Source: Dehalococcoidia bacterium UBA2158
GTDB taxonomy: Bacteria > Chloroflexota > Dehalococcoidia > Lucifugimonadales > UBA3495
NCBI GenBank assembly: GCA_002328185.1
Contig: DCWQ01000006.1
Coordinates: 14,047-78,046, forward strand
DNA: 64,000 nt
Reading direction: 5' to 3'
Part shown: piece by piece, positions 1 through 64,000 of the stretch
How positions within the stretch are numbered: position 1 is the first letter of the stretch
Layout of the letters: the number at the start of each line of letters is the position of its first letter
Notes under the pieces: generated by a model
Seen by the model: the letters and a program-made list of their open reading frames with translations, nothing else
The model's database searches: none
Told to the model about the DNA's origin: nothing
Position numbers and translations under genes: made by a program

Positions 1-298
1 GGTCCTCGGCGAACCGGGCGGCGGCGGCGGCGCCCTCGGAGAACATCTGCCGGCTGGAGGCGTCGGACAGCGGCCCTACTAGGTCGGTGGTCGAGAAAGA
101 TATACGGGAGAGGGCGCCCAGGTTGCTATAGCGGCGCAATGCGGCCGCGCGAGTGTCAGCATCCTGGGTCTCCTGGCAGGTGCACGGGACGGCCTGTCCG
201 AACTCGGGATGGCCGATGTGAACCCGTCGGGTGACCCAACCGCTGCCGTTACATTGGGGGCAGAGGTCAGTCGAGGGTTCGCTATCCGGGAGGAGCAC
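1..298 (-). CDS. DnaC/DnaI-like replicative helicase loader, N-terminal part only (CDS runs off the left window edge)
   Basis: My own minus-strand translation; it is not in the ORF track because there is no stop in the window. GTG at 298-296, then MLLPDSEPSTDLCPQCNGSGWVTRRVHIGHPEFGQAVPCTCQ...LRRYSNLGALSRISFSTTD. The CxxC...CxC zinc-ribbon N-terminus resembles DnaI/DnaC-type loaders. The start overlaps the stop of the upstream DnaD-like gene, in the same operon as dnaB. Confidence 0.45.
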   Translation of the reverse strand, partial: MLLPDSEPSTDLCPQCNGSGWVTRRVHIGHPEFGQAVPCTCQETQDADTRAAALRRYSNLGALSRISFSTTDLVGPLSDASSRQMFSEGAAAAARFAED

Positions 299-1052
299 CC
301 CTCCGCCGTTGGTATTCTTCGAGATATTTCTGGCGGTTATCCGTCTCAGTATATCGCCCAGGCTTTCCATCTTTCCCCCTCTCTGCTCCCCCCCTGGTCT
401 CTTTGCCCCCGGTTTCTCTGCCCTCAGATGTCCAGCGCCTCAAGATGCCGGACACGTAGCGCCAACTGCGTTTGTTCTCTGCCACCGCGATGCCGAATGC
501 TTCCCGTATCCAGGATTCCGGGTAGCGCCCTTCAACCTCTTTCAATTGATCAGCTAACAGCGCCGACAACGACCCAATGCTGTCTTCATAAAGCGCAAAT
601 ATGTTGGGCTTTTCCAGCTCCGGGATGGCCACTTCCGGCTCATCTTCGGTTTCTGCCGGGACTTCACCAGCTTCTAGACGTGCGAGGGTCCGGCGGTCGG
701 CGTCTGTGTTCAACAGGAATACCGTGTTCGCCCCACTCAACTGATGGGTCAAGAAGGTCCCCCGCTTTACGGCTAAGCGGAGTCCCTGACGGATGGCCTC
801 TTCAGAGGTCTCGTTGCCCCCGGACTTTAGGCCTTTAACCAAAGTCCTGTCAGCTAGAAACTCGTCCAAGGAAACGGCCCTGAAGGCTCCGCGCTTGCGG
901 TGGAACAGCCACAGACCGCGCAAGGTTACCTTGAGTTCGGCCAGGTCCTGGATCTGCTCCAGGATGGGTCCGAACACCGGGTTGGGCACCGGGGTGTAGA
1001 GCGTTTTCCCAGTGAATCCGTCGAAACCGGAGGGGCCCCCGGAAGGCGCCAT
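282..1052 (-). CDS. DnaD-domain replication initiation/primosome protein
   Basis: 256-aa ORF. The C-terminal half (IFALYEDSIGSLSALLADQLKE...WIREAFGIAVAENKRSWRYVSGILRRW) matches the DnaD/DnaB_2 repeat signature. It lies 2 nt downstream of dnaB. Confidence 0.65.
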   Translation of the reverse strand: MAPSGGPSGFDGFTGKTLYTPVPNPVFGPILEQIQDLAELKVTLRGLWLFHRKRGAFRAVSLDEFLADRTLVKGLKSGGNETSEEAIRQGLRLAVKRGTFLTHQLSGANTVFLLNTDADRRTLARLEAGEVPAETEDEPEVAIPELEKPNIFALYEDSIGSLSALLADQLKEVEGRYPESWIREAFGIAVAENKRSWRYVSGILRRWTSEGRETGGKETRGGAERGKDGKPGRYTETDNRQKYLEEYQRRRGAPPG

Positions 1053-1054
1053 GG

Positions 1055-2419
1055 TTAGAAGTCGTCCACCCGGGCGAATGAATCGAACCGGACGAAGTTG
1101 TCCCGGAAGAAGAGCTGCAGGTTGCCGGTGGGCCCGTTACGGTGCTTGGCAACGATCAGGTCGGCGACGTTCTTCGGGTACGGACGACCGGGGTTCTGCT
1201 GAGCCCACTCATCTTCAGTTAGATAGACGTCGTCCCGGTGTAAGAACATCACCACGTCGGCGTCCTGCTCGATGCTACCGCTGTCCCGTAGGTCGGAGAG
1301 CATGGGGCGGTGGCCGGTCCGTTGTTCAACGCCGCGGCTTAGTTGAGAACAGGTGATGAGGGCGATGTTCAGGTCGCGGGCCATGACTTTGAGCGACCGT
1401 GAAATTTCTGAAATTTCTTGGACGCGGTTGTCTGATCGGTTGTTCCGTCCCTGGATCAACTGCAGATAGTCGACCACCAACAGGTCGAGCCCGTGCTCCA
1501 GCGACAGGCGGCGAGCCTTGCTCCGCATCTCGAGCATGCTCTGGAACGGCGTGTCGTCGATGTAGACCGGCAGGTCGGAGAGTCGACCGATCGCGTCGGT
1601 GATGCGGTCGCCTTCAGCTTCGGTGAGCAGGCCCAAGCGCAGGCGGTGGGAGTCGATCTCCGCCTCGGAAGATAGGATTCTTAGGGCGAGTTGCTCACGG
1701 CTCATCTCCAGGCTGAACACGCCGGCTGAGGAGCCGTTCTTGGCGGCGTTCAAGCAGATGTTCAAGGCCAGGGTGCTTTTGCCCAAAGACGGGCGGGCGC
1801 CGAGGATCAACAGGTCAGAGCGTTGGATGCCGCCTAGGAGCTCGTCTAAGTCGGTGTAACCGACCATCACCGGGCCGGAGTTGTCTCTGACAGGGTCGGT
1901 GATGGCGGCCTGGTCTTCCAAGTATTGGTCATAGATCTGCCGCAGGGGCATGAAGCCACGCTGGGAGTCGGTGCCGCGGATGGTGAATAGCGCGTCCTCA
2001 GCCTGGCGCAGAGTGGCGTCCACATCGTCGGTGTCCTGGTAGCCCATGGTCGAGATGCGGGAAGCAACGTCGATGAGCTTACGCATAGTCGCGGTGCGGG
2101 CGACCACGTTGGCGTAGTGTTCCGAGTGGGCCGAGGTTGGTGTTACGGAGATAAGGTGGCTGAGATAGGCCATGCCGCCCACGGTTTCAAGCTGGCTGGC
2201 GCGGCTCAATTCCCTGGCCAGGGTGACTTGGTCGATGGCCTCATCCCGTTGGAAGAGTGCCTCGCAGGCGGCAAAGCAGAGTTGATTTCTCTCGCGGTAG
2301 AAATCGTCTGCCTTGATGTGGGGCGCGACGCGAGAGAAGCAGTCCCCATCGATCAAGACCGACCCAACAACCGCTTCCTCCGCCTCCAAGTCATGGGGTA
2401 ACAGCTTCTCGGCATACAT
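1055..2419 (-). CDS. dnaB: replicative DNA helicase DnaB
   Basis: 454 aa with an N-terminal DnaB domain (LPHDLEAEEAVVGSVL). Walker A GARPSLGKST, Walker B LLVVDYLQL and an arginine-finger region are present. No intein. Confidence 0.95.
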   Translation of the reverse strand: MYAEKLLPHDLEAEEAVVGSVLIDGDCFSRVAPHIKADDFYRERNQLCFAACEALFQRDEAIDQVTLARELSRASQLETVGGMAYLSHLISVTPTSAHSEHYANVVARTATMRKLIDVASRISTMGYQDTDDVDATLRQAEDALFTIRGTDSQRGFMPLRQIYDQYLEDQAAITDPVRDNSGPVMVGYTDLDELLGGIQRSDLLILGARPSLGKSTLALNICLNAAKNGSSAGVFSLEMSREQLALRILSSEAEIDSHRLRLGLLTEAEGDRITDAIGRLSDLPVYIDDTPFQSMLEMRSKARRLSLEHGLDLLVVDYLQLIQGRNNRSDNRVQEISEISRSLKVMARDLNIALITCSQLSRGVEQRTGHRPMLSDLRDSGSIEQDADVVMFLHRDDVYLTEDEWAQQNPGRPYPKNVADLIVAKHRNGPTGNLQLFFRDNFVRFDSFARVDDF

Positions 2420-2423
2420 CGCC

Positions 2424-2873
2424 CTATTCTTCCACCTCAGCGTTGACGTGAATCGTGGCAGTTACTTCGGTTGAGAACCGGAGTAACACATCGTATTCGC
2501 CGGGTTCGCGGATGGGCTCGGCTATCTCCACCCAGCGGCGTTCCACTTCGCGGCCGACTTTCTCGGCCAATTCCATGGCGATGTGGGTGCTGGTGATGGC
2601 GCCGTAATACCGTCCGGTGGGGGTGATCCTAGCCGTGAGGGTGATGGAGACGTCGTCCAAGCCGCTGGCCAGTTCTTCCATGACAGCGGTCTCGCGGACG
2701 CGTACTTCGTCACCGACAGCGGTTATCTTGTGCAGCCGCTTCAGCACCTCGGGTGTGGCAATCTCCGCCAAACCCTGGGGCAAAAGATAGTTACGTGCGT
2801 ACCCGTCGGGCACCCGGCGGACCTCGCCCGCCCTGGCCTTATTGGGAACGTCTTGTGTGAAGACTACTTCCAT
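2424..2873 (-). CDS. rplI: 50S ribosomal protein L9
   Basis: 149 aa. The N-terminus MEVVFTQDVPNKARAGEVRRVPDGYARNYLLPQGLA is the L9 signature. It shows the classic rplI-dnaB adjacency. Confidence 0.9.
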   Translation of the reverse strand: MEVVFTQDVPNKARAGEVRRVPDGYARNYLLPQGLAEIATPEVLKRLHKITAVGDEVRVRETAVMEELASGLDDVSITLTARITPTGRYYGAITSTHIAMELAEKVGREVERRWVEIAEPIREPGEYDVLLRFSTEVTATIHVNAEVEE

Positions 2874-3193
2874 TGTTGGTCACTTCCGTTGGGTTCTCCG
2901 ATGGGCATGGTCGATCGGAATAGAGATGAGGCCTCACAGAAGAGACCGACTTGATTATACGGTATGCCCTCCGGAGAGGAAAGCGGGACCGGTCTGCTGC
3001 CGGACCCTGTCGGTTCTACCGATTCTCGTTCGCCGAAAATTGACTGCCCCCTGCGCCCCTCATAGAATCACTGTCACCGGATTAATGACCGAGAGGGAGA
3101 GCAGACCAACCAGCGACCGGAAAAATATATCCCTCTTTTCACAACAAATCCAGGCAGTTTCGAACAATTTGAATCGGATTTTTTGGACGATAA

Positions 3194-3862
3194 ATGGGAT
3201 TCATATCTGACATAGAGGCGCAGATTCAGTCCATAAGGGACGCCATATTGGCCCATCCTTTCGTTACGGGTGTGGGCGACGGCACCCTGCCGGTGGAGAA
3301 GTTCAAGCACTACGTGACCCAGGACTACGCCTACCTGGTTGAGTACAGCCGGGCGCTGGCACTGGCGTCGGCCCTGGCTCCCCGTCTGGACGACATGTCC
3401 TGGTTCGCTGGGTTGTTGGACGAGACCTTGAACGTTGAGATGTCGCTGCACCGCAGTTATTGCCAAGAGTTTGGCATCAGCGTCGAAGAGCTGGAGGCTA
3501 CCGTCGCTGCTCCCACTACCGTGGCTTACACCAGCTTCCTGCTGAAGACGGCCTATGACGGCAGTTTTGGTGAGTTGGTGGCGTCTTTGCTGCCCTGCCA
3601 ATGGGGGTACTGGGAGATCGGGGACCACTTGATTCGACGAGGCTTGCCCCAGCATGCGCCGCTCTACTCTCAGTGGATCGAGATGTACACCTCAGAGGGG
3701 TTCGCTGCCCTGGCTCAGCACATCCGCGACATGGCAGACCGGCTGGGCGCGGAGGCGGGTCCTACAGAGTTGACCGCCATGGGTGAGGCGTACTTGGAAA
3801 GCGTCCGCCTGGAGCGCCGGTTCTGGGACATGGCTTACAACTTGGAAGGGTGGAAAGGCTAG
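3194..3862 (+). CDS. tenA: TenA-family thiaminase II / aminopyrimidine aminohydrolase
   Basis: 222 aa. HPFVTGVGDGTLPVEKFKHYVTQDYAYLVEYSRALA and the C-terminal ERRFWDMAY are typical of the TenA/THI-4/PqqC family. Confidence 0.8.
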   Translation: MGFISDIEAQIQSIRDAILAHPFVTGVGDGTLPVEKFKHYVTQDYAYLVEYSRALALASALAPRLDDMSWFAGLLDETLNVEMSLHRSYCQEFGISVEELEATVAAPTTVAYTSFLLKTAYDGSFGELVASLLPCQWGYWEIGDHLIRRGLPQHAPLYSQWIEMYTSEGFAALAQHIRDMADRLGAEAGPTELTAMGEAYLESVRLERRFWDMAYNLEGWKG

Positions 3863-3895
3863 GCCGCTTGCAGCCGTTCGAGCAATAGGAAAACG

Positions 3896-3936
3896 CAAAA
3901 ACGCCCTGCCCTTCCGTGGAAGAGCAGGGCGTTTTC
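3896..3936. terminator. bidirectional intrinsic terminator between tenA (+) and the AAA ATPase gene (-)
   Basis: AAAAACGCCCTGC...GCAGGGCGTTTT. A 9-bp GC-rich outer stem (3901-3909 / 3924-3932) is flanked by an A-run upstream and a T-run downstream. Confidence 0.7.
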
Positions 3937-3980
3937 AGTAGACCTCCAGGTTCCTGCCAGATGGCCAAAGATTCCAGAGC

Positions 3981-4844
3981 TTACGTGTGGCTCGACAAAG
4001 CGAGCATGGCTCCGACTATGGCGAAAGCCAGGCTCAGGCTCCTCCCCGAGAGCATAGCCAAATGACTTCGGATGAACAGGGGATAGCCCTCAGTGTGCGT
4101 GTGGATGGCTTCGAGCATCTTTGAAGATGCATTTTCACCGCCAGACTCCCGGACGTACTCGCCGGCGTCGCCTGATTCCAGCCCGTCCAGCCCCAATCGG
4201 TGAAACGACGCGTTGCGAGACATTCGCGCCAGGGATTCGGTCAGCGGGTGTCGGCGGGTTACTTCCACGTCGCGGTAGGTGCCGATGACCAGGACGTTGC
4301 TTTCGGCCATCTTCTGGGCCAGGAACTCCAGCAGCAACAATGAGGGGGTGTCAGACCAGTGGAGGTCGTCTAAAACCACGACCAAAGATTGGGGTTGCGC
4401 CACGGTCTTGAGGAACGCGGTTATGGAATTGAATAGCTGGAAGCGGGTTGGTTCGGGGTCAAGGGCGGGAGGAGTCTCCAAGTCGGGGAGTTCCTGCCGA
4501 ATCTCCGGTATTAGGTCGGCAATGTCAGCAGCCGCGGAGCCGATCTCGGTGCCAAGTTGATCGGCGGGCGCGTCGGCGACTGACGCTTTGATCGGTTGGA
4601 CCCATGGCCAGTAAGGCGGGGCGCCTTCCCGCTCGTAGCACCATCCCCCAAGAACCTTAGCGCCAAGATCGGAAGCATGGGCAGTCAACTCATGGGCGAT
4701 GCTGGTCTTGCCGATGCCAGGCTCACTGGCCAGCATGACCAACCTGCCGTGACCGGCCATGGCATCGTCCAAGGCATCGTTAACCTCGGCCATTTCCTGA
4801 TGACGGCCAACGAACAACCCGCCTGCCTCTCCGGAACTGGTCAC
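3981..4844 (-). pseudogene. AAA_16-type (STAND/LuxR-MalT-like) ATPase, N-terminal domain only; probably a 3'-truncated remnant
   Basis: 287 aa with Walker A SEPGIGKTS and Walker B VVVLDDLHWSD. The protein stops just after the EGYPLFI motif, which normally precedes several hundred residues of TPR/HTH. The last ~30 aa are hydrophobic and look out of context. Confidence 0.55.
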
Positions 4845-4953
4845 TGTTTGCTACCCAGCGTGTTGGGGGCATTTTACACCCATTGGGGGGGTTAAGATGC
4901 GTGAATCTGCCGGGTTGTTGCCGGGATGCGGTTTGGCTTGCTCAGGGCGGTTT

Positions 4954-5155
4954 TTCGACAGGCTCAGCATGAGCGGGATACAGGAGAGGTTGATTGAAAG
5001 ATGAAACTTGTCGATGCGAGCATAGGCGGATTAAAAACCCGCGCCTACGTTTGCGGGCTAATGTTTTGAAATGCAGGGCTATTCTCTTCCGCTCATCCTG
5101 AGCCCCGATCTAGGTCGAGAATCTCGATAAATTGGACCTGTCGAAGGATCGGCCT
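4954..5155. repeat. cluster of REP-like palindromic repeat copies (family TTCGACAGGCTCAGGATGAGCGG)
   Basis: TTCGACAGGCTCAGCATGAGCGG at 4954-4977. The inverted copy CCGCTCATCCTGAGCC is at 5089-5104, and a partial inverted copy (rc GATCCTTCGACAGGTCC) is at 5137-5155. Confidence 0.6.
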
Positions 5156-5182
5156 GTGTAAGCCAAATTGATCGAACGGCCT

Positions 5183-5974
5183 TTACCACTTAACCGCCCG
5201 AAACACCCAGCAGGGCCAGGAGAAGGCGATGTCGTTATGCACGGGGGCGACTTGGAAGGCTTCGCGGGTGGCGGCTGGGGCTTCCATGAACTCTTTGTGG
5301 AGTGCTTCCGTTTCTTCGGGGGAGACTTTGGTGCGGGCGGTCCATTCATTGAAACGCAGGTAGATTCGGGGATAGTCGTTCTCGACCACGGTGAAGCTGC
5401 GGTCAGTGAGCAGTTCCTGAATCTTGGAGATCTTGCGGTTCTCTATGTGGCTGAAATCGCGGCGCAGCTCTATGTCGTTCATCCAATCGGTGATCGCGCT
5501 GTCTTCGGGGGCAATGCTGTCGGCCATCAGCAGCGAGCCGCCCGGCTTCAGCACCCGCTGGGTTTCGTCCAGGGCCTTTTCAAAGTCCCTAAAATGGTGT
5601 GCCGATACGCGGGAGGTGACCAGGTCCACGGACTCATCGGCGAATGGCAGGGTCTCGGCGGCGTTCTGGCTCAGATCCAGGTTGGCGATGCCCCGCTCCC
5701 GGCCCAGGCGTTGGGCCTGGCGCAGCATCGGCTCGGTAACGTCGCTGGCAATGATCCGGTCGGACACCCCAGCCACGGGGAATGCGGTGAACCCGGCACC
5801 GGTGCCCAAGTCTAAGGTCCAGCCGTAGCGGTTGGTTCCGCCAGCGGCGTCCACCATGCGCTCCACAGACTCCAGACTGTCGTCACGTATGTGCACCTTG
5901 CTGGTGGCGTAGACGGCTGCCTGAGGGCCAAATACCTGCTGGGCCGCCAGAGGAGGGTTGTTGTCCTGGGTCAT
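5183..5974 (-). CDS. class I SAM-dependent methyltransferase (Methyltransf_11-like)
   Basis: 263 aa. SAM-binding motif I is TLDLGTGAGFTA, with a post-I acidic residue and VDLVTSRVSAHHF (motif II/III). Confidence 0.8.
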   Translation of the reverse strand: MTQDNNPPLAAQQVFGPQAAVYATSKVHIRDDSLESVERMVDAAGGTNRYGWTLDLGTGAGFTAFPVAGVSDRIIASDVTEPMLRQAQRLGRERGIANLDLSQNAAETLPFADESVDLVTSRVSAHHFRDFEKALDETQRVLKPGGSLLMADSIAPEDSAITDWMNDIELRRDFSHIENRKISKIQELLTDRSFTVVENDYPRIYLRFNEWTARTKVSPEETEALHKEFMEAPAATREAFQVAPVHNDIAFSWPCWVFRAVKW

Positions 5975-6069
5975 GGTTCCTCATGTTATCTGCACAAAAT
6001 AAAACTGGCGCTTGGGTTGATAGCCAATCCCAAGCGCCAGCGTGTTTCCAGTTAAGGCGGCTGCGCCGC

Positions 6070-7131
6070 TTAGACCAGCATTGGCTCCGCGTTCTTCTGG
6101 TAGACCTGGAACCGGTGCCGGGTGGTGTCCGCGATCATGACGCGGCCGCGGCGGTCGACGCGCACCGCGCAGGGGGCCCACAGGACCTTCTCAGGAGTGA
6201 AGTCCCGAACGCCGTTACGCTGGCGGATCATGTCCGGGTTGGACTTTATCTTGTCGATACCCAGGCTGGAGAGCGCGGCGTCGCCGTTGAACTCTGTGAT
6301 GAACCGGCCCTCTGCAGTGAGGACCTGGACACGGTTGTTTAGCCAGTCGGCGATGTAGATGTCGCCGTCGTTATCGACGCAGACGCCGGTGGGTCGGTTG
6401 AACTCGCCGACCGGTACGTCTACGTACGCCATACCGCCCGTTTCACGGGCGATGGAGCAATCGCCGCCGGTGCCCGGCCTGCCGAAGGAGGCCAACCACT
6501 TGCCGTCGTTGGTGAAGGACTGGACGCGGTCGTTACGCCAGTCGGCGACGAAGATGTTTCCTTCCTTATCCAGGCAGATGCCCCAGGGCAGGTTGAATTC
6601 GCCATCGCCGGAGCCGGCGCCGCCGAACTTGCCCAGGAACTTGCCGTCTAGCGAGAATTTCTGGATCCGGTTGTTGCGGCTGTCCACAACGTAGACCGTG
6701 CCGTCGGGGCCGATGGTAATTCCGGCCGGACGATTCAATTCGCCGTCGCCTGAACCGTGGGTGCCCCAGTGGTTCTGATACTCGCCATCTTTGTTGAAGA
6801 TGGTGATGCGGTGGGTCCACTCATCCGTCACGTAGACGTTGGTGTCCTTGTCCAAGGCAATGGCCATGGGCCAGATGAACTGACCGGGCTCCTCACCGTA
6901 GGAACCGAACTCGGTGATGTACTCTTCTTTGTCCTCGCCGATGCGGAACATGTTGATGCGGGTGCCGTCGGCCCGGGACTCATAGGAGCGGTTGACGATA
7001 TAAACCAGGTCGTCAGGACCCAGGGCAAAGTCCATCGGGTTGCGGAACCCGGTGCCCTGGAACTCGGAGCGTCCAGCTGTGAAGCTGTAGGTATACGTCC
7101 GGTCGTTGATGCCCAGGAATACACTAGCCAT
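6070..7131 (-). CDS. NHL-repeat (six-bladed beta-propeller) protein
   Basis: Repeated ~45-aa units contain G.G.G.F..P.GI..D..GN.YV.D..N.R.Q.F. I moved the start from the track TTG (7146) to the ATG at 7131, which follows GAGGAGAA. Confidence 0.8.
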   Translation of the reverse strand: MASVFLGINDRTYTYSFTAGRSEFQGTGFRNPMDFALGPDDLVYIVNRSYESRADGTRINMFRIGEDKEEYITEFGSYGEEPGQFIWPMAIALDKDTNVYVTDEWTHRITIFNKDGEYQNHWGTHGSGDGELNRPAGITIGPDGTVYVVDSRNNRIQKFSLDGKFLGKFGGAGSGDGEFNLPWGICLDKEGNIFVADWRNDRVQSFTNDGKWLASFGRPGTGGDCSIARETGGMAYVDVPVGEFNRPTGVCVDNDGDIYIADWLNNRVQVLTAEGRFITEFNGDAALSSLGIDKIKSNPDMIRQRNGVRDFTPEKVLWAPCAVRVDRRGRVMIADTTRHRFQVYQKNAEPMLV

Positions 7132-7228
7132 AGTTATTCTCCTCAAAGGTTCAGTGCCCCGCGCCGCAGAAATTACTCCGGTTCAGAGGCTTACTTTCTA
7201 GATTTTTCGCGGGTCTTCGAGCGCTCCC

Positions 7229-8365
7229 CTAAAGAAAGGGTATGGGCTCGAAGTTGCTGCCGGTGATCGCCTTGGCGTCCAGGCCCATCCATTGATCCAG
7301 CAGGGTGGTGTAGGCGCGGCGGAAGTCGACGTTGTGCTGTAGGTTGCCGCCGTCTTCCAGCTTGCCGGGCTCAAGGGAGGGGTACTCGCCGTAGAGGCCA
7401 CCCTTCACGTGGTCTCCGATGACGAAGGCCACTCCGCCAGTGCCGTGGTCGGTGCCGGATCCGTTGTCCATGGCTCGCCGTCCGAACTCGGAGTAGAAGA
7501 ACAACGTTACGTTGTCGCTCTTGTCCAATTGGCGGATGTCAGTCATGAATGAATCGATGCTGACGGCTACGTCCTGCAACAGGTTGGAGTGCCCCACGGC
7601 CTGGTTGGCGTGGGTGTCGAAGATGTTGTAGGGGGCCGTGGTGAACATCACCTTAGTGCCGAAGTCGGCATTGTGCACCTGGGCCATATCGCGGAGGTAT
7701 CCGCCCATGGCGCTACTGGGGTACTCGACCTCGGACCGGTACAGGCCGGGGGCGGTGCTAAGGATGTCGGCGCCCTGCAGAGCTTCGATGCCAGTCCGAC
7801 GGATGTAATCGTCCACCGCGCCCTGGCCGATGGCCGGAGCGTACATGCGTCCGAACAGGTCGAGGGCCTCGGCCCGCTGGGCTTCGGCGCCCATGTCGGT
7901 GAGTAGGCCGTAGGTGCTAAGGTCGCCCACAGATGCTACTGCCACGCCCTCTTTGGCTAGGGAGCGGGGCAGGCCGCGTCCGAAGTTGACGCCGGTGAGC
8001 ACGTTCTCGCCCTTGGGGTCAACGTCTTGAATGACGCTGCCCAACCAACCGGTGACGCCCAACTCAACGGGTTCGCAGGTGGCCCAAATGTCCATAGACC
8101 GGAAGTGCGACAGGCTGCCGTTGGGGTAGCCGATTCCCTGGATGATGGCCAAGTGGCCCTCGTCCCAGTACTTCTTCAGTGGGGCCATGGCTGGGTGGAA
8201 GCCCAGTTGATCGGTGATGGGGATTATCTGGTCCTCAGGTATTCCCAGAGACTGACGATAGTCCCGGTAGTGAGGATTGTTGTACGGGATAACCGTGTTT
8301 AAGCCATCGTTTCCACCGGACAATGACATCACTGCCAAGACCGGGTCTTTTAGCGTTGATACCAT
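7229..8365 (-). CDS. DUF1501 domain protein (sulfatase/alkaline-phosphatase-like fold)
   Basis: 378 aa. GGNDGLNTVIPY near the N-terminus and SEFGRR...NGSGTDHG near the C-terminus are DUF1501 hallmarks. A GGAGGA SD precedes the ATG, and no twin-arginine signal is visible. Confidence 0.8.
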   Translation of the reverse strand: MVSTLKDPVLAVMSLSGGNDGLNTVIPYNNPHYRDYRQSLGIPEDQIIPITDQLGFHPAMAPLKKYWDEGHLAIIQGIGYPNGSLSHFRSMDIWATCEPVELGVTGWLGSVIQDVDPKGENVLTGVNFGRGLPRSLAKEGVAVASVGDLSTYGLLTDMGAEAQRAEALDLFGRMYAPAIGQGAVDDYIRRTGIEALQGADILSTAPGLYRSEVEYPSSAMGGYLRDMAQVHNADFGTKVMFTTAPYNIFDTHANQAVGHSNLLQDVAVSIDSFMTDIRQLDKSDNVTLFFYSEFGRRAMDNGSGTDHGTGGVAFVIGDHVKGGLYGEYPSLEPGKLEDGGNLQHNVDFRRAYTTLLDQWMGLDAKAITGSNFEPIPFL

Positions 8366-8422
8366 CCTTATTCCTCCGCCTTTAGTCGGATTTCCAAATC
8401 AATCAAATCAGATGAGGAGTTC

Positions 8423-9847
8423 CTAGCCGAACTGGAACTCCGAGGTTGTGGCGATCATCTGCAGAGTCTCGCCCGCCCGACGGGAGAACTCACCCTGCTC
8501 TGCGGCGTTGCTGTGTTTCAAGGCCCCGCCAGCATCCAGGTGGTCGGTCAACTGGCTGCGGGTCTCCTGGGCCAGGTCCATAGGACCAACCAGGTCTAGG
8601 CAACCGTTCAAGAACTGTTCAGAGCTTGGCACATCGCCGATGGCCATCAGCCGGTCGATGATGTTCTTGACTCCGGGCAGCTCGGTGTTGCCCAGCATGG
8701 AAGATGCGAAGTTGATCCGGTCGATGAGGCTGCCGCTGTTGATCCACTCGCGGCCCATGTGCCAGCCCTCGACTGTCGGGGGGTTCATCAGGTCCAGGCC
8801 CATGTACTTAGGCTCCATGGCCACGAAGAACAAGCCCGGCTTGGGCTCGAGGTGGTCACCCACCATGCGCATAGTGCCGATGACCACGTCCGCGGGACTC
8901 TTGACCTTGGCGAACCGGACGGCCTCGTCCTTGAAGAAGGCCGCGTTGAACAGAACCGTCAACATGGCGGTGATCTCATAACCGGAGTCGAAGTAAGCCT
9001 TCTCGAGTTGTTTGATAGCGTCCATGTCGCGGGGTTCCGCCAAGCGCCAGGAAGGCACCGGCGGCTCGTCGGCGACGAAGAAGTCGTAGAGCTTGCGGGC
9101 GACGAACCTGGCGGTGGCCGGCTGCTTGCAGATGATGTCGACGATGTCGCCGCCATCCCAGTTGCCGGTCTCGCCCAGGAAGGTCTTCTCGCCGTAGTCG
9201 TGGTCGGCGGGGTCGAACCGGAACTCGAAGGGAGTCCGGCCATAGGGGAAGACGGGAATCGTCGGGGCCAGGTTCCAGCCGGTGAAGGCACGGGCACAGG
9301 CTTTGACGTCGTCCTCGGTGTAGTTGAATTCTTGGTCCATGCCCACGCCGATGGAGAACAGTTCCAAGAGCTCCCGGCCGTAGTTCTCATTGACGGCGGT
9401 CTTGTGGCTCTCGATGTTGTCCAGGTAATAGAGCATGGCCGGATCGGTGGAAAGCATCAGGAGCATCTCTTTGAAGTTGCCCATACCGTAGTCCCGGAAC
9501 TTGTCGATCTGGATGGCCGTGGTCCGGGCGTTATCCACCTTGTTGTCGCCAGCGCAGAGAATGGTGTGCCAGAAGAGGGACATCTTCTCTTTAAGCTGGT
9601 ACTTGTTGTTGATCATGCGGTAGACCCACTCGGTCTGACCGGTCTCGATAGCGGCCTTGTCGAAATAGGACGGATAGGCGCGGTACATTAGGTCCTCGTC
9701 TATTCCTGGGTCCTCTCCGGGATTCAGAAGCTCCGCTACCACACTGTCGTAGCCCTGGGTTACTCTGGCCTCGATCTCATCGCGGCTAGCCCCGTAACCG
9801 GCGCGACGCAGAAGGTGGGCCATCAAAGCGATCTCTTGGTCAGGCAT
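8423..9847 (-). CDS. DUF1800 domain protein
   Basis: 474 aa. HLLRRAGYGAS near the N-terminus, FWHTILC, NENYGRELLELFSIGV and the pairing with a downstream DUF1501 gene are all characteristic. Confidence 0.8.
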   Translation of the reverse strand: MPDQEIALMAHLLRRAGYGASRDEIEARVTQGYDSVVAELLNPGEDPGIDEDLMYRAYPSYFDKAAIETGQTEWVYRMINNKYQLKEKMSLFWHTILCAGDNKVDNARTTAIQIDKFRDYGMGNFKEMLLMLSTDPAMLYYLDNIESHKTAVNENYGRELLELFSIGVGMDQEFNYTEDDVKACARAFTGWNLAPTIPVFPYGRTPFEFRFDPADHDYGEKTFLGETGNWDGGDIVDIICKQPATARFVARKLYDFFVADEPPVPSWRLAEPRDMDAIKQLEKAYFDSGYEITAMLTVLFNAAFFKDEAVRFAKVKSPADVVIGTMRMVGDHLEPKPGLFFVAMEPKYMGLDLMNPPTVEGWHMGREWINSGSLIDRINFASSMLGNTELPGVKNIIDRLMAIGDVPSSEQFLNGCLDLVGPMDLAQETRSQLTDHLDAGGALKHSNAAEQGEFSRRAGETLQMIATTSEFQFG

Positions 9848-10237
9848 TCACTCCTCCTTGCTCAATGGTGAACAGTTCTATCTGGTTTTAGATCGTTGCG
9901 TATCTTGGTCCCCAGTTGATGAAAGGGCCGCGAATCGCATTCATCTGCGGGGAACTAATGGCGGCTGACCCTCGGCTAAAGGCAGACTAACCAAGGTGAA
10001 TTGAAATATGACCACATTCTAAAAATCAGGTGGGGCAATGTCAATACTCGGTATCAGTTAATCTGAGCCTAGGGAGCCTGTTCGATGAATGGCTTATTAG
10101 AAAATACCGATTATAAAAAAGAGATTGATTCGAGGCTCGGGTTTTAATTGCGGACCAACGGCCCCGTCCTAACGCTGCACCATGCTAACATTCGGCCATT
10201 CTCCAACCACCTGAACCGAAGCCAGGAGGGCCGTGCA

Positions 10238-11359
10238 ATGATTAAGCCGGTGATCCCATCGACCGTAAACACAGGAGACCCGGTTGAGTTCGCTTGCGAC
10301 TGGGGCAAGGTCGCTCGTTTGATAGTCCACGACTCCCTGAAGACCCAACCGGGCGAGAGGGTGATCATTCACTCTGACCCAACCTATTTCCCGGCCCGGA
10401 CCAACTCATCCGCACCTGCTCGGTCTGGACCGGAGCGGCCTAGTTGAACGTGTCAATGGTCGACTAGGGCGGCCTCGAAGCCGTGCGGCGCAGCCACCGC
10501 CGCCGGGAAGACCCTGCGTTGGTGCAGATGGAAGACAGCGCCATGCCTTGATATTCGACCTAGCGGACATCTATATCTGGCTGCCCACCTTTTGGATGAT
10601 AAACCGGGTCAGACCCAAAAGACCCTCAAGACTTGGCCTGGCCGCTCAATACACTTCCATTGGGTGATAGACCCCAACGACCCGGTGGAATTCGGCATCC
10701 TTTCGGAGATGCGTGAGAAGGTGCTCTTCATCGACTACGCGGCGCTCGACTCGCGGCAACAAGAGTTAATTGCACCCTGCGCGACAGTTAGGAGCACATC
10801 ACAAACCCGGCTGGCACTGACCTGATTCTTGCCCTTAAAGAGGCCTATTTCCACCGGGGCAACGGCCAAGCTTCCAAAGAGTTCATCAACCCCTACGCCG
10901 CACCGGGCAGCGCATGTGATCGGGAAGTGGATCTGCCGGCGGGGGCGATTCGCACTGTCGACATCACAAACCCACAAGAGCGATTGGTCTGTACCGACGA
11001 GACGTTTTTCGCGCGGCATGTGGGGACTCTGACGTACACCTTTCAGGATGGGCGCATCACCGGCGTGGAGTCACAGCACCATAGCGATCCCGTTCAGGCG
11101 GTCTGGGGCATTCAGATCGGAGACAACGACCGCATCGGCGAGTTCAACCGGGGGTCGGCCCCGGGTTGACGCTACTGCCCAAATACCACAAATAGTTCCC
11201 TAGTTCGAGTACGGCGACGGCGTTACCCGGCTGAGCTTCGGAGATAACCAGGGTTCCGGCGGAGACGTCATCTTCAGCTACCACCACTGGTCGTTCTTGA
11301 TCAACGCTACGGTGCAGGCCGATGGCAAAACCTTGGTGGAAAGCGGGAAGCTGGCCTAG
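10238..11359 (+). pseudogene. degraded aminopeptidase-like (peptidase M29 / AmpS-like) gene with several frameshifts and stops
   Basis: AGGAGGG SD plus ATG at 10238. The coding signal jumps between frames: 10238-10400, 10592-10825, 10927-11169, then the terminal piece FEYGDGVTRLSFGDNQGSGGDVIFSYHHWSFLINATVQADGKTLVESGKLA ending at 11359. Family assignment is from general resemblance only. Confidence 0.45.
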
Positions 11360-11372
11360 GACTCCCGGCTGG

Positions 11373-12212
11373 TCAGTTGCGGATCAACAAGCCTGGCTGA
11401 CACTTGCGGCAGTAACTGGTGATACGCTGGTTGGCGTTCAGTTGGGTGATCTTGCCGCCGCACTTGGGGCAAGGTTGACCGCCCTTGTTGTGCACCTGTA
11501 GGAAGTCGCGCACCTTCTTGTGAATGTCGCCGCCCATGCGCTCTCGGAGGGTCTCGGTGGCTTCTTCCAGCACCTGGCGGCACTGGGTGTGGAGTGTTTT
11601 AAGTTCGTCCGGCTTGAGGGCCCGGCATTTCTTGAAGGGCGATATGCCGGCGGAGAAGAGTATCTCGTCTGAGTAGGCGTTGCCGATGCCCGAGATGAAG
11701 GCTCCTCGGGTGAGGACGCCCTTGATCTCGCCGGTGAACTTCTTCAGCCGTTCTTGGAACTCGTCGAAGTCGATGATTGAGAGGACGTCGGGGCCCAGGC
11801 CGGTGTATTGGGGAACTAGGTCATCCTGGGCGTCGCTGCCGTCCTCGCCGTTAGCGATATAGTAGACCTTGCCCATCTGCCGGTCGTCCAGGTAACGCAG
11901 GTCCATGCCGCCGCCCACGTTCAACGACACACAGGTCTTCTTCTGGACTCGCACGCTTTCTTGGCAGTGTTGCAGCGCGCCGGTGAGCATGGGGTTGATC
12001 GCCAGACTGCGACCGCCGGAGAACCGCAGCGTCAGGAACTTGCCCTTCCGCTGGGCGTCCAACAGCGTTCGGCCGGGCAGGTCTTCGGTAATCTCGGTGG
12101 CCAGAGACCGCACAACCGTAGGCCGCAGGACCTTGCAGGACGCCACAGTCGCGTCCTTCAGGTTGGCGTTCAAGTAGTCCTTGATGACTTCCAAGTCTGG
12201 CGCTTCGGGCAT
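11373..12212 (-). CDS. mutM: formamidopyrimidine-DNA glycosylase / Nei-family DNA glycosylase-AP lyase
   Basis: The N-terminal MPEAPDLEV carries the catalytic Pro2. The H2TH region is IKGVLTRGAFISGIGNAYSDEILF and the C-terminal zinc finger is CPKCGGKITQLNANQRITSYCRKCQ. I moved the start to the ATG at 12212. Confidence 0.85.
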   Translation of the reverse strand: MPEAPDLEVIKDYLNANLKDATVASCKVLRPTVVRSLATEITEDLPGRTLLDAQRKGKFLTLRFSGGRSLAINPMLTGALQHCQESVRVQKKTCVSLNVGGGMDLRYLDDRQMGKVYYIANGEDGSDAQDDLVPQYTGLGPDVLSIIDFDEFQERLKKFTGEIKGVLTRGAFISGIGNAYSDEILFSAGISPFKKCRALKPDELKTLHTQCRQVLEEATETLRERMGGDIHKKVRDFLQVHNKGGQPCPKCGGKITQLNANQRITSYCRKCQPGLLIRN

Positions 12213-12308
12213 AGCGATAATATACAGCAACGATACAATCGGCGTCTGGATTACTGCTTTACCACGGGGGTCTTGTCATCCACATAGAAGGAGACTTAGC
12301 TCAGTATA

Positions 12309-12791
12309 ATGGGCGTTATGCTGATCGGCGTTGTATCCGACACCCATGGCTTCTATGACCTGCGTGTGCCGCCGCTGCTTGAGGGAGTGGAGCACATCCT
12401 GCATGCGGGCGACATTGGCTCGGGGCAGATCATCGAACAGCTATCGGAGATCGCGCCCGTGACGGCGGTGCGGGGCAACGCCGACCGGGAAGGGCCCGAG
12501 TCCGAGTTCCCTAAGATCGAGACTCTCGAATTGGGTGGATGCCGCATCTATTTGACCCACATCGTGAAAGTTCCAAAAGATGGGGACGATGCTGGGCTGG
12601 CGGCTTATTTGGTAAATGGAGCGGATGTGGTTGTGTTTGGCCACAGCCACATGGCTTTCCATGAATCGAGGGGCGGGCTGGCTTTCTTCAACCCCGGCGC
12701 GGCGGGCAAACGGCGGTTCAAGGTGGTGCCGTCCATCGGGTTGTTGGAGTTGGAGCCGGGGCTGGTGCAGGGGCGGATACTGGTTCTTTGA
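12309..12791 (+). CDS. YfcE/MJ0936-family metallophosphoesterase
   Basis: 160 aa with motifs VVSDTHG, HAGD, RGNAD and FGHSH. Confidence 0.8.
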   Translation: MGVMLIGVVSDTHGFYDLRVPPLLEGVEHILHAGDIGSGQIIEQLSEIAPVTAVRGNADREGPESEFPKIETLELGGCRIYLTHIVKVPKDGDDAGLAAYLVNGADVVVFGHSHMAFHESRGGLAFFNPGAAGKRRFKVVPSIGLLELEPGLVQGRILVL

Positions 12792-12816
12792 GGGTTGGTT
12801 TGTGCTGGGATGAAAA

Positions 12817-12856
12817 GCCCCCATCCTAATCTTCTCCCATGAGCGGGGGAAGGGAC
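12817..12856 (+). repeat. short hairpin repeat, copy A (CCCCATCCTAATCTTCTCCCATGAGCGGGGGAAGGGA)
   Basis: About 70-75 percent identical by eye to copy B at 14128-14168, in the same orientation. The two copies bracket the MFS gene. It contains the hairpin CTTCTCCC/GGGGGAAG. Confidence 0.55.
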
Positions 12857-14118
12857 TAACTACTTCTGCCTCTGACTGTGAAGAAGGCCAGCACCCCAGA
12901 GCCGACGGTTATGGCGGCTATGAGTTGGATGGCTGGTTTGAAGCCGAATAGGTCGGCTACGGCGCCGGCTAGCAGGGCGCCGACGATGAATCCGGCGTCG
13001 CGCCAGAACCGGTATACGCCCAGGAATGCCGCCCGGTCGGCGGCGGGTACGGCGTCGCCCACGGCGGCCAAAAGCGTGGGGTAGACCAGGGCTGTGCCCA
13101 AGCCGAGCAGAGCCATGGCACCGAGCCAGACACCGTAGGAGTCCACCCCCGCCGTTACAGAGATTGCCGTGCCCTGGAGCACCATGCCTACCGTGATTAG
13201 AGGTTTGCGCCCCAGGATGTCACTGGCCCAGCCGGTGGCCAGTTGGAGGCCGCCCCAGACCAGGGGGTAGACCGCGACCAAAATAGCGATTCGGTCCAGG
13301 GACAGGCCTTGACTGGCGAAATAGAGCGGGAAAATCCCCCAGGCCACACCGTCGTTCAGGTTTTTCACCAGTCCGGCTTGGGTGATCCCGAACAGGTAGG
13401 GCTTGCGCCAAGTGCCGTCGGCAAAGTTTGACTTGAATGATGAGCGAACTGGCGCCGCTCCTGAAATTCCGCCGGTTTCCAATGCTAGATGGGCCGACGT
13501 GTCCCGGATGAAGAGCACGCTAAAGGCCAGACCGGTGGCGGCTATGGCGGTTCCCAGGTAGAAGGGCTCGGGCCTAAGGCCGTAGGAGTCGGCGATGATC
13601 CCGGTCAATAACGCCATCACTGCCAGGGATGTATAGCCGGCTGTTTCGTTGAATCCCAGCACCAGTCCTCGGAACCTGGGTCCGGCCAGGTCCATCTTCA
13701 TGTTGACTGTCATGGACCAGGCAAGCCCCTGGTTTACACCCAATAATAGGTTGGCGCCGATGATCCAGCCCCAGGCAGGCGCCCAGATCAACAGTAGCGG
13801 CACCGGGATGCCGATCATCCAACCGGCGATGAGGATGCGCCGGCGGGTAAGCCATTGGGTGAGGGGTCCGACCAGGAGGTTGGATCCGGCCTTGGCCAGG
13901 CCGAAGGTGGCGATGAAGGAGACAACGGCGGTCTTGGAGGTGACGCCGAATTCTTGTTCGGCCAGTCCCGGCAGGATGGTGCGCTCCATGCCAATCATCC
14001 CGCCGACGAACATATTGGTGGCTACCAGCAGGGCGATCTGACGCCAGTTGTCGGACAGGCCGAGGGTGACTGGCCTTTGGGTGGACGCGAACGCGGGGAG
14101 CCAGTTAGTGATGCGCAT
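12856..14118 (-). CDS. MFS transporter
   Basis: 420 aa, about 12 predicted hydrophobic helices, with an MFS loop motif (GPLTQWLTRRR). Confidence 0.8.
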   Translation of the reverse strand: MRITNWLPAFASTQRPVTLGLSDNWRQIALLVATNMFVGGMIGMERTILPGLAEQEFGVTSKTAVVSFIATFGLAKAGSNLLVGPLTQWLTRRRILIAGWMIGIPVPLLLIWAPAWGWIIGANLLLGVNQGLAWSMTVNMKMDLAGPRFRGLVLGFNETAGYTSLAVMALLTGIIADSYGLRPEPFYLGTAIAATGLAFSVLFIRDTSAHLALETGGISGAAPVRSSFKSNFADGTWRKPYLFGITQAGLVKNLNDGVAWGIFPLYFASQGLSLDRIAILVAVYPLVWGGLQLATGWASDILGRKPLITVGMVLQGTAISVTAGVDSYGVWLGAMALLGLGTALVYPTLLAAVGDAVPAADRAAFLGVYRFWRDAGFIVGALLAGAVADLFGFKPAIQLIAAITVGSGVLAFFTVRGRSS

Positions 14119-14127
14119 AAGATGGAG

Positions 14128-14168
14128 TGCCCCATCTTAACCTTCCCCCTTGCCAGGTGGAAGGGATC
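14128..14168 (+). repeat. short hairpin repeat, copy B (CCCCATCTTAACCTTCCCCCTTGCCAGGTGGAAGGGA)
   Basis: See copy A. It contains the hairpin CCTTCC...GGAAGG. Confidence 0.55.
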
Positions 14169-14178
14169 TTTTGCCCTA

Positions 14179-15024
14179 TTAATCCAGCCGAATGGCTTGG
14201 GAGCCGAGTTGGGGCCAGGCGGCGGGGGCGGCGGCTTTTTCTAGGCGTTCGTCCAGGGGCAGGTCTTCGTCCCAATAGTAGCCGATGAAGCGTTGGCCGT
14301 TGATGCCGTCGGAAGCGTCCGAGGCCAGCCAGACCACGGGCGCCTGCATGACTTCAGGGTTGATCATGTTCTCGCGTTGGTGATGGGTGTCGTCTGGGAT
14401 CAGGTCGGTGCTGGCCATGCCACCGGGCACCAAGACGTTGACCGTGACTCCGGTGCCCTCCAACTCGCGGGACGCCATGGCGACCAGGGCTTCATGGGCA
14501 GCTTTGGAAGGGCCGTAGGGCGCGCCGCCCTCGCGGTACATGGTGTTCGTACTGGTGGTGACGCCGATGATTCGACCCCAGCCTTGGGCCAGCATGTGGG
14601 GCACAACGGTCCGGGTCATATAGAAGGGGCCGCTGCTGTTCACCGAGACGACCCGGTCCCATTCTTCGACGGGCACCTCCCAGAAGTTGTTTTTGGTCTC
14701 GCCGCCCATGAGCATGTTCTTGGGCGCGATACCGGCGTTGTTGACCAATATATGGAGCCCGCCCAGGTCTTCGATGGTGCGCTGTATCGAACGCTCGGCC
14801 TCGCCGGTGGAAGAAACATCAACGATCTGGGTCATGACGCAATCGTCGCCGCCGATCTCGCGCATGTAATTGGAAGTCTCGTCCAGCCACTGCTGGTTGA
14901 TGTCCATCATGGACACTCTAGCGCCAGCCTTAACTAACGCCTCAGTCATAGCCCGCCCTAACCCTCTAGGACTGGCCGCCCCAGTCACAATGGCAATCTT
15001 CCCTTCAAGAACCCTCTCACGCAT
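14179..15024 (-). CDS. SDR-family oxidoreductase
   Basis: TGAASPRGLGRA Rossmann motif, NNAG, and a Y..PSKAA catalytic motif (APYGPSKAA). I moved the start to the ATG at 15024, preceded by AGGAG. Confidence 0.8.
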   Translation of the reverse strand: MRERVLEGKIAIVTGAASPRGLGRAMTEALVKAGARVSMMDINQQWLDETSNYMREIGGDDCVMTQIVDVSSTGEAERSIQRTIEDLGGLHILVNNAGIAPKNMLMGGETKNNFWEVPVEEWDRVVSVNSSGPFYMTRTVVPHMLAQGWGRIIGVTTSTNTMYREGGAPYGPSKAAHEALVAMASRELEGTGVTVNVLVPGGMASTDLIPDDTHHQRENMINPEVMQAPVVWLASDASDGINGQRFIGYYWDEDLPLDERLEKAAAPAAWPQLGSQAIRLD

Positions 15025-15085
15025 CAGAACACTCCTGCAATCTACCAAACTCGTACGAATAAAACGCGGTTGCACCGCTGCAGCG

Positions 15086-15838
15086 CTATTGGGCTAGGAA
15101 GCCGCCGTCTATCACTAGTTCGCTGCCCGTTACGAACGATGATTCGTCCGACGCCAGGTATAGCACCCCATAGGCCACGTCTTCGGGTTGGCCCGTGCGG
15201 CCGATGGGAACGCGGGCGATGGACTCGGCCACCGCTGCCGGGTCGCCCTGGCGGAAGTCGGTCATTGGGGTGTCGATGGGGCCGGGGTGAATGGAGTTGG
15301 CCCGGATGCCCTCCGGCGCGTACTGGATGGCAGTGGACTTGGTGAAGATGCGCACCGCACCTTTGGAGGCGTTGTACACGGCCGAGACATAAGACTGGCC
15401 GGCGATTCCCGAGATGGAAGAGATGTTTACGATGGAACCGCCGCCGGCCTTCCGCATCTCGGGGATGGTAGCTTTGGTACCCAAGAACACGCCCTTGGCG
15501 TTGACGTCCATGACCCGGTCCCACTCGTTGACGGTGATGTCTTCGAGCTCGACCCGGGACACCACGCCAGCGTTGTTGACCAGGATGTCCAACTTGCCGA
15601 AGCGGCTCACGGTTTCCGTGATGGCTGATGTCCAGTTCTCTTCACTGCTCACGTCCAGGTGGACGAAAAGACACTCGCCGCCCAGATCGTTGATCGCAGC
15701 CTCGGTCTTGCGGCCGTCTTCATCGAGCACGTCCCCGATGACGACCTTTGCGCCCTCCTGGGCGAATATTTTGGCCTCGGCGGCGCCCATTCCCCGGGCT
15801 CCGCCACTGATGAAAGCAACCTTATTCTCCAGCCGCAT
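15086..15838 (-). CDS. SDR-family oxidoreductase (classical, 3-oxoacyl-ACP reductase / hydroxysteroid dehydrogenase-like)
   Basis: 250 aa with SGGARGMG, NNAG and YNASKGAV motifs. Confidence 0.85.
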   Translation of the reverse strand: MRLENKVAFISGGARGMGAAEAKIFAQEGAKVVIGDVLDEDGRKTEAAINDLGGECLFVHLDVSSEENWTSAITETVSRFGKLDILVNNAGVVSRVELEDITVNEWDRVMDVNAKGVFLGTKATIPEMRKAGGGSIVNISSISGIAGQSYVSAVYNASKGAVRIFTKSTAIQYAPEGIRANSIHPGPIDTPMTDFRQGDPAAVAESIARVPIGRTGQPEDVAYGVLYLASDESSFVTGSELVIDGGFLAQ

Positions 15839-16230
15839 AGCTACCCCCCTGCCGGTTTAATGGATAGATTCGATGTGAACCTAGACGGTTGGCAAGATTC
15901 TAACCGTTGGGCGCGGTTAGTCAATGGGGAGAGATGGAAGAATGGAACTTAGTTGATGGAACAGACGATGAAGGGCTGGATACCGCTGACGGGGCCGTCG
16001 ACGGTTCCGGAACAGAGGTTGTTCAACGTGCCCGCATTGACCAGGTTCCGGTCGTTTCATTGATGATGGAGCCGGCGTTGTTGACGTCGTCGTCGGTGAG
16101 ATTGGTTGAGGAACCGGCATTTGTGAGTGCGCCGCCGAGCTTGATGTCCGACAACGCGTCCAGGTTCTAGTAGGAGCTGAAGTGGAACATCTCGATGGTC
16201 TCCCGGTTGTCCTGCAGGCTGTCGAACATG

Positions 16231-16998
16231 TCATACAGTTTCAGGGGAATGGCCTGAGTGGTCGTTGGCCCCGAACAGGTTGATGAACTGCCCGGTCATG
16301 TCGGCCGGTGCGTGGGCGGCTAAGAACAGCGCGGCCCGGGCGATATCCTCGGGTTGGGTCCATTCTGGCCCGGCATCGGGCGGGATATGACTGCCGGCCG
16401 TCATATCCGTTTCCACCCAGCCAGGATTCAGTCCGTTGACCTTCACCCCGTGAGAGCGTACCGACTTGGCAAGGGAGGTTGTGTAGCCGATGACGCCCCA
16501 CTTAGTTGCGCCGTAAGCCCCGTAATTGTCTTCGGCGATCGTCCCGGAGGATGATCCGATGTTAATCACTATTCCCTGACTCCGCTCGACCATGTGCGGC
16601 ACTACGAAGTGACAACAGAGGAATGTGCCCCGGAGATTTATGCCCATCTCCTCGTCCCAATGAGAAATGGGGGTTTCCCAAACCGGAGTGCCGTCGTGAA
16701 TGATGGCGGCGTTATTGACCAGGATGTCGATGCGACCCCAGCGGTCCAGTATCTTTCCCACAGTGTCTTCCACCTCTGTCTCTAGAGAGACGTCCATCTG
16801 CCAAACGGCCGCCTGACCTCCGGGCCCTTCAATCTCACCTAAGACCTGTTCCAGCCGGGAGACATTCCGGCCAGTCAGCGCAACCTTGGCGCCCTCACCG
16901 GCCATAGCGATGGCGATGGCCTGGCCGATACCCCTGCCGGCGCCGGTCACCAACACAACTTTATCTAGTAATAAATCACCCAAAGCAAAACCTTTCAT
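16231..16998 (-). CDS. SDR-family oxidoreductase
   Basis: TGAGRGIGQA, NNAA and YGATKWGV motifs. The track ORF extends to 17079, but that extension overlaps tRNA-Pro, so the start is set to the ATG at 16998 (MKGFALGD...). Confidence 0.8.
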   Translation of the reverse strand: MKGFALGDLLLDKVVLVTGAGRGIGQAIAIAMAGEGAKVALTGRNVSRLEQVLGEIEGPGGQAAVWQMDVSLETEVEDTVGKILDRWGRIDILVNNAAIIHDGTPVWETPISHWDEEMGINLRGTFLCCHFVVPHMVERSQGIVINIGSSSGTIAEDNYGAYGATKWGVIGYTTSLAKSVRSHGVKVNGLNPGWVETDMTAGSHIPPDAGPEWTQPEDIARAALFLAAHAPADMTGQFINLFGANDHSGHSPETV

Positions 16999-17035
16999 GA
17001 AGAGATGGTTGGAAAAGAAGAAGAGGAAACCCTGC

Positions 17036-17110
17036 TGGTCGGGGTGGGGAGAATCGAACTCCCGACCTCCTGCTCCCAAAGCAGGCGCCCTACCGCTGGG
17101 CTACACCCCG
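17036..17110 (-). tRNA. tRNA-Pro (anticodon UGG), CCA encoded
   Basis: The reverse complement CGGGGTGTAGCCCAGCGGTAGGGCGCCTGCTTTGGGAGCAGGAGGTCGGGAGTTCGATTCTCCCCACCCCGACCA folds as a cloverleaf. The anticodon loop is TT-TGG-GA and the T-loop is TTCGATT. Confidence 0.9.
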
Positions 17111-17347
17111 ATTGTTCTCGATTTTAACACGCGTGTGTGACGTAGACTGTCCGGAGCGCTCTACCGCCATCGCATCCGTGATATCCGATGCTCCAATCAA
17201 TCGTATCGGACCCTCTGGCTACGTTCAAACACGAGTGGCAAATTAGTCAGTAATGGCGCGGTGGAGAGGGGCTTAAGGCGAGACTGTAGGGGTTCGTGGG
17301 TTCACTAGGCCGCAAAGATTAGAAGGGTGCTGCGGAGAGGGAAAAAG

Positions 17348-17422
17348 TGGTACCCCCGGAGAGGGTCGAACTCTCGTCTCCGGCTCCGGAGGCCGGCACT
17401 CTATCCACTGAGCTACAGGGGC
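17348..17422 (-). tRNA. tRNA-Arg (anticodon CCG), CCA encoded
   Basis: The reverse complement GCCCCTGTAGCTCAGTGGATAGAGTGCCGGCCTCCGGAGCCGGAGACGAGAGTTCGACCCTCTCCGGGGGTACCA folds as a cloverleaf. The anticodon loop is CT-CCG-GA. Confidence 0.9.
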
Positions 17423-17544
17423 AGGTCAATTAGAAGAATAGCATGGTTTCCGAGGGGCCAACAAGCGCACGCAGACCACCCCTCTGGTAGACAAACCCCA
17501 GGCACCCCACTAGACTAGGGTCACTTTCCCACCGAGGTTCAATC

Positions 17545-18597
17545 ATGCCTGTTTTCACGCCCGAATACCTGCACAAAGTCGCCTACCACATCTACCGCGC
17601 CAAGGGCACCCCAGAAGATGAAGCGGAGATCGTGGCCAGGCACCTGATCAAGGCCAATCTGTCTGGGCATGATTCACACGGGATCATACAGACGCCCACC
17701 TACGTCGAGCGTATCGACGTGGGGCATATCGTCCCCGGCGCCGAATTTGAGATAATTAAAGAGGCCCCTTGCACCGCCGTCATCGATGGCCACTGGGGCT
17801 TTGGATTCGTGCAGACCGAGAAGGCCACCCGCTTGGCCATCGAGAAGGCCAAGACCAACGGGGTAGGGGCCGTCACCGTCTGCCATCAGAGTCACATCGG
17901 CCGGCTGGGCGACTATCCCACCATGATGGCCGCCGAGGACATGATCGGGTTGATAACCGCCGACTCTGGTGCCGCGCCCAAACACGTCGCGCCCTTTGGC
18001 GGCATCGCCAGAAAACTGGGCACCAACCCCATGAGCATCGGAATGCCCAGCAACTTGGACGGACCGGTCCTGATGGACATGGCCTCCAGTACCGTGGCCT
18101 TGGGCAAGATCGCCCTGTCACGCAACCGGAAAGAACAAATACCCTTGGGCTGGATCGTAGACAAGGACGGCAACCCGACCACCGACCCCAACGACTATTA
18201 TTCTGGCGGGGCCATCCTGCCCGTTGGCGTCGACCAAGGCCACAAGGGTTACGCCCTCTCATTCATGGTGGAGGTCTTCTCTGGCCTGCTCACCGGGCTG
18301 GGCTTCGGCATCGACCCTGAAGGACGGCATAACGACGGCGTGTTCATCGCCGCCTTCAATCTGTCGCATTTCCGCGACGTAGCAGAGTTCAAGAAAGACA
18401 TGGGCGAGTTTGTGGAGTTCATCAAGGACTCACCCCCCGCTGCCGGGTTCACCGAGGTGCTCTATCCGGGCGAAATCGAGTGGAACAGGGAGCAGGCCCG
18501 CCGCAAAGAGGGCATCTTTGTGGAAGACGAGACCTGGGCGCAACTCGCCGACCTGATGAAATCGCTGGATATCGAATCAGAAGTGGGCCAGTCGTAA
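17545..18597 (+). CDS. Ldh_2-family (malate/L-lactate/sulfolactate dehydrogenase type 2) oxidoreductase
   Basis: 350 aa. SGHDSHGI, HWGFG, PFGG...LGTNP and GHKGYALS motifs are typical of the family. Confidence 0.8.
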   Translation: MPVFTPEYLHKVAYHIYRAKGTPEDEAEIVARHLIKANLSGHDSHGIIQTPTYVERIDVGHIVPGAEFEIIKEAPCTAVIDGHWGFGFVQTEKATRLAIEKAKTNGVGAVTVCHQSHIGRLGDYPTMMAAEDMIGLITADSGAAPKHVAPFGGIARKLGTNPMSIGMPSNLDGPVLMDMASSTVALGKIALSRNRKEQIPLGWIVDKDGNPTTDPNDYYSGGAILPVGVDQGHKGYALSFMVEVFSGLLTGLGFGIDPEGRHNDGVFIAAFNLSHFRDVAEFKKDMGEFVEFIKDSPPAAGFTEVLYPGEIEWNREQARRKEGIFVEDETWAQLADLMKSLDIESEVGQS

Positions 18598-18657
18598 TTC
18601 GTTTAGAAGCGACGTGGAATCGGAAATAGGCCAGCCGTAAATAGCTAGAGGAACTTA

Positions 18658-19275
18658 ATGAACGGTCAAGATATCAGGGAGACCTATCTGGAAGCGGGGG
18701 AGTTCTTCGCCAGCGTCGTCGACCAAGTGGACATCGACGGTTGGGACGAGCTTGCTCTGGGCGAGTGGTGCGCCCGCGATCTGACGGGACACACGTACCG
18801 CGCCTTTACAACCATCCTTAGCTACTCGGCGAAACCCGGCGACAAGGTTGACCTGGAGAGTCCGGTGGACTACTTCTTGAAAGCCTTCGAATCGCTGGCC
18901 GATCCCAAGATGGTGGCAGAGCGGGGTCGGGCCGCTGGGCTGGAGATCATCGACGACCCACGGATGATGGTTCGCGGCTTCGCCATGTACGTCAAAAACA
19001 AGCTGGGAGAACTGGCCGACGACTTCATATTGGCTACTCCGGTCGGCGGCATCCGGCTCATTGACTATCTGCCGACACGGACCTTTGAGCTGGTCATCCA
19101 CACCATGGACCTGGCCAAGGCCGTGGTGGTGGACGCCGAGCCTCCTGAAAAGGGCATGGCTGCAACGTTGGAGATACTGGGACAGATCGCCCTGCACCGA
19201 GGACATGCCTCAGACCTGGTCCTGGCTGCCACCGGACGAGGGGGCCTGCCGAACGGGTTTTCGGTGCTGCCCTAG
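18658..19275 (+). CDS. DinB-like / maleylpyruvate-isomerase N-terminal domain protein (TIGR03083-like)
   Basis: 205 aa. The W.ARDLTGH motif and the later TRTFELVIHTMDL motif are characteristic of the mycothiol-dependent MDMPI_N family. Confidence 0.6.
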   Translation: MNGQDIRETYLEAGEFFASVVDQVDIDGWDELALGEWCARDLTGHTYRAFTTILSYSAKPGDKVDLESPVDYFLKAFESLADPKMVAERGRAAGLEIIDDPRMMVRGFAMYVKNKLGELADDFILATPVGGIRLIDYLPTRTFELVIHTMDLAKAVVVDAEPPEKGMAATLEILGQIALHRGHASDLVLAATGRGGLPNGFSVLP

Positions 19276-19321
19276 AGCGGGTCTCGTGGTAAGGCACACA
19301 GTACGAAAATCGTAAACTGCG

Positions 19322-19350
19322 TTGCCCGGCTCAAGGCCATATGCTATAAT
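19322..19350 (+). promoter_or_regulatory. sigma-70-type promoter for rpsO-pnp
   Basis: TTGCCC (19322-19327), a 17-nt spacer containing TGC, then the consensus TATAAT (19345-19350). It lies ~48 nt upstream of the rpsO ATG and is followed by a GA-rich leader. Confidence 0.5.
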
Positions 19351-19397
19351 CTCCGCAACGTAAAAGAAGAGAAGAGAGAGAAGCAAGTACACACCTG

Positions 19398-19664
19398 ATG
19401 CTAGACGGAGATACTAAAGCGCGGATCATCAAGGAATACCAGATTAACGGCAAGGATACAGGCTCAGCCGAAGTCCAAGTCGCCGTGCTCACCGAAAATA
19501 TCAAGCAACTCACGGAACACCTAAGGGAACACAAGAAGGACGTCCACTCACGGCGCGGGCTTCTTGGTATGGTTTCCCAGAGGCGCAGACTCCTCAAGTA
19601 CCTCGACGCAGAAGACGTCACCCGGTACCAAACACTTATCGCCAGGCTTGGCCTGCGGCGTTAA
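19398..19664 (+). CDS. rpsO: 30S ribosomal protein S15
   Basis: 88 aa. [50 protein letters not shown] is the S15 signature. Confidence 0.95.
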
Positions 19665-19677
19665 GTCCTCTCAGAAC

Positions 19678-19703
19678 AACACCCTCTTTAGGGTGTTATT
19701 TCT
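19678..19703 (+). terminator. rpsO-pnp intergenic hairpin (attenuator/terminator or processing site)
   Basis: AACACCCT-CTTT-AGGGTGTT forms an 8-bp stem followed by ATTTCT. Its position is analogous to the rpsO terminator/RNase III hairpin upstream of pnp in other bacteria. Confidence 0.5.
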
Positions 19704-19770
19704 CGTCTAGCTCTCACCCCCATCTATCGATTGCGCACGTTATTTATTGCGAGGTTGCCCTAGGCATATT

Positions 19771-22026
19771 ATGGCTACAGAAATAGCTAATCCCACGTCG
19801 GTCACTAGCCAGGTCGGCGGCAAAACCCTAACCATCGAAACTGGAAAATTGGCTAACCAGGCCCACGGTAGTGTGACTGTCACCTACGGCGAGACCATTG
19901 TTCTCGTCACGGCGGTCATGTCCAGCAGACCCCGGGCGGAGGACATCGACTTCCTGCCCCTAACGGTCGACTACGAAGAGAGGATGTACTCCGTTGGAAA
20001 GATTCCGGGGAGTTTCTTCCGCCGGGAAGGCCGCCCCGGACAGGACGGCATCCTGGCCTCCAGACTCACCGACCGTTCCATCAGGCCCCTTTTCCCCAAA
20101 GGTCTGCACAATGACATTCAAATCACCCTGACGATTCTTTCGTCCGACATGGAGAACCCGCCCGAGGTCTTGGGCATGATTGGCGCATCAGCCGCCATAT
20201 CCATATCCCAGATTCCCTTCAACGGCCCCATTGCCTCCTGCCGCATCGCCTATATAGGCGGGGAATACATCATTCACCCAACCTATGAGCAGACCAGTGA
20301 GAGCACGTTGAGCATGGTGGTCAGTAGCTCCCGCGACGCCGTCCTAATGGTCGAGGCGGGCGCAAATGAGGTCTCCGAGGAAGTGATCCTTGAGGCGATC
20401 GGCAAGGCCCAAGAGGCCAACACGGCCACCATCAATATGATCGAAGACCTGACCGGCAGGGTCGGGAAGCCCAAGGCTGAAGTCGAATACGACTATGCCG
20501 GCGCCGATGCCTTGGTCGCCAAGGTCAAAGAGGTAGTCGGATCCCGCTGGAGCGATCTGCTCGGCAACAACCCCGGCATGTACGAGATGGACGACGGTGA
20601 GCACGAGATCTCGGCGTTGGTCACCGAAGCCCTGAAAGACGATTACTCCAAGAACGCCATTGGAGACGCCTTCAAAGTCGTGTTCCGGGAGGCCGTTCGA
20701 GGCCGCATCCTGCAGGAACACGTGCGTTCAGACGGACGGGCCATGGACCAGGTCCGCCCAATCACCTGCGACACCGGCATCCTGCCCCGCACCCACGGCA
20801 CGGGACTCTTCACCCGGGGCGAGACCCAGGTGCTGTCCATCGTGACAGTGGGCTCCCTGAGCTTGAAACAGACCATTGACTCCGTCGGACCGGAAAACAC
20901 CCGGCGGTTCATGCACCATTACAACTTCCCGTCCTACTCCACCGGCGAAGCCCGGCGAGCCATGTCCCCCGGACGCCGCGAGATTGGACACGGGGCGTTG
21001 GCCGAGCGGGCGATCGCGCCCGTCCTGCCTTCCGAAGACGAATTCCCCTACGCCATCCGGATCGTTTCCGAGTGCCTGAGCTCCAATGGCAGTACCTCCA
21101 TGGGTAGTGTTTGCGGTAGCTCGCTAAGCCTGATGGACGCCGGCATTCCGATCAAAGCCCCGGTGGCGGGAATCGCCATGGGCCTGATCACCGGCGACGA
21201 CGGCCAGTACGCCATCCTCAGCGACATCCAGGGAATCGAAGATTTCCTGGGCGACATGGACTTCAAGGTGGCGGGCACCTCCGAAGGCGTGAATGCCCTC
21301 CAGATGGACGTCAAGACCACTCATCTGACCCCAGGCATCCTGAAGGAAGCCTTGGAGCAAGCGCGCCAGGGCCGCATGCACATCATGGGCAAGATGAACG
21401 AGGCCATCGCCGAGGTCCGCGGACAGATGAGCGAACACGCTCCCAAGATGGTCCGCATGAAGATCGAAGTTAGCAAGATCGGCGCTCTCATCGGCCCTGG
21501 CGGCCGGGTGATTCGCGCCATCATCGAAGAGACCGGCACCAGCATAAACGTGGAAGACGACGGCTCAGTGACCATCGGCGGCGTAGATTCCGCCATGCTG
21601 GAGCTGGCCGAGTCCAGGGTAGACGCCCTAACCCGCAATTTGGCCATCGGCGACATATTCACCGGCAAGGTGGTTCGCTTGACCAACTTTGGCGCCTTCG
21701 TGGAACTAGTCCCCGGCAAGGACGGCCTGATTCGCAACGGCGACCTAGGCGACATGGAAGAAGACCTCGCCGAGGGCCAAGAGCTCACGGTAATCATCCG
21801 CGAGATCGACTCCCAGGGAAGGGTAAACCTGTCCCGCAAGGCCCTGTTTGGCGACGACAGTCCTTCGGAACCCCGGCCCGCGCCCAGCGACGGTTTCAAC
21901 CGTGGCGGCGACAGGGGCGGACGCGGCGGAGACCGTGGCGGCCGTGGACCCGGCGGACCCGGTCGTGGACCCGGAGGCCCTGGCGGCGGATCTAGTGGCG
22001 GAGGACGCTTCCAAGGCGGCCGCTAA
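19771..22026 (+). CDS. pnp: polyribonucleotide nucleotidyltransferase (PNPase) with a Gly/Arg-rich C-terminal tail
   Basis: Two RNase PH domains, then KH (KIGALIGPGGRVIRAI) and S1 (GDIFTGKVVRLTNFGAFVEL) domains. I chose the ATG at 19771 (MATEIANP) over the track TTG at 19747. Confidence 0.95.
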   Translation: MATEIANPTSVTSQVGGKTLTIETGKLANQAHGSVTVTYGETIVLVTAVMSSRPRAEDIDFLPLTVDYEERMYSVGKIPGSFFRREGRPGQDGILASRLTDRSIRPLFPKGLHNDIQITLTILSSDMENPPEVLGMIGASAAISISQIPFNGPIASCRIAYIGGEYIIHPTYEQTSESTLSMVVSSSRDAVLMVEAGANEVSEEVILEAIGKAQEANTATINMIEDLTGRVGKPKAEVEYDYAGADALVAKVKEVVGSRWSDLLGNNPGMYEMDDGEHEISALVTEALKDDYSKNAIGDAFKVVFREAVRGRILQEHVRSDGRAMDQVRPITCDTGILPRTHGTGLFTRGETQVLSIVTVGSLSLKQTIDSVGPENTRRFMHHYNFPSYSTGEARRAMSPGRREIGHGALAERAIAPVLPSEDEFPYAIRIVSECLSSNGSTSMGSVCGSSLSLMDAGIPIKAPVAGIAMGLITGDDGQYAILSDIQGIEDFLGDMDFKVAGTSEGVNALQMDVKTTHLTPGILKEALEQARQGRMHIMGKMNEAIAEVRGQMSEHAPKMVRMKIEVSKIGALIGPGGRVIRAIIEETGTSINVEDDGSVTIGGVDSAMLELAESRVDALTRNLAIGDIFTGKVVRLTNFGAFVELVPGKDGLIRNGDLGDMEEDLAEGQELTVIIREIDSQGRVNLSRKALFGDDSPSEPRPAPSDGFNRGGDRGGRGGDRGGRGPGGPGRGPGGPGGGSSGGGRFQGGR

Positions 22027-22051
22027 TAGCACACCGGTTAACTAGCACACC

Positions 22052-22095
22052 AAAAGCCCCTTCACTCTAAGGAACGAAGGGGCTTTTTATTTTTC
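22052..22095 (+). terminator. intrinsic terminator after pnp
   Basis: AAAAGCCCCTTC-loop-GAAGGGGC followed by TTTTTATTTTT. Confidence 0.8.
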
Positions 22096-22308
22096 CGGAA
22101 TTCCGGCTGCGTGCTATTATCAGAGTGGGACTGGCTGGGCGGTTCGGGCTTATGCGGAGAGGTGGTTCGACGGGGCTCACCACGAACAGAACTAGGGCAA
22201 GAACGATTTCCAAACACCATCGTTCGTCCTAAGCCCCGTCGAAGGGCGCGCATCCGTGAAGTTTTTCGTGACCGCGACCCGCCCAGCAAAGCCCCGGTAG
22301 GAGCAATC

Positions 22309-23100
22309 ATGGCGGAAATAAAAGTTGTAATCAGCGGCATGACTGGCAAGATGGGCCTTGAGACTCTGGCCGCTGTCTCGAGAGAGTCCGACCTTGAACT
22401 GGTCGGCGGTTCTCGCAGACAGGAAGGGGGTTGGCCAACGATCGGCACTCCGTACAGTACGGCTGTCCCCATCTCCACCGACATCGACTCCATATTGGAA
22501 CAAACCAAGCCCGACGTGATGGTGGACTTCACCAACGCCGCCGTGGCGATGGAAGCCGCAGCCTTGGCGGCGGCCCGGAAGATCAACATCGTCATGGGCG
22601 CCAGTGGGTTCTCGGAAGACCAGCTTATACAGCTCGACGTCATGGCCAACGACAACGGCGTCGGCATCATCGTCGCGCCCAACTTCGCCCTCGGGGCCAT
22701 CGTCCTCAAGAAGCTGGTCGAGCAGGCCGCGCCCTACTTCGACTACGTGGACATCATCGAGTCCCACCACGAAGCCAAGATAGACTCGCCCTCCGGGTTT
22801 GCGCTGGCCTTGATGCGCAGCCTGGGTGAGAACAAGCAGTTCACCCGTAACCAGCCGGAGAAAGAGAACCTGGCCAACACCCGGGGCGGGGAGCACAACG
22901 GGATATCGATCCACAGCATCCGCATGCCCGGCAAGAGCGCCCACCACGAGGTAATCTTCGGCGCGGCGGGGCAGACCGTGTCCCTGCGCCACGACACCCT
23001 GGACCGGAGCTGTTACATGCCCGGCGTGGTGCGTTGCATCCGCGACGTTGTAGCTAATCCGGGCCTTGTGATAGGCTTGGAGAACGTGCTCGGCCTTTAG
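22309..23100 (+). CDS. dapB: 4-hydroxy-tetrahydrodipicolinate reductase
   Basis: MAEIKVVISGMTGKMG Rossmann start, plus ESHHEAKIDSPSG and the C-terminal LRHDT motifs. The start is the ATG at 22309 after GGTAGGAG; the track ORF start at 22111 is an upstream extension. Confidence 0.9.
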   Translation: MAEIKVVISGMTGKMGLETLAAVSRESDLELVGGSRRQEGGWPTIGTPYSTAVPISTDIDSILEQTKPDVMVDFTNAAVAMEAAALAAARKINIVMGASGFSEDQLIQLDVMANDNGVGIIVAPNFALGAIVLKKLVEQAAPYFDYVDIIESHHEAKIDSPSGFALALMRSLGENKQFTRNQPEKENLANTRGGEHNGISIHSIRMPGKSAHHEVIFGAAGQTVSLRHDTLDRSCYMPGVVRCIRDVVANPGLVIGLENVLGL

Positions 23101-23142
23101 TCGCAATTTAGGCATGAATTTTGAGTAAATAGAGAACCACCA

Positions 23143-24186
23143 GTGCATGACCTAACCATCGCCGTAGTAGGCGCCACCGGGGCGGTGGGCGCTGAATTTC
23201 TCCGCATCGTTGAAACCCGCTATCCCAACTTGCCCAAGCTGAAGTTGCTGGCTTCCAGGCGCTCGGCCGGCAAGCACATCACAGTGGGCGGGAAGGCCTT
23301 CGTTGTGGAAGAAGCGACCGAGAAGTCTTTTGACGGTGTGGACGTGGCTTTCATATCAGCCAGTTCGGAGGTCAGCAAGACGTTGGCCCCGGCGGCGGTG
23401 GCCGCGGGCGCGGTGGTGATAGATGACGGTTCCGCCCACCGAATGGAAGTCACGGTTCCGCTAGTCGTGCCAGAGGTTAACGGCGCTGACGTTGAATGGC
23501 ACCAGGGAATTATATCTATCCCCAACTGCTCCACCACTCCTTTGGTGATGGCCGCACATCCCTTGCATCAGGTTAATCCCATCAAACGCATCGTGGCTGA
23601 CACCTACCAATCGGTGTCGGGAGCGGGCGGTGGTGCCATGGCCGACCTGAGGGAGCAGTCAGAACGGCTGATGGACGCCGACTCCAACACCAGTAAGTCG
23701 GGTAAGGGTCAGATCGCCTATAACGTGGTGCCCCAGATAGACCGGTTCCTGGACACTGGCTACACCTTCGAAGAACAGAAGATGCGGCAGGAGTCGCAGA
23801 AGATACTGCACGCCCCGGAGATAGCGATCTCGGCCACCTGCGTGCGGGTGCCGGTGTACATCTCCCATTCGGCGTCGGTGCACATCGAGTTCACCCGGCC
23901 GATGCCCGTGGACGAGGCCAGGGAGCTTCTGGCTGCCATGCCCGGCATGACCGTGCTGGGCAACCCCGACGGTGGCGAATACCCCATGCCCTGGGACGTG
24001 GCCGGCGAGGACGACGTGTTCGTGGGACGCATCCGCCAGGACCTGTCCCACCCTAATGGCTTGGTGCTGTGGATCGTTTCCGACAACCTGCGCAAAGGCG
24101 CGGCGCTAAACTCTCTTCAGATTGCCGAAGAACTGGTTTCACGGGGCCGCCTGAAACCAAATCACACCGGCGGAGTGACGACCTAG
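23143..24186 (+). CDS. asd: aspartate-semialdehyde dehydrogenase
   Basis: 347 aa. VVGATGAVG, the active-site IPNCSTT and SVSGAG motifs are present. Confidence 0.92.
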   Translation: MHDLTIAVVGATGAVGAEFLRIVETRYPNLPKLKLLASRRSAGKHITVGGKAFVVEEATEKSFDGVDVAFISASSEVSKTLAPAAVAAGAVVIDDGSAHRMEVTVPLVVPEVNGADVEWHQGIISIPNCSTTPLVMAAHPLHQVNPIKRIVADTYQSVSGAGGGAMADLREQSERLMDADSNTSKSGKGQIAYNVVPQIDRFLDTGYTFEEQKMRQESQKILHAPEIAISATCVRVPVYISHSASVHIEFTRPMPVDEARELLAAMPGMTVLGNPDGGEYPMPWDVAGEDDVFVGRIRQDLSHPNGLVLWIVSDNLRKGAALNSLQIAEELVSRGRLKPNHTGGVTT

Positions 24187-24220
24187 GGCCGTACAACGGT
24201 GGTTAGGGACAATCTGTGAG

Positions 24221-24246
24221 ACGGCCCGATTCTGGCCGTTTTTATT
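24221..24246 (+). terminator. intrinsic terminator after asd
   Basis: ACGGCC-CGATTCT-GGCCGT followed by TTTTTATT. Confidence 0.55.
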
Positions 24247-24344
24247 GCCTGGCTCCAGGGGGGTGCGATGTCAGGTATTCGCGGGTATAATGCAACGAAT
24301 CCAAGGCCCAGATGCTTCTATGGAACGGAATATAGGAGGCGGAC

Positions 24345-25238
24345 ATGGCAGAGATAGGTAGACTTCTCACAGCGATGGTTACTCCCTTCGACGACAAGGG
24401 CGCGGTCGACTTTGAGCAGGCCAAGAAGCTCGCCCATGCCCTTCTTGACTCGGGCAGCGACGGCGTCGTCCTGTCCGGCACCACCGGCGAATCGCCCACG
24501 CTCACCACCGACGAGAAGATGCGCCTTTTCAGCGAGGTCAAACAATCGATCGGTGACAAGGGCGTGGTCATAGCCGGCACCGGCACCTACAACACCGCCG
24601 AGAGCATCGAGCTCAGCCAGGAAGCTGAGAAGCAGGGCGTCGACGGCCTGTTGCTCGTGGTGCCTTACTACAACAAACCCCCGCAACAAGGAATCTACCA
24701 GCACTTCAAGGCGATCGCAGGCAAGACTAACCTTCCCTGCATCGTCTACAACATCATGGGCCGTACCGGCGTAAACATGACTGACGAGACGACGCTGCGG
24801 TTGAGCAAGATCGATAACATCATAGGCACGAAAGAAGCCAGCGGCGACATGAACCAGATCGCCCGCATCATTCAAACCGCGCCCGACTTCAAAGTCTGGA
24901 GCGGCGACGACAACCAGACATTCTTGATCATGTCCATGGGCGGCTATGGCGTAGTTAGCGTGGTGTCCCACCTGGTTGGTAACCAGATCAAGCACATGAT
25001 GGGTCTGCTGTTGGAGGGCGACATCGAGGGCGCCGCCACAGAGCACCGCCGTCTGCTCCCCATCTTCCTGGGTATGTTCGTCGAGTCCAACCCTATTCCC
25101 GTGAAGTACGCAGTGAACCGCGTTGGCATCAAAGTTGGAGACCCTAGGTTGCCCATGATTCCGCCTAGTGACATGGCCATAGGCCAGATCGAGAAGTTGC
25201 TGAACGAATTCGAGATCGACCTGCCGGTCTCACTCTAA
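24345..25238 (+). CDS. dapA: 4-hydroxy-tetrahydrodipicolinate synthase
   Basis: 297 aa. TAMVTPF, GTTGESPTL, YYNKP and the Schiff-base Lys region IIGTKEASG are present. Confidence 0.92.
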   Translation: MAEIGRLLTAMVTPFDDKGAVDFEQAKKLAHALLDSGSDGVVLSGTTGESPTLTTDEKMRLFSEVKQSIGDKGVVIAGTGTYNTAESIELSQEAEKQGVDGLLLVVPYYNKPPQQGIYQHFKAIAGKTNLPCIVYNIMGRTGVNMTDETTLRLSKIDNIIGTKEASGDMNQIARIIQTAPDFKVWSGDDNQTFLIMSMGGYGVVSVVSHLVGNQIKHMMGLLLEGDIEGAATEHRRLLPIFLGMFVESNPIPVKYAVNRVGIKVGDPRLPMIPPSDMAIGQIEKLLNEFEIDLPVSL

Positions 25239-25268
25239 GCATTACCAGGTTAAGTAGAAGTAAATCAG

Positions 25269-25305
25269 AAAATCCCCAGCGTACCTGGTACGCCGGGGAT
25301 TTTTG
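25269..25305. terminator. bidirectional terminator between dapA (+) and purA (-)
   Basis: AAAATCCCCAGCGTACC/GGTACGCCGGGGATTTTT is a near-perfect palindrome with A/T runs on both sides. Confidence 0.7.
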
Positions 25306-25387
25306 TCATCACCGTCTTGCCGGGAAGCGATTGGATTGCGAACGCGACAGCGGGTTGAAAACCCGTGCCTACGGGTTGGACGGCAGC

Positions 25388-26674
25388 CTACGTAAAGACC
25401 GGTTCCACCTGGATGGTCTCTTCCCGTCTGGGGCCGGTGGATATGATCTGGACCTTGCAACCAACCAACTCTTCGATGCGTTTGACGTAGGCCAAAGCGT
25501 TCTTGGGAAGCTCAGACAGCTTGGTGGCGCTGGCGGTGGGTTTGTCCCAACCGGACAGTTCCTCGTAGATCGGTTCGCAGCGGGCCAGTAGACCGGTGTT
25601 GGCCGGGAACCTGTCTAGGCGCTCTCCATTCACTTCGTAACCGATGCAGACTTTTACCGAATCGAACTCGTCGAGGATGTCGAGGCGGGTCAGCACGATC
25701 CCTGTGAACCCGTTGACCAACTGGCTGTATTTGGCGGCTACACCGTCGAACCAGCCGATGCGCCGGGCCCGGCCGGTGGTTACGCCGAACTCCTGGGCTT
25801 TCTGGCGGATCTCCTCAGCTTCTTCGTCAGTGATCTCTGAGGGCATGGGTCCGCCGCCCACCCGAGTAGAGTAGGCCTTGAACACGCCGAGCACGCCCTT
25901 GATGGCCTGAGGGTTCAGTCCCAGCCCGGTGCAGGCGCCGCCGATGGACGGAGATGACGAGGTTACGTATGGGTAGGACCCGTGGTCGATGTCCAGAAGG
26001 GTGCCTTGGGCGCCCTCCAGCAAAACCTTTTTGCCTTGGGCCAGTAAGTCCTGGACCAGTTGTTCGGTCGCCTTTGTGTAAGGGGCCATCTGTTCGGCCC
26101 AGCGGCGGCACTTGGCCAGAACTTCGTCCATAATCAGGGCCTCGCCGCCGTAGATCTTGGTGATCAAGGCGTTCTTGTGCTTCAGCAACTGTTCCACCAT
26201 GGGAACCAGCGCTTCCCAGTCCAAGAGGTCGCCGACGCGGATGCCCATACGGCCCGTCTTGTCCATGTAGGCGGGGCCGATACCGCGGCCGGTGGTGCCG
26301 ATGGCTCCCTCGCCGCGGGATTCCTCTTCCAGGCGGTCAAGGACAATGTGATACGGCATTATCACGTGGGCGCGTTCGCTGATGAAGAGCTTGCTGGTGT
26401 CGATGCCCCGTGATGCGATCTCGGTCAGTTCGCTGACCAGTACGTCGGGGTCCACGACCACGCCGTTGCCGATGATTCCATAGACATCCGGCCAGCAGAT
26501 GCCAGACGGCACCAAGTGCAGTTGAAAAGTGCCCTTATCGTTGACGACAGTATGTCCGGCGTTATTGCCGCCTGCATAACGGACTACGCCGTCAACGTCC
26601 CCGGCAAGATAGTCGATGATCTTCCCCTTGCCTTCGTCACCCCATTGGCCACCAATAACGGCGTATGCCGGCAT
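25388..26674 (-). CDS. purA: adenylosuccinate synthase
   Basis: 428 aa. The GGQWGDEGKGK P-loop, GNNAGHT and TTGRGIGPAY motifs are present. Confidence 0.95.
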   Translation of the reverse strand: MPAYAVIGGQWGDEGKGKIIDYLAGDVDGVVRYAGGNNAGHTVVNDKGTFQLHLVPSGICWPDVYGIIGNGVVVDPDVLVSELTEIASRGIDTSKLFISERAHVIMPYHIVLDRLEEESRGEGAIGTTGRGIGPAYMDKTGRMGIRVGDLLDWEALVPMVEQLLKHKNALITKIYGGEALIMDEVLAKCRRWAEQMAPYTKATEQLVQDLLAQGKKVLLEGAQGTLLDIDHGSYPYVTSSSPSIGGACTGLGLNPQAIKGVLGVFKAYSTRVGGGPMPSEITDEEAEEIRQKAQEFGVTTGRARRIGWFDGVAAKYSQLVNGFTGIVLTRLDILDEFDSVKVCIGYEVNGERLDRFPANTGLLARCEPIYEELSGWDKPTASATKLSELPKNALAYVKRIEELVGCKVQIISTGPRREETIQVEPVFT

Positions 26675-26855
26675 CCTAATAGCCCGCCTTACAAAAAAAC
26701 ATACTCGTCCCCAGGTTTGGGAAAGAGCTACACGAGTATAGCAAAATCATTTTCCTCGGGAAAGTGAAGGCAAGCAAGGAAGCAAAGCCCCGTTTACTAC
26801 CGGCTTCGGGTGAACCGGATGCTAAAAAGGGTAATTTCTTGCTTCGTAGCCCACA

Positions 26856-26885
26856 TTGACACACAATTTCGACGCCAACTATAAT
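26856..26885 (+). promoter_or_regulatory. sigma-70-type promoter upstream of the yqeY-like/purQ operon
   Basis: Consensus TTGACA (26856-26861), an 18-nt spacer, then the consensus TATAAT (26880-26885). It lies ~85 nt upstream of the ATG at 26969. Confidence 0.5.
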
Positions 26886-26968
26886 CCCCGCGCCCCGCCC
26901 AAGCGGTAGAATGGAGGCGTAGCCTCTTTTCGCATAACAAGCAACCACAGCAGGATCGGATTACTATC

Positions 26969-27421
26969 ATGCCCCTCAGAGAGAAACTGGAAGAAGATAT
27001 CAAGTCATCCATGCGCAGCCACGACCAGGCACGCTTGGATGCCCTGCGTTTCCTAAAATTCGCCGTGCAGGCGGTCGAGAAAGAACAGAAGAAAGAACTG
27101 GACGACGCCGGGATGATCGAGGTGGCCACCAAACAGGCCAGCGACCGCCGCGACAGCATCAAGGCATTCGAGGAAGGCGGACGTGACACCATGGCGGCCA
27201 AAGAGGCCGCGGAGCTGGTGGTCCTACAAGAATTCCTCCCGCCCCAGATGCCTGCTGAAGAGATCATGAAGTTGATAAAAGACACCGTCGCCGAGGTTGG
27301 CGCCACTTCCATTCAGGACAAGGGCAAGCTGATGGGCAAGCTCATGCCCCAGGTACGGGGCAAAGCCGACGGCACGGTGGTGAACGAGATGGCCACCAAG
27401 TACCTGGAGTCTTTAGCCTAA
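26969..27421 (+). CDS. GatB/YqeY domain protein
   Basis: 150 aa. LREKLEEDIKSSMRSHDQARLDALRFL and GKADG..VN are typical of YqeY. Confidence 0.8.
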   Translation: MPLREKLEEDIKSSMRSHDQARLDALRFLKFAVQAVEKEQKKELDDAGMIEVATKQASDRRDSIKAFEEGGRDTMAAKEAAELVVLQEFLPPQMPAEEIMKLIKDTVAEVGATSIQDKGKLMGKLMPQVRGKADGTVVNEMATKYLESLA

Positions 27422-27422
27422 T

Positions 27423-28130
27423 ATGCGATTTGGCATTCTGGTGTTCCCAGGAACCTGGAGCGACACTGACTGTTATTACCAAGTGAAAGACATCCTCAGA
27501 CAGGAAGCCGAGTACGTTTGGCATGATGAGACCAGCCTGGACAGTTTCGATTCGGTAATCCTGCCGGGAGGGTTCTCCTACGGCGATTACCTCCGCCCCG
27601 GTGCAATGGCCAGGTTCTCGCCGGTCATGGACGCTCTGAACAAGTTTGTTGAGTCCGGAAGGACGGCCATCGGCATTTGCAACGGCTTCCAGATACTGTG
27701 CGAATCGGGACTGCTCCCCGGCGCGTTGCTGCCGAACCAACACCTGGAGTACCGTTGCCAGCCGACCCACCTGCGCACGGAGCGGACCGACACCCCGTTC
27801 ACTCGGACCTGCGCCCAGGGTCAGCTTTTGGACGTGCCGGTCTCCCACGGTGAGGGCAACTATTTCGCCGACGCCGCAACCCTGATCCAGCTTGAAGAAG
27901 AAGGGCGGGTGCTCTTCCGCTACTGCGACTCCTCCGGTGAGGCCACCGCAGACGCCAACCCCAACGGTTCGGCCAACAACATCGCCGGGATCATCAACGA
28001 AGCCGGCAACGTTTTGGGGATGATGCCCCACCCCGAGCGTAGTTGCGAGGCGATCCTGGGAAGCACCGACGGCAACCTAATCTTCCAATCGATCATAGAA
28101 AGCGCGATCGAAAGCCATAGGCAGGCCTAG
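27423..28130 (+). CDS. purQ: phosphoribosylformylglycinamidine synthase subunit PurQ (glutaminase)
   Basis: 235 aa. The active-site Cys is in GICNGFQIL, and GGFSYGDYLR and MMPHPER are present. Confidence 0.92.
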   Translation: MRFGILVFPGTWSDTDCYYQVKDILRQEAEYVWHDETSLDSFDSVILPGGFSYGDYLRPGAMARFSPVMDALNKFVESGRTAIGICNGFQILCESGLLPGALLPNQHLEYRCQPTHLRTERTDTPFTRTCAQGQLLDVPVSHGEGNYFADAATLIQLEEEGRVLFRYCDSSGEATADANPNGSANNIAGIINEAGNVLGMMPHPERSCEAILGSTDGNLIFQSIIESAIESHRQA

Positions 28131-28138
28131 ACCACCCT

Positions 28139-29050
28139 ATGACGGCTGTTGCCTTTTCGATAATTGCCGCCTTTGGTTTCGCCAGTTCGGCAGTCCTCTC
28201 CCGCCAGGGGATGCAGGCCATATTCCCCCTTCCAGGCGTCATGGTCTCCCTGTTCTTCAGCCTGCTTTTTTCAGCGATCATGGTGTTGTTGTTCGCCTTC
28301 TCCGACATCAGCTCCATCCCTCAGGCGGCCATCTTATGGATAGTGGGCCTGGGATTATTGAACTACTTGGGGGGCCGGTCCCAGAATTTCTTGGCGGTCA
28401 ACTTGATCGGGGCTTCACGGGCCAGTCTGTTCGTGGCCTCCCAGGCGCCGTTCGCGGCCCTCTTCGCGGTGGCGTTCATCGGTGAGAGCATGCATGTTCT
28501 GGTCGGGCTGGGCACCGCCGGGGTGGTTAGCGGGCTGATCTTCGCCAGCGGCACATCGATCTTGGAGGGATGGCGGGGCGACAAGATATTCGTGCTGGGC
28601 TATCTGATGGCATTGGGCGCCGGGGCCTCCTATGGGGCCACCAACGTGATGGCGAAACAAACGTTGGAAGTATTCGATTCTCCTCTCGTTATCACAACGC
28701 TCAGTATGGTGGTTGGCATAGTGGTTCTCGCTCCGCTGGTGGGTGTCAGCACCGCACAAAGCGGTGTCCACCGCGAAACAGGCCAGGGGGTCTCGAAGAA
28801 TCTGTGGTCGTTACGATGGGTTGCTTTGGCCGGCATCGCATCGGGAATAGCAGTCATCTCACTGTACTTCGCAGTGCAGCGGACCGACGTGGTTGTGATC
28901 AGCCCCATAGTCTCCAGCAGCCCGCTGATCACTCTGTTACTTTCTCACCTGTTCCTGGCACGGTTGGAACAGGTCACACGGCGGCTGGTATTCGGGGCGA
29001 TGCTCACCGTCGGAGGAGTGGTCCTGGTGGTGCTGGGCAACCAGCTATGA
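28139..29050 (+). CDS. EamA/DMT-family transporter
   Basis: 303 aa, about 10 hydrophobic helices, with two EamA-like halves. Confidence 0.7.
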   Translation: MTAVAFSIIAAFGFASSAVLSRQGMQAIFPLPGVMVSLFFSLLFSAIMVLLFAFSDISSIPQAAILWIVGLGLLNYLGGRSQNFLAVNLIGASRASLFVASQAPFAALFAVAFIGESMHVLVGLGTAGVVSGLIFASGTSILEGWRGDKIFVLGYLMALGAGASYGATNVMAKQTLEVFDSPLVITTLSMVVGIVVLAPLVGVSTAQSGVHRETGQGVSKNLWSLRWVALAGIASGIAVISLYFAVQRTDVVVISPIVSSSPLITLLLSHLFLARLEQVTRRLVFGAMLTVGGVVLVVLGNQL

Positions 29051-29070
29051 CCGTGGTGGCGTAGCGCTGA

Positions 29071-29964
29071 ATGGGCGCGATAGCTCTCTCGCTGTTGTCT
29101 GGCTTCGGTTTTGGCAGCGCCGCGGTCCTCGCCAGGGTGGGCATGCAGGGCATGAGCCCGCTGTCCAGCGTTCTGCTTTCGGTGGTGGTTAGTTTTTGCC
29201 CCACTCTCCTCCTTGCCCTGGTCTTCGCCTTCTCCGACATCAAGGACCTGCCTCTGGTGGCCCTGGCCTGGTTCTTTTTGCTTGGTGTGGTCAATTTTCT
29301 GGGCGGACGAACCTCCAGTTATCAGGCCATCGGGCGTATCGGCGCTTCCCGGACGGCCGCGGTCCAGAGCACGGCGGCGGTGTTCGCGTCTATCTTCGCC
29401 ATCACCATCACTGGGGAGCGGCCCCATTTCGTGGTGCTGCTGGGCACGCTAACGGTTGTTCTAGGGCTCACTGCCGCCGTGGGCAACTCCATTCGCGGCG
29501 GGGTCGCCAATAACCGGGGAGTCCTGATTGGGTTCGGTCTGGCCTTGGTCGCCGCAGCCTCCTACGGCGGCACCAACGTCATTGCGAAGGAGCTGACCGA
29601 GGAGTACGGCTCTCCTCTGATGGTCTCCTCACTCGGGCTGCTCTTCGGTATCATCCTGTTGTGGCCGTTGGCTGGAAGCAGCACGGTGCGGGAAGTGCGG
29701 GAGTCCAGAGGGAACATGAAATTCGTTCTGTCCGCCGGTTCCTCAGGATTGGCCGCAGCGACCGGCGTGATCACCCTCTATTTCGCACTGGAACGGGCCG
29801 ATGTAACCGTGGTCGCGCCCATAGTGTCCACCAATCCCATATTCACCTTGATCCTGGCCCAGATATTCATCTCCCGGATGGAAGACCTCACAAAATGGCT
29901 GTTCTTGAGCGTAGGCGTCACGGTGGCGGGCGTGGCGATAGTGACTGTGGGAAGCACTCTCTGA
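29071..29964 (+). CDS. EamA/DMT-family transporter (tandem paralogue)
   Basis: 297 aa. It aligns by eye with the upstream gene (FGFGSAAVLARVGMQG vs FGFASSAVLSRQGMQA; ISPIVSS vs VAPIVST). Confidence 0.7.
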   Translation: MGAIALSLLSGFGFGSAAVLARVGMQGMSPLSSVLLSVVVSFCPTLLLALVFAFSDIKDLPLVALAWFFLLGVVNFLGGRTSSYQAIGRIGASRTAAVQSTAAVFASIFAITITGERPHFVVLLGTLTVVLGLTAAVGNSIRGGVANNRGVLIGFGLALVAAASYGGTNVIAKELTEEYGSPLMVSSLGLLFGIILLWPLAGSSTVREVRESRGNMKFVLSAGSSGLAAATGVITLYFALERADVTVVAPIVSTNPIFTLILAQIFISRMEDLTKWLFLSVGVTVAGVAIVTVGSTL

Positions 29965-30076
29965 TACCGAATCATTGACACCCACGCCTGCCCAAGCCCT
30001 GTCCTTTGTGGCATAATTGGGCTCAGACTATAGACAGCAAATCCCAAGGGGAATCCCCTCAATAATTAGGAGTCTC

Positions 30077-30478
30077 ATGCCAGGACAGATCAAGACAAAA
30101 CAGATCAACCACGTCACTACCATGGTCAAAGACACCGCCCGGGCCATGAAGTTCTACAACGAACTGCTGGGCATCAAGCAGATCGAGAGTCAGGTCCCGA
30201 ATCCGGAAATCACCTGGCTGCAACTGGACAACGGCATCATGGTGCACCTGATCGAGACTGAGGAAGCGCCGGTGAAGCCAGAGAATACCCACCACGCCTT
30301 CGAGGTCGAGGACTTCGAGGGGACCATGAAGATTCTGGAAGAGAACGGCTATGAGATCGCCCGCCACGGCGTTAGGTTCGACGGCCAGGGCTTCATGTTC
30401 ACCCACGACCCCGATGGCAACCGGGTGGAGTTCTGCACCGGTTCCGGCTACTTCCCAGCCCCCGGCCGCCCTCAATAA
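30077..30478 (+). CDS. VOC-family (glyoxalase/bleomycin resistance/dioxygenase fold) protein
   Basis: INHVTTMVKD...HHAFEVEDF...DPDGNRVEF. The start is the ATG at 30077 after AGGAG. Confidence 0.75.
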   Translation: MPGQIKTKQINHVTTMVKDTARAMKFYNELLGIKQIESQVPNPEITWLQLDNGIMVHLIETEEAPVKPENTHHAFEVEDFEGTMKILEENGYEIARHGVRFDGQGFMFTHDPDGNRVEFCTGSGYFPAPGRPQ

Positions 30479-30508
30479 ACACTAGGGGCCGATTAATTAG
30501 GAGATACC

Positions 30509-31321
30509 GTGTTCGAGAAGATTCAACATATGGGGTACCTGACCCCTGACCTGGACCGAGCCGTTGCCTGGTTCGGGGAGTCGTTCGGCGCAGTCAATGC
30601 CGGAGGTGGACCCCTGAACAAGAGCTTTGCTATGCCCAGCGGCGGACGCAATGCCTACATGCGCTTCGGCAATGCCGAGGCTGAACTGCTGGAGCCTGAG
30701 GACAAGACCGGTCTTTCCAGCGAGATCCTTACTATGCACCACGTGGGTTATGTGGTGGCTGACATCAACCGCGCCATCGACGACCTCACGGCTCGCGGGT
30801 TCAAATTCGCCGCCGACAAGCCCAACGTCAACGTGCTGGGCCAAACGCTGCTTTACTTCGACTCCAAGACTACCAACGGCGTGAAGATGCACATCACCCA
30901 ACTTCCCGGCGAATCGGTGGCAGGTAACGACGGCCTGGAGATCGAACGCATAGTCCACGCGGGCTACCGCGTGAAGGACCTGGAAGATGCCATTAAGTGG
31001 TACACCGATAAATTCGACGGCACGCACATCGGCGGCGGGCCTTCCCGGAGCGGCGGCCGTAACGCATTTGTGAACTTCGGCCAGGTACAGGTTGAACTGA
31101 TCGAGCCTGGAGACCCCTCAATCATGGGCGCGGACCACTCCATGGATCACGTGGGCTATGCGGTGGGCGATATATCGTCTTGTATCGGAACGTGCGAGGC
31201 CCATGGCCTGAAATTCGTTTCCGACACGCCCAACACCAACGGCGTTGGCCAGCAGGTTTTGTACTTCGAGACCGATACCAGCATGGGGTCACGGATGCAC
31301 CTAACCCGGCTGCCGGACTAG
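30509..31321 (+). CDS. two-domain VOC-family protein (methylmalonyl-CoA-epimerase-like fold)
   Basis: 270 aa. There are two internal repeats, each with HMGY/HAGY...ELLEP/ELIEP...H.GY.V.DI motifs. Confidence 0.7.
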   Translation: MFEKIQHMGYLTPDLDRAVAWFGESFGAVNAGGGPLNKSFAMPSGGRNAYMRFGNAEAELLEPEDKTGLSSEILTMHHVGYVVADINRAIDDLTARGFKFAADKPNVNVLGQTLLYFDSKTTNGVKMHITQLPGESVAGNDGLEIERIVHAGYRVKDLEDAIKWYTDKFDGTHIGGGPSRSGGRNAFVNFGQVQVELIEPGDPSIMGADHSMDHVGYAVGDISSCIGTCEAHGLKFVSDTPNTNGVGQQVLYFETDTSMGSRMHLTRLPD

Positions 31322-31340
31322 ACCTGCGCCCGATCTTCCC

Positions 31341-31886
31341 ATGCAGTCAGACCAAGTGCGTAACATAATCCTGGTTGGCTTCATGGCCTCGGGAAAGAGC
31401 AGCGTGAGCCGGGCTCTCTTCCGCCGCTGCGGCTGGCCGAGGATCGACGCCGACGACGAGATAGTGTCCCGGGCCGGGAAACCCATCGCCGACATCTTCC
31501 GTGATTCTGGTGAGGATGCTTTCCGGGAACTGGAACGGTCAGTGGTTAGTGACATCTGCGGCGAGAGGGGCCGCATCATCGCAGCCGGCGGAGGGTCGTT
31601 CATCGACGATGAGAACCGGCAGACAATGCTGGACGGCGGGACGGTCTTCTACCTCAGCGCCAGTCCCGAGACCATCCACCGGCGGGTGACCAGAGGCAAC
31701 CCCAACGCTCCGGCCCGGCCGTTATTGGGGGCTGGCAACTCGCTGGAGAGGATCAAAGAGCTACTGACCCAGCGAAGGCCGGCTTACTCCCAGGCCCACC
31801 ACGCGGTCGAGACTGACGGCCTGACCCCGGACCAAGTGGCTGAGGCCATCCTGAAGATATGCGGACCAAATCTTGCGCAACAGTAA
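31341..31886 (+). CDS. aroK: shikimate kinase
   Basis: Walker A is LVGFMASGKSSV, followed by DADDEI, FRELE and GGG motifs. Confidence 0.85.
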   Translation: MQSDQVRNIILVGFMASGKSSVSRALFRRCGWPRIDADDEIVSRAGKPIADIFRDSGEDAFRELERSVVSDICGERGRIIAAGGGSFIDDENRQTMLDGGTVFYLSASPETIHRRVTRGNPNAPARPLLGAGNSLERIKELLTQRRPAYSQAHHAVETDGLTPDQVAEAILKICGPNLAQQ

Positions 31887-31979
31887 TTTCGGAATAGACC
31901 ACGGAGTGTGGCGATGATTGGCCCGCACGCGTTTGTGCCGACCCGGGATGACGAATAATCTTGCAACGACTGCTCTGGG

Positions 31980-32729
31980 GTGCCCGGCGGCCCGATTCAC
32001 CGAACCGCGGCTGGACCTCCCGATGAATGGACTCCAGAGGCTCCCTTGCGCCAGGCCCCCGGAAAGCCAAAGAGACGGATAGGCCCCCGATGGCTTTTTC
32101 TGGCTTTCGGCGGGATACCCATCGTGGTTTCCGCCGTCGGATATGTTCTGTCGGATGGCGAGACGAAGATGGGCGACGACCCTTCAGAGGATTTGGCCCA
32201 GACCTAGACGGTTGTTCCTTCAGACTCGGTGAATCCGACTAGCACGACGGACCTTGATTGGGGCGAGCCTTAATGGGCAGTCACTCTCGAATCCGAGGTC
32301 CATCGACTAGTTAATTTCAAACGGCAGAAGAACTCGTTAGGCGTCTTGGGCCAGGACTGGCAGCTGGCTGATATCGCCCGCGCTCACAGCCAAGACATGT
32401 TGTTGAACGATTTCTTTAAGCACGAAAACCTCTCGGGCCAGACTGCCGTCTACCGGGGGAATGACGTTGGATACACATGTGTGAAGAACTTTGGCGATTT
32501 TTTCACCGAGGGGATCTCAGAGAACATATTCCAGGGTTAACTCTATTCGTCATTCAACGCACAAAGGTGGAACTACCTGGCTCTGGAGGAGCCGGCGTTC
32601 AAAGTCGTTGACGATTGGATGAACAGCCCAGGACACCGAGAGAATATCTTGGCTTAGACCTATGACCGGGAAGGCATCGGAGTCGTGGTAGGGGAACGAG
32701 TCGGTCTGGGTAACTCAGAATCCTGTTAG
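31980..32729 (+). pseudogene. decayed membrane-anchored CAP/SCP (YkwD-like) domain gene
   Basis: The N-terminal piece has a TM anchor (WLFLAFGGIPIVVSAVGYVL). The CAP pieces are LADIARAHSQDMLLNDFFKHENLSG...SENIFQG(stop)...VVDDWMNSPGHRENILA(stop)TYDREGIGVV. They are separated by in-frame stops and at least one frameshift. Confidence 0.6.
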
Positions 32730-32826
32730 CGGTTTCAGTTTCTCCACGGTTCATGTATGGTTTGACTATCCAAGTATGAAAAAATAGAGGCAATCAACGC
32801 CTCAATATTTGATCGGAGACCAGAAC

Positions 32827-33927
32827 ATGGCGGACATAGACCTGGCAGCGGAAGTAAGTCACTCGGGCGGTTCCTATCCGGTAGTCGCCGGTTGGGGGCT
32901 GATCGATTCCCTGGGAGACCGGTTCACGGACCTCGGATTGATCAACACGGCCTACATCATCACCGACGCCAACGTGATGAACCTCTACGGCCGGAACGTC
33001 CAACGGGCGCTGCAGAAGCGGGGCATACCCGCCCATTGCTTCATCATCCCCGCCGGGGAGACCAGCAAGAGTTTCGAGCTGGCCCAAGGTATTTACCACT
33101 GGCTGGCAGACCTGAAGGCCGAGCGCGGCCACACTATCATCGCCGTTGGTGGGGGTGTCGCCGGAGACCTGGGCGGGTTCGTCGCGGCCACCTACCTGCG
33201 GGGCATGCCCTTCGTGCAGGTGCCCACCAGCATGGCTGCCATGGTCGACGCGTCCATCGGCGGCAAGGTCGCGGTCAACTTGCCCCAGGCCAAGAACCTG
33301 GTTGGAGCCTTCTACCAGCCTCGGGGCGTGTTCGCCGATGTCCAGAGCTTGTCCACCCTGGGCAAACGGGAGCTGGCTGAGGGTTGGGCTGAGGCCATCA
33401 AGCACGGGTTCATCCTGGACGCCAGCCTGGTGGACATGTTCGAAGAGCACGCCGAGGCGCTGGTGGAAGTGGAGCCGGAGATATCAACTGAGGTCATCAG
33501 GCGCAGCATGGCTATCAAGGCCAACGTGGTCAGCCAGGACGAACGTGAGACCCTGGGCATCCGCATCATGTTGAACTACGGCCATACCATTGGACACGCG
33601 CTGGAGTCGACGACCGAGTACGGCCAGTTCTTCCACGGAGAAGGTGTTTCCGTGGGCATGATGGGCGCGGCGACCATGGCACAAGAGATGGGTCTGCATT
33701 CCCAGGACCTGGTCGACCGCCAACGCCATCTCCTGGAACGGTTCAGCCTGCCCACGTCGGCCAAAGGGCTGAACGTGTCCGATATTCTGGGTGCTATGTC
33801 TCTGGATAAAAAGGTCCAGAGCGGATCCAAGCGCTGGGTGATGCTGGAAGAGGTGGGCCGGTCGGTGGTACGTACCGATGTTCCCGAGGAACTGGTGGAG
33901 AAGACGGTCCGGGACCTGGTTACCTAG
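32827..33927 (+). CDS. aroB: 3-dehydroquinate synthase
   Basis: GGGVAGDLGGF, VPTSMAAMVDASIGGK and NYGHTIGHALE motifs. The start is the ATG at 32827 after GGAGAC. Confidence 0.92.
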   Translation: MADIDLAAEVSHSGGSYPVVAGWGLIDSLGDRFTDLGLINTAYIITDANVMNLYGRNVQRALQKRGIPAHCFIIPAGETSKSFELAQGIYHWLADLKAERGHTIIAVGGGVAGDLGGFVAATYLRGMPFVQVPTSMAAMVDASIGGKVAVNLPQAKNLVGAFYQPRGVFADVQSLSTLGKRELAEGWAEAIKHGFILDASLVDMFEEHAEALVEVEPEISTEVIRRSMAIKANVVSQDERETLGIRIMLNYGHTIGHALESTTEYGQFFHGEGVSVGMMGAATMAQEMGLHSQDLVDRQRHLLERFSLPTSAKGLNVSDILGAMSLDKKVQSGSKRWVMLEEVGRSVVRTDVPEELVEKTVRDLVT

Positions 33928-33950
33928 TCGTCTGCTTCGGAAGGCATCAA

Positions 33951-34988
33951 CTACCGGTTCTTCCGTTTAGCGATCATCATCATTGCGGCGATGATTAGAC
34001 ACATGGCGCCGCCCACGCCGAGCAGCACCACCGAAGCCAACGTCGACAGAAATTCCACGCTTTCCCCGAACGTCGATACCTGTTCTAGCGCCACCGCCAG
34101 GCCGCCGGCCAAGATCGTCACTCCGTATAGGATGCGAATCCGGACCGGCTCTACGAAATTGGTCGCTGTAGCCCCCAGTTGAGAGCCAATTGACGCCGCG
34201 CTGAGCATGATGATGGCCATCTTAGGGTCGACGTTGTGGGATAATGCGTAGATGAATGTGCCCCACGACCCGGTGACGATTATCTGGAATAGGTCGGTCC
34301 CGATGGCCACAGTCGTAGGCACCCCCAGCCCGAAGATCAAAGCGGGCATTAGCAGGAAGCCGCCTCCTGCCCCCAACAAACCGGCGAAGAATCCAACGCC
34401 CAAACCGACAGCCACTGGGATGAACACCGAAAGGTTCTTGATACCGGAAACCGGCAAAGAGACATATGTGGGAACCTTTCCCAAGCCTGGCAGCCAGATT
34501 GAATGAGGTGGGATACGTAAACCTTGGACCCGCCGTGCCAGGGACGCAGTTGAAATCTCCTCTTCGGCCAACTTGGAGGTACGGCGCAGCTTTAAGTAAT
34601 CGTTGACTATGAACCCGCCGAGAGCTCCCAAAAACAAAATATACACATAGCGAATCACCGGTCCGATGATACCGGCTTCTTCCAGGGTGGAGTTCAATTG
34701 CTCGGCCAGAAATACCCCTGGGATAGTGCCGACGAGCATCAGCATTCCCAGACGAAGGTCCACGTTGCCCAGATGACGGTGTTTGAGGGTGTTGATGATC
34801 GAGGAGCCCATGATCAGGGCCAATCCGGTCCCGACCGCAAATGCGGGCGGTACTCCGAAGACTAGCAGGCCTCCGGTGATCAAGAAACCTCCGCCCACTC
34901 CAAAGAACCCACTTAGAGTGCCAACCATGACACCCAAGAGCAAAAGGAGGGCTGGATTGACAGCGACTTCGGCGTTGGGGAACCACAT
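33951..34988 (-). CDS. TauE/SafE (DUF81) family anion exporter
   Basis: A polytopic membrane protein with the duplicated GGGF.L.P motif (GVGGGFLITG and GAGGGFLLMP). The start is the ATG at 34988 (MWFPNAE). Confidence 0.75.
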   Translation of the reverse strand: MWFPNAEVAVNPALLLLLGVMVGTLSGFFGVGGGFLITGGLLVFGVPPAFAVGTGLALIMGSSIINTLKHRHLGNVDLRLGMLMLVGTIPGVFLAEQLNSTLEEAGIIGPVIRYVYILFLGALGGFIVNDYLKLRRTSKLAEEEISTASLARRVQGLRIPPHSIWLPGLGKVPTYVSLPVSGIKNLSVFIPVAVGLGVGFFAGLLGAGGGFLLMPALIFGLGVPTTVAIGTDLFQIIVTGSWGTFIYALSHNVDPKMAIIMLSAASIGSQLGATATNFVEPVRIRILYGVTILAGGLAVALEQVSTFGESVEFLSTLASVVLLGVGGAMCLIIAAMMMIAKRKNR

Positions 34989-34989
34989 G

Positions 34990-35163
34990 CTAACCGCCGT
35001 CCCTTGGGCCCTTTCCTGTTTCGCTGCGGAGGGCGGCCACGGACTTGAACACCCCGGTCCAGAAAAGGTGCAGACCAACGGCAGATGAGCCGATCACACC
35101 GATGATGAGTAGCGCCCAAAGCAAAGTGTGATCGGAACTAAAATTAGTTAAGAATTCGTTCAT
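34990..35163 (-). CDS. small single-pass membrane protein (57 aa), hypothetical
   Basis: My own translation: MNEFLTNFSSDHTLLWALLIIGVIGSSAVGLHLFWTGVFKSVAALRSETGKGPRDGG. Its TAG stop is 1 nt from the TauE ATG (TAGCATG). It falls below the track size cutoff and has no clear SD. Confidence 0.35.
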   Translation of the reverse strand: MNEFLTNFSSDHTLLWALLIIGVIGSSAVGLHLFWTGVFKSVAALRSETGKGPRDGG

Positions 35164-35291
35164 CGTGGAGCGCCGGAGGGCAGTCTCTGCTGTGTTTGGC
35201 CCGGTAGTTTCAGGCTATTTGTAGGTCAATCAGTTGATGGGTTCAGCCCGTAGAGGATACCATGAGGTTGGCCTGCCACGACTGTCTATAA

Positions 35292-36515
<1,224 letters not shown>

Positions 36516-36593
36516 GGCGTCAGGTGGACTCTGGGGTCGGTATGTGGAGCGGGTTAGGCTAGATCAAATTGGTGTGACCCGAGATTGGATCCT

Positions 36594-36651
36594 TCGACAG
36601 GCTCAGGATGAGCGGCGTTAATTGACTCTGCTTTCGTCCTGAGGCCGTCGA
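36594..36651. repeat. REP-like palindromic element between convergent tgt and moaD-like genes
   Basis: TCGACAGGCTCAGGA (36594-36608) pairs with TCCTGAGGCCGTCGA (36637-36651). The left arm carries the family core GGCTCAGGATGAGCGG. Confidence 0.6.
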
Positions 36652-36672
36652 TAGACTTTTCGGGATTGGCTG

Positions 36673-36951
36673 CTAGAAGCCGCCGGCAACCGCTGGGACT
36701 ATGCTGATTTCGTCGCCATCTGCGGTGGCCGTCTTGAGACCGTCCATGAACCGGACGTCCTCGCCGTTCAGGTAGATGTTTACGAAGTAGCGGAGTTCGC
36801 CTTCTTCATCGACCAAACGGTCTTTGAAACCGGGATACTCGTTGTTCAACTTTTCAACCAAGTCACCGAGAACGGTGGAATCAACTTCTACTTTGGCCGC
36901 GCCGTTGGTCATTTTTCGCAACGGTGTGGGGATTCGGACCACGATGCTCAT
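36673..36951 (-). CDS. MoaD/ThiS-family ubiquitin-like sulfur carrier protein, C-terminus ...AVAGGF
   Basis: 92 aa. It has a beta-grasp pattern (YFVNIYLNGEDV...DGDEISIVPAVAGG) plus one extra residue (F) after the di-glycine. Confidence 0.8.
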   Translation of the reverse strand: MSIVVRIPTPLRKMTNGAAKVEVDSTVLGDLVEKLNNEYPGFKDRLVDEEGELRYFVNIYLNGEDVRFMDGLKTATADGDEISIVPAVAGGF

Positions 36952-37011
36952 CTGGAAATACCCTCCTAAATTTGCGCCCAGTATTTAATCTTTGGGAAGC
37001 AGGACCAAGTC

Positions 37012-37254
37012 CTACCCGTCAATCACGTCCCCGCCAAGCGGGTCTACCCTCACACCCGTGGACCTGACCCATTCCAGCCCACGCTTTATCTCTGTCTCAT
37101 CGCCTTCCAGCTCCAGTACCACCCAACCCACGTCTTCGCCGATGTCGGCCCGGCGGATGTTGGTTATGATCTGGAACTTCCGGCCCAACTCGTAAATCAC
37201 CGGTTGCTTCACCAAGGTTTCCTCGAAAGTGAATTTTACTCTCTGCTTACCCAT
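37012..37254 (-). CDS. stand-alone NIL-domain protein
   Basis: About 80 aa. VKFTFEETLVKQPVIYELGRKFQIITNIRRADIGEDVGWVVLELEGDETEIKRGLEWVRSTGVRVD matches the NIL (MetN C-terminal-like) domain pattern. The start is the ATG at 37254 after GGGAGGTGA. Confidence 0.65.
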   Translation of the reverse strand: MGKQRVKFTFEETLVKQPVIYELGRKFQIITNIRRADIGEDVGWVVLELEGDETEIKRGLEWVRSTGVRVDPLGGDVIDG

Positions 37255-37296
37255 GCCCAATCACCTCCCGGGTTCCTACCTCGATTTTTAGCTCGG

Positions 37297-38574
37297 CTAT
37301 TTCGCCCCTTCGAACACGCTTTCAAACGAACCAATGGTTGGTTTGATGGAGAGCGGGTTCACCACTTGCTCCACCGCCTCCTGGGTCTTGAGTCCGTTGC
37401 CAGTGATGTAAACGACGGTCAATTCATCGGGCTTTATGGCGCCTGACTTGGCCAGGTTCTTTAGACCTGAGACCGTCACGCCGCCGGCTGTCTCGGTGAA
37501 GATGCCTTCAGTCTCGGCCAACAGCTTGATGCCTTCCACTATATCCGATTCCGGCACCGCGTAGGCGGAGCCGCCGGACCTTTCGATCACTTTGATGGCG
37601 TAGATGCCGTCGGCCGGGTTGCCGATGGCCAGGGACTTAGCGATGCTGTCGGGCCGCACCGGGATGACCTGAGTCTGGTTACTGTTCCAGGCCGTGGCGA
37701 TAGGCGAGCATCCCTCAGCCTGTTGCATGTGCATCCTTGTGGTTACGGCCGGGTGATGAACGGTGTTCTGGTCCACGCCGAAGGAACTGGAGGAAACGCC
37801 GTCCAACAGGCCCAAACAGGCCAGCTCGTTGAATCCCTTCCAAATCTTGGTGAACATGGCGCCGGAGGCCGAAGGAACGACCACGTGGTCCGGAAGCCGC
37901 CAGCCCAGTTGCTCCGCCACTTCATAACCCAGGGTCTTGCTGCCCTCGGCGTAGTAAGGGCGCATGTTGATGTTTACGAAGGCCCAGGGGTAATCGTCGG
38001 CCAACTCGCTGCAGAGACGGTTAACCTGGTCGTAGGTGCCGTCCACGGCTACCAGCACAGGGTTGTAGATGGCAGCGCCGATAATCTTGCCCTTTTCCAA
38101 GTCGGAGGGGATGAAAACGACGGCGCGGACACCGGCCCGGGCACAGTGGGCCGCTACGCTACAGGCCAGATTTCCAGTCGAGGCGCAGGCGATGGTCTCG
38201 TAGCCGAATTCCAGGGCCTTGGTTGCCGCCACGGAAACCACCCGGTCTTTGAAAGAGAACGACGGGTTAACACTGTCGTTCTTGATGTACAGATTGCTGA
38301 GACCCAGCGTCTTACCCAGGCCTCTAGCTTTGATCAGAGGCGTGAAGCCTGCTTGGATGTCGACGGGGTCGTCACCCTGGGCAGGGAGCAGGTCCTTGTA
38401 ACGCCAGATGCTAAGCGGCCCCGAAGCGATACTGTCCTGACTGACCACCTCGGAGATGGTGGCGTAGTCGTATACCACTTCCAGAGGGCCGAAGCAGAAA
38501 TCGCATACGTTCAGCGGATCGGCAGGGTATTCTCTACCGCATTCGCGGCATTTAAGTCCATTTATGAAAGCCAC
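37297..38574 (-). CDS. threonine-synthase-like fold-type II PLP enzyme with N-terminal zinc ribbon
   Basis: 425 aa. CRECGREY...CDFCFGPLEV forms the zinc ribbon and the PLP lysine motif is FSFKDR. GTG start at 38574 after AGGAGGGA. Confidence 0.8.
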   Translation of the reverse strand: MAFINGLKCRECGREYPADPLNVCDFCFGPLEVVYDYATISEVVSQDSIASGPLSIWRYKDLLPAQGDDPVDIQAGFTPLIKARGLGKTLGLSNLYIKNDSVNPSFSFKDRVVSVAATKALEFGYETIACASTGNLACSVAAHCARAGVRAVVFIPSDLEKGKIIGAAIYNPVLVAVDGTYDQVNRLCSELADDYPWAFVNINMRPYYAEGSKTLGYEVAEQLGWRLPDHVVVPSASGAMFTKIWKGFNELACLGLLDGVSSSSFGVDQNTVHHPAVTTRMHMQQAEGCSPIATAWNSNQTQVIPVRPDSIAKSLAIGNPADGIYAIKVIERSGGSAYAVPESDIVEGIKLLAETEGIFTETAGGVTVSGLKNLAKSGAIKPDELTVVYITGNGLKTQEAVEQVVNPLSIKPTIGSFESVFEGAK

Positions 38575-38656
38575 CTAGGTCGGTCCCTCCTGGCCTCAAA
38601 AAGGCTGGCGCAAAAGCCCAAATAAGCCTGGAATATATCTCTCCAGGCTGCCAGTG

Positions 38657-38685
38657 ATAGTAACAAAGCACCTATGTGATGTCAA
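38657..38685 (-). promoter_or_regulatory. sigma-70-type promoter for the thrC-like/NIL/moaD-like operon
   Basis: On the minus strand: TTGACA (38685-38680), a 17-nt spacer, then TACTAT (38662-38657). It lies ~80 nt upstream of the GTG start. Confidence 0.5.
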
Positions 38686-38879
38686 CTTGGCTCACGCCTG
38701 GGAGAGGGCTTCCGTGAGCCTGAGAGCTCCTTCGTTCAAAATCCGGTCCGCGATGATATAATCCGCGGAGAATTTGCCCCCGGAGGGCGACCAGCATAAA
38801 TAATATCTGGGGAATACCTCTGCTCCGCCCACATCACATAAGCCTCCTTCAGCAGTTCTCCATACCACTCATCATTGGC

Positions 38880-40106
38880 GTGATTGCCGGGTTGGTCTTT
38901 GCCAACATCGACATCCATGCCTATGAAGGCATGGTGGATTTCCACATCTTCGGCGACAGCACCAAGATCTTCGGGAAGGCGGTTACGGTCCACTTCCTGG
39001 TCAATGAGATCTTCATGGTGTTCTTCTTTGGTATTGCCACCAAGGAGATCACCGAGTCGGTCCTGCCCGGCGGAGCGCTGAACCCTGTACGCAAGGCCAT
39101 CAACCCGTTGATGGGGACATTGGGCGGGGTTTTCGGTCCGGCGGGACTGTTCTTTCTGCTGGCCTGGATCTTCTACGGCGGGGGCGACGACCTCAGCATC
39201 GTGGCCAACGGCTGGGGAATCCCCACCGCCACCGACATCGCCTTGGCCTGGCTGGTGGCCCGCATCGTCTTTGGGCACTCACATCCGGCGGTCAACTTCC
39301 TGTTGCTGCTGGCGGTGGCCGACGATGCCATCGGGTTGGGGATCATCGCCGTGTTCTACCCAGACCCGGAGCACCCTGTGGCCCCGTCTTGGTTGTTGCT
39401 GGTGGTTGCCGGGATGGCAGTTGCCTATGTCATGCGGCGTTTCCAGGTGATGCACTGGCCGGTCTACATACTCATCGCTGGCGGTCTCAGTTGGGTCGGA
39501 CTGGTCAAGTCGTCCATCGAACCGGCACTGGCGCTGGTGGTCATCGTGCCTTTCCTGCCCGGACCTCGTACTACCCACGGGCTTTTCGAAGAAGACGAAC
39601 ACGAACTTGAGCACACCCATCCCGGAGGCTCGGAGGCTGTTCCGGCACAGGTTGTAGCCGCGAAAACGCCTGAAGAGGCAATGGAGCTGCACCACCAACA
39701 CGCGCCCTTGGACGCTTTTGAACATCACCTGAAGCTGCCTGTGGATTTTGGGCTGTTCTTCTTTGCCTTCATGAACGCCGGAGTGGCCTTCGCCAGTATC
39801 ACCCAAGTTACTTTCATCGTGCTGACCTCGCTGATCGTCGGAAAGATGGTGGGAATCACATTGTTTTCCTGGGTCGGAGTCTGGCTTGGCTTCCCGTTGC
39901 CAGAGGGCATGGGCGTCAAACACCTTTTTGTGGCTGCCATCGTCGCTGGATTGGGACTTACGGTCGCCTTGTTCGTGGCCGGCAAAGCCTATGAGGACCC
40001 GGCCTTCCAAGACCCGGCCAAGATGGGAGCGGTGCTGAGCGCCGGCGCCGCCGTGATCGCTTTTATTGTTGGGCGGATGCTGAAGGTCAAAGACGGCAAG
40101 GACTAG
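38880..40106 (+). CDS. nhaA: Na+/H+ antiporter NhaA (true start probably upstream of 38880)
   Basis: NEIFMVFFFGIATKEI, GWGIPTATDIA and VADDAIG motifs. The in-frame upstream sequence continues as a plausible first helix (see finding). Confidence 0.85.
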   Translation: MIAGLVFANIDIHAYEGMVDFHIFGDSTKIFGKAVTVHFLVNEIFMVFFFGIATKEITESVLPGGALNPVRKAINPLMGTLGGVFGPAGLFFLLAWIFYGGGDDLSIVANGWGIPTATDIALAWLVARIVFGHSHPAVNFLLLLAVADDAIGLGIIAVFYPDPEHPVAPSWLLLVVAGMAVAYVMRRFQVMHWPVYILIAGGLSWVGLVKSSIEPALALVVIVPFLPGPRTTHGLFEEDEHELEHTHPGGSEAVPAQVVAAKTPEEAMELHHQHAPLDAFEHHLKLPVDFGLFFFAFMNAGVAFASITQVTFIVLTSLIVGKMVGITLFSWVGVWLGFPLPEGMGVKHLFVAAIVAGLGLTVALFVAGKAYEDPAFQDPAKMGAVLSAGAAVIAFIVGRMLKVKDGKD

Positions 40107-40161
40107 TGCTATACTCGTGCCTACGGCACCCGTCTTTACCCTGAATTAGGAGCCCCAAGCG

Positions 40162-40449
40162 ATGATTGGCGTACTTACCCACCACTGGGCGAAAGCAGAC
40201 AAGATCGAAGCGGCCAAAAAAATGTTGGACGGCAATGGACTGGCCCAGAGCAAGGCCCCCGGTTACGGCACCCGTTTGACCTTTATCTCTCAGGAAGATC
40301 CCACCAAGATATCAACCCTGGTCACGTGGGACTCGAACGAGATTTACGACGCCTGGCGTGCCAGCCCCGAGCGGGCCGCGGCCATGGCAGATGCTGGTGA
40401 GATGTGGTCCAAGCCTGCCGAGAACGAACGCTTCGAGATGGCCGACTAG
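40162..40449 (+). CDS. small ABM-like (antibiotic biosynthesis monooxygenase / ferredoxin-fold) protein
   Basis: 95 aa. The size and the pattern (...ISTLVTWDSNEIYDAWRASPE...) resemble the ABM/Dabb fold. This is a weak call. Confidence 0.4.
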   Translation: MIGVLTHHWAKADKIEAAKKMLDGNGLAQSKAPGYGTRLTFISQEDPTKISTLVTWDSNEIYDAWRASPERAAAMADAGEMWSKPAENERFEMAD

Positions 40450-40509
40450 CTCAAATCTAGGCCGCCCGTCCTTTGAATATGGTTGCCGCGGAACAAGCAG
40501 GAGACAGTC

Positions 40510-42120
40510 ATGGCCAAGAGAAGTTTCTGGGCATGGGGCCACGAATCGGATGAGCCCACCGTCGAGCAGATGAAGACTGCCGCCGTGGATATAGCCGAGC
40601 GCTACAACGTAGATCTAACCCCGGTTGGCCCACCGAACCCAGCGGACCTTTCCCTGCGTAAACCCCGCATCTCACCGCCGTCGTCATTGGCCGACATCTG
40701 CGCCAGCGACGACCACGACCGGGCGGTGCACACCTACGGGCGCAGCTTCCGGGACCGCATCCGTGCGTTCAACCTGGACTTCCCCAACCCGCCCGATGTG
40801 GTGGCCCGCCCCCGTAACGAACAGGAAGTGGAAGCCTTGCTGGAGTGGTGCTCGTCATCCGGTTACGCTGCCATCCCATTCGGCGGAGGAAGCTCCACCG
40901 TGGCCGGGTTCGAACCGCCTGAAGGCTACGACGGCGTCGTCACCATCGACTTGGAGGGCCTGGACCAGGTGCTGGAAATAGACGATGTTTCCCGCTCGGC
41001 CCGCATCCAGGGAGGCATATACGGCCCAGCGCTGGAAGACCAATTGCGCCCCCACGGCTTCACTCTGCGCCACTATCCCCAAAGCTTTGAGTTTTCGACC
41101 CTGGGCGGTTGGATCGTGACCCGCTCCGGCGGTCATTACGCCACCAACCAAACCCACATAGACGACATGGTTGAATCGGTGCGCATGATTACCCCGACTG
41201 GTCTATGGGAGTCCCGGCGTCTGCCTGGCTCCGGCGCTGGCCCCAGCCCGGATCGGATAGCCATCGGCAGCGAGGGAACCTTGGGCATCATCACCGAGGC
41301 TTGGATGCGCATCCAAGCCCGCCCCGTATTCCGGGCGTCAGCCGGGGTTACGTTTCCGACGTTTGCCGCCGGTGCTGAGGCCGCACGCCGCATCGTGCAG
41401 ACCAAACTCTGGCCCGCCAATTGCCGCCTGCTGGACCCCGTGGAGGCTGCCGCTGCCGCTGGCATGGACGGCTCAAGCGCCCTGTTATTGCTGGGGTTCG
41501 AATCGGCTGAAGTACCCCAGGGCGAACTCATCCGCCACGCCGTCGATATCGCCCGGGAAACCGGTGGCACGATTGACGATGCGAATATCCGCGTTTCAGA
41601 CGGGTCGGGTGGCAATTCAGATGGCGACACCGGCCGGCAGGGCTCGGTGGGGGCGTGGCGCAACTCTTTTTTGAACGCGCCCTATATGAAGAACCACCAG
41701 GCTGGGTTGGGGTTCGTCACCGAGACCATGGAGACCGCCGTTACCTGGGACAGGTGGCCCAACCTGGACCAGACAGTCCGGGCCGCGCTTCAGGACGCCT
41801 TGAATCGTGTTTGCGGCGGTGGTACGGTCTCATGCCGGTTCACCCACGTTTACACCGACGGACCGGCCCCCTACTTCACCTTTGAGGGCATGGGTCGCTT
41901 GGGCGCTGAGCTGGAGATGTACGACGAGATCAAAAAGAGAGCTTCCGATGCCATCATGGCCGCCGGGGGCACCATCACCCACCACCATGCCGTGGGACGG
42001 CTGCACCGGCCCTGGTACGATCAGCAACGCCCTGAGTTGTTCGCCCAAGCGTTGAAGGCCGTCAAACGAACGCTAGACCCAAATGGTGTATTGAACCCGG
42101 GACTTCTGATCGACGCCTAA
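40510..42120 (+). CDS. FAD-linked oxidase (alkyldihydroxyacetone-phosphate-synthase-like, FAD_binding_4)
   Basis: PFGGGSSTV FAD motif, then GSEGTLGIITEA and the C-terminal HHHAVG. The start is the ATG at 40510 after AGGAGA. Confidence 0.8.
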   Translation: MAKRSFWAWGHESDEPTVEQMKTAAVDIAERYNVDLTPVGPPNPADLSLRKPRISPPSSLADICASDDHDRAVHTYGRSFRDRIRAFNLDFPNPPDVVARPRNEQEVEALLEWCSSSGYAAIPFGGGSSTVAGFEPPEGYDGVVTIDLEGLDQVLEIDDVSRSARIQGGIYGPALEDQLRPHGFTLRHYPQSFEFSTLGGWIVTRSGGHYATNQTHIDDMVESVRMITPTGLWESRRLPGSGAGPSPDRIAIGSEGTLGIITEAWMRIQARPVFRASAGVTFPTFAAGAEAARRIVQTKLWPANCRLLDPVEAAAAAGMDGSSALLLLGFESAEVPQGELIRHAVDIARETGGTIDDANIRVSDGSGGNSDGDTGRQGSVGAWRNSFLNAPYMKNHQAGLGFVTETMETAVTWDRWPNLDQTVRAALQDALNRVCGGGTVSCRFTHVYTDGPAPYFTFEGMGRLGAELEMYDEIKKRASDAIMAAGGTITHHHAVGRLHRPWYDQQRPELFAQALKAVKRTLDPNGVLNPGLLIDA

Positions 42121-42228
42121 ATAGAGACGCATTTCGTAAACTTCCGCGTCTTTATCTAACAATACGTAACACCCGGCCCGTAAACCTCTGCGCACCCCGT
42201 TGAACCGCTTAGCTTCGCGGGTTACAAT

Positions 42229-43614
42229 GTGGAACCTACGACGGGGGAGAGCATGTTTAGGTTTGGACGCACTCCGGCTGGTCTGGCGATCGGGAAGCGG
42301 GATGTTCATTATTCCTGGGTGATTGTCTCAGTCGCCTCGATTATGTGGATGACCAGTTCCGGCATGCGGTTTGCCGCCAGCATATTGGTGGACGAGTTTG
42401 AGAAAGAGCCGTTCGGCTGGAGCATCGGCGCGATAGCCGCTGGGTTCACCATTCAGTGGGTCGTGTCTGGGACTTTGGGTCCCATATGCGGCTGGCTGGG
42501 TGACCGGTGGGGCGTTCGCCGGGTCATGTGGTCGGGCGGCGTGCTGTTTATCATCGGTATGGTCTTGACGGCCTCCATGACTGAACTGTGGCAGTTCTAC
42601 CTCTACTTTGGAGTCATCCTAGCGGCGGGTATGGCCGCCTTCCAAGTCACCCTGGTTTCCGGCGTAACCCTGTGGTTCCGGAAGCAGTTGGGCCTGGCCA
42701 TGGGGGTTTTGCAGGGGCTACAAGGCATCGGAACCGCCTGCGCCATCGTTCTGGTTTTCGTCCTCTTCGACCAATTTGGCCTCCGCGCGACTTTCTTGAT
42801 CCCGGGTATCGCCGGCGGGGCGATCCTGATGATCATGGTCAAATTCTTCTACAACGAGCCTGCTGACCTCGGCTTGCGGCAGTGGGGTGCGCCGGACGAC
42901 GAACCGATCCGGAGCATGCAGAACAACGAAGTGGCCAAGGTGCGCACCAATGCCTTCTTGAAGCAGGCACAGAAGACCAACGCCTTCTGGAACCTGGTGG
43001 GGATTCATTTCTGGGGCTGTGCCGGCCACAACGTCATTCTGATCCTGCTGGTTGCAATAATCACATTCAACGGCCACTCGAAGGGCTTGGCCGTCGCGGT
43101 CTTCATAACCCTCATGGTTGTCAGCACAATCACCCGGTTTGCCGCGCCCGTCCTGGCCGACCGGTTTGGCAGTAAAGCCGTGATGGTGGTTCTTTTTTCG
43201 GCCCAAACATTCCCGTTATTGTTGATAATCGTTTCTCAAGACATCTCGACTTATTTCATATTTGCCGTGCTGTTCGGAATCGGTATGGGCGGCGAGATGA
43301 CCGCTTTCCCCATCATCAACCGGCAATACTACGGCGACGCGCCCACCGGCACAACCTACGGTTGGCAGATGGGCGGCGCAGGCATCGGAATGGCCATAGG
43401 GCCGATTTTGGGTGGGTTCCTGAAGGATTGGACTGATTCCTATACCCTGTCACTTTGGCTGTCCTTCGGCCTCAGCGCGACAGCCGTGCTTAGCATCTTC
43501 TTCCTGCCCTCCACCCATCAGCATCAACTGCCGGACTGGGAGGATGTTCTGCCGCCAGAGGCTAGATCTTCCAGCGGAGCTGGCACACCAGCAGTATCAG
43601 CCGGCGACGATTAA
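42229..43614 (+). CDS. MFS transporter (oxalate/formate-antiporter-like)
   Basis: 461 aa, 12 hydrophobic helices, with a GWLGDRWGVRR loop motif. The start is uncertain (GTG 42229 or ATG 42253). Confidence 0.8.
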   Translation: MEPTTGESMFRFGRTPAGLAIGKRDVHYSWVIVSVASIMWMTSSGMRFAASILVDEFEKEPFGWSIGAIAAGFTIQWVVSGTLGPICGWLGDRWGVRRVMWSGGVLFIIGMVLTASMTELWQFYLYFGVILAAGMAAFQVTLVSGVTLWFRKQLGLAMGVLQGLQGIGTACAIVLVFVLFDQFGLRATFLIPGIAGGAILMIMVKFFYNEPADLGLRQWGAPDDEPIRSMQNNEVAKVRTNAFLKQAQKTNAFWNLVGIHFWGCAGHNVILILLVAIITFNGHSKGLAVAVFITLMVVSTITRFAAPVLADRFGSKAVMVVLFSAQTFPLLLIIVSQDISTYFIFAVLFGIGMGGEMTAFPIINRQYYGDAPTGTTYGWQMGGAGIGMAIGPILGGFLKDWTDSYTLSLWLSFGLSATAVLSIFFLPSTHQHQLPDWEDVLPPEARSSSGAGTPAVSAGDD

Positions 43615-43629
43615 AGACTTGCTCGTTGG

Positions 43630-43668
43630 CAAACGTAGGGGCACGGCATTGCCGTGCCCCTACGTTTG
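43630..43668 (+). terminator. 18-bp perfect palindromic hairpin after the MFS gene (terminator or REP-like)
   Basis: CAAACGTAGGGGCACGGC-ATT-GCCGTGCCCCTACGTTTG. All 18 pairs are Watson-Crick, with a 3-nt loop and only a weak T tract (TTTG) at its 3' end. Confidence 0.5.
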
Positions 43669-43687
43669 TCCGACAGGATGTTAAAGG

Positions 43688-44455
43688 ATGGCACAAGAGA
43701 AGTTGTGGGTAGATGACGAGGTCAAAGCCGGGCCGACGATCTCAGCCACCGAGCTTGGAACCTACGCCAGGGCCCGTCTCTGCTCCCGGTGCGCCTGGAT
43801 CAGGCTGCACATCAAGAACCTGCCCTACCAGAGCTTTCCCGGCATCTTCAGCAGCATCGACCGCTACAACAAACTGATCGTCCACAACCATTTCGACCGG
43901 GAAGGTCACGCCCCGCCGTGGCTGGCCGAGTTGGGCGAGTCTGGGGTGTATATCGACCCGCCCCATTGGTCCCAGTTCAAGACACTGGACGAGGAGACCG
44001 GGATCACGGTGCGGGGCGAGGCTGACGGTATCTTCAAGATGTTCGACGATTCCTATGTGATCGTCGATTACAAAACCTCCCGCTATGATCCCGAACGCCC
44101 CGGGATGTACAGCAATTACGAGGTCCAACTCAACGCCTATGCTTTCATAGCGGAGCGGCTGGGGCTGTCGCCGGTGTCCAAGCTGGCCTTGGTCTACATG
44201 GAACCGGTCACCGACAAAGAGACTGCCCAGGAACCAGATCTGGTGGACAGCAAAGGTTTCACCATGGGCTTCCACGCCAGAGTTGTTCCGGTGCAACTCA
44301 GGCAGGCCCAACTTCTGCCGCCCCTACTCCGCAAAGCCCGCAGCATCTGGGGCATGGACTCCCCGCCCAAAGGGGCTAAGGATTGTAAGGACTGCGCCGC
44401 GGTTGTTGGGTTGTTGGAGGGGTTGGGCGGGTCTGCGCTTGGTCAGAAGGGGTAG
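43688..44455 (+). CDS. PD-(D/E)XK nuclease superfamily protein, Cas4/RecB-like
   Basis: 255 aa. GEADGIF...VIVDYKTS (D...D-x-K) followed by QLNAYAFIA (QxxxY). There are four Cys in total: CSRC near the N-terminus and CKDC near the C-terminus. Confidence 0.65.
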   Translation: MAQEKLWVDDEVKAGPTISATELGTYARARLCSRCAWIRLHIKNLPYQSFPGIFSSIDRYNKLIVHNHFDREGHAPPWLAELGESGVYIDPPHWSQFKTLDEETGITVRGEADGIFKMFDDSYVIVDYKTSRYDPERPGMYSNYEVQLNAYAFIAERLGLSPVSKLALVYMEPVTDKETAQEPDLVDSKGFTMGFHARVVPVQLRQAQLLPPLLRKARSIWGMDSPPKGAKDCKDCAAVVGLLEGLGGSALGQKG

Positions 44456-44776
44456 CGCAAAAAATGAAGGGCTCATCGCCCATCGTCCGGGTACTACGGC
44501 CCTCGCCCGTGACGTCGATTGGGAAGATTATATCTCCCGGTCCGAACGTCAGTTTTGTTCCATCCCCAAGCCCGATTTTGACTTATCCCGAAATTACAAT
44601 CGCGTATTGCCGACGTGATTCCGGGTGAGATCGTGGAAACGGCCTGGGGGCGACTGCCGAAACTAACGTGCTCGTTGACGGGGTCTACTTGCCAGTCCTC
44701 TGGGTCGAGATGCTCAAAATGCTACTTTCCACTATCACCGAGAACAATCTTGACAATCATGTCGCCTCCGTAAAAG

Positions 44777-46351
44777 TTAAGTCGACGCCGGTCCCCGGCG
44801 CAGACCCCTACCCGGCAGCACTCCCGTGTTCTCTCCGTTCTGGATGACCACTTGGCCGTTCACTATCACGTAGTCGATGCCCACGGGGTAGTGCTTGGGG
44901 TCTTCTTTGGTGGCGTGGGTTTTGACGGTGCCGGGGTTGAAGATGACTATGTCGGCCTTGAAACCGTTTCGCAACAAGCCTCGGTCGGGCAGGCCCAGAC
45001 GCTGGGCGGGGAATGAAGTCATCTTGCGGATGGCCTCGGGCAGCTTCAGGTGCTTCTCGGCCCGGACAAACTCGGCCAGCACGATGGGGAAGCAGCCGTA
45101 GGTCCGGGGGTTGGGGTATTCGCCGAAGAGTATCGAGTCGCTAGCGATCATGCCCGCCGGGTGGGACACGAACGCGTAGAGGGTCTGGGCGTTCGTGCCC
45201 AGACCCACCGTGGAAATGCCCAGGTTCTCCTCGATCAGCAGGTCGAACAAGGTATCGGCTGGGTCTTGGTTCCTTAGATTAGCAATGTCCGTGATCAGCA
45301 TGCCGTCGTACTGCATGTTCTGTGGCTGTTTGAAGTTGGTCAGCCAGTTGTTCTCTAGCCGGTCCCGAGTCACCTCGCGCTTCATGCGCTGCCGGTCATC
45401 GGCGTCCCTAAGGGCGGCCATCAACCGCTCCGGGCCGCCGTCCTTGGCCCAGTGGGGTAGGCCTATGGTCGGCGTGGTGCCCGAGTAGGGGTAGGTATAG
45501 CAGTCGAAGGTCACGTCCATGCCTGTGTCGCGAGCGTCTTCCACCAATCCGATGTAGTCCAGGTGGCTGCCCACGCCGGGTGCAGACTGGCGGTAGTGGG
45601 TCAGGTGCACTGGGCAGTCGCCGCCCCGGCCGATCTCCAGCGCCTCCTCCCAGGGAGCGAGCAGACCGTTGGACCGCAGGCTGGCGCGGGTGTGGGTGTG
45701 GTAGTGGCCGCCCATCCGTGCCGCGACTCCGGCCAGTTCGGCCAGTTCCGATGTGCTGGCGTAGGAGCCAGGCGGGTAATCCAGGCCGGTCGATAGACCC
45801 CACGCGCCCTCTTCCATGGCCTCCCGGACCACCGACTTCATATCCTCGAGTTCGGCGGCGGTGGCGGGACGGTCGTTCCAGCCGACGCTCCAGATGCGCA
45901 CCGGGGAGTTACCCAAGATGAAGGCCATGTTGATGGCCACGGAGTTGTCGTACTTGGCCAATTGTCCGGCCACGGTCAGCCAGTCGGTGGGCAGGGGCGG
46001 GTAGCCGTTCAGCCCGGCGTCCTGCCAGATGTAGCGCTCCAGTTCGTCGCGGGACTTGAACGGCGCGTGGGACATACCGTCGATGCCCACCAGCTCGGTG
46101 GTGACGCCTTGCCGCACCTTTGGGTCGTGGTGCGGCTCGCCCATGATGGTCAGGCCGGCGTGAGAGTGCAGGTCGATGAACCCGGGACAGACCACCATGC
46201 CGGTGGCATCGATGGTCCGCGCCGCATCCAGGTTCGAAACGTCGCCCCGTTGCACGGTGACCGTTTCGCCTTCCACCAGCACCGTGGCGAAGAAGCCGGG
46301 ACTGCCGGAACCGTCTATCACTAGGCCGTTGGTTATCAGGAGGTCGATCAT
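44777..46351 (-). CDS. N-acyl-D-amino-acid deacylase (D-aminoacylase) family amidohydrolase
   Basis: 524 aa. LLITNGLVIDGSG...PGFIDLHSH is the metal-binding start, with the typical family length and C-terminal beta-barrel. Confidence 0.8.
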   Translation of the reverse strand: MIDLLITNGLVIDGSGSPGFFATVLVEGETVTVQRGDVSNLDAARTIDATGMVVCPGFIDLHSHAGLTIMGEPHHDPKVRQGVTTELVGIDGMSHAPFKSRDELERYIWQDAGLNGYPPLPTDWLTVAGQLAKYDNSVAINMAFILGNSPVRIWSVGWNDRPATAAELEDMKSVVREAMEEGAWGLSTGLDYPPGSYASTSELAELAGVAARMGGHYHTHTRASLRSNGLLAPWEEALEIGRGGDCPVHLTHYRQSAPGVGSHLDYIGLVEDARDTGMDVTFDCYTYPYSGTTPTIGLPHWAKDGGPERLMAALRDADDRQRMKREVTRDRLENNWLTNFKQPQNMQYDGMLITDIANLRNQDPADTLFDLLIEENLGISTVGLGTNAQTLYAFVSHPAGMIASDSILFGEYPNPRTYGCFPIVLAEFVRAEKHLKLPEAIRKMTSFPAQRLGLPDRGLLRNGFKADIVIFNPGTVKTHATKEDPKHYPVGIDYVIVNGQVVIQNGENTGVLPGRGLRRGPAST

Positions 46352-46383
46352 TTGTTACTCGTTATTGGAGATTCTGGTAGATG

Positions 46384-47148
46384 CTAAAGGGCGGCTTCAA
46401 TTCTCTTGAGGAAATCTTGCCCGGCCAGCCGCAGCAGGGCCTGGGAGGACACGGTGATGAAGTTCGCGCCCAGGTTTATGAACTCGGCCACTCCCGCGGC
46501 GTCGGCTGGCGAGTTGCCGCCCGCGCCACAACTTTTGCCGGCGGCCCTGATCCTTGGAATCACCTGGCCCATCACTTCCCGCACCTTCTCCCGGCCCGGG
46601 TTCCCCATACTTTGACCCAGGTCACTGGCGGCCACGTGGACCACATCTATCCCGGAGACGCTCAGGATGGCATCCAGATTGTCCACCGCCTCGGTCTCCT
46701 CACACATTGGGACTACTAGGACTTGAGAGTTCACGAACAAGGTTGAGTCGGCGCCGCCCATCCCGTAATCATGGGCCCGCCCGCTACCCGCCATACCGCG
46801 GCGGCCGTCGGGATAGTAATGGGCCGACTGGGCCACAGACTCGGCGTTTTCTTTGGTGTTGATGTGGGGCACGATTATGCCCTGCACCCCTCGGTCTAGG
46901 TACCGCAAGATGGTGGACTCCTCGTGGTTGGGGATCCGGGTGATGGGTGTGATGTCAAAGGACTCAGCGGCCCGGACCATGTGTTCGACTTGGTCCAGGT
47001 TCATGGGGCCGTGCTCGCAGTCGATCATCACAAAGTCGAAGCCGATGGCGCCGAAAATCTCGACGATGTCGGGGGCGAAGCGGCTGACGATGGCGCCGTA
47101 GACGACTTTGCCCTCGGCCAGTTTGGTCTTGGTGGTGTTGGTTCGCAT
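46384..47148 (-). CDS. HpcH/HpaI-family aldolase
   Basis: 254 aa. FVMIDCEHGP, RIPNHE and the C-terminal TIM-barrel pattern are present. Confidence 0.8.
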   Translation of the reverse strand: MRTNTTKTKLAEGKVVYGAIVSRFAPDIVEIFGAIGFDFVMIDCEHGPMNLDQVEHMVRAAESFDITPITRIPNHEESTILRYLDRGVQGIIVPHINTKENAESVAQSAHYYPDGRRGMAGSGRAHDYGMGGADSTLFVNSQVLVVPMCEETEAVDNLDAILSVSGIDVVHVAASDLGQSMGNPGREKVREVMGQVIPRIRAAGKSCGAGGNSPADAAGVAEFINLGANFITVSSQALLRLAGQDFLKRIEAAL

Positions 47149-47309
47149 GGTTAGTTGGTATCCCTCCAGGAGGTCAGATGAGATATTATATAAAAAGCGG
47201 GCTTGGATGTGGCGCTGCTCCGCACGACGGCCAGCCTGAATATGACCTCACTTAGCTGATTTACCGGGGCTGCAGTTTCACTCTATATTTGCTGGGTAGG
47301 CGCAAACAC

Positions 47310-47339
47310 TTGACAAGGCTTCCGCTCGCATGCTAATAT
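47310..47339 (+). promoter_or_regulatory. near-consensus sigma-70 promoter of candidate sRNA unit 1
   Basis: TTGACA (47310-47315), an 18-nt spacer ending in TGC (extended -10), then TAATAT (47334-47339). The upstream block TAGGCGCAAACAC is conserved in unit 2. Confidence 0.6.
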
Positions 47340-47345
47340 AGCGAA

Positions 47346-47435
47346 GCGTTTCTCCAAATTGTTGGAAGCGCTCTTTTTTTGCCCAACGAATTCGGATAAT
47401 CAAAAGCCCCTCAATTCGAGGGGCTTTTTTATTTT
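47346..47435 (+). ncRNA. candidate small RNA, unit 1 (~90 nt; two hairpins, both followed by T-runs)
   Basis: Hairpin 1 has a lower stem AGCG/CGCT and an upper stem TCCAA/TTGGA (47345-47372), then T7. The single-stranded segment contains GGATAATCAA. Hairpin 2 is GCCCCTC-AATTC-GAGGGGC (47406-47424), then TTTTTTATTTT. There is no SD-preceded ORF. The TSS position is estimated from the promoter. Confidence 0.55.
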
Positions 47436-47565
47436 ATGCCGATCGTCTTTGCTCCCATGTCGCCATTATCGGTTGGAAAGCGTGTTTCAACAGCGCGCGA
47501 CGGGTCATCAGCGAATCAACGTCGACAGGAATTTCTGGGTATATTCGGTTCTTAGGCACAAACAC

Positions 47566-47595
47566 TTGACAAAACTACTTTCCGCGTGCTAACAT
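47566..47595 (+). promoter_or_regulatory. near-consensus sigma-70 promoter of candidate sRNA unit 2
   Basis: TTGACA (47566-47571), an 18-nt spacer ending in TGC, then TAACAT (47590-47595). It is preceded by TAGGCACAAACAC. Confidence 0.6.
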
Positions 47596-47601
47596 GGCGG
47601 A

Positions 47602-47690
47602 GCGTTTCCAGAAACTACTGGAGGCGCTCTTTTTCCCCCCAGCAAATATGGATAACCAAGAGTCCCTCACTTGAGGGGCTTTTCTTGTTT
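47602..47690 (+). ncRNA. candidate small RNA, unit 2 (paralogue of unit 1)
   Basis: Hairpin 1 is GAGCGTTTCCAG-AAACTA-CTGGAGGCGCTC (47600-47629; 12 bp including 2 G-U), then T5. The single-stranded segment contains GGATAACCAA. Hairpin 2 is AGTCCCTC-ACTT-GAGGGGCT (47661-47680), then TTTCTTGTTT. Confidence 0.55.
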
Positions 47691-47725
47691 GTGGGGCTAT
47701 TTCCGCGGTCAGGATTCGCTTCACT

Positions 47726-48706
47726 CTAAGGATTGTCGGCGAAAGCGGGCATCACGTCGCTGGCGAATCGCCGCAGAGTGGGGATTCCCGCCGGAGCATT
47801 GAGCAGAACGTATTCCACGCCGATGTCGTGAAGGGCTTGGATCTCTTTGCTGACGTGGTCGGTGGAACCGTAGATGGTCCCGGCTGCTGCCGCCTCGCGG
47901 GTGTCTTGGAAATTGGATTGTTGGGCCAGGTTCTGGGTGCGTAGGCGAGCGGCCATCCGGTTTTTCATTGCCTTGTCGTAGTCGTCCGTCGAGTCGAGGA
48001 TATTCACGGAGCGGGCCACGGCCACGCTCATTGGATCAAAAGTGCTGCCCAGGGCTTCGACTTCTGCCTTGTAGAGGGCGATTTCTTCGGCGATCAATTC
48101 GAAGGAATCGAATTGGCCCAACAACATGTTGAAGCCCAGCTTGGCCACCTGTTTGATCGATCTGGGACTCCCGGCACCCATCCATAGTTGTGGGTGGGGT
48201 TTTTGGGTACTGGGCGGCTCGACCACCACGTCGTTGTATTGCCAGTAGGCGCCCTTGTGAGACCACGGTGTGTCTGAGGTCCAGGCCTTCAGCATCACTT
48301 CCAGGCACTCTTCGAAGCGGGCGTCCGCTTCCTTGGTGGGCATGACAAACCCCTGGAACTCACTGAGGCGGTACCCCTTACCGATGCCGGCGTCGACCCG
48401 GCCTTCCGACAAAAGGTCCAACGTGGCGATCTGTTCTGCCAGCAGTACTGGGTTGTGCCAGGGGAGCACGATCACAGCAGTGCCCAACCGCAACGTGGTG
48501 GTTCGGGCCCCGATCCACGTCAGCAGATTCAGCGTCGCGGACACCTGGCCGAAGCCGGTGAAATGGTGCTCAACCAAGAAAGTGCTGTGATAGCCCAAAA
48601 ACTCCGCTTCAACATTGCGGTCTACGAACTCTCGGAACCCGGCCCCGCTATCAACGTCCGGCCCGCCGCGAGCTGCTTGTGCGCTCCCAAACATTCCAAA
48701 TTGCAT
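47726..48706 (-). CDS. LLM-class (luciferase-like) flavin/F420-dependent oxidoreductase
   Basis: 326 aa. The FLVEHHF, LGTAVIVLPWHNPV and GRVDAGIGKGY patterns are typical. Confidence 0.8.
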   Translation of the reverse strand: MQFGMFGSAQAARGGPDVDSGAGFREFVDRNVEAEFLGYHSTFLVEHHFTGFGQVSATLNLLTWIGARTTTLRLGTAVIVLPWHNPVLLAEQIATLDLLSEGRVDAGIGKGYRLSEFQGFVMPTKEADARFEECLEVMLKAWTSDTPWSHKGAYWQYNDVVVEPPSTQKPHPQLWMGAGSPRSIKQVAKLGFNMLLGQFDSFELIAEEIALYKAEVEALGSTFDPMSVAVARSVNILDSTDDYDKAMKNRMAARLRTQNLAQQSNFQDTREAAAAGTIYGSTDHVSKEIQALHDIGVEYVLLNAPAGIPTLRRFASDVMPAFADNP

Positions 48707-48825
48707 TGTTTTTCCTAGGTAATAGAGTCCAAGTTATTATCATTTAGCTAGGTAACAGTATCAAGCCAACGGACCCGAGTTTCAGGAAGCCAAGGATGAC
48801 AGGACATTTAAATAGTGGTACTAAA

Positions 48826-49262
48826 TTAGCTAATTTCTTTGCTAGTGGAATTGGGCGGCCAGGAATAAGCTTCAGCCTGGCACACTTGATAGTTATCATC
48901 TAAGGACGGCTGCAACAGTAAGATAGAGGCAATTCTTGCCTCTCTTGCTTCTACCGGAGTGAGGGAGCGACCGAGCAGGCTCTGCTCCCTGTATGATAGC
49001 CATTTCTTGGTTACCTGATAGCCTCCGGTGACGAATTTCCAAACATTTGTAGGGACGTTATGCAAATAGCCAGTGGCATTGAGATAAAAATCTCAGGTGC
49101 GCCCACCCAATTGCATAATGGCCCGGCCTCTTGGTTTGAGCGGTTTCCCGATCTCATTAAGCAGGGCTTCGAATGCACCGTAATAGAAGGTTTCCGGTAC
49201 GCCGGCAACAGACGAATGGATATCCCGAAGCCCTCGGAAGTAGTTCTCTAAGACGCTGGGCA
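48826..49262 (-). pseudogene. remnant of a large N6-adenine DNA methyltransferase / type IIG-ISP-PglX-like enzyme (N- and C-termini only)
   Basis: My own translation from 49262: MPSVLENYFRGLRDIHSSVAGVPETFYYGAFEALLNEIGKPLKPRGRAIMQLGGRT then TGA. The 79-aa track ORF follows, with VTGGYQVTKKWLSYREQSLLGRSLT, the C-terminal GGYQV..KWL..R signature of these enzymes. By eye the region is clearly more AT-rich than its flanks. Confidence 0.5.
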
Positions 49263-49273
49263 TACCAATCACA

Positions 49274-51505
49274 CTACCTTTTGAGGTCCCCCATCACCCG
49301 CAGGCCCGCCAGCACTTTGTCCGCAGTCACGGGTAGGTCCGTAACGCGGACGCCAATGGCGTCAAAGACGGCGTTGGCTATGGCTCCGGCTACTGGGATG
49401 TTGCTACTTTCTCCGATGCCTTTGCTTTCGTAAGGGGCGGGGCCGTTGTCGCCTTGGATCAGGACCGTTTCCATGACCGGGACATCGGCGGAGGTGGGAA
49501 TCTTGTAGTCGCCGAAGCTAAGGGTGGAGATGTGGCCGTCTTCCAGTTCCAGCTCTTCCATGAGGGCATAGCCCAGCCCCTGGATGATTCCGCCCTCCAC
49601 CTGGCCCTGGTGGTTCAGCGGGTTTAGGATGGCCCCGATATCGTGGGCGGTGACCAATTTGTTGACCGTGATCTCTCCGGTCTCCGGGTCAACGTGGACC
49701 TCGGCCACCTGGGTGCAGAAAGAAGTCAGCTCCGGGGCGTCTGGGGTCATAGACGCTTCGCCCGTTAGGGATTCACCACCGGTCCGGCTGACCACCTCGG
49801 CGATGCTCATGCTCCGTCCCGCGGCCACTAGGCGTCCGTTCTGCAGGGACACCTGCTCTTCCGGGGCGTCCAATAGGGGAGATGCGGCCTCGACCAGCTT
49901 GCCGCGCAGTTCTTGGGCCGCTCCCACCACTGCCCGTCCGGCGGAGAGCGTGACCCGGCTACCACCAGAGCCGGCCGTGTAGGGCATGTTGGAAGTGTCC
50001 TCCAAGACTATCTGCACGTCTTCGGTGTCCAGCGTCAGCTCCTCGGCCACCATCTGGCGCAGCACTGTGTGGGAGCCGGTGCCGGTGTCCCAGAAGGCCA
50101 TGTGCAGTTGGGGGTTGCCCTTGTCACCGAGCCCGATCTTGGCCGAGAACTGGCCCGTGCCTTGCACCAGGTCAGTCATGGCCATGCCCCTTCCAGTGTT
50201 GGGCGGTGTCGGCTGGTCCATGCCGGCTGACTTGGCCGCAGCTTCCAGTGTCTCCACAGCTTTGATCTGGGCCCAGTGGTGTCCGATGGGCGACGCATCG
50301 CCCTCACGCATGACGTTCTTCAGTCGGAACTCATAGGCATCCATGGCCAATTCCTGGGCGATCATGTCCATGTGGGACTCTACGGCGAAGACCACCTGAG
50401 GTTTGGCCGGACTGCGCATGTGGCCCCGGGGGACGTTATTGGTGTAGACGGTGTAACTTTCAATCTTGGCGTGGGGAACCTTGTAGACGCCGCACAGGTG
50501 GTCAGCACCCCGCAGATAGACCGTGGGCTTGAAGGCGCCGTAGGCCCCGCTGTCGAAGACGGCGCTGGCCTGGCGGGCTTTGATGGTCCCGTCCTTCATG
50601 ACGCCGGTCTTGATGGTCATCACCGCCGGGTGGCGGGGGTTGCCAGCCATCAGCTCTTGGATGTAGTCCATGACCATCTTCACGGGGCGACCGGAGCGCT
50701 TGGAAAGGTAGTAGCACAACGGCACGTCCATGAACGAGCCCTTGCCTCCGAAGTCGCCGCCGATGGTGCTGGGGTGGAGCACGATACTCTCGGCGGGGAC
50801 GCTCCATGCGCTGGAGAGCTGGTCGCGCAGCATGTATGGGTCTTTGTTATTGGCCCAGATCTGCACCTGGCCAGACTCATCGGCACTGACCACACAAGCA
50901 TGTGGTTCGATGTATGCCTGATGCATCAATTGAGCGTTAAAGGTGTGCTCGAATATCAGTTCCGATTCTTTGAAACCCTGGTCAATGTCGCCCTTCTCCC
51001 AGGTCATGTGGGCGAAGGTGTTCCTGATGCCGGAGGGCGGTTGCGGCAGCCCTTTGTAGGACTCCATATCTGGATGCAGGTCCGGGGCGTCCGAGCCCAT
51101 GGCCTCTTCGGCGTCGTAGACCGGGGTCAATTCCTCGTATTCCACTTCGATCAGCAGCAGGGCCTCGTCGGCGGCGTCCTTGTCGATGGCGGCCACGGCG
51201 GCCACTTTCTCGCCCACGAAACGCACCACGTCCTGGGCCAGCACCGGCATGTCCACCATGCGGCGGCCGATCTTGGCGTCGGGCATGTCCTGTCCGGTGA
51301 CCACGGCGTGCACGCCCGGCAACGCCTCGGCCTGGGAGGTGTCGATGCTAACGATGCGGGCGTAGGGGTAAGGACTGCGGAGAACCTTGCCCCAGAGCAT
51401 GCCCGGCAGGGAGATATCCGCGGCATAGACTGCCTTGCCTGAGACCTTATCCGGGCCCTCGCCCCTGGGGATGGACTGTCCGATGGCGGAACGGGTGGTA
51501 GGCAT
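49274..51505 (-). CDS. xanthine dehydrogenase/aldehyde oxidase-family molybdopterin-binding (large) subunit
   Basis: 743 aa. The N-terminal a/b-hammerhead is GEGPDKVSGKAVYAADI, GGDFGGKG is present, and the C-terminus has GIGESSNIPVAGAIANAV. Confidence 0.88.
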   Translation of the reverse strand: MPTTRSAIGQSIPRGEGPDKVSGKAVYAADISLPGMLWGKVLRSPYPYARIVSIDTSQAEALPGVHAVVTGQDMPDAKIGRRMVDMPVLAQDVVRFVGEKVAAVAAIDKDAADEALLLIEVEYEELTPVYDAEEAMGSDAPDLHPDMESYKGLPQPPSGIRNTFAHMTWEKGDIDQGFKESELIFEHTFNAQLMHQAYIEPHACVVSADESGQVQIWANNKDPYMLRDQLSSAWSVPAESIVLHPSTIGGDFGGKGSFMDVPLCYYLSKRSGRPVKMVMDYIQELMAGNPRHPAVMTIKTGVMKDGTIKARQASAVFDSGAYGAFKPTVYLRGADHLCGVYKVPHAKIESYTVYTNNVPRGHMRSPAKPQVVFAVESHMDMIAQELAMDAYEFRLKNVMREGDASPIGHHWAQIKAVETLEAAAKSAGMDQPTPPNTGRGMAMTDLVQGTGQFSAKIGLGDKGNPQLHMAFWDTGTGSHTVLRQMVAEELTLDTEDVQIVLEDTSNMPYTAGSGGSRVTLSAGRAVVGAAQELRGKLVEAASPLLDAPEEQVSLQNGRLVAAGRSMSIAEVVSRTGGESLTGEASMTPDAPELTSFCTQVAEVHVDPETGEITVNKLVTAHDIGAILNPLNHQGQVEGGIIQGLGYALMEELELEDGHISTLSFGDYKIPTSADVPVMETVLIQGDNGPAPYESKGIGESSNIPVAGAIANAVFDAIGVRVTDLPVTADKVLAGLRVMGDLKR

Positions 51506-51549
51506 ATTTAACTCCGGTAATCTGGTGGCGTTTCAAGCGGACAGGCAGG

Positions 51550-51948
51550 CTAGGGCAGAACAACACCGGTGTCCCGGGGCAGATCCCACGCCTCTTCTTG
51601 GAGGCCGCGAAGATAGTCTATCTGGCCATGGTGGTTGTTCTTTTGAGTGATCAGATGGCGGAGGGAGCCGGCCACGGTGAGATCAGGGCGTTCAGGGTCG
51701 GGGGCTGTGACCGGCTGGTCGAACTTCTCGTACCAGCTTTCGTTGGCCCAAATGTCTTCAGCCAGCTTGCCGGTGTTGGTGATGCGGGCGTCTTCGTTTC
51801 TGGCACGGTATCGGAGGATGATCCCGATATGGTTGGCCGTGGGCGCCGGACGCCAGAGCAACTGCTCGCTATTCAGGCCTTCGCAAGTGGCCATCAACCT
51901 AAGGTGTACCTGGGCCAAGGAGTCCGAGATAAAGGCAACCGCATCCAT
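51550..51948 (-). CDS. DinB-family protein
   Basis: LSEQLLWRPAPTANHIGIIL and the later HHGQIDYLRG motif. I preferred the ATG at 51948 (TGAGG upstream) because the longer track ORF (to 52110) runs into a REP-like repeat. Confidence 0.5.
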   Translation of the reverse strand: MDAVAFISDSLAQVHLRLMATCEGLNSEQLLWRPAPTANHIGIILRYRARNEDARITNTGKLAEDIWANESWYEKFDQPVTAPDPERPDLTVAGSLRHLITQKNNHHGQIDYLRGLQEEAWDLPRDTGVVLP

Positions 51949-52087
51949 AAAAACCTCAACGACCTCTGGAAGGGAATTCCAATCTGGCAAGGGGATTATG
52001 CCACACTGCCTAACCGCAGAGCAGCACTCAGATATGCCTGGAACAGGTACCGAAAACGGCTTACCGTAAAGGCTTGACTCATGCACA

Positions 52088-52149
52088 TCTTTCGACGGGT
52101 CCGATTTCATTGAGGCTCTCGACTTTCAATCAAAGCTCAGGACGAGCGG
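52088..52149. repeat. REP-like element copy (variant ...TTCGACGGGTCC...GCTCAGGACGAGCGG)
   Basis: The core GCTCAGGACGAGCGG is at 52135-52149 and CTTTCGACGGGTCC at 52089-52102. Both match the family seen at 4954-5155 and 36594-36651. Confidence 0.5.
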
Positions 52150-52299
52150 CTTTAGGGCTTTAATCCTTTCTTACGTCCCTTATGGTCGTTTCAACTACCC
52201 ATTAGAGTCACACCCCGTACCTAGCCGTCCGTAACCGAATATGTAAGCCCCTGCAATATTCAGAGTCGAATGCTATCATGTTGGGCAGGGTAATTTGAT

Positions 52300-54147
52300 T
52301 TGAGTAATTTTCATAACGATGACATTCGCAATCTGGCCATAATCGCACACGTCGACCACGGCAAAACCACTCTGGTCGACGCTTTGTTGAAACAGGGCCA
52401 AGTCTTCCGCGCTCACCAAGATGTTGGTGAGCTGATCATGGACACCAACCCCCTGGAACGGGAGCGCGGCATCACCATCCTGGCCAAGAACGCTTCGGTC
52501 TCGTACAAGGGCGTGCGGATCAACATCATCGACACGCCGGGCCACGCCGATTTTAGCGGCGAGGTGGAGCGGATCATGAACATGGCCGACGGCTGTCTGC
52601 TGCTGGTGGACGCCGTGGACGGCCCCATGCCCCAGACGACTTACGTGCTGCGCCAGGCCCTTCAGCAGGGCGTCATACCCATGGTGGTCATCAACAAGAT
52701 CGACCGTCCGGAGGCCCGGGTGGCTGAGGTGTTGGAGATGGTCCAAGACTTGTTCTTGGAACTGGCTAGCAACGCCGAGCAACTCGAGTTCCCGGTACTG
52801 TATGCCTCAGCTAAGGGTGGTTACGCGACTACCGACCCGGCCGAACAGGGGACTGACATGACTCCTCTATTCGAGGCGATATTGGAATCGGTGCCGGCGC
52901 CCACGGGAGACCCCGACGCGCCACTGCAGATGCTGGTGGCCGCGCTGGACTACGACAACTATCTGGGACAGGTGGCCCTAGGCCGCATCACCAGAGGCAC
53001 CCTTAAACTGCGCGGTAATGTGGCCCTGCTGACCCGTGAAGACGAGCCCTCCACCCATAACCTGGAGCGGATATTCGTGTTCCGAGGCATGGAGCGAGTG
53101 GAAGTGCCCGAGGCCAAAGCCGGAGACATCGTGGCCATCACCGGCCCCGAAGGCGTTTCCATAGGCGATACCATCGCCTCACTGGAGAATCCCGAGGCCC
53201 TGCCAGTCATCGACATCGAAGAGCCGACTGTTCGGATGACCTTTGGCGTCAGTACATCACCGTTCATAGGCAAAGAGGGAGATCACTGCACATCACGCAA
53301 CCTGCGTGACCGGCTGTTCAGAGAGCTGCGTACCAATGTCAGCCTGCAGGTTGAGGCCACTTCAAACTCGGATATTTTTGTTGTGGCTGGGCGGGGAGAA
53401 CTGCATCTGTCGATCTTGGTCGAGACCATGCGCCGGGAGCAGTTCGAGTTTCAGGTGTCCAGGCCCGAGCCCGTCACCAAGGTGGTCGACGGGAGGATCT
53501 ACGAGCCCTACGAGATTCTGAACATCAGCACCAGCGATGAGTACATGGGCGCTTTGTCCGAGTACCTGTCCGGCCGGTTGGCCCAACTGCGCGACATGCG
53601 CTACGACGACAACGGCTACGTGCATCTGGAGTACAAGATTCCCACCCGCGGACTGATCGGGTTCAATTCATTCTTCCTTCGCACCTGCCGGGGCGACGGG
53701 GTTAAGAGCAGTATCTTCACCTCCTACGAGCCCATGGAGGGGGAGATCAAGGCCCAACCGGGCGGCGTGCTGGTGGCTTCGGAGCGCGGCGTCGCAGTGA
53801 CCTATGGCCTGCTGAACGCACAAGGCCGTGGTGAGACATTCGTCGACCCAGGTACCCAGGTCTACGAGGGCATGATCGTTGGCTCCCATCGCCGGGAAGG
53901 CGACATCGAGATCAACGTCTGCAAAGAGAAGAAATTGACCAACATGCGTTCGTCCACCGCTGACGTGGCCAAGCGCTTGAACGCCACGGTGATCATGAGC
54001 CTAGAAGAGGCCCTGGAGTTCATCTCCGACGATGAACTGCTGGAGGTCACACCCCAGAACTTCCGCCTGCGGAAGATGGACCTCTCAGCCCTGGACCGCA
54101 AACGCACCCGCCGCGACGGCCGCGAGGGAGTCCGCAATAGGGACTAG
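52300..54147 (+). CDS. typA: translational GTPase TypA/BipA
   Basis: 615 aa. [19 protein letters not shown] (G1), DTPGHADF (G3) and NKID (G4) are present, with an EF-G-like domain order. Confidence 0.95.
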
Positions 54148-54269
54148 GCGCGCCGGACCTCTGGCTCCACACGTAGTAGCTCTCCATTTTTGATACACTG
54201 GCGGCTGGGAAGCTGGGTGGGATATGATATCCACTCAAATAGCCAGCAAATATCGCCGCGGAGAGAAAT

Positions 54270-54881
54270 ATGATCTACGAAGTACGCACCTACGATTTGA
54301 AGCCCAGAGCCATTCCCCAGGCTGAAGAGGCCTTTGCTGAGGCTCTGCCTCACCGCGAGAAATATGGGCCTATCGCCGCATTCTGGCACACCGAGATAGG
54401 CTCCTTGAACCAAATCATCCACGTCTGGGCCTACGAAAATTTGGCAGAGCGCGATAGCGTCCGCGCGGCAGCTGGTAAGGACCCCAACTGGCCGCCCAAA
54501 ATCACCCCGGGCAACGTCCTAAACATGAACTCTGAGATCTGGAACCCGGCCCCGTTCATGAAACCCATGGGCGGCGACCAAGCCTTGGGCGGCATCTACG
54601 AGATGCGGACCTACACCTACGAGCCCGGCTCCATCCCAGAGTTGCTTAAGCGCTGGGGAGCGTCCCTGCCGGAGCGGGAGAAGCATTCGCCCCTGGCGGC
54701 CGGCATGTGGACCGAGTTCGGCGGTCTGAACCGGTGGATGCACGTCTGGCCCTACAAAGATCTAAGCCACCGGGAAGAGATACGAGGGACGAAGATAGAA
54801 GGCTGGCCCTCGGGAGCGCCTGGCCTGATTCGCCAAGAGAACAAGATTATGGTGCCGGCCAGCTTCTCGCCGATGCATTAA
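54270..54881 (+). CDS. NIPSNAP-family protein (two NIPSNAP repeats)
   Basis: 203 aa. The duplicated pattern is IYEVRTYDLKP...IHVWAYENLAERD and IYEMRTYTYEPGS...MHVWPYKDLSHRE. Confidence 0.75.
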   Translation: MIYEVRTYDLKPRAIPQAEEAFAEALPHREKYGPIAAFWHTEIGSLNQIIHVWAYENLAERDSVRAAAGKDPNWPPKITPGNVLNMNSEIWNPAPFMKPMGGDQALGGIYEMRTYTYEPGSIPELLKRWGASLPEREKHSPLAAGMWTEFGGLNRWMHVWPYKDLSHREEIRGTKIEGWPSGAPGLIRQENKIMVPASFSPMH

Positions 54882-54932
54882 CCGGCCCAGAATTCCTTTC
54901 GGCAACGATCGATATTTTGGTGAGGCGGACCG

Positions 54933-55226
54933 ATGGTCATAAGACGGCACATATATCAGGTTGCCCAGCGGGTGCTGATCAAGGCCCGCGACGGCGGCCT
55001 TTACAAACCTCCTACTGAGGGAGCAAAAGGGGCTTTAGGCGTGATTGCGCCCCAATTGTTTCAAGAATGGCCGGGCACGTTCCTCGAGCGGGAGCCCGAT
55101 GTTCCGCCTGAGTATTACGTCACCGTTGATAATGGGATCACCGAGACCATCTCCGAAGACTGGCTGGAACCGGCCCCGCCTGGCTCTCCACCACCACCGG
55201 AGGAAGAGTACCCTTGGCCCACATAG
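54933..55226 (+). CDS. hypothetical protein with Pro-rich C-terminus
   Basis: A 97-aa ORF followed 30 nt later by a strong terminator. I recognised no family. Confidence 0.4.
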   Translation: MVIRRHIYQVAQRVLIKARDGGLYKPPTEGAKGALGVIAPQLFQEWPGTFLEREPDVPPEYYVTVDNGITETISEDWLEPAPPGSPPPPEEEYPWPT

Positions 55227-55256
55227 GTTGCGGTGGAGACTCATCAGGGAATGCAA

Positions 55257-55290
55257 TAAGGCCTCGGCGTTAGCCGGGGCCTTATCTTTT
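55257..55290 (+). terminator. intrinsic terminator
   Basis: TAAGGCCTCGGC-GTTA-GCCGGGGCCTTA (12 bp, one G-U) followed by TCTTTT. Confidence 0.7.
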
Positions 55291-55313
55291 GCCGGTGGCG
55301 ACCTATCCCTGGC

Positions 55314-55844
55314 CTACTCCCAGGCTGTTATGCCGAGCGGCGAACCGCCATATGAGCCAGGCCGGTGAGAGCTTGCGAAGCTGACCGGATGGGTTTTTGG
55401 AGCGGTCGCAATCGAAGCCAAGTATTCCGAATATGTCCCCGACATGGTCTGGATGGAGACGCGGATCCCGGGCTGCAGGTCTACGTGCTGCCCTTGATTC
55501 GGAATCGCCTCCAAGATGATGTGAGGAGGCGCGGCAACGATCACCTGCGCCGGGCTGTCGGCCGTACCGCCATTGCTCCAATTGGCGCTGACGGTAGGCA
55601 TTTCGACATTCTTGCTCTCGTTCCAACCTCAGTCGGAATGGAGCGCCATTGTTGCGAACAACACGGCGCCGAGAACAACCACAGATATTGTGAATAACTT
55701 GTTTCGTCCCAAAAGGCCCCTCTCTCGAACCAGTATTTGGCGGCTGGGGCCAGTATTTACCAAATCGGCCATCAGGTAGTGCGAGAGGAATGTGCATTCA
55801 GGCAAAAGACATAATCGGGATCCGAAGATTATATTCCTAGGCAC
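55314..55844 (-). other. possible membrane-anchored hypothetical gene interrupted by one in-frame TGA (55629-55631)
   Basis: Track ORFs 55629..55844 and 55314..55601 are in the same frame and are separated by a single TGA. The upstream part contains a TM helix (LFTISVVVLGAVLFATMAL). Coding status is uncertain because a 164-aa ORF in another frame overlaps it. Confidence 0.3.
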
Positions 55845-55966
55845 GTGAGAGATGATAAACCAGCTTGATTATGATTCTTTCAGCCGTGGATCATCCCAAA
55901 AAATTCTTGCGAAATCGGGTATGATTCTCCGAATCAACCGGTTCAAAAGTTGAGGGTGGCTTCAAG

Positions 55967-57184
55967 ATGATCGAAGGCCATAAAGAGATCGATGCTCCGG
56001 CGGGTGTTCCGGTATGGGATGTCGACCCATATGATTCGGCAATCCTCGCCGGCCCCACGGATTACTATGCGGAATTGCGCTCCAAGGGCCCATTCGCCTA
56101 TATACCCAGATACTCGGTCCTGGCTTGTGGGCGGTACGACGAGACGAAAGAAGTCTTCTCAGATTGGGAACGGTTCGTATCCTCACGCGGGGTCGGACTC
56201 CAAGACTTCAGCCTGGAGGAACCCTGGCGGCCCCCCAGCATCGTCCTGGAGAAGGACCCGCCCGATCACACCAGGGCGCGGGCCGTCATCGAGCGCGCCC
56301 TGTCGACGAGGGCGGTAAGGCAGCTCGGTGAGTCTTTCCGACAAGACGCCGAGAGCCTGATTGACGGACTCCTGGAGAAGGGCGTGTTCGAGGCCGTGGA
56401 AGATCTGGCAGAGACCTACCCCACGACCGTGTTTCCCAACGCCGTAGGCTTGCAGGAAGGAGACCGTCGGCGGCTGGTGGATTACGGTTCGATGGTCTTC
56501 AACGCCCTGGGCCCCGACAACGAGATCCGCCGCGATGCCATGGCCAGAGGGCCCGACGTCGTTCCCTGGATCATGGAGCAGTGCCAGCGGGAACGGTTGA
56601 AACCGGAGGGCTTTGGCGCAATGATCTATGCCGCGGCCGAGACTGGCGAGATCACCGAGGAAGAGGCTGGGTTGCTGGTGCGCTCCCTGCTGTCGGCCGG
56701 TGTCGACACCACTGTCACGGTCTTGGGTAGCGCTATCTGGTGCCTGGCCAATAACCCAGACCAATTTGAACGTCTCAAGGCGGACCCCAAGATGGCGCTT
56801 TGGGCCTTCGAGGAAATTCTGCGCTATACGTCGCCCGTCCACTCATTCTGCCGCACGGCCAACTTGGACACCGAAGTCAGCGGGATCAAGATAGCCGAGG
56901 GTACCAAGATTCTTTGCGTCTTGGGCTCTGCGAATCTTGATGAGGACCATTACCCCAAGGCGGACAGGTTCGACATAGATCGCAGGCCGTCGGACCACCT
57001 GGCCCTGGGCGTGGGCATACACGGCTGCGTGGGCCAAAACGTGGCCCGGGCCGAGGCCGACGCAGTGTTAACCGCCATCGCCAACAAAGTAGGGTCCATC
57101 GAACTTGCCGGGGAGCCTGTTTGGCGTCCCAACAACTCGGTGCACACCCTCGACCGGCTCCCCGTTATCTTCCGGGGCAAGTAA
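55967..57184 (+). CDS. cytochrome P450
   Basis: 405 aa. The I-helix is AGVDTT, the EILRY (ExxR) motif is present, and the haem-binding loop is LALGVGIHGCVG. Confidence 0.9.
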   Translation: MIEGHKEIDAPAGVPVWDVDPYDSAILAGPTDYYAELRSKGPFAYIPRYSVLACGRYDETKEVFSDWERFVSSRGVGLQDFSLEEPWRPPSIVLEKDPPDHTRARAVIERALSTRAVRQLGESFRQDAESLIDGLLEKGVFEAVEDLAETYPTTVFPNAVGLQEGDRRRLVDYGSMVFNALGPDNEIRRDAMARGPDVVPWIMEQCQRERLKPEGFGAMIYAAAETGEITEEEAGLLVRSLLSAGVDTTVTVLGSAIWCLANNPDQFERLKADPKMALWAFEEILRYTSPVHSFCRTANLDTEVSGIKIAEGTKILCVLGSANLDEDHYPKADRFDIDRRPSDHLALGVGIHGCVGQNVARAEADAVLTAIANKVGSIELAGEPVWRPNNSVHTLDRLPVIFRGK

Positions 57185-57213
57185 CGAACCTTAACCAACT
57201 ATAGGATGACGAT

Positions 57214-58305
57214 ATGACCATCGATGACCAGACGCGCCGTCGGAACACCAAGACTGGAGTGACCGCTCTGGACCGGGAGTGGGCCTGCCCAGGTTACACG
57301 CTGTACGCTCCCATGAACGGGCCCGGGGACGTCTATCTGCTCAACCTCGGCGGCGAAGAGGTGCACCACTGGGCGATGCCGGACCCGCCGGGCCTCTACG
57401 GGTACCTGCTGCCCAACGGCAACCTGTTCTACGGCGGGAAGCTGCGGGACGATATGTGGGACCGGTTCCAGTCGTGGAAGCGGTTCAAGGGCGGGGTCAT
57501 GATGGAGGTGGACTGGGATGGCAACGTGGTCTGGGAGCATCGAGACATTGACCATCACCATGACGCCAGGCGGACGTCAACGGGCGGGGCGATCTATCTG
57601 ACCGTTGAGCTGGTGCCCCAAGCACTGGCGGCGAAAGTCAAAGGCGGTAATCCCCTAACGGGCGAGAACGGAATGTGGGCCGATGTCATCGTGGAAGTCG
57701 ACGCCTCCGGGAATCGAATCTGGGAGTGGCATGCCGCAGAACATCTGGACCCGGAGCGTGACATCATCACCTTCAACGACTCCCGGGACGAGTGGAGCCA
57801 CGGCAACACGGTGGTCCCGATCTCGGACGACCAGGTCATGTTCAGCTTCCGCAACATCTCCACCGTGGGAATCATCGACAAGGCTTCCGGCGAGATTGTG
57901 TGGAGACTGGGCGGAGAGGTTCTGGCGCAACAGCACGACCCCAGCCTGCTAGCCAACGGGAACGTCCTGGTTTACGACAACGGCTCCCACAGCGGCCAAC
58001 ATCCGCTTCCCTTCTCCAGCGTAGTTGAGGTGGACCCCAAGTCCAACCAAGTCGTTTGGAAATATTCCGATAATCCGCCCTACAACTTCTTCAGCCCCTA
58101 CATATCAGGAGCCCGCAGGCTGCCAAACGGCAATACCCTGGTCACCGAGGGCATGTTCGGCAGGATGTTCCAAGTCACGCCCGAGGGCGACGTCGTCTGG
58201 GAGTACATCAACCCACACTTCCACGAAGACGCCGAGAACGCAGTCGTGAACCGGGTCTTCCGGGCCACGCATTACCTGCCCGAGGAGATCAGCCGGCTCC
58301 ATTAA
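57214..58305 (+). CDS. arylsulfotransferase (ASST)-like beta-propeller protein
   Basis: 363 aa. Repeated NGN.L...G....EVD..GN.VWE units and HHHD resemble the ASST family. The assignment is made by eye only. Confidence 0.5.
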   Translation: MTIDDQTRRRNTKTGVTALDREWACPGYTLYAPMNGPGDVYLLNLGGEEVHHWAMPDPPGLYGYLLPNGNLFYGGKLRDDMWDRFQSWKRFKGGVMMEVDWDGNVVWEHRDIDHHHDARRTSTGGAIYLTVELVPQALAAKVKGGNPLTGENGMWADVIVEVDASGNRIWEWHAAEHLDPERDIITFNDSRDEWSHGNTVVPISDDQVMFSFRNISTVGIIDKASGEIVWRLGGEVLAQQHDPSLLANGNVLVYDNGSHSGQHPLPFSSVVEVDPKSNQVVWKYSDNPPYNFFSPYISGARRLPNGNTLVTEGMFGRMFQVTPEGDVVWEYINPHFHEDAENAVVNRVFRATHYLPEEISRLH

Positions 58306-58311
58306 CTGGAC

Positions 58312-59460
58312 CTATTTTCCAAACAGCGTCGCGATGCGTTCTCCGACCACCTTGTCCTCACCCTCGTTGAGCCCAAAGGCATGGAGGACGATGCCGGTGT
58401 CGCCTTCCCTGACCCGAGTCCAGATGGGCGGGTCGCCTGCTTTCAGGCGGTCAACCACATCTTGGGCGGACATGCCGGTTAATGCGGCGTCCACCTCCAT
58501 GGTCACGCCGTAGGGCTGGTGGCCGATGATGTTGTCGCTGATCTCGACTGTGACGCCCTCGATTCCTTGAAGCGGCGTCATCATGTTCCGGCATTTGATC
58601 TCGGTGTCAGCCAGGCGTTCCTCGTGGTTCATGCTCATCCAGCGTCGGACCGCCGCCACCACGCCCACCATCTCTTGCCGGTCCACCTTTTGGGGACGCC
58701 CGACGCCCCGGATGCGCCGGCCTTCATAGCTGACGAACGACTGCAGGGCCAGCTTGCGAATCATGTCAGCGCTGCCGAAAGCCAGGCCGGTGGACTGGGG
58801 AGAACTCATGTACTTGGCGGCGGTGCACTGGAAGTCGGCCCCCATGCGCACGTAGCTGCCGAACAGGTCCAGCGGGTAGATCTGCCCGGCCGCGTCGACC
58901 AGCACCGGCACACCCTTTGCGTGAGCGATCTCGATCGTGTCTTCCAGGGACAGGGCTTTGGGGTCGAGTTCCTGGGCCACCGCGTAGTAATGGACCGCGG
59001 CGGTGTTGGGGCCGATGGCCCTTTCGAGGTCCTCGCGCGACGTGCCCTCGGACGTTCCGAAATCGACCAGCTTGGCCCCTGCCAGTTCCAGGCAACGGTC
59101 GTACCAGTAGTGCTGGCGGGCCTGGATCAGAACCTCATTCTTCATGCCGGTGGTGTCGGGCAGTTGTTGGATCTTGGCGTCGTCGTCACCGGCCATGCAG
59201 GCTGCCGTGGCCAGGGTCAGCGCCGAGCCTGCCCCCGAGGTGATGTAGGCGGCGGGAACGTCCACCATCTTGGCGATGGCTTCGCCGGCGCGCTCCTCAA
59301 GTTCCATCAGCGGGACGTAGGCGCCGTCGGCCCGTTCCATGGCCTCCCTGACCTCTGGGGCCGGGGTCGAACCGCCCAGCATGGTCACGCTGCCGGTGGC
59401 GTTGATCACCGGCCTGGCGCCCAACTCTTTGTAGATGCTTCCCCAGTCTGTGGTGGTCAT
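58312..59460 (-). CDS. SelA-like / DgaE-like PLP-dependent enzyme (fold-type I)
   Basis: 382 aa. ARPVINATGSVTMLGGS near the N-terminus and the later FQCTAAKYM Lys region resemble L-seryl-tRNA(Sec) selenium-transferase-related proteins. Confidence 0.6.
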   Translation of the reverse strand: MTTTDWGSIYKELGARPVINATGSVTMLGGSTPAPEVREAMERADGAYVPLMELEERAGEAIAKMVDVPAAYITSGAGSALTLATAACMAGDDDAKIQQLPDTTGMKNEVLIQARQHYWYDRCLELAGAKLVDFGTSEGTSREDLERAIGPNTAAVHYYAVAQELDPKALSLEDTIEIAHAKGVPVLVDAAGQIYPLDLFGSYVRMGADFQCTAAKYMSSPQSTGLAFGSADMIRKLALQSFVSYEGRRIRGVGRPQKVDRQEMVGVVAAVRRWMSMNHEERLADTEIKCRNMMTPLQGIEGVTVEISDNIIGHQPYGVTMEVDAALTGMSAQDVVDRLKAGDPPIWTRVREGDTGIVLHAFGLNEGEDKVVGERIATLFGK

Positions 59461-59483
59461 GGTTTTCTCCCTAAAGTGGTCGG

Positions 59484-59864
59484 TTAATCCGGAAGAATAG
59501 CGGTGGCGTCGATCTCGATCTTTAGATCCGGAGTGCCCAATGCAGCCACCTGGACCTGAGTGCTGGCGGGGAACCCCCCAGCAAATCGTTTCATGCGGAC
59601 CTCTCCGGCAGCGGACGCCTCTCGTAGGTCGGTCACAAAACTGGTCACTTTCACCACGTTGCTCAGTGAACCACCGTTGGCCGCCAGGATCACCTCGAAT
59701 TTATCGAGGATAGCTTCGGTTTGAGCGGCTATGTCACCGGTTGCGGCAGATGTTCCACCTGCGGTGCTACCGGCGATAAATAGCATGTTGCCTGAGCGCA
59801 CCGAATGATGAAACGCTCCTGAGGGTTGTGGTAGATCGGGGTAGTTCTTTCTTTCGAATTCCAT
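59484..59864 (-). CDS. RidA/YjgF-family reactive intermediate deaminase
   Basis: FHHSVRSGNMLFIAG...VKVTSFV...FPASTQVQVAAL...IEIDA is the family pattern. The start is the ATG at 59864 after AGGAGCAGG. Confidence 0.8.
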   Translation of the reverse strand: MEFERKNYPDLPQPSGAFHHSVRSGNMLFIAGSTAGGTSAATGDIAAQTEAILDKFEVILAANGGSLSNVVKVTSFVTDLREASAAGEVRMKRFAGGFPASTQVQVAALGTPDLKIEIDATAILPD

Positions 59865-60047
59865 TGTCCTGCTCCTATCTCTCTGGGGCGATTTAATCTG
59901 TGCCGACATCCAAGAGCTTGCCGAGACCGGATGATTATAAACTCAACCTCAACCCAGATGGACCCCGTTGAGCATTCGCGGCCTTTGGACGCATAATATA
60001 TCATCACGGCCAAGCTACCGATTCTTCCGAGGCGATGGACAAACCCG

Positions 60048-61655
60048 ATGGACGCGATCGAGTCGAATATCCGGACCACTGACACAGACTTCCAAGAAAA
60101 CCTCAAGCACATGAAATTGCTGATCGCTGAACTATCAGGCAGTCTCAAGTCGGTTCGGGAGCGAGGGGACACCGCCGCCGCCGAGCTCCACCGCAGCAGG
60201 GGGAAGATGCTGGTGCGCGACCGGGTGCAGGCGTTGCTGGACTCCGGGACTCCTTTTTTGGAACTCAGCCCGTTGGCCGCTTGGGAGATGTACGGGGGTG
60301 AGGACCCAAGTGGCGGCATCGTCACTGGCGTCGGCAGCATCCACGGCAAGCAGGTGGTTGTGGTGGCCAACGACGCCACAGTCAAAGGCGGGACCTACTA
60401 TCCCATCACTGTGAAGAAACACCTTAGGGCCCAAGAGATCGCACTGGAGAACCGGCTGCCGTGCATCTATCTGGTGGACTCGGGCGGCGCGTTCCTGCCC
60501 CTGCAGGCCGAAGTCTTCCCCGACCGCGACCACTTTGGCCGTATCTTCTATAACCAGTCGCAGATGTCGGCAGAGAGCATCCCTCAACTGGCGGTGGTCA
60601 TGGGGTCCTGCACCGCCGGCGGCGCCTACATCCCGGCCATGAGCGACGAAGTGGTCATCGTGCGCGAACAGGGGACCATCTTCCTGGCCGGCCCGCCGTT
60701 GGTCAGGGCGGCCACCGGAGAGGAGGTCGACGCCGAGAGTCTTGGCGGCGCGGAGGTCCACACCAGAGAGTCCGGAGTGGCCGACCACTACGCCATGGAC
60801 GACGCACACGCTTTGGAGATCGCCCGGAACATCGCCGAAAATTTTGTATATCCAGGCAATCCCGGCCTTGAGATATTCGAGCCTGACCCGCCCCTCTACG
60901 ACCCTAAGGAGATCTACGGAGTCATACCCTCGGACACGCGGCGCCAGTATGACGTTCGGGAGGTTATCGCCCGGGTGGTGGATGGGAGTCGGTTCCAGGA
61001 ATTCAAAGAGAATTATGGCGAGACGCTGGTCTGTGGTTTTGCCCGTATCTGGGGCTACCGGGTGGGCATCGTGGCCAATAACGGAGTCCTATTTTCGGAG
61101 AGCGCACTAAAGGGGACGCACTTCATCGAGCTATGCGCCCATCGCCGCATCCCCCTGCTCTTCCTGCAGAACATCACCGGGTTCATGGTGGGGCGGGAAT
61201 ACGAGGCCGGGGGCATCGCCAAAGACGGTGCCAAGATGGTGATGGCCGTGGCCAACGCCGCCGTGCCCAAGTTCACCGTCATCATCGGTAGTTCCTTTGG
61301 GGCTGGCAACTACGGCATGTGCGGCCGGGCCTATCAGCCCAGGTTTTTGTGGTCCTGGCCAAACTCCCAGATCTCGGTCATGGGCGGCCCCCAGGCGGCT
61401 GGGGTGTTGCTGTCGGTGCGCTCTGACCAGGCCGCGCGCCAGGGAAACACTCTGTCGGAACAGGAAATTGAGGACCTGCAGCGGCCCATCATCGACAAAT
61501 ACGAGGAAGAAGGCAGCCCGTATTACAGCACCGCCCGGCTTTGGGACGACGGCATCATCGACCCCAAGGACACGCGCGACGTGGTCGGGCTGGCCATCGC
61601 CGCGTCGATGCACATCCCCATCCCTGAGTCTAAATTCGGCGTTTTTCGCATGTGA
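60048..61655 (+). CDS. acyl-CoA carboxylase carboxyltransferase (beta) subunit, methylcrotonyl-CoA-carboxylase-like
   Basis: 535 aa with two crotonase-like halves. [22 protein letters not shown] and [11 protein letters not shown] motifs are present. Confidence 0.88.
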
Positions 61656-63160
61656 GCATGTTTTCCAAAGTCTTAGTTGCCAACAGAGGAGAGATCGCCG
61701 TCCGGGTGCTGCAAACGCTGCAGGCCATGGGCATCGCCACGGCCGCGGTCTACGCCGACCCCGACGCACCCGCCCCCCACGTGGGGTTGGCGGACGAGGC
61801 ATTCGCATTGGGCGGCTCAACCGCTGAGGAAACCTACTTGGACCGGAGCAAGATCATCCAACTGGCAGTGGCGTGCGGCGCCGAGGCGGTTCACCCCGGC
61901 TACGGGTTCCTGGCGGAGAACCCGGCGTTCAGCAGAGAATGCGCCGAGGCCGGACTGGCTTTTATCGGCCCCAGCCCAGAAACCATCGAGCTTCTGGGCG
62001 ACAAGATTCGCTCCAAGGAGGCTGCGATTCAGGCTGGAGTGCCCGTGGTGCCGAGTTCGCCCATGTGGCAGCCCGGGGAATCTCAGCCCGATGACATCTC
62101 TTCGGGGATTGGGTTCCCTTTGCTGGTCAAAGCGGCGGCCGGCGGCGGCGGCCGGGGCATGCGCATAGTCGAGAGGGTCCAAGACTTGGAGACTGCATTG
62201 GAATCAGCCAGCCGGGAGGCAGCCTCGGCGTTCGGCGACGGACGCGTGTTCTTGGAGCGGTACATCCCGGCGGCCAGGCACGTCGAGTTTCAGGTGCTGG
62301 CCGACTCCGCCGGTAACACCATCCACCTGCTGGAGCGGGAATGTAGCGTCCAACGCCGCTACCAGAAAGTTATCGAGGAGACGCCGTCGCCGGCCCTCAA
62401 TGACGACCTGGGAAACAGGATGGCCGAGTCGGCAGTGGCCATGGCCAAGTCCGCCGGGTACACCAACGCCGGCACGGTGGAGTTCCTGGTGGACGCCCAG
62501 ACTGAGGAGTACTATTTCCTGGAGATGAACGCCCGCATCCAAGTTGAGCACCCGGTTACAGAGGAGACCTTGAAGCTAGATATAGTCGAGCTGCAGACTC
62601 GCATATCCGCCGGGGAGGACCTTTCGCTTGCTCAAGACGATATCCGGTCCTTGGGGCACGCGTTGGAATGCCGCATCTACGCCGAAGACCCATACAGCAA
62701 CTTCGCCCCTGACACGGGGCGGCTGCTGGCCTGGCGTCCGCCTTCGGGCATGGGCATTCGTCTGGACTCGGGAGTCGCCGAGGGCCAGGAGATCACGGCG
62801 TACTACGACTCGATGCTGGCCAAGCTGGTGGTCTGGGGCCCGGACCGCCAGTCATCCATCGGACGCATGCTAGCGGCATTGGAGTCGTTCCCGGTGCTGG
62901 GCGTAACCACCAACATACCGTTCCTGCTTCGCGCCTTGGCCCATCCGGACTTCCGCTCGGGGGACTACGATACCGGGTTCATCGCTAAACACCCGGAGCT
63001 AACCGACGCGCCGGAGCCGGGTGATATCAACGGGGCCGCCGCGGAGATCGCGGAGCTATTCTGGCAGACCAACGAAAACAACACGTCTAGCCAGGCCTCC
63101 GCAACCCCGCGCGAGACCCAAGGCCCCTGGCGCGGCCTCTCCAAGAGCACTTTCCCATGA
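61652..63160 (+). CDS. biotin carboxylase subunit (BC plus part of the BT region) of acyl-CoA carboxylase
   Basis: [13 protein letters not shown], an ATP-grasp glycine loop ([12 protein letters not shown]) and [14 protein letters not shown]. The start is GTG 61652 (overlapping the upstream stop) or ATG 61658. It ends before any biotinyl domain. Confidence 0.88.
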
Positions 63161-63675
63161 CCACCCGCCGTTTGAAGCAAACACACCCGCCTGAGCCTGA
63201 AGCCGGTTCAGCGCCGCCTGCGTCACCTGCCCCCGACGCCAATGGTGAGGCCGGCATCGACGTGACCGCGTCCTCGCCAGGCCGCTGGGAGGGTCGCGTC
63301 CGCCTGGAAGACGGCCACACCGTCCCCTTCGTCGCCCGCCGCGACGGCCAGCAGGTCCACGTCTGGATCGCCGGTCAGTCCTACATCTTCAGCCCGCCAC
63401 CCCCAACCACCCGCGCCCGCCGCACCGGCCAACAAGCCAGCGACGACATAGTTTGCCCAGTCCCCGGAGTAGTAATAGCCGTCCACGTATCCGCAGGCGA
63501 CGAGGTAGAAGCCGGCCAAGGCCTGGTGATAATTGAGTCCATGAAAACCGAGCAGATAGTAAAATCGCCGCGTGACGGCGTGGTTGAGCGGTTGTCGGTG
63601 GTAGAAGGAGATCGGGTTGATCGGGGTATGCGGTTGGTAGTGTTGGTGCCGGTTGGTGGTGGGGAGTCTTCCTGA
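63157..63675 (+). CDS. biotin carboxyl carrier (biotinyl-domain) protein, separate ORF
   Basis: It starts in an ATGA overlap with the BC stop. The C-terminal 70 aa are VCPVPGVVIAVHVSAGDEVEAGQGLVIIESMKTEQIVKSPRDGVVERLSVVEGDRV, a biotinyl/lipoyl fold with Lys in an SMKT context. Confidence 0.8.
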   Translation: MTTRRLKQTHPPEPEAGSAPPASPAPDANGEAGIDVTASSPGRWEGRVRLEDGHTVPFVARRDGQQVHVWIAGQSYIFSPPPPTTRARRTGQQASDDIVCPVPGVVIAVHVSAGDEVEAGQGLVIIESMKTEQIVKSPRDGVVERLSVVEGDRVDRGMRLVVLVPVGGGESS

Positions 63676-64000
63676 GACCAGACGGAATAAGCGACGCTGA
63701 TTTGCTTGGAAATTCGGCTAAGGATACTGGGACCCGCATCTGGCGGAGTATCTCTAGCTGGTTGGCTGGCACTGGGGTAGACTCATCGTCGGGCCGGGTG
63801 ACGTAGACCGTCACGTCGGCGCGTTGGTTGTGTAGCCAGCGGGCGCAGACGAGTGACCTGCGACCGTTGCCTCCGCTGATGGATAGGACCACGATTTTTC
63901 GACCGGTTAGGTCGTCGTCCAGGAATTTGCGACCCGCGAGATCGGCCAGGTTTCGCCCGGCGTTCTCCATCATCTGGACCAGATTTATTTTGAAGTCGTC
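63676..64000 (-). pseudogene. YjeF_N (NAD(P)H-hydrate epimerase)-like gene; 5' end outside the window, 3' part apparently missing
   Basis: ...DDFKINLVQMMENAGRNLADLAG...KIVVLSISGGNGRRSLVCARWLHNQRADVTVYV matches the YjeF_N start. The frame then runs 287 nt into the clearly real convergent BCCP gene (track ORF to 63389) with junk-like sequence. The usual GNNGGDG motif reads GGNGRRS. Confidence 0.45.

Follow-up and report, generated by a model that had tools for sequence, protein, structure and literature searches.

A probable MetM/MetO-type methionine biosynthesis operon of marine Dehalococcoidia, with a stand-alone NIL protein as a conserved third member

Why would a gene for an apparent threonine synthase share a promoter with a small NIL domain and a ubiquitin-like sulfur carrier? 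The question is raised by one locus in the window, that is, the whole 64-kb stretch of DNA analysed, whose host belongs to SAR202, an uncultured, marine and deep-sea lineage of Chloroflexota within the Dehalococcoidia. In the dark ocean, the Dehalococcoidia, SAR202 included, rank among the most abundant bacteria. The initial annotation had proposed that three co-directional genes behind a single promoter form an operon for the carrier-dependent synthesis of homocysteine or cysteine, and all three were located, on the minus strand, in the order metM-type, NIL and metO-type. A survey of genome neighbourhoods revealed that this order is conserved, recurring in about 70 of 80 genomes that each represent a species of Dehalococcoidia, and because it is repeated so widely the arrangement is far beyond chance. 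Both the metM-NIL and the NIL-metO junctions are bridged by metatranscriptome contigs; the operon is expressed and its three genes are co-transcribed. Taken together, it is very likely that the operon serves MetM/MetO-type methionine biosynthesis with NIL as a conserved third component, for which a role in feedback is proposed. This judgement rests on gene content, family membership, conservation and co-transcription, and on what relatives display, namely a coexisting canonical ThrC and linkage to riboswitches and E1 genes, all of which are observed. The MetM/MetO system is itself known; what is new is the NIL gene as a conserved member of the operon.

Enzymes of the ThrC family act on O-phosphohomoserine, to which threonine synthase adds water. 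The first gene of the operon (37297..38574, minus strand, GTG start) encodes a ThrC-like protein of 425 aa with a PALP match of 5.6e-67, four cysteines of an N-terminal zinc ribbon at residues 8-32 and the PLP site NPSFSFKDR, much as the initial annotation had described it. Its homologues are named 'threonine synthase' in databases, where 'FeS-binding protein' is another name given to members of such operons, and the window enzyme scores 271.6 bits against the TIGR00260 thrC model, above its curated cutoff of 167.1. These facts would suit an ordinary threonine synthase that happens to lie beside a molybdopterin MoaD and an unrelated NIL protein, as would the presence in the window of a molybdopterin-dependent dehydrogenase, so that the genome needs a MoaD somewhere. 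The TIGR00260 model, however, cannot tell MetM and ThrC apart, and MetM is noted in GapMind 2026 to be often misannotated as ThrC. The active-site motifs differ: canonical ThrC carries NPTGSFKDR, STGNT[SA]A and NSVNPxR[IL]EGQKT (motifs present in 69/80 of the Chloroflexota canonical ThrC set), whereas the window enzyme lacks them and bears STGNLA (STGNLAC) and NINMRPYYAEGSKT.

Phylogeny points the same way. Proteins with the MetM signature, the window enzyme included, form a monophyletic clade apart from canonical ThrC in 100 of 100 neighbour-joining bootstraps, and the window clade is grouped with metM of Streptomyces and other Actinobacteria in 79 of 100. The window enzyme is 53% identical to P0127, a member of the clade from Actinobacteria with relatives that lie behind SAM-I riboswitches. 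Furthermore, canonical ThrC coexists with the metM-NIL-metO operon in three related Dehalococcoidia genomes, other than the incomplete MAG from which the window comes; the loci concerned are L060 and L306 in OZ253586.1, L059 and L297 in isolate bbcfa8fe, and L081 and L308 in isolate 4f5989e1. At a further locus (L217), 1.5 kb separates a canonical ThrC from a metM-type gene that has metO, though no NIL, beside it. Judged by its motifs and its clade, the window enzyme is of the MetM type and not a canonical threonine synthase, and it is predicted to be a homocysteine synthase dependent on O-phosphohomoserine and MetO thiocarboxylate.

The third gene (36673..36951, minus strand) encodes the putative carrier, a 92-aa protein that ends in IVPAVAGG-F. 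Its assignment to the MoaD/ThiS family, made in the initial annotation, held (PF02597, 1.9e-14), with the SAMP1 and moaD_arch models also above their cutoffs, and its best match in the PDB is not MoaD but CysO of M. tuberculosis (3dwg_C, 1.7e-21). The PAVAGG motif is common to the window carrier and the MetO-like neighbours of metM in Streptomyces, some of which end in GGC rather than the GGF found here. Among relatives the tail is variable, ending in GG or in GG plus 1-3 residues. These tails and the Phe after Gly-Gly are consistent with a carrier that needs C-terminal trimming, as had been suggested; by analogy with known carriers, the terminal Phe would have to be removed to expose Gly-Gly.

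Is this carrier nonetheless a servant of molybdopterin synthesis? Its surroundings argue otherwise. Across about 240 loci the invariant partner of the carrier is a MetM-type gene, to which it is almost always adjacent, while none has an adjacent moaE. With active-site motifs, clade, coexisting ThrC and the missing moaE all against it, and with SAM riboswitches upstream of related operons, the combination of an ordinary threonine synthase and a MoaD is largely refuted and scarcely credible. MetO adjoins MetM in Actinobacteria, Cyanobacteria, Acidimicrobiia, Chloroflexota and archaea, and the pair is widespread, extending to Planctomycetes, Nitrospirota, Elusimicrobia and Nitrososphaerota, where MetO is fused to the ThiF-type E1. 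In Geoglobus, Elusimicrobia and Manganitrophaceae, ThiF is encoded by a neighbouring gene, and in P0230 it is fused to a MetM-like protein. When the window and the roughly 240 loci were searched for partners of the carrier (ThiF-domain phmmer and a JAMM-motif scan), neither a ThiF domain nor a JAMM motif was detected in the whole 64 kb, in agreement with the Pfam maps of the neighbouring genes and with the initial annotation, nor was an E1 or JAMM gene found within +-6 kb of the 80 Dehalococcoidia relatives. The 64-kb window likewise holds no second homologue of ThrC, NIL or MoaD; a separate MoaD may be encoded elsewhere in the genome.

If the enzyme and the carrier are partners, the product could be homocysteine or cysteine. 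In Streptomyces albulus, MetM and MetO are reported to convert O-phospho-L-homoserine to homocysteine (Hasebe et al. 2024, AEM 90:e01247-24). Streptomyces and other actinobacterial loci share the MetM sequence signature and have an adjacent MetO-like carrier; when actinobacterial loci were tested for a SAM-I riboswitch (RF00162, 56-86 bits), 11 of 11 had one immediately before metM. A SAM riboswitch is also reported for S. albulus metM (PMC12172450). Because the actinobacterial relatives sit behind SAM-I riboswitches beside MetO, homocysteine is favoured over cysteine.

A CysM/CysO-like route, making cysteine from O-phosphoserine and the carrier thiocarboxylate, would account for CysO being the best solved relative of the carrier, and it finds an echo at L216, where a CysK-type cysteine synthase and ThiF precede metM-metO-NIL, an indication that cysteine and methionine carrier systems can mix. 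The PLP enzyme, however, belongs to the O-phosphohomoserine-using ThrC family and not to CysK/CysM: the CysK and CysM models reach merely 33-40 bits on it, and its best NCBIfam and PDB matches are all ThrC. Its same-clade relatives lie under SAM riboswitches, which are a methionine/SAM signal, NIL domains are tied to methionine and not to cysteine, and homocysteine synthase is the reported function of the Streptomyces homologue. Cysteine synthesis is accordingly regarded as very unlikely. The proposal of a MetM/MetO-type route to homocysteine, raised in the initial annotation, is supported at the level of sequence by the MetM-signature clade, the riboswitch-linked relatives and the CysO-like carrier. 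Nor did the grounds for refutation that the initial annotation had set out come true: the enzyme stands apart from canonical ThrC, related genomes have a canonical ThrC as well, and the gene order is conserved.

Comparison with described systems sharpens this picture. The S. albulus MetM/MetO pair resembles the window in having a ThrC-type PLP enzyme with an N-terminal zinc ribbon and the motifs STGNL and RP[YF]YAEG[SA]KT; the CysO-like carrier is immediately adjacent, and the enzymes belong to the same clade. The window differs in that NIL lies between metM and metO, in the lack of a SAM-I riboswitch, in place of which there is a motif in the promoter spacer and a short hairpin leader, in having its E1 and Mec unlinked, and in its uncultured marine chloroflexotal host. 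The CysM/CysO/Mec/MoeZ system of M. tuberculosis likewise combines a fold-type II PLP enzyme, a ubiquitin-like thiocarboxylate and a phosphorylated hydroxy-amino acid, requires a JAMM peptidase and an E1, and has in CysO the solved structure closest to the window carrier. It is set apart by the ThrC family of the window enzyme, by the conversion of O-phosphohomoserine to homocysteine predicted here, and by the unclustered mec and moeZ and the presence of NIL in our case. A third relative is the protein-thiocarboxylate methionine pathway of Wolinella succinogenes (HcyS/HcyD/HcyF/MetY), reportedly described by Krishnamoorthy and Begley in 2011. This pathway also forms homocysteine from a thiocarboxylate, on a carrier with an extra C-terminal residue removed by a metalloprotease; unlike the window it uses MetY, a fold-type I enzyme, with O-acetylhomoserine, and it is not known to include a NIL protein.

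What is known of the CysM/CysO, HcyS/MetY and MetM/MetO families allows the chemistry to be inferred, along with a requirement for E1 and protease genes in this genome. A JAMM-type peptidase, presumably encoded elsewhere, would trim the MetO carrier from ...GGF to ...GG, and an E1-like MoeZ/ThiF, presumably also encoded elsewhere, would adenylate it and convert its C-terminus to a thiocarboxylate. The ThrC-like MetM would then eliminate phosphate from O-phospho-L-homoserine and add the thiocarboxylate sulfur of MetO at C-gamma instead of water, the addition of which would give threonine. Homocysteine would be yielded directly or through release from a MetO-homocysteine adduct. NIL would most likely bind methionine or a close relative and modulate MetM or the loading of the carrier as feedback.

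The NIL protein is the component for which the known systems offer no ready place. Its gene (37012..37254, minus strand) starts with ATG and encodes 80 aa, an 82-aa version with a TTG start being unused in gene calls and database proteins. The stand-alone domain announced by the initial annotation is borne out by a PF09383 match of 2.3e-16; Pfam finds NIL alone, and the protein has no cysteine. In an AlphaFold2 model (pLDDT 82) it is predicted to adopt the ferredoxin-like beta-alpha-beta-beta-alpha-beta fold of the MetN C2 domain, and the top 10 Foldseek matches to the model are all MetN C2/NIL domains (TM 0.75-0.82, rmsd 1.6-2.6 A), followed by the ACT domains of phosphoglycerate dehydrogenase. 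Alignment with MetN C2, at the low identity of about 22-28% that holds for the solved ligand-binding domains, equates N34 with MetN N295 and A38 with A299, the latter on the dimer-interface strand. In E. coli MetN, N295 contacts L-methionine through a hydrogen bond (PMC6233128). Both N34 and A38 are unchanged in 74 of 74 Dehalococcoidia NIL copies, as is the sequence TNIRRA; in some copies from Acidimicrobiaceae and Planctomycetes the Asn is replaced by Asp.

NIL adjoins metM or metO in five phyla, with representatives in Anaerolineae, Elusimicrobia, Nitrospirota and Planctomycetes, and outside the Dehalococcoidia it recurs in differing gene orders, for instance metM-metO-NIL-thiF at L214. It is not adjacent in about 10 Dehalococcoidia loci, in any of the 80 actinobacterial loci, or in Cyanobacteria; as those Dehalococcoidia and actinobacterial operons manage without an adjacent NIL gene, the core reaction does not require it. 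No fusion to NIL was seen in the 150 best representatives of MetM-like proteins, the fusions found being instead to ThiF, a LeuA allosteric domain and PadR. In Acidimicrobiaceae a NIL gene lies 3-4 kb downstream of metO, beyond genes for GroEL, a chlorite-dismutase-like and an NAD-synthase-like protein; this is possibly mere synteny and weak as evidence of association.

What, then, does NIL do? From its sequence and modelled fold we infer that it probably senses methionine as a partner of MetM/MetO. A more specific version is offered tentatively: NIL would be a dedicated methionine-sensing third subunit that binds MetM, or the step at which an E1 loads MetO, and shuts the pathway off allosterically. 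NIL could instead play a structural part in the sulfur relay, as an adaptor or chaperone that, for instance, docks the MetO thiocarboxylate or the E1 onto MetM or protects the thiocarboxylate; it would then be needed for efficient transfer and not for feedback. Gene positions lend this some appeal: at L214, NIL lies between metO and thiF and the genes overlap at their boundaries, and at L216 it lies between metO and a second thiF. Furthermore, the NIL-ferredoxin protein of the DUF39 system is genetically required for homocysteine synthesis and is not merely regulatory (PMC5764234). SAM-I riboswitches lie upstream of four NIL-containing operons (L195, L235, L227 and L237), in which regulation at the RNA level is therefore already in place. 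The same four loci dispose of the idea, based on a complementary distribution, that NIL substitutes for the riboswitch, as they have both. An adaptor is nevertheless unlikely: 72 of 74 NIL copies lack cysteine and therefore cannot carry a persulfide, the solved structures closest to it are regulatory domains that bind ligands, Dehalococcoidia copies never vary at the methionine-contacting Asn or the strand Ala, and the actinobacterial and cyanobacterial systems function without an adjacent NIL.

The sensor reading has precedents in two other settings. In the MetNI importer, the C2 domain shares with the window protein its predicted fold and the two equivalent residues; there it forms the C-terminus of an ABC ATPase and is partnered by a nucleotide-binding domain, whereas the window NIL stands alone in a biosynthetic operon, with MetM, MetO or the E1 as its presumed partner. 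In the DUF39/COG1900 L-aspartate-semialdehyde sulfurtransferases (MA1821/MA1822 and DvMF_1464/DvMF_0262), NIL again accompanies a homocysteine-forming enzyme, and NIL domains of this pathway are reported as methionine-binding regulators (PMC12068725; PMC5764234), much as proposed here. The window NIL differs from these in having neither cysteine nor a ferredoxin domain, the two pathways have nothing in common in sulfur chemistry or substrate, and the Pfam maps of the window contain no COG1900/DUF39 gene. If the methionine-sensing reading is correct, NIL would be a portable feedback sensor attached at least three times, to the MetN importer, to DUF39/L-ASST and to MetM/MetO, and no earlier case would exist of a NIL protein regulating a PLP enzyme in trans. 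A protein-thiocarboxylate pathway may be under the control of a small methionine sensor that acts in trans, and the NIL module recurs in two non-homologous homocysteine routes.

The initial annotation had held that a stand-alone NIL protein is not part of the described systems. That agrees with the actinobacterial loci and with GapMind 2026, whose pathway steps are MetO, Mec, MoeZ and MetM and whose description does not mention NIL; a literature search for NIL together with sulfur carriers found none. NIL is therefore a conserved component outside those steps and provides a testable hypothesis. For genome annotation, the label 'threonine synthase' hides a route of methionine synthesis, and recognition of MetM/MetO fills a gap in that pathway. 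The correction extends to hundreds of genomes in which these genes appear as 'threonine synthase', 'FeS-binding protein' or 'ABC-type methionine transport ATPase subunit'.

The control region of the operon differs from that of its riboswitch-bearing relatives. The sigma-70-type promoter predicted by the initial annotation is present at 38657..38685 on the minus strand, with -35 TTGACA (38685-38680), a spacer of 17 nt, -10 TACTAT (38662-38657), 10 of 12 consensus matches and a TG extension. RNA depth in four metatranscriptomes is zero across 38666-38756, and two RNA contigs terminate at 38633. Downstream, the leader of about 76 nt (38575..38650) comprises a hairpin of 8-9 bp at 38625-38649, a U-rich tract and the SD sequence AGGAGGG, which precedes the GTG by about 10 nt. 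The 8 nearest relatives retain the 8-bp pairing of the arms AGCCTGGA/TCCAGGCT, noted earlier, and show two compensatory pairs in it, and the stability of the leader fold is not unusual (z-score -1.4). A switch in which the 5' arm would pair alternatively with CCAGG of the SD region, also suggested earlier, was rejected, as the pairing is lost in two relatives (L007 and L009) whose arms have changed. A known riboswitch was likewise rejected for the window leader, where the Rfam scan gave no SAM riboswitch or other match at E<=1, and 11 other Dehalococcoidia loci gave no Rfam riboswitch match either. The promoter spacer holds a conserved motif, TTGACAnnnnATAGGnnCTTTGnTAnnAT, with a single occurrence in the window against 0 expected by chance. 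Of the 80 Dehalococcoidia loci, 42 carry this motif, in every case 50-141 nt upstream of metM and at no other place in the flanks, and it may be an operator. Transcription would begin at the single promoter, with this lineage-conserved motif taking the place of the SAM-I riboswitch of other lineages.

The metM-NIL-metO operon (window 36673-38685, minus strand) carries three genes in one direction, as the initial annotation had described. The first encodes a 425-aa threonine-synthase (ThrC)-like PLP enzyme (metM; 38574..37297), whose GTG start lies ~10 nt past AGGAGGG; the second a stand-alone NIL-domain protein (37254..37012; ATG start) of 80 aa, a length on which the gene calls and every database homologue agree; and the third a 92-aa beta-grasp carrier of the CysO/MetO type (metO; 36951..36673) with the C-terminus IVPAVAGGF. 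The promoter proposed for them, TTGACA-17-TACTAT, is present at 38685..38657 with a TG extension, and the domain assignments agree with Pfam and NCBIfam: PALP (5.6e-67) and a Zn-ribbon match in the enzyme, NIL (2.3e-16) in the second protein, and ThiS (1.9e-14), SAMP1 and moaD_arch in the carrier. Neighbouring genes in the Pfam maps are unrelated (NhaA, tgt, TauE, DHQ synthase, asd, dapB, a molybdo-dehydrogenase and others), and the window has matches in SAR202/Dehalococcoidia MAG contigs, whose metagenomes are from seawater and hydrothermal vents. Two genes downstream (33951-35078, minus strand) is the gene of a membrane protein of the TauE/SafE family, which resembles sulfite exporters; such a gene is found close to the operon in 31 of the 80 Dehalococcoidia loci, which may be mere synteny or a sulfur-related link.

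Judged by its motifs, the window enzyme is of the MetM type and not a threonine synthase. By NCBIfam it scores 271.6 bits with TIGR00260 thrC (cutoff 167.1) and 276.4 bits with PRK08197, under the latter's cutoff of 303. Solved threonine synthases align to it from residue ~55 only, at E 1e-57 or weaker, differ from it where the phosphate of the substrate is bound, and are missing an insertion of ~20 aa. Canonical ThrC carries NPTGSFKDR around the PLP lysine, STGNT[SA]A in loop 1 and N-SVNPxR[IL]EGQKT in loop 2, where the window protein has NPSFSFKDR, STGNLAC and NINMRPYYAEGSKT, respectively. Among the full-length members of the 150 representatives retrieved by a whole-library HMMER search with the enzyme, the signature STGNL plus RP[YF]YAEG[SA]KT unites the window protein with other Dehalococcoidia enzymes and with sequences from Actinobacteria and archaea, and the motifs differ in canonical ThrC and in other Zn-ribbon ThrC-like groups. 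In neighbor-joining (NJ) trees the signature set and the Dehalococcoidia enzymes are each monophyletic in 100/100 bootstraps, and Dehalococcoidia group with Actinobacteria in 79/100. Four Zn-ribbon ThrC-like proteins outside this clade (P0249, P0270, P0225, P0267) carry a LeuA allosteric/dimerisation domain or a PadR winged helix as a C-terminal fusion, which suggests further regulated ThrC paralogues, as yet uncharacterised.

Canonical ThrC also occurs beside the MetM-type enzyme. In a Chloroflexota MAG (L217), a ThrC with NPTGSFKDR, STGNTAA and NSVNPDRIQGQKT is encoded 1.5 kb upstream of the MetM-type gene. A search with it gave canonical ThrC genes of 80 genomes, most of them Chloroflexota, and 69 of the 80 have the canonical motifs. 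Three genomes of this set contain both ThrC and the metM-NIL-metO operon: chromosome OZ253586.1 (loci L060 and L306), isolate bbcfa8fe (L059 and L297) and isolate 4f5989e1 (L081 and L308). The objection that the initial annotation raised against itself, an enzyme clustering with ThrC and being the sole thrC, thus falls away, because the enzyme forms a separate clade and canonical ThrC coexists with the operon in these three related genomes. Throughout public databases the MetM-type enzyme is labelled 'threonine synthase', a frequent misannotation of which GapMind 2026 warns in its pathway notes.

The known MetM/MetO system is that of Streptomyces albulus, whose steps are listed in GapMind 2026 as MetO (the carrier), Mec (a JAMM peptidase), MoeZ (the E1, or adenylating enzyme) and MetM; a SAM riboswitch upstream of metM and a neighbouring metO are mentioned in a cyanobacterial study (PMC12172450, citing Hasebe et al. 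2024). The query for 80 actinobacterial loci was a Micromonosporaceae representative with 53% identity to the window protein. In nearly all loci from Streptomyces, Streptosporangium, Nocardioides and similar genera, a MetO-like gene lies directly downstream of the metM-type gene, its product ending PAVAGG or PAVAGGC, and none of the 80 loci has a NIL gene. A SAM-I riboswitch (RF00162, 56-79 bits) directly precedes the enzyme gene in 11/11 actinobacterial loci scanned, and the enzyme family is therefore under SAM control, as methionine biosynthesis would predict. Loci L087-L112 (Micromonosporaceae, Jatrophihabitans, Blastococcus) have metM-type genes with no MetO-like gene within 6 kb, and in L090 a SAM-I riboswitch lies upstream; the carrier gene of these must lie elsewhere, or the carrier be shared, for instance with CysO. 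The MetM signature, the NJ clade, and the SAM-I riboswitches and MetO of relatives all speak for the earlier proposal of a sulfur-carrier-dependent homocysteine operon, and the window operon very probably belongs to the MetM/MetO system, with the chemistry that this would predict. The core pathway was already published in 2024. Unlike that system, the window operon has a conserved stand-alone NIL gene and riboswitch-independent control.

Among solved structures, the carrier is closest to M. tuberculosis CysO (3dwg_C, E 1.7e-21, with an alignment over the whole length), followed by a CysO-type carrier (4n6e_B), with Moco MoaDs far weaker. Of ~85 Dehalococcoidia copies 31 end exactly in GG, and most others run 1-3 residues further, in tails without a consensus (such as F, A, R, S, V, C, LT and TA), the pattern to be expected of a tail removed by a peptidase, like the GGC of some Streptomyces. 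Nowhere in its 64 kb does the window contain a ThiF domain, a JAMM motif or another homologue of ThrC, NIL or MoaD, which bears out the reported absence of E1 and JAMM genes; the 80 Dehalococcoidia loci likewise lack both genes within 6 kb. E1 dependence of the carrier system is visible in other lineages. Geoglobus, Elusimicrobia and Manganitrophaceae have ThiF beside the operon, ThiF and a MetM-like enzyme are fused in P0230, and in the ammonia-oxidising archaea (Nitrososphaerota) metM is followed by a gene for a MetO-ThiF fusion (L181 7198-8514; also L184, L188, L196, L197, L199, L201, L208, L209, L218, L239 and L241), in which the carrier part, ending ILPAVAGG, is directly followed by the E1 domain. 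Such a fused carrier would need to be cut behind its GG, unless it acts in cis. One Dehalococcoidia genome (L054) has two tandem MetO-like genes (7616-7909 and 7910-8197) after metM-NIL.

By its conservation, the NIL gene is a real and strongly constrained partner. Of 80 species representatives of Dehalococcoidia, about 70 keep the order metM-NIL-metO, and a sub-clade of ~10 lacks NIL. Residues T33, N34, I35, R36, A38, G45-W46, L49-E50, G53, W64, G69 and D78 are (near-)invariant in 74 copies, of which 72 have no Cys. Within the NIL-less sub-clade, the metM-metO gap of L022 is filled by an unrelated 111-aa coiled-coil/TM ORF (7302-7637) with QLMEGQR repeats and a C-terminal hydrophobic segment; L027 and L040 also have gaps. 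In a broader scan, NIL adjoins metM (M) and metO (O) in several further lineages: as M-NIL-O in Anaerolineaceae (L235) and other Chloroflexota (L210, L195), as overlapping M-O-NIL-ThiF genes in Elusimicrobia (L214, 2876-5666), as CysK-ThiF-M-O-NIL-ThiF in Manganitrophaceae (L216, 4138-8610), and as M-O-NIL in Tepidisphaeraceae, adjacent in L237 and with metO-NIL ~2 kb downstream of metM in L227. L214 and L216 are compact clusters with NIL inside the sulfur relay, and L216 mixes cysteine- and homocysteine-type enzymes. In six Acidimicrobiaceae loci (L174, L175, L189, L192, L198, L207), NIL shares the strand of metM-metO but is placed 3-4 kb further downstream, beyond GroEL, chlorite-dismutase-like and NAD-synthase-like genes, and the conserved Asn is Asp in several copies.

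SAM-I riboswitches (71-86 bits) precede four of the NIL-containing operons (L195, L235, L227, L237), and NIL is therefore co-regulated with methionine synthesis. The same four, having both elements, refute the idea that NIL substitutes for the riboswitch. By sequence NIL aligns to MetN C2 domains (2qrr, 5e-4), with N34 at E. coli MetN N295 and A38 at A299. N295 hydrogen-bonds L-methionine across the C2 dimer, its replacement in N295A abolishes binding, and A299 sits on the strand whose register shift carries the signal (PMC6233128). The ten PDB structures closest to the AF2 model of NIL (pLDDT 82, beta-alpha-beta-beta-alpha-beta) are MetN C2/NIL domains (TM 0.75-0.82); next come the ACT domains with which phosphoglycerate dehydrogenase binds serine. 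The DUF39/L-ASST route to homocysteine, which is unrelated, requires a NIL-ferredoxin subunit (PMC5764234), whose NIL domain is described as methionine-binding and regulatory (PMC12068725). The likeness to MetN C2, the methionine-contacting residue and this precedent favour, tentatively, a methionine sensor that could act in trans to modulate MetM or carrier loading. The main alternative, an adaptor of the sulfur relay, appears rather unlikely. The initial annotation had set NIL apart as an extra component, which the NIL-free actinobacterial loci uphold; NIL is likewise unmentioned in the GapMind 2026 pathway steps, and in the literature searched no paper connects NIL domains to sulfur-carrier proteins. 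Nothing was found there either on NIL as a partner, on the spread of the gene over several phyla or on the plausible role as a sensor, all of which can be tested directly. Database labels for the 80-aa protein, 'FeS-binding protein' or 'ABC-type methionine transport system ATPase subunit' (P0294, P0298, P0299 etc.), are at odds with its content, as it has no cysteine and no ATPase domain.

Control of the window operon seems to lie at the promoter. No known riboswitch was found in the leader, and its fold as a whole is unexceptional (z -1.4). The 8-bp hairpin noted earlier (38625-38649) is present, is kept in the eight nearest relatives with two compensatory pairs, and is followed by a U-rich tract; the alternative pairing proposed with the SD region is not conserved. 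Of 80 Dehalococcoidia loci, 42 have the motif TTGACAnnnnATAGGnnCTTTGnTAnnAT seen at the promoter (38657-38685, minus strand); it invariably sits 50-141 nt upstream of metM, and ~1 Mb of flanking sequence contains no other copy. In the 64-kb window it occurs once, versus 0 expected by chance. The spacer, an imperfect palindrome A[TA]AGG-SS-CCT[TA]T, is conserved between genomes (L005-L082) with diverged leaders and looks like an operator, overlapping the promoter, for some methionine regulator; this presumed regulator would bind the motif ATAGGSSCTTTG. Contigs from four metatranscriptome runs were placed on the region. One (37083-38633) covers metM, the metM-NIL junction and part of NIL, and two (36300-37125 and 36893-37064) bridge the NIL-metO junction. 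Depth is zero over 38666-38756 in all four runs, and two contigs stop at 38633, which is ~17 nt into the transcript as predicted. This pattern fits a single transcript beginning just downstream of the predicted -10, with Logan contigs carrying no strand and DNA carry-over possible.

Follow-up and report, generated by a model that had tools for sequence, protein, structure and literature searches.

The two repeated units described here, from a marine SAR202 (Chloroflexota) population, are best read as tandem paralogues, each an independent gene for an RNA of about 90 nt, possibly with an additional form of about 38 nt, that would act in trans. Judged from sequence, the probability of this reading is put at roughly 0.55. 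The units are members of a many-copy family of candidate small-RNA genes in SAR202 that had not been described before.

Two tandem units in one intergenic gap

The units occupy a 577-nt gap (47149-47725) of the window, that is, of the whole 64-kb stretch of DNA analysed. The gap separates two minus-strand genes, HpcH_HpaI (HpcH/HpaI aldolase, 46384-47148), which is divergent to unit 1, and Bac_luciferase/LLM (47726-48706), which is convergent to both units. These boundaries agree with an earlier note made from the sequence, and the next plus-strand gene after the units was also where that note had placed it, typA starting at 52300, 4.6 kb downstream. Each unit is about 150 nt long and lies on the plus strand, to which all positions below refer. 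Together they form a direct repeat (47284-47434 and 47540-47690) with a spacing of 256 nt, and are 72% identical without gaps, or 76% by BLAST over 139 nt, in keeping with the two equally built repeats reported at that spacing in the note. The element TAGGCRCAAACACTTGACA occurs exactly twice in the 64 kb (47297 and 47553) against 0.00 expected from shuffles. The spacer between the units is less conserved than the units themselves and differs by a 10-nt indel from that of locus L229, in which the tandem pair is also kept.

Both units present the same order of parts, namely an extended -10 promoter, a 12-bp hairpin, a run of seven or five U, a linker of about 21-23 nt and a GC-rich terminator. 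Unit 1 begins with a distal upstream motif, TATATTT (47284-47290), which is common to the two units and coincides with an information peak in the family promoter profile; its upstream block TAGGCGCAAACAC (47297-47309) directly abuts the -35 element. The promoter scan then recognized TTGACA, an 18-nt spacer ending in TGC, and TAATAT (47310-47339). Hairpin 1 (47345-47372; fold energy -10.2 kcal/mol) is followed by a C and by T7 (47374-47380). Its position coincides with, or directly adjoins, the predicted start of the transcript, since it begins about 6-7 nt after the -10 element. The linker (47381-47401) contains a conserved GCCC, the rest of it, including GGATAATCAA, being variable across the family, and terminator 2, called by the terminator scan, spans 47402-47435 with its stem at 47402-47428 and a T-rich tail.

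Unit 2 repeats this plan with TATATT as distal motif (47540-47545), TAGGCACAAACAC as upstream block (47553-47565, located by repeat count and family profile) and a promoter of TTGACA, an 18-nt spacer ending in TGC, and TAACAT (47566-47595). Its 12-bp hairpin 1 (GAGCG...CGCTC, about 47600-47629) with T5 (47630-47634) folds at -16.7 kcal/mol (z = -5.1). The linker CCCCCAGCAAATATGGATAACCA (47635-47657) leads to terminator 2 (47658-47690, stem 47658-47683), which was again called by the scan. This last hairpin lies 36 nt from the convergent LLM stop codon, and it may therefore also end the LLM transcript.

The promoters anticipated in the note were thus recovered by scan in both units, each with the TG extension and 10/12 consensus matches. 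Full-consensus extended -10 promoters number three in the whole window, where 0.02 were expected, and two of the three are those of the units. Both hairpins of each unit fold as the note had proposed, and the whole-RNA folds have z-scores of -4.3 and -4.5; the simple consensus terminator scan called terminator 2 in both units and did not flag hairpin 1. At the top of hairpin 1, the two units differ by an A-U pair exchanged for G-C, and this compensatory change, pointed out in the note, proved real in both alignment and folds. The stretch GGATAAYCAA, which had been taken for a conserved unpaired seed, did not hold up in that role, being A/G-rich and variable across the family, and in unit 1 it pairs with the terminator U-tail in the fold. 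Each unit has its own predicted intrinsic terminator and no co-transcribed downstream gene.

A many-copy family under RNA-level constraint

A covariance model of the RNA gave 119 matches in 99 SAR202/Dehalococcoidia MAG and marine metagenome loci, often with two or three per locus, and about 100 of the 119 were strong copies (at least 54 bits). The count in related genomes that had been suggested in the note thus reveals units conserved among relatives, with members in named SAR202/Dehalococcoidia MAGs. The 118 pattern-matched copies comprised 106 distinct 90-mers. Within the window the model recognized only the two units, at 86 bits (47343-47438) and 92 bits (47599-47693), and the next match, weak at 17 bits and located at 22013-22096, was dismissed as an ordinary terminator. 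Scanning of the genome collection with a promoter-based pattern found at least eight SAR202/Dehalococcoidia copies. Most of the pattern matches listed from that collection were unrelated Clostridia tRNA-operon promoters, and viral contigs were rejected as carriers, the one match there being attributable to chance. Two or three copies within 10 kb were seen in L228, L229, L243, L146, L167, L187, L234, L127 and the window. Decayed copies also exist (L014 and weak covariance-model matches), and terminator 2 is absent from some copies (L127a, L155, L168 and L187). Contigs often break at the units, and one locus, L159, resembles a recombinant of the two tandem copies.

A promoter profile drawn from 66 canonical copies has the layout gTATTtT-N9-TCTAGGCACAAA-N3-TTGACA-N15-TGCTAnnAT, in which the distal gTATTtT lies at about -60 and the block TCTAGGCACAAA carries 1.1-1.7 bits per position. 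The promoter is kept in 87/112 family copies. About eight strong copies are promoter-less, and seven of these eight lie some 30-110 nt after a co-directional ORF; they become homologous to the family close to the predicted start of the transcript. The upstream block also occurs outside the family, before a T-box leader in L249, and a variant of it was seen before a PALP-family gene (possibly threonine synthase). We take TTTTCAGAAAA to resemble the core of a CodY box. The idea that the block marks a stable-RNA promoter was dropped, the two tRNA genes of the window not sharing it.

Nearly all copies are intergenic, and the few overlaps with called ORFs stem from the crude ORF caller used. The gene downstream of promoter-bearing copies is convergent in 35/58 cases and co-directional in 23/58; on the upstream side, 38 genes are co-directional and 36 divergent. 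The units therefore show no dependence on the orientation of the flanking genes, and intergenic copies in such mixed orientation are not leaders. Convergent genes in the family often stop 13-35 nt from the terminator 2 hairpin. A unit stands divergent to HpcH in L011, L012, L017, L157, L159, L165, L207, L229 and L263, where the other neighbours differ.

The pairing constraint acts at the RNA level and is strand-specific. In an alignment that was fitted to the model, and whose pair counts accordingly lean towards the structure, 97.1% of cells were paired (98% in helix 1 and 96% in helix 2), and changes on both sides occurred in 17/21 pairs (9/10 in helix 2). None of 500 shuffles reached the observed pairing and covariation values, and slid controls paired at 36-60%. 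The U-G/U-A exchanges of helix 1 (UA:58/UG:43, UG:90/UA:19 and UG:108), which on the opposite strand would give A.C mismatches, are consistent with reading of the RNA from the promoter strand alone. Terminator 2 covaries freely; hairpin 1 with U7-GCCC is nearly invariant in sequence at about 1.6-2 bits per position, and the only conserved unpaired stretch of the family is CUCUUUUUUUGCCC. Hairpin 1 measures 28, 29 or 30 nt across the family with a mean energy of -14.4 kcal/mol, and U7 is present in 75/99 copies. Part of the high identity of hairpin 1 between paralogues could stem from recent spread or gene conversion instead of function.

The RNA part changes more slowly than the synonymous sites of the neighbouring HpcH gene, its identity to orthologous copies being 0.68-0.88 against 0.44-0.78 at adjacent HpcH third codon positions, and the orthologous copy beside HpcH persists in relatives down to 78% protein identity. 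Selection on RNA structure, which the earlier note had argued from two copies, is thus upheld by covariation in both helices and by this slow change. Variation was also sought in ten contigs encoding an identical LLM protein; these were uninformative, all of them being about 99.9% identical to the window.

Relation to described elements and alternative readings

A search against Rfam, which had been proposed in the note, was carried out with Rfam 15; over the whole window only two tRNAs reached the gathering score, and no family did so in the gap. The top-scoring family there at E <= 10 was Phe_leader, which reached 31 bits where its gathering score is 55, in an alignment resting on the terminator. 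Nothing relevant was returned for the family loci L228, L082 and L229. The note had also seen a likeness to small-RNA motifs of Chloroflexi. Chloroflexi-1 reportedly has a terminator behind two stem-loops and occurs as several neighbouring copies, and it resembles the present family in being a candidate small RNA of Chloroflexota. The present family differs in belonging to marine SAR202/Dehalococcoidia and in having, unlike Chloroflexi-1, a 5' hairpin of invariant sequence with U7, together with a conserved block in the promoter. The Chloroflexi-1 model (RF01698) gave no match in the gap at E <= 10 nor in L228, L082 and L229 at E <= 0.1, and the units belong neither to this motif nor to another Rfam family. 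Chloroflexi-1 is listed for Chloroflexus aggregans only (RF01698; Weinberg et al. 2010, PMC2864571).

The SAR202 family also shares features with several better-known classes. Multi-copy small RNAs in which each copy has its own regulated promoter and terminator include cyanobacterial Yfr2, the NsiR1 tandem arrays, the streptococcal csRNAs and Vibrio Qrr1-5. As in the SAR202 family, several paralogues per genome, sometimes in tandem, form promoter-RNA-terminator units of about 60-150 nt, with a conserved motif upstream of the core promoter and a conserved RNA segment beside a variable terminator. There is no similarity in sequence or structure, their Rfam models gave no match, and it is a paired 5' hairpin with a U-tract that is conserved in SAR202 rather than an unpaired seed. 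Both hairpins of a unit, with a GC-rich stem and a U-run, are built like intrinsic terminators. Between unrelated loci or species, ordinary terminators do not keep their sequence as hairpin 1 does, and 87/112 copies have a promoter of their own, positioned to start the transcript at the hairpin. The promoter-less copies directly after co-directional genes recall 3'-UTR small RNAs, as they would terminate the mRNA and might be released from its 3' end.

Short intergenic repeats such as REP/BIME, BOX, ERIC and Correia elements and MITEs, some of which carry promoters or terminators, are likewise multi-copy, hairpin-rich and intergenic, about 150 nt long, and interrupt assemblies. It is conceivable, though on balance unlikely, that the units are a dispersed repeat of this kind (REP/BOX/MITE-like, or a mobile promoter-terminator cassette), copied or spreading inside SAR202 genomes and transcribed incidentally, without a role in trans. 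The many and often clustered copies, the contigs that frequently end inside them, the lack of a promoter or terminator 2 in some, the weak relics including L014, the close similarity of hairpin 1 among paralogues and the apparently recombinant L159 all speak for such an origin. The earlier note had itself considered fragments of a mobile element with many degenerate copies lacking the promoter; of that description, the dispersed multi-copy state and the loss of the promoter in some copies were found, whereas 87/112 copies keep the promoter and no terminal inverted repeats accompany them. Homology between paralogues extends from about -65 to the end of the terminator 2 U-run, with no inverted or duplicated ends; neither terminal inverted repeats nor target-site duplications were seen in the units or paralogue alignments, and only hairpin arms pair. 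Against a repeat, conservation is not uniform and tracks the -35, the extended -10, the upstream block, the helix arms and U7. The copies are intergenic and not randomly scattered, they are syntenic and under constraint, and orthologous ones persist at one locus to 78% neighbour-protein identity while changing more slowly than synonymous sites. A purely local role, in which the RNA product is irrelevant and the unit promoter, back to back with that of HpcH, acts through RNA polymerase competition or supercoiling at HpcH while terminator 2 insulates or ends the convergent gene, appears distinctly unlikely. It would suit the divergent pairing with HpcH that persists in several lineages whose other neighbours differ, the position of terminator 2 only 13-35 nt from the convergent stop at many loci (36 nt from the LLM stop here) and the A-tract/U-tract symmetry of terminator 2, which is appropriate for bidirectional termination. 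Elsewhere in the family, however, the neighbours are unrelated and lie in every orientation, and neither the near-invariant sequence of hairpin 1 nor its retention in promoter-less 3'-UTR copies would be explained.

The remaining two readings carry little weight. That hairpin 1 with U7 serves as a conditional terminator for a downstream gene, as in a transcription attenuator or leader, is very improbable for the family and nearly ruled out for the two copies in the window. A co-directional gene does lie 27-340 nt downstream in 23/58 copies, and a few copies, such as L127a (before a beta-lactamase-family gene), L187 and L188, have no terminator 2. Both window units nevertheless face the convergent LLM gene, with the next plus-strand gene 4.6 kb away, and 35/58 family copies likewise face a convergent gene; most copies have a second strong terminator behind hairpin 1, folding predicts no alternative (antiterminator) structure, and a hairpin of 28-30 nt is too small for a typical ligand sensor. 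That the units encode a very small protein, or form a locus of toxin-antitoxin type, on one strand or the other is hardly credible, even with mechanical ORFs of 39-77 codons overlapping the gap and an AUG in many family linkers. No Shine-Dalgarno sequence precedes the ORFs, as the note had stated; the short ORFs of the gap have no conserved frame, the AUG is missing from unit 1, L011 and others, and the substitution pattern is that of paired helices. Coding potential was rejected because the 1-2-nt indels of hairpin 1 and the 10-nt spacer indel break the frames.

Possible mode of action and meaning for SAR202

The reading of the units as two paralogous, self-contained small-RNA genes, already proposed in the earlier note, is favoured by the roughly 100 strong homologues, the covarying helices and the intergenic position in mixed orientation. 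Each unit would be its own transcription unit, with a strong sigma-70-type extended -10 promoter and a family-specific upstream block, and a factor recognizing that block may set expression. Transcription would start at the base of the 12-bp hairpin, whose sequence (GGAGCGUUUUCAG...CUGAAGGCGCUC) is conserved beyond what pairing demands, and would pass through U7, GCCC and a short purine-rich linker into the second, freely covarying intrinsic terminator. Ending at terminator 2, the RNA would measure about 90-95 nt, and the form of about 38 nt would be made whenever hairpin 1 with U7 terminates. The invariant 5' hairpin with U7-GCCC is the putative functional surface for action in trans, as a protein-binding site, a pairing region or both. 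Promoter-less copies just downstream of genes may give rise to the same RNA as part of a 3' UTR. Duplex energies of the linker with the 5' regions of 54 long ORFs, all from the one 64-kb window, were no better than shuffled.

As a regulator, an RNA that consists almost entirely of two terminator-like hairpins is unusual. One may speculate, as something of a long shot, that the 38-nt hairpin 1 RNA is the main product and a decoy that titrates a protein recognizing terminator hairpins. Made from many loci at once by one of the genome's strongest promoter types, it would occupy a terminator-hairpin-binding RNA chaperone or a transcription elongation or termination factor; CGCUCUU of the hairpin 1 3' arm, together with the U-tract, presumably resembles the start of boxA sequences. 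If this were true, the family would serve SAR202 as a genome-wide control of termination or RNA stability, governed by the reader of the TAGGCACAAA block.

SAR202 bacteria are among the most abundant groups of the dark ocean and are known for large sets of oxidative enzymes, with which they are thought to attack recalcitrant organic matter. A literature search on small RNAs of SAR202 gave nothing relevant, and no described regulatory RNA was found. The family accounts for breaks in SAR202 assemblies at these sites, and with an alignment and a covariance model in existence it is suitable for deposit as a new RNA family and can be searched for in deep-ocean metatranscriptomes that already exist. 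The conserved block upstream suggests a regulator and possibly a wider regulon. As a conserved, multi-copy and, by prediction, strongly promoted RNA family, it offers a concrete handle on gene regulation in SAR202.

Tandem units between the LLM and aldolase genes

Two minus-strand genes, one for an HpcH/HpaI aldolase (46384-47148) and one for a luciferase-like monooxygenase (LLM, 47726-48706), are separated by a 577-nt gap (47149-47725). Within this gap lies a direct repeat (47284-47434 and 47540-47690, 256 nt spacing), whose copies, units 1 and 2, are 72% identical ungapped and 76% by BLAST. In both units an upstream block (TAGGCRCAAACAC) continues straight into TTGACA, followed by an 18-nt spacer ending in TGC and then TAATAT or TAACAT. 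Within the 64 kb the 19-mer of block plus TTGACA occurs only at 47297 and 47553 (expected 0.00), and two of the three perfect TTGACA plus extended -10 combinations in the window (0.02 expected) are those of the units. Hairpin 1 begins five nt past the -10 on the plus strand (47345-47372 in unit 1; 47601-47628 in unit 2, or 47600-47629 counting the outermost G-C pair) and is followed by T7 or T5, a linker of 21-23 nt and a second, GC-rich hairpin with a T-rich tail, here called terminator 2 (47402-47428 and 47658-47683, plus strand). The promoter-hairpin-terminator architecture claimed by the earlier note was therefore located in all its parts. The predicted RNAs fold far better than shuffles (z = -4.3 and -4.5). 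A simple terminator scan of the window called the second hairpins but hairpin 1 of neither unit. The 15-nt stretch 5' of the unit 1 promoter (47282-47296, TCTATATTTGCTGGG) are 93% complementary to the unit 2 linker (47638-47652, CCCAGCAAATATGGA), probably by chance, the match not being kept in metagenome locus L229.

Contigs encoding an identical LLM protein were found in TARA and other marine metagenomes and in the MAGs GCA_009392475.1 and GCA_002686935.1, and are ~99.9% identical to the window, gap included. Since these are marine, and close homologues of the aldolase carry the names SAR202 cluster bacterium or Chloroflexi, the window (G+C ~59%) is, judging by its relatives, from a marine SAR202 (Chloroflexota) population.

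Contigs were fetched for aldolase homologues at 75-90% identity. In L011 (89%), L012 (80%), L017 (78%) and L263 (78%), one similarly built unit is found immediately 5' of the aldolase gene, on the other strand, with a varying far-side neighbour (molybdopterin hydroxylase, LLM or unrelated genes). In the metagenome loci, the tandem pair is kept between LLM and aldolase in L229, one unit is found there in L159, L165 and L207, and one unit without LLM in L157/L242 and L214; the unit is absent from this locus in L261/L262 (75% aldolase identity). The RNA part of the orthologous units is 68-88% identical to the window, compared with 44-78% for the aldolase third codon positions of the same pairs, and between the window and L229 the inter-unit spacer is less conserved than the units and has a 10-nt indel. 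This slower change suggests that the units are under purifying selection.

Comparison of window 47726-48706 with L011 (5735-6000), L157, L214 and L159 indicated that close relatives differ in whether they have the LLM and the second unit. L011, L157 and L214 each have a single unit and lack the LLM, and L159 has the LLM with one seemingly chimeric unit (5' end like unit 1, 3' end like unit 2), a variation which suggests duplication and recombination between units. In the L229 orthologue of unit 2 (9894-9988, minus strand), hairpin 1 is interrupted by two A.A mismatches (AGCGTTAACAG...CTGAAGGCGCT, -8.5 kcal/mol), and this copy may be decaying in that lineage; the orthologous L180 copy is intact. 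Upstream of the aldolase homologue of L014 (SAR202 Io17-Chloro-G6; ~250-330, minus-strand reading), a relic of hairpin 1 (GGGGTGTTTTCATGAATTGCTGAAGTGGCAGTTTTCGCCCGG) was recognized by eye, with no promoter and a broken stem base, and was not detected by the covariance model at E <= 0.01. In the more distant L261, a Guanylate_cyc (nucleotide-cyclase) gene followed by a PycTM-domain gene (11930-13287), ~1.2 kb downstream of the aldolase homologue, resembles the Pycsar anti-phage system.

Family size and promoter

The check for further copies in relatives yielded many homologues. With a covariance model made from 12 members, the window units scored 92 and 86 bits and nothing else in the window exceeded 18 bits; the match at 22013-22096 (17 bits) proved to be an ordinary terminator. 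Metagenomes scanned with a hairpin 1 pattern that did not require the promoter returned at least 120 loci, with ~99 true members and ~22 chance hits among the matches listed; in viral contigs this pattern gave a single hit, judged to be chance. Over 99 loci (533 kb) the model gave 119 matches, including three copies within 5 kb in L228, a tandem pair 246 nt apart in L229, and two to three copies per locus also in L243, L146, L167, L187, L234 and L127. Many contigs terminate inside a unit, as expected of repeated sequence.

Genome collections were scanned for the promoter plus RNA start. Among the matches listed were Dehalococcoidia/SAR202 MAG copies in ALOHA_A2.5_21, OSU_TB47, NORP26 and a TARA bin, on two contigs of ALOHA_A2.0_5 and, 2 kb apart, in ALOHA_A2.0_6. 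Most were unrelated Clostridia tRNA promoters: TTGACA-N14-16-TGCTAnnAT-N5-AGCGTT matches more than 100 Clostridia/Oscillospiraceae MAG loci (within L020-L139, e.g. L020 rc 6906, L024, L038 and L077), nearly all directly 5' of tRNA genes and sometimes with a small AAGCGTTCTC...GAGAGCGCTT hairpin after the AAGCGTT start. This looks like a conserved tRNA-operon promoter, having only the promoter consensus in common with the units.

The profile of 66 canonical copies, gTATTtT-N9-TCTAGGCACAAA-N3-TTGACA-N15-(GCA)TGCTAnnAT-N5, has its information peaks at the motifs and low values in the spacers, so that conservation tracks function rather than being uniform. Where the upstream flank is complete (112 copies), the promoter is canonical in 87 and rearranged in ~7. 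Eight strong copies (~5 distinct loci) are without a promoter; in seven of these the homology begins near the predicted transcript start, ~30-110 nt past a co-directional ORF. A few copies lack terminator 2 (L127a, L155, L168, L187-5744).

In 600 kb of SAR202 sequence, block plus TTGACA is nearly always followed by a unit (73 unit-associated occurrences), and most of 15 'orphan' blocks proved to be units in loci outside the model search. Two exceptions are real. In L249 (6373-6700, minus strand) a T-box leader (RF00230, 109 bits) has the canonical block CTAGGCACAAAACATTGACA and a TAATCT -10 as its promoter. The third consensus promoter of the window (38657-38685, minus strand), preceded by the variant block AGGCGTGA, leads through a 5' hairpin and U-rich leader (region 38565-38700, minus strand) into a PALP-family gene (37297-38574), possibly a threonine synthase, an arrangement conserved in L242 near 11993. 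The block, not being exclusive to the units, is by its distribution a promoter element or regulator site common to the family and at least one other gene.

RNA structure and rival readings

Standard pairs make up 97.1% of cells (117 distinct rows); shuffles reach 91.2% and slid controls 36-60%. Having been fitted to the model, the alignment is biased towards the structure. Changes on both sides were seen in 17 of 21 pairs, and none of 500 shuffles reached any observed measure, in line with the selection on RNA structure proposed earlier; an independent MAFFT/RNAalifold analysis of 12 sequences gave the same two helices. Covariation is free in terminator 2. In hairpin 1 most changes are U-A to U-G exchanges (UA:58/UG:43; UG:90/UA:19; UG:108), which would be A.C mismatches on the other strand, so the helix is kept only in RNA from the promoter strand.

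In the weighted consensus, GgAGCGUUUUCAgAAAuUncUGaagGCGCUCUUUUUUUGCCCggCg..AaaGAUga.aaAAgcCCCCUC....GAGGGGgcUUUU, hairpin 1 (mean -14.4 kcal/mol), the U-run (U7 in 75 of 99 copies) and GCCC are near-invariant; the linker and terminator 2 vary. GGATAAYCAA, previously regarded as a conserved unpaired element, is thus a local feature and not a family seed, and its unit 1 version is paired to the U-tail.

Almost every copy is intergenic, between diverse genes (hydrolases, MFS transporter, ABM-domain, beta-lactamase-family, aldo-keto reductase and TPR proteins). Of the genes downstream of promoter-bearing copies, 35 are convergent with the unit and 23 run in its direction; of those upstream, 38 share its direction and 36 are divergent. 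This mixture is typical of an independent gene rather than of a leader, and agrees with the autonomous transcription units originally proposed. A role as attenuator is accordingly very improbable, gene orientation excluding it for both window copies. It is also quite unlikely that the units act merely in cis, on the divergent aldolase gene and as a terminator for the convergent one, a reading which fits the window locus but not the family taken together. Stops of convergent genes often lie 13-35 nt from terminator 2, which probably serves both directions.

A dispersed repeat without trans function would account for the copy number, relics and assembly breaks, and has some minor likelihood; patterned conservation, synteny, slow change and the lack of transposon ends speak against it, no terminal inverted repeats or duplicated flanks being seen at the units. 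That the units encode a small protein is hardly credible, since hairpin 1 lengths of 28, 29 or 30 nt exclude a conserved reading frame.

A candidate small-RNA family of SAR202

The findings agree with a family of small RNAs, ~90-95 nt long and each transcribed independently, whose 5' end would be held in a hairpin of specific sequence with U7 behind it. Having the form of an intrinsic terminator, hairpin 1 could also give a ~38-nt product. Its near-invariance, promoter-less copies included, argues that the function is carried by the RNA rather than by a DNA operator, and that hairpin 1 is not merely a terminator, since terminators such as terminator 2 are free to covary. Protein binding, or pairing after opening, may be its role; a duplex search against the gene starts of the window gave nothing above shuffles.

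The suggested likeness to sRNA motifs of Chloroflexi found no counterpart in Rfam 15, of which no family matched, Chloroflexi-1 (RF01698) included; the latter is listed for Chloroflexus aggregans only, whereas the present family belongs to SAR202/Dehalococcoidia. The nearest parallels in kind would be Yfr2, NsiR1 arrays, csRNAs and Qrr, small-RNA families of several copies, every one of them with a conserved promoter and terminator. In full-text literature searches no account of small RNAs from SAR202 turned up. The units are thus put forward, from sequence comparison, as a candidate small-RNA family that is new and has, unusually, a terminator-like hairpin at the 5' end. The small-RNA claim is testable at once on existing metatranscriptomes, and the family matters through the ecological weight of SAR202.
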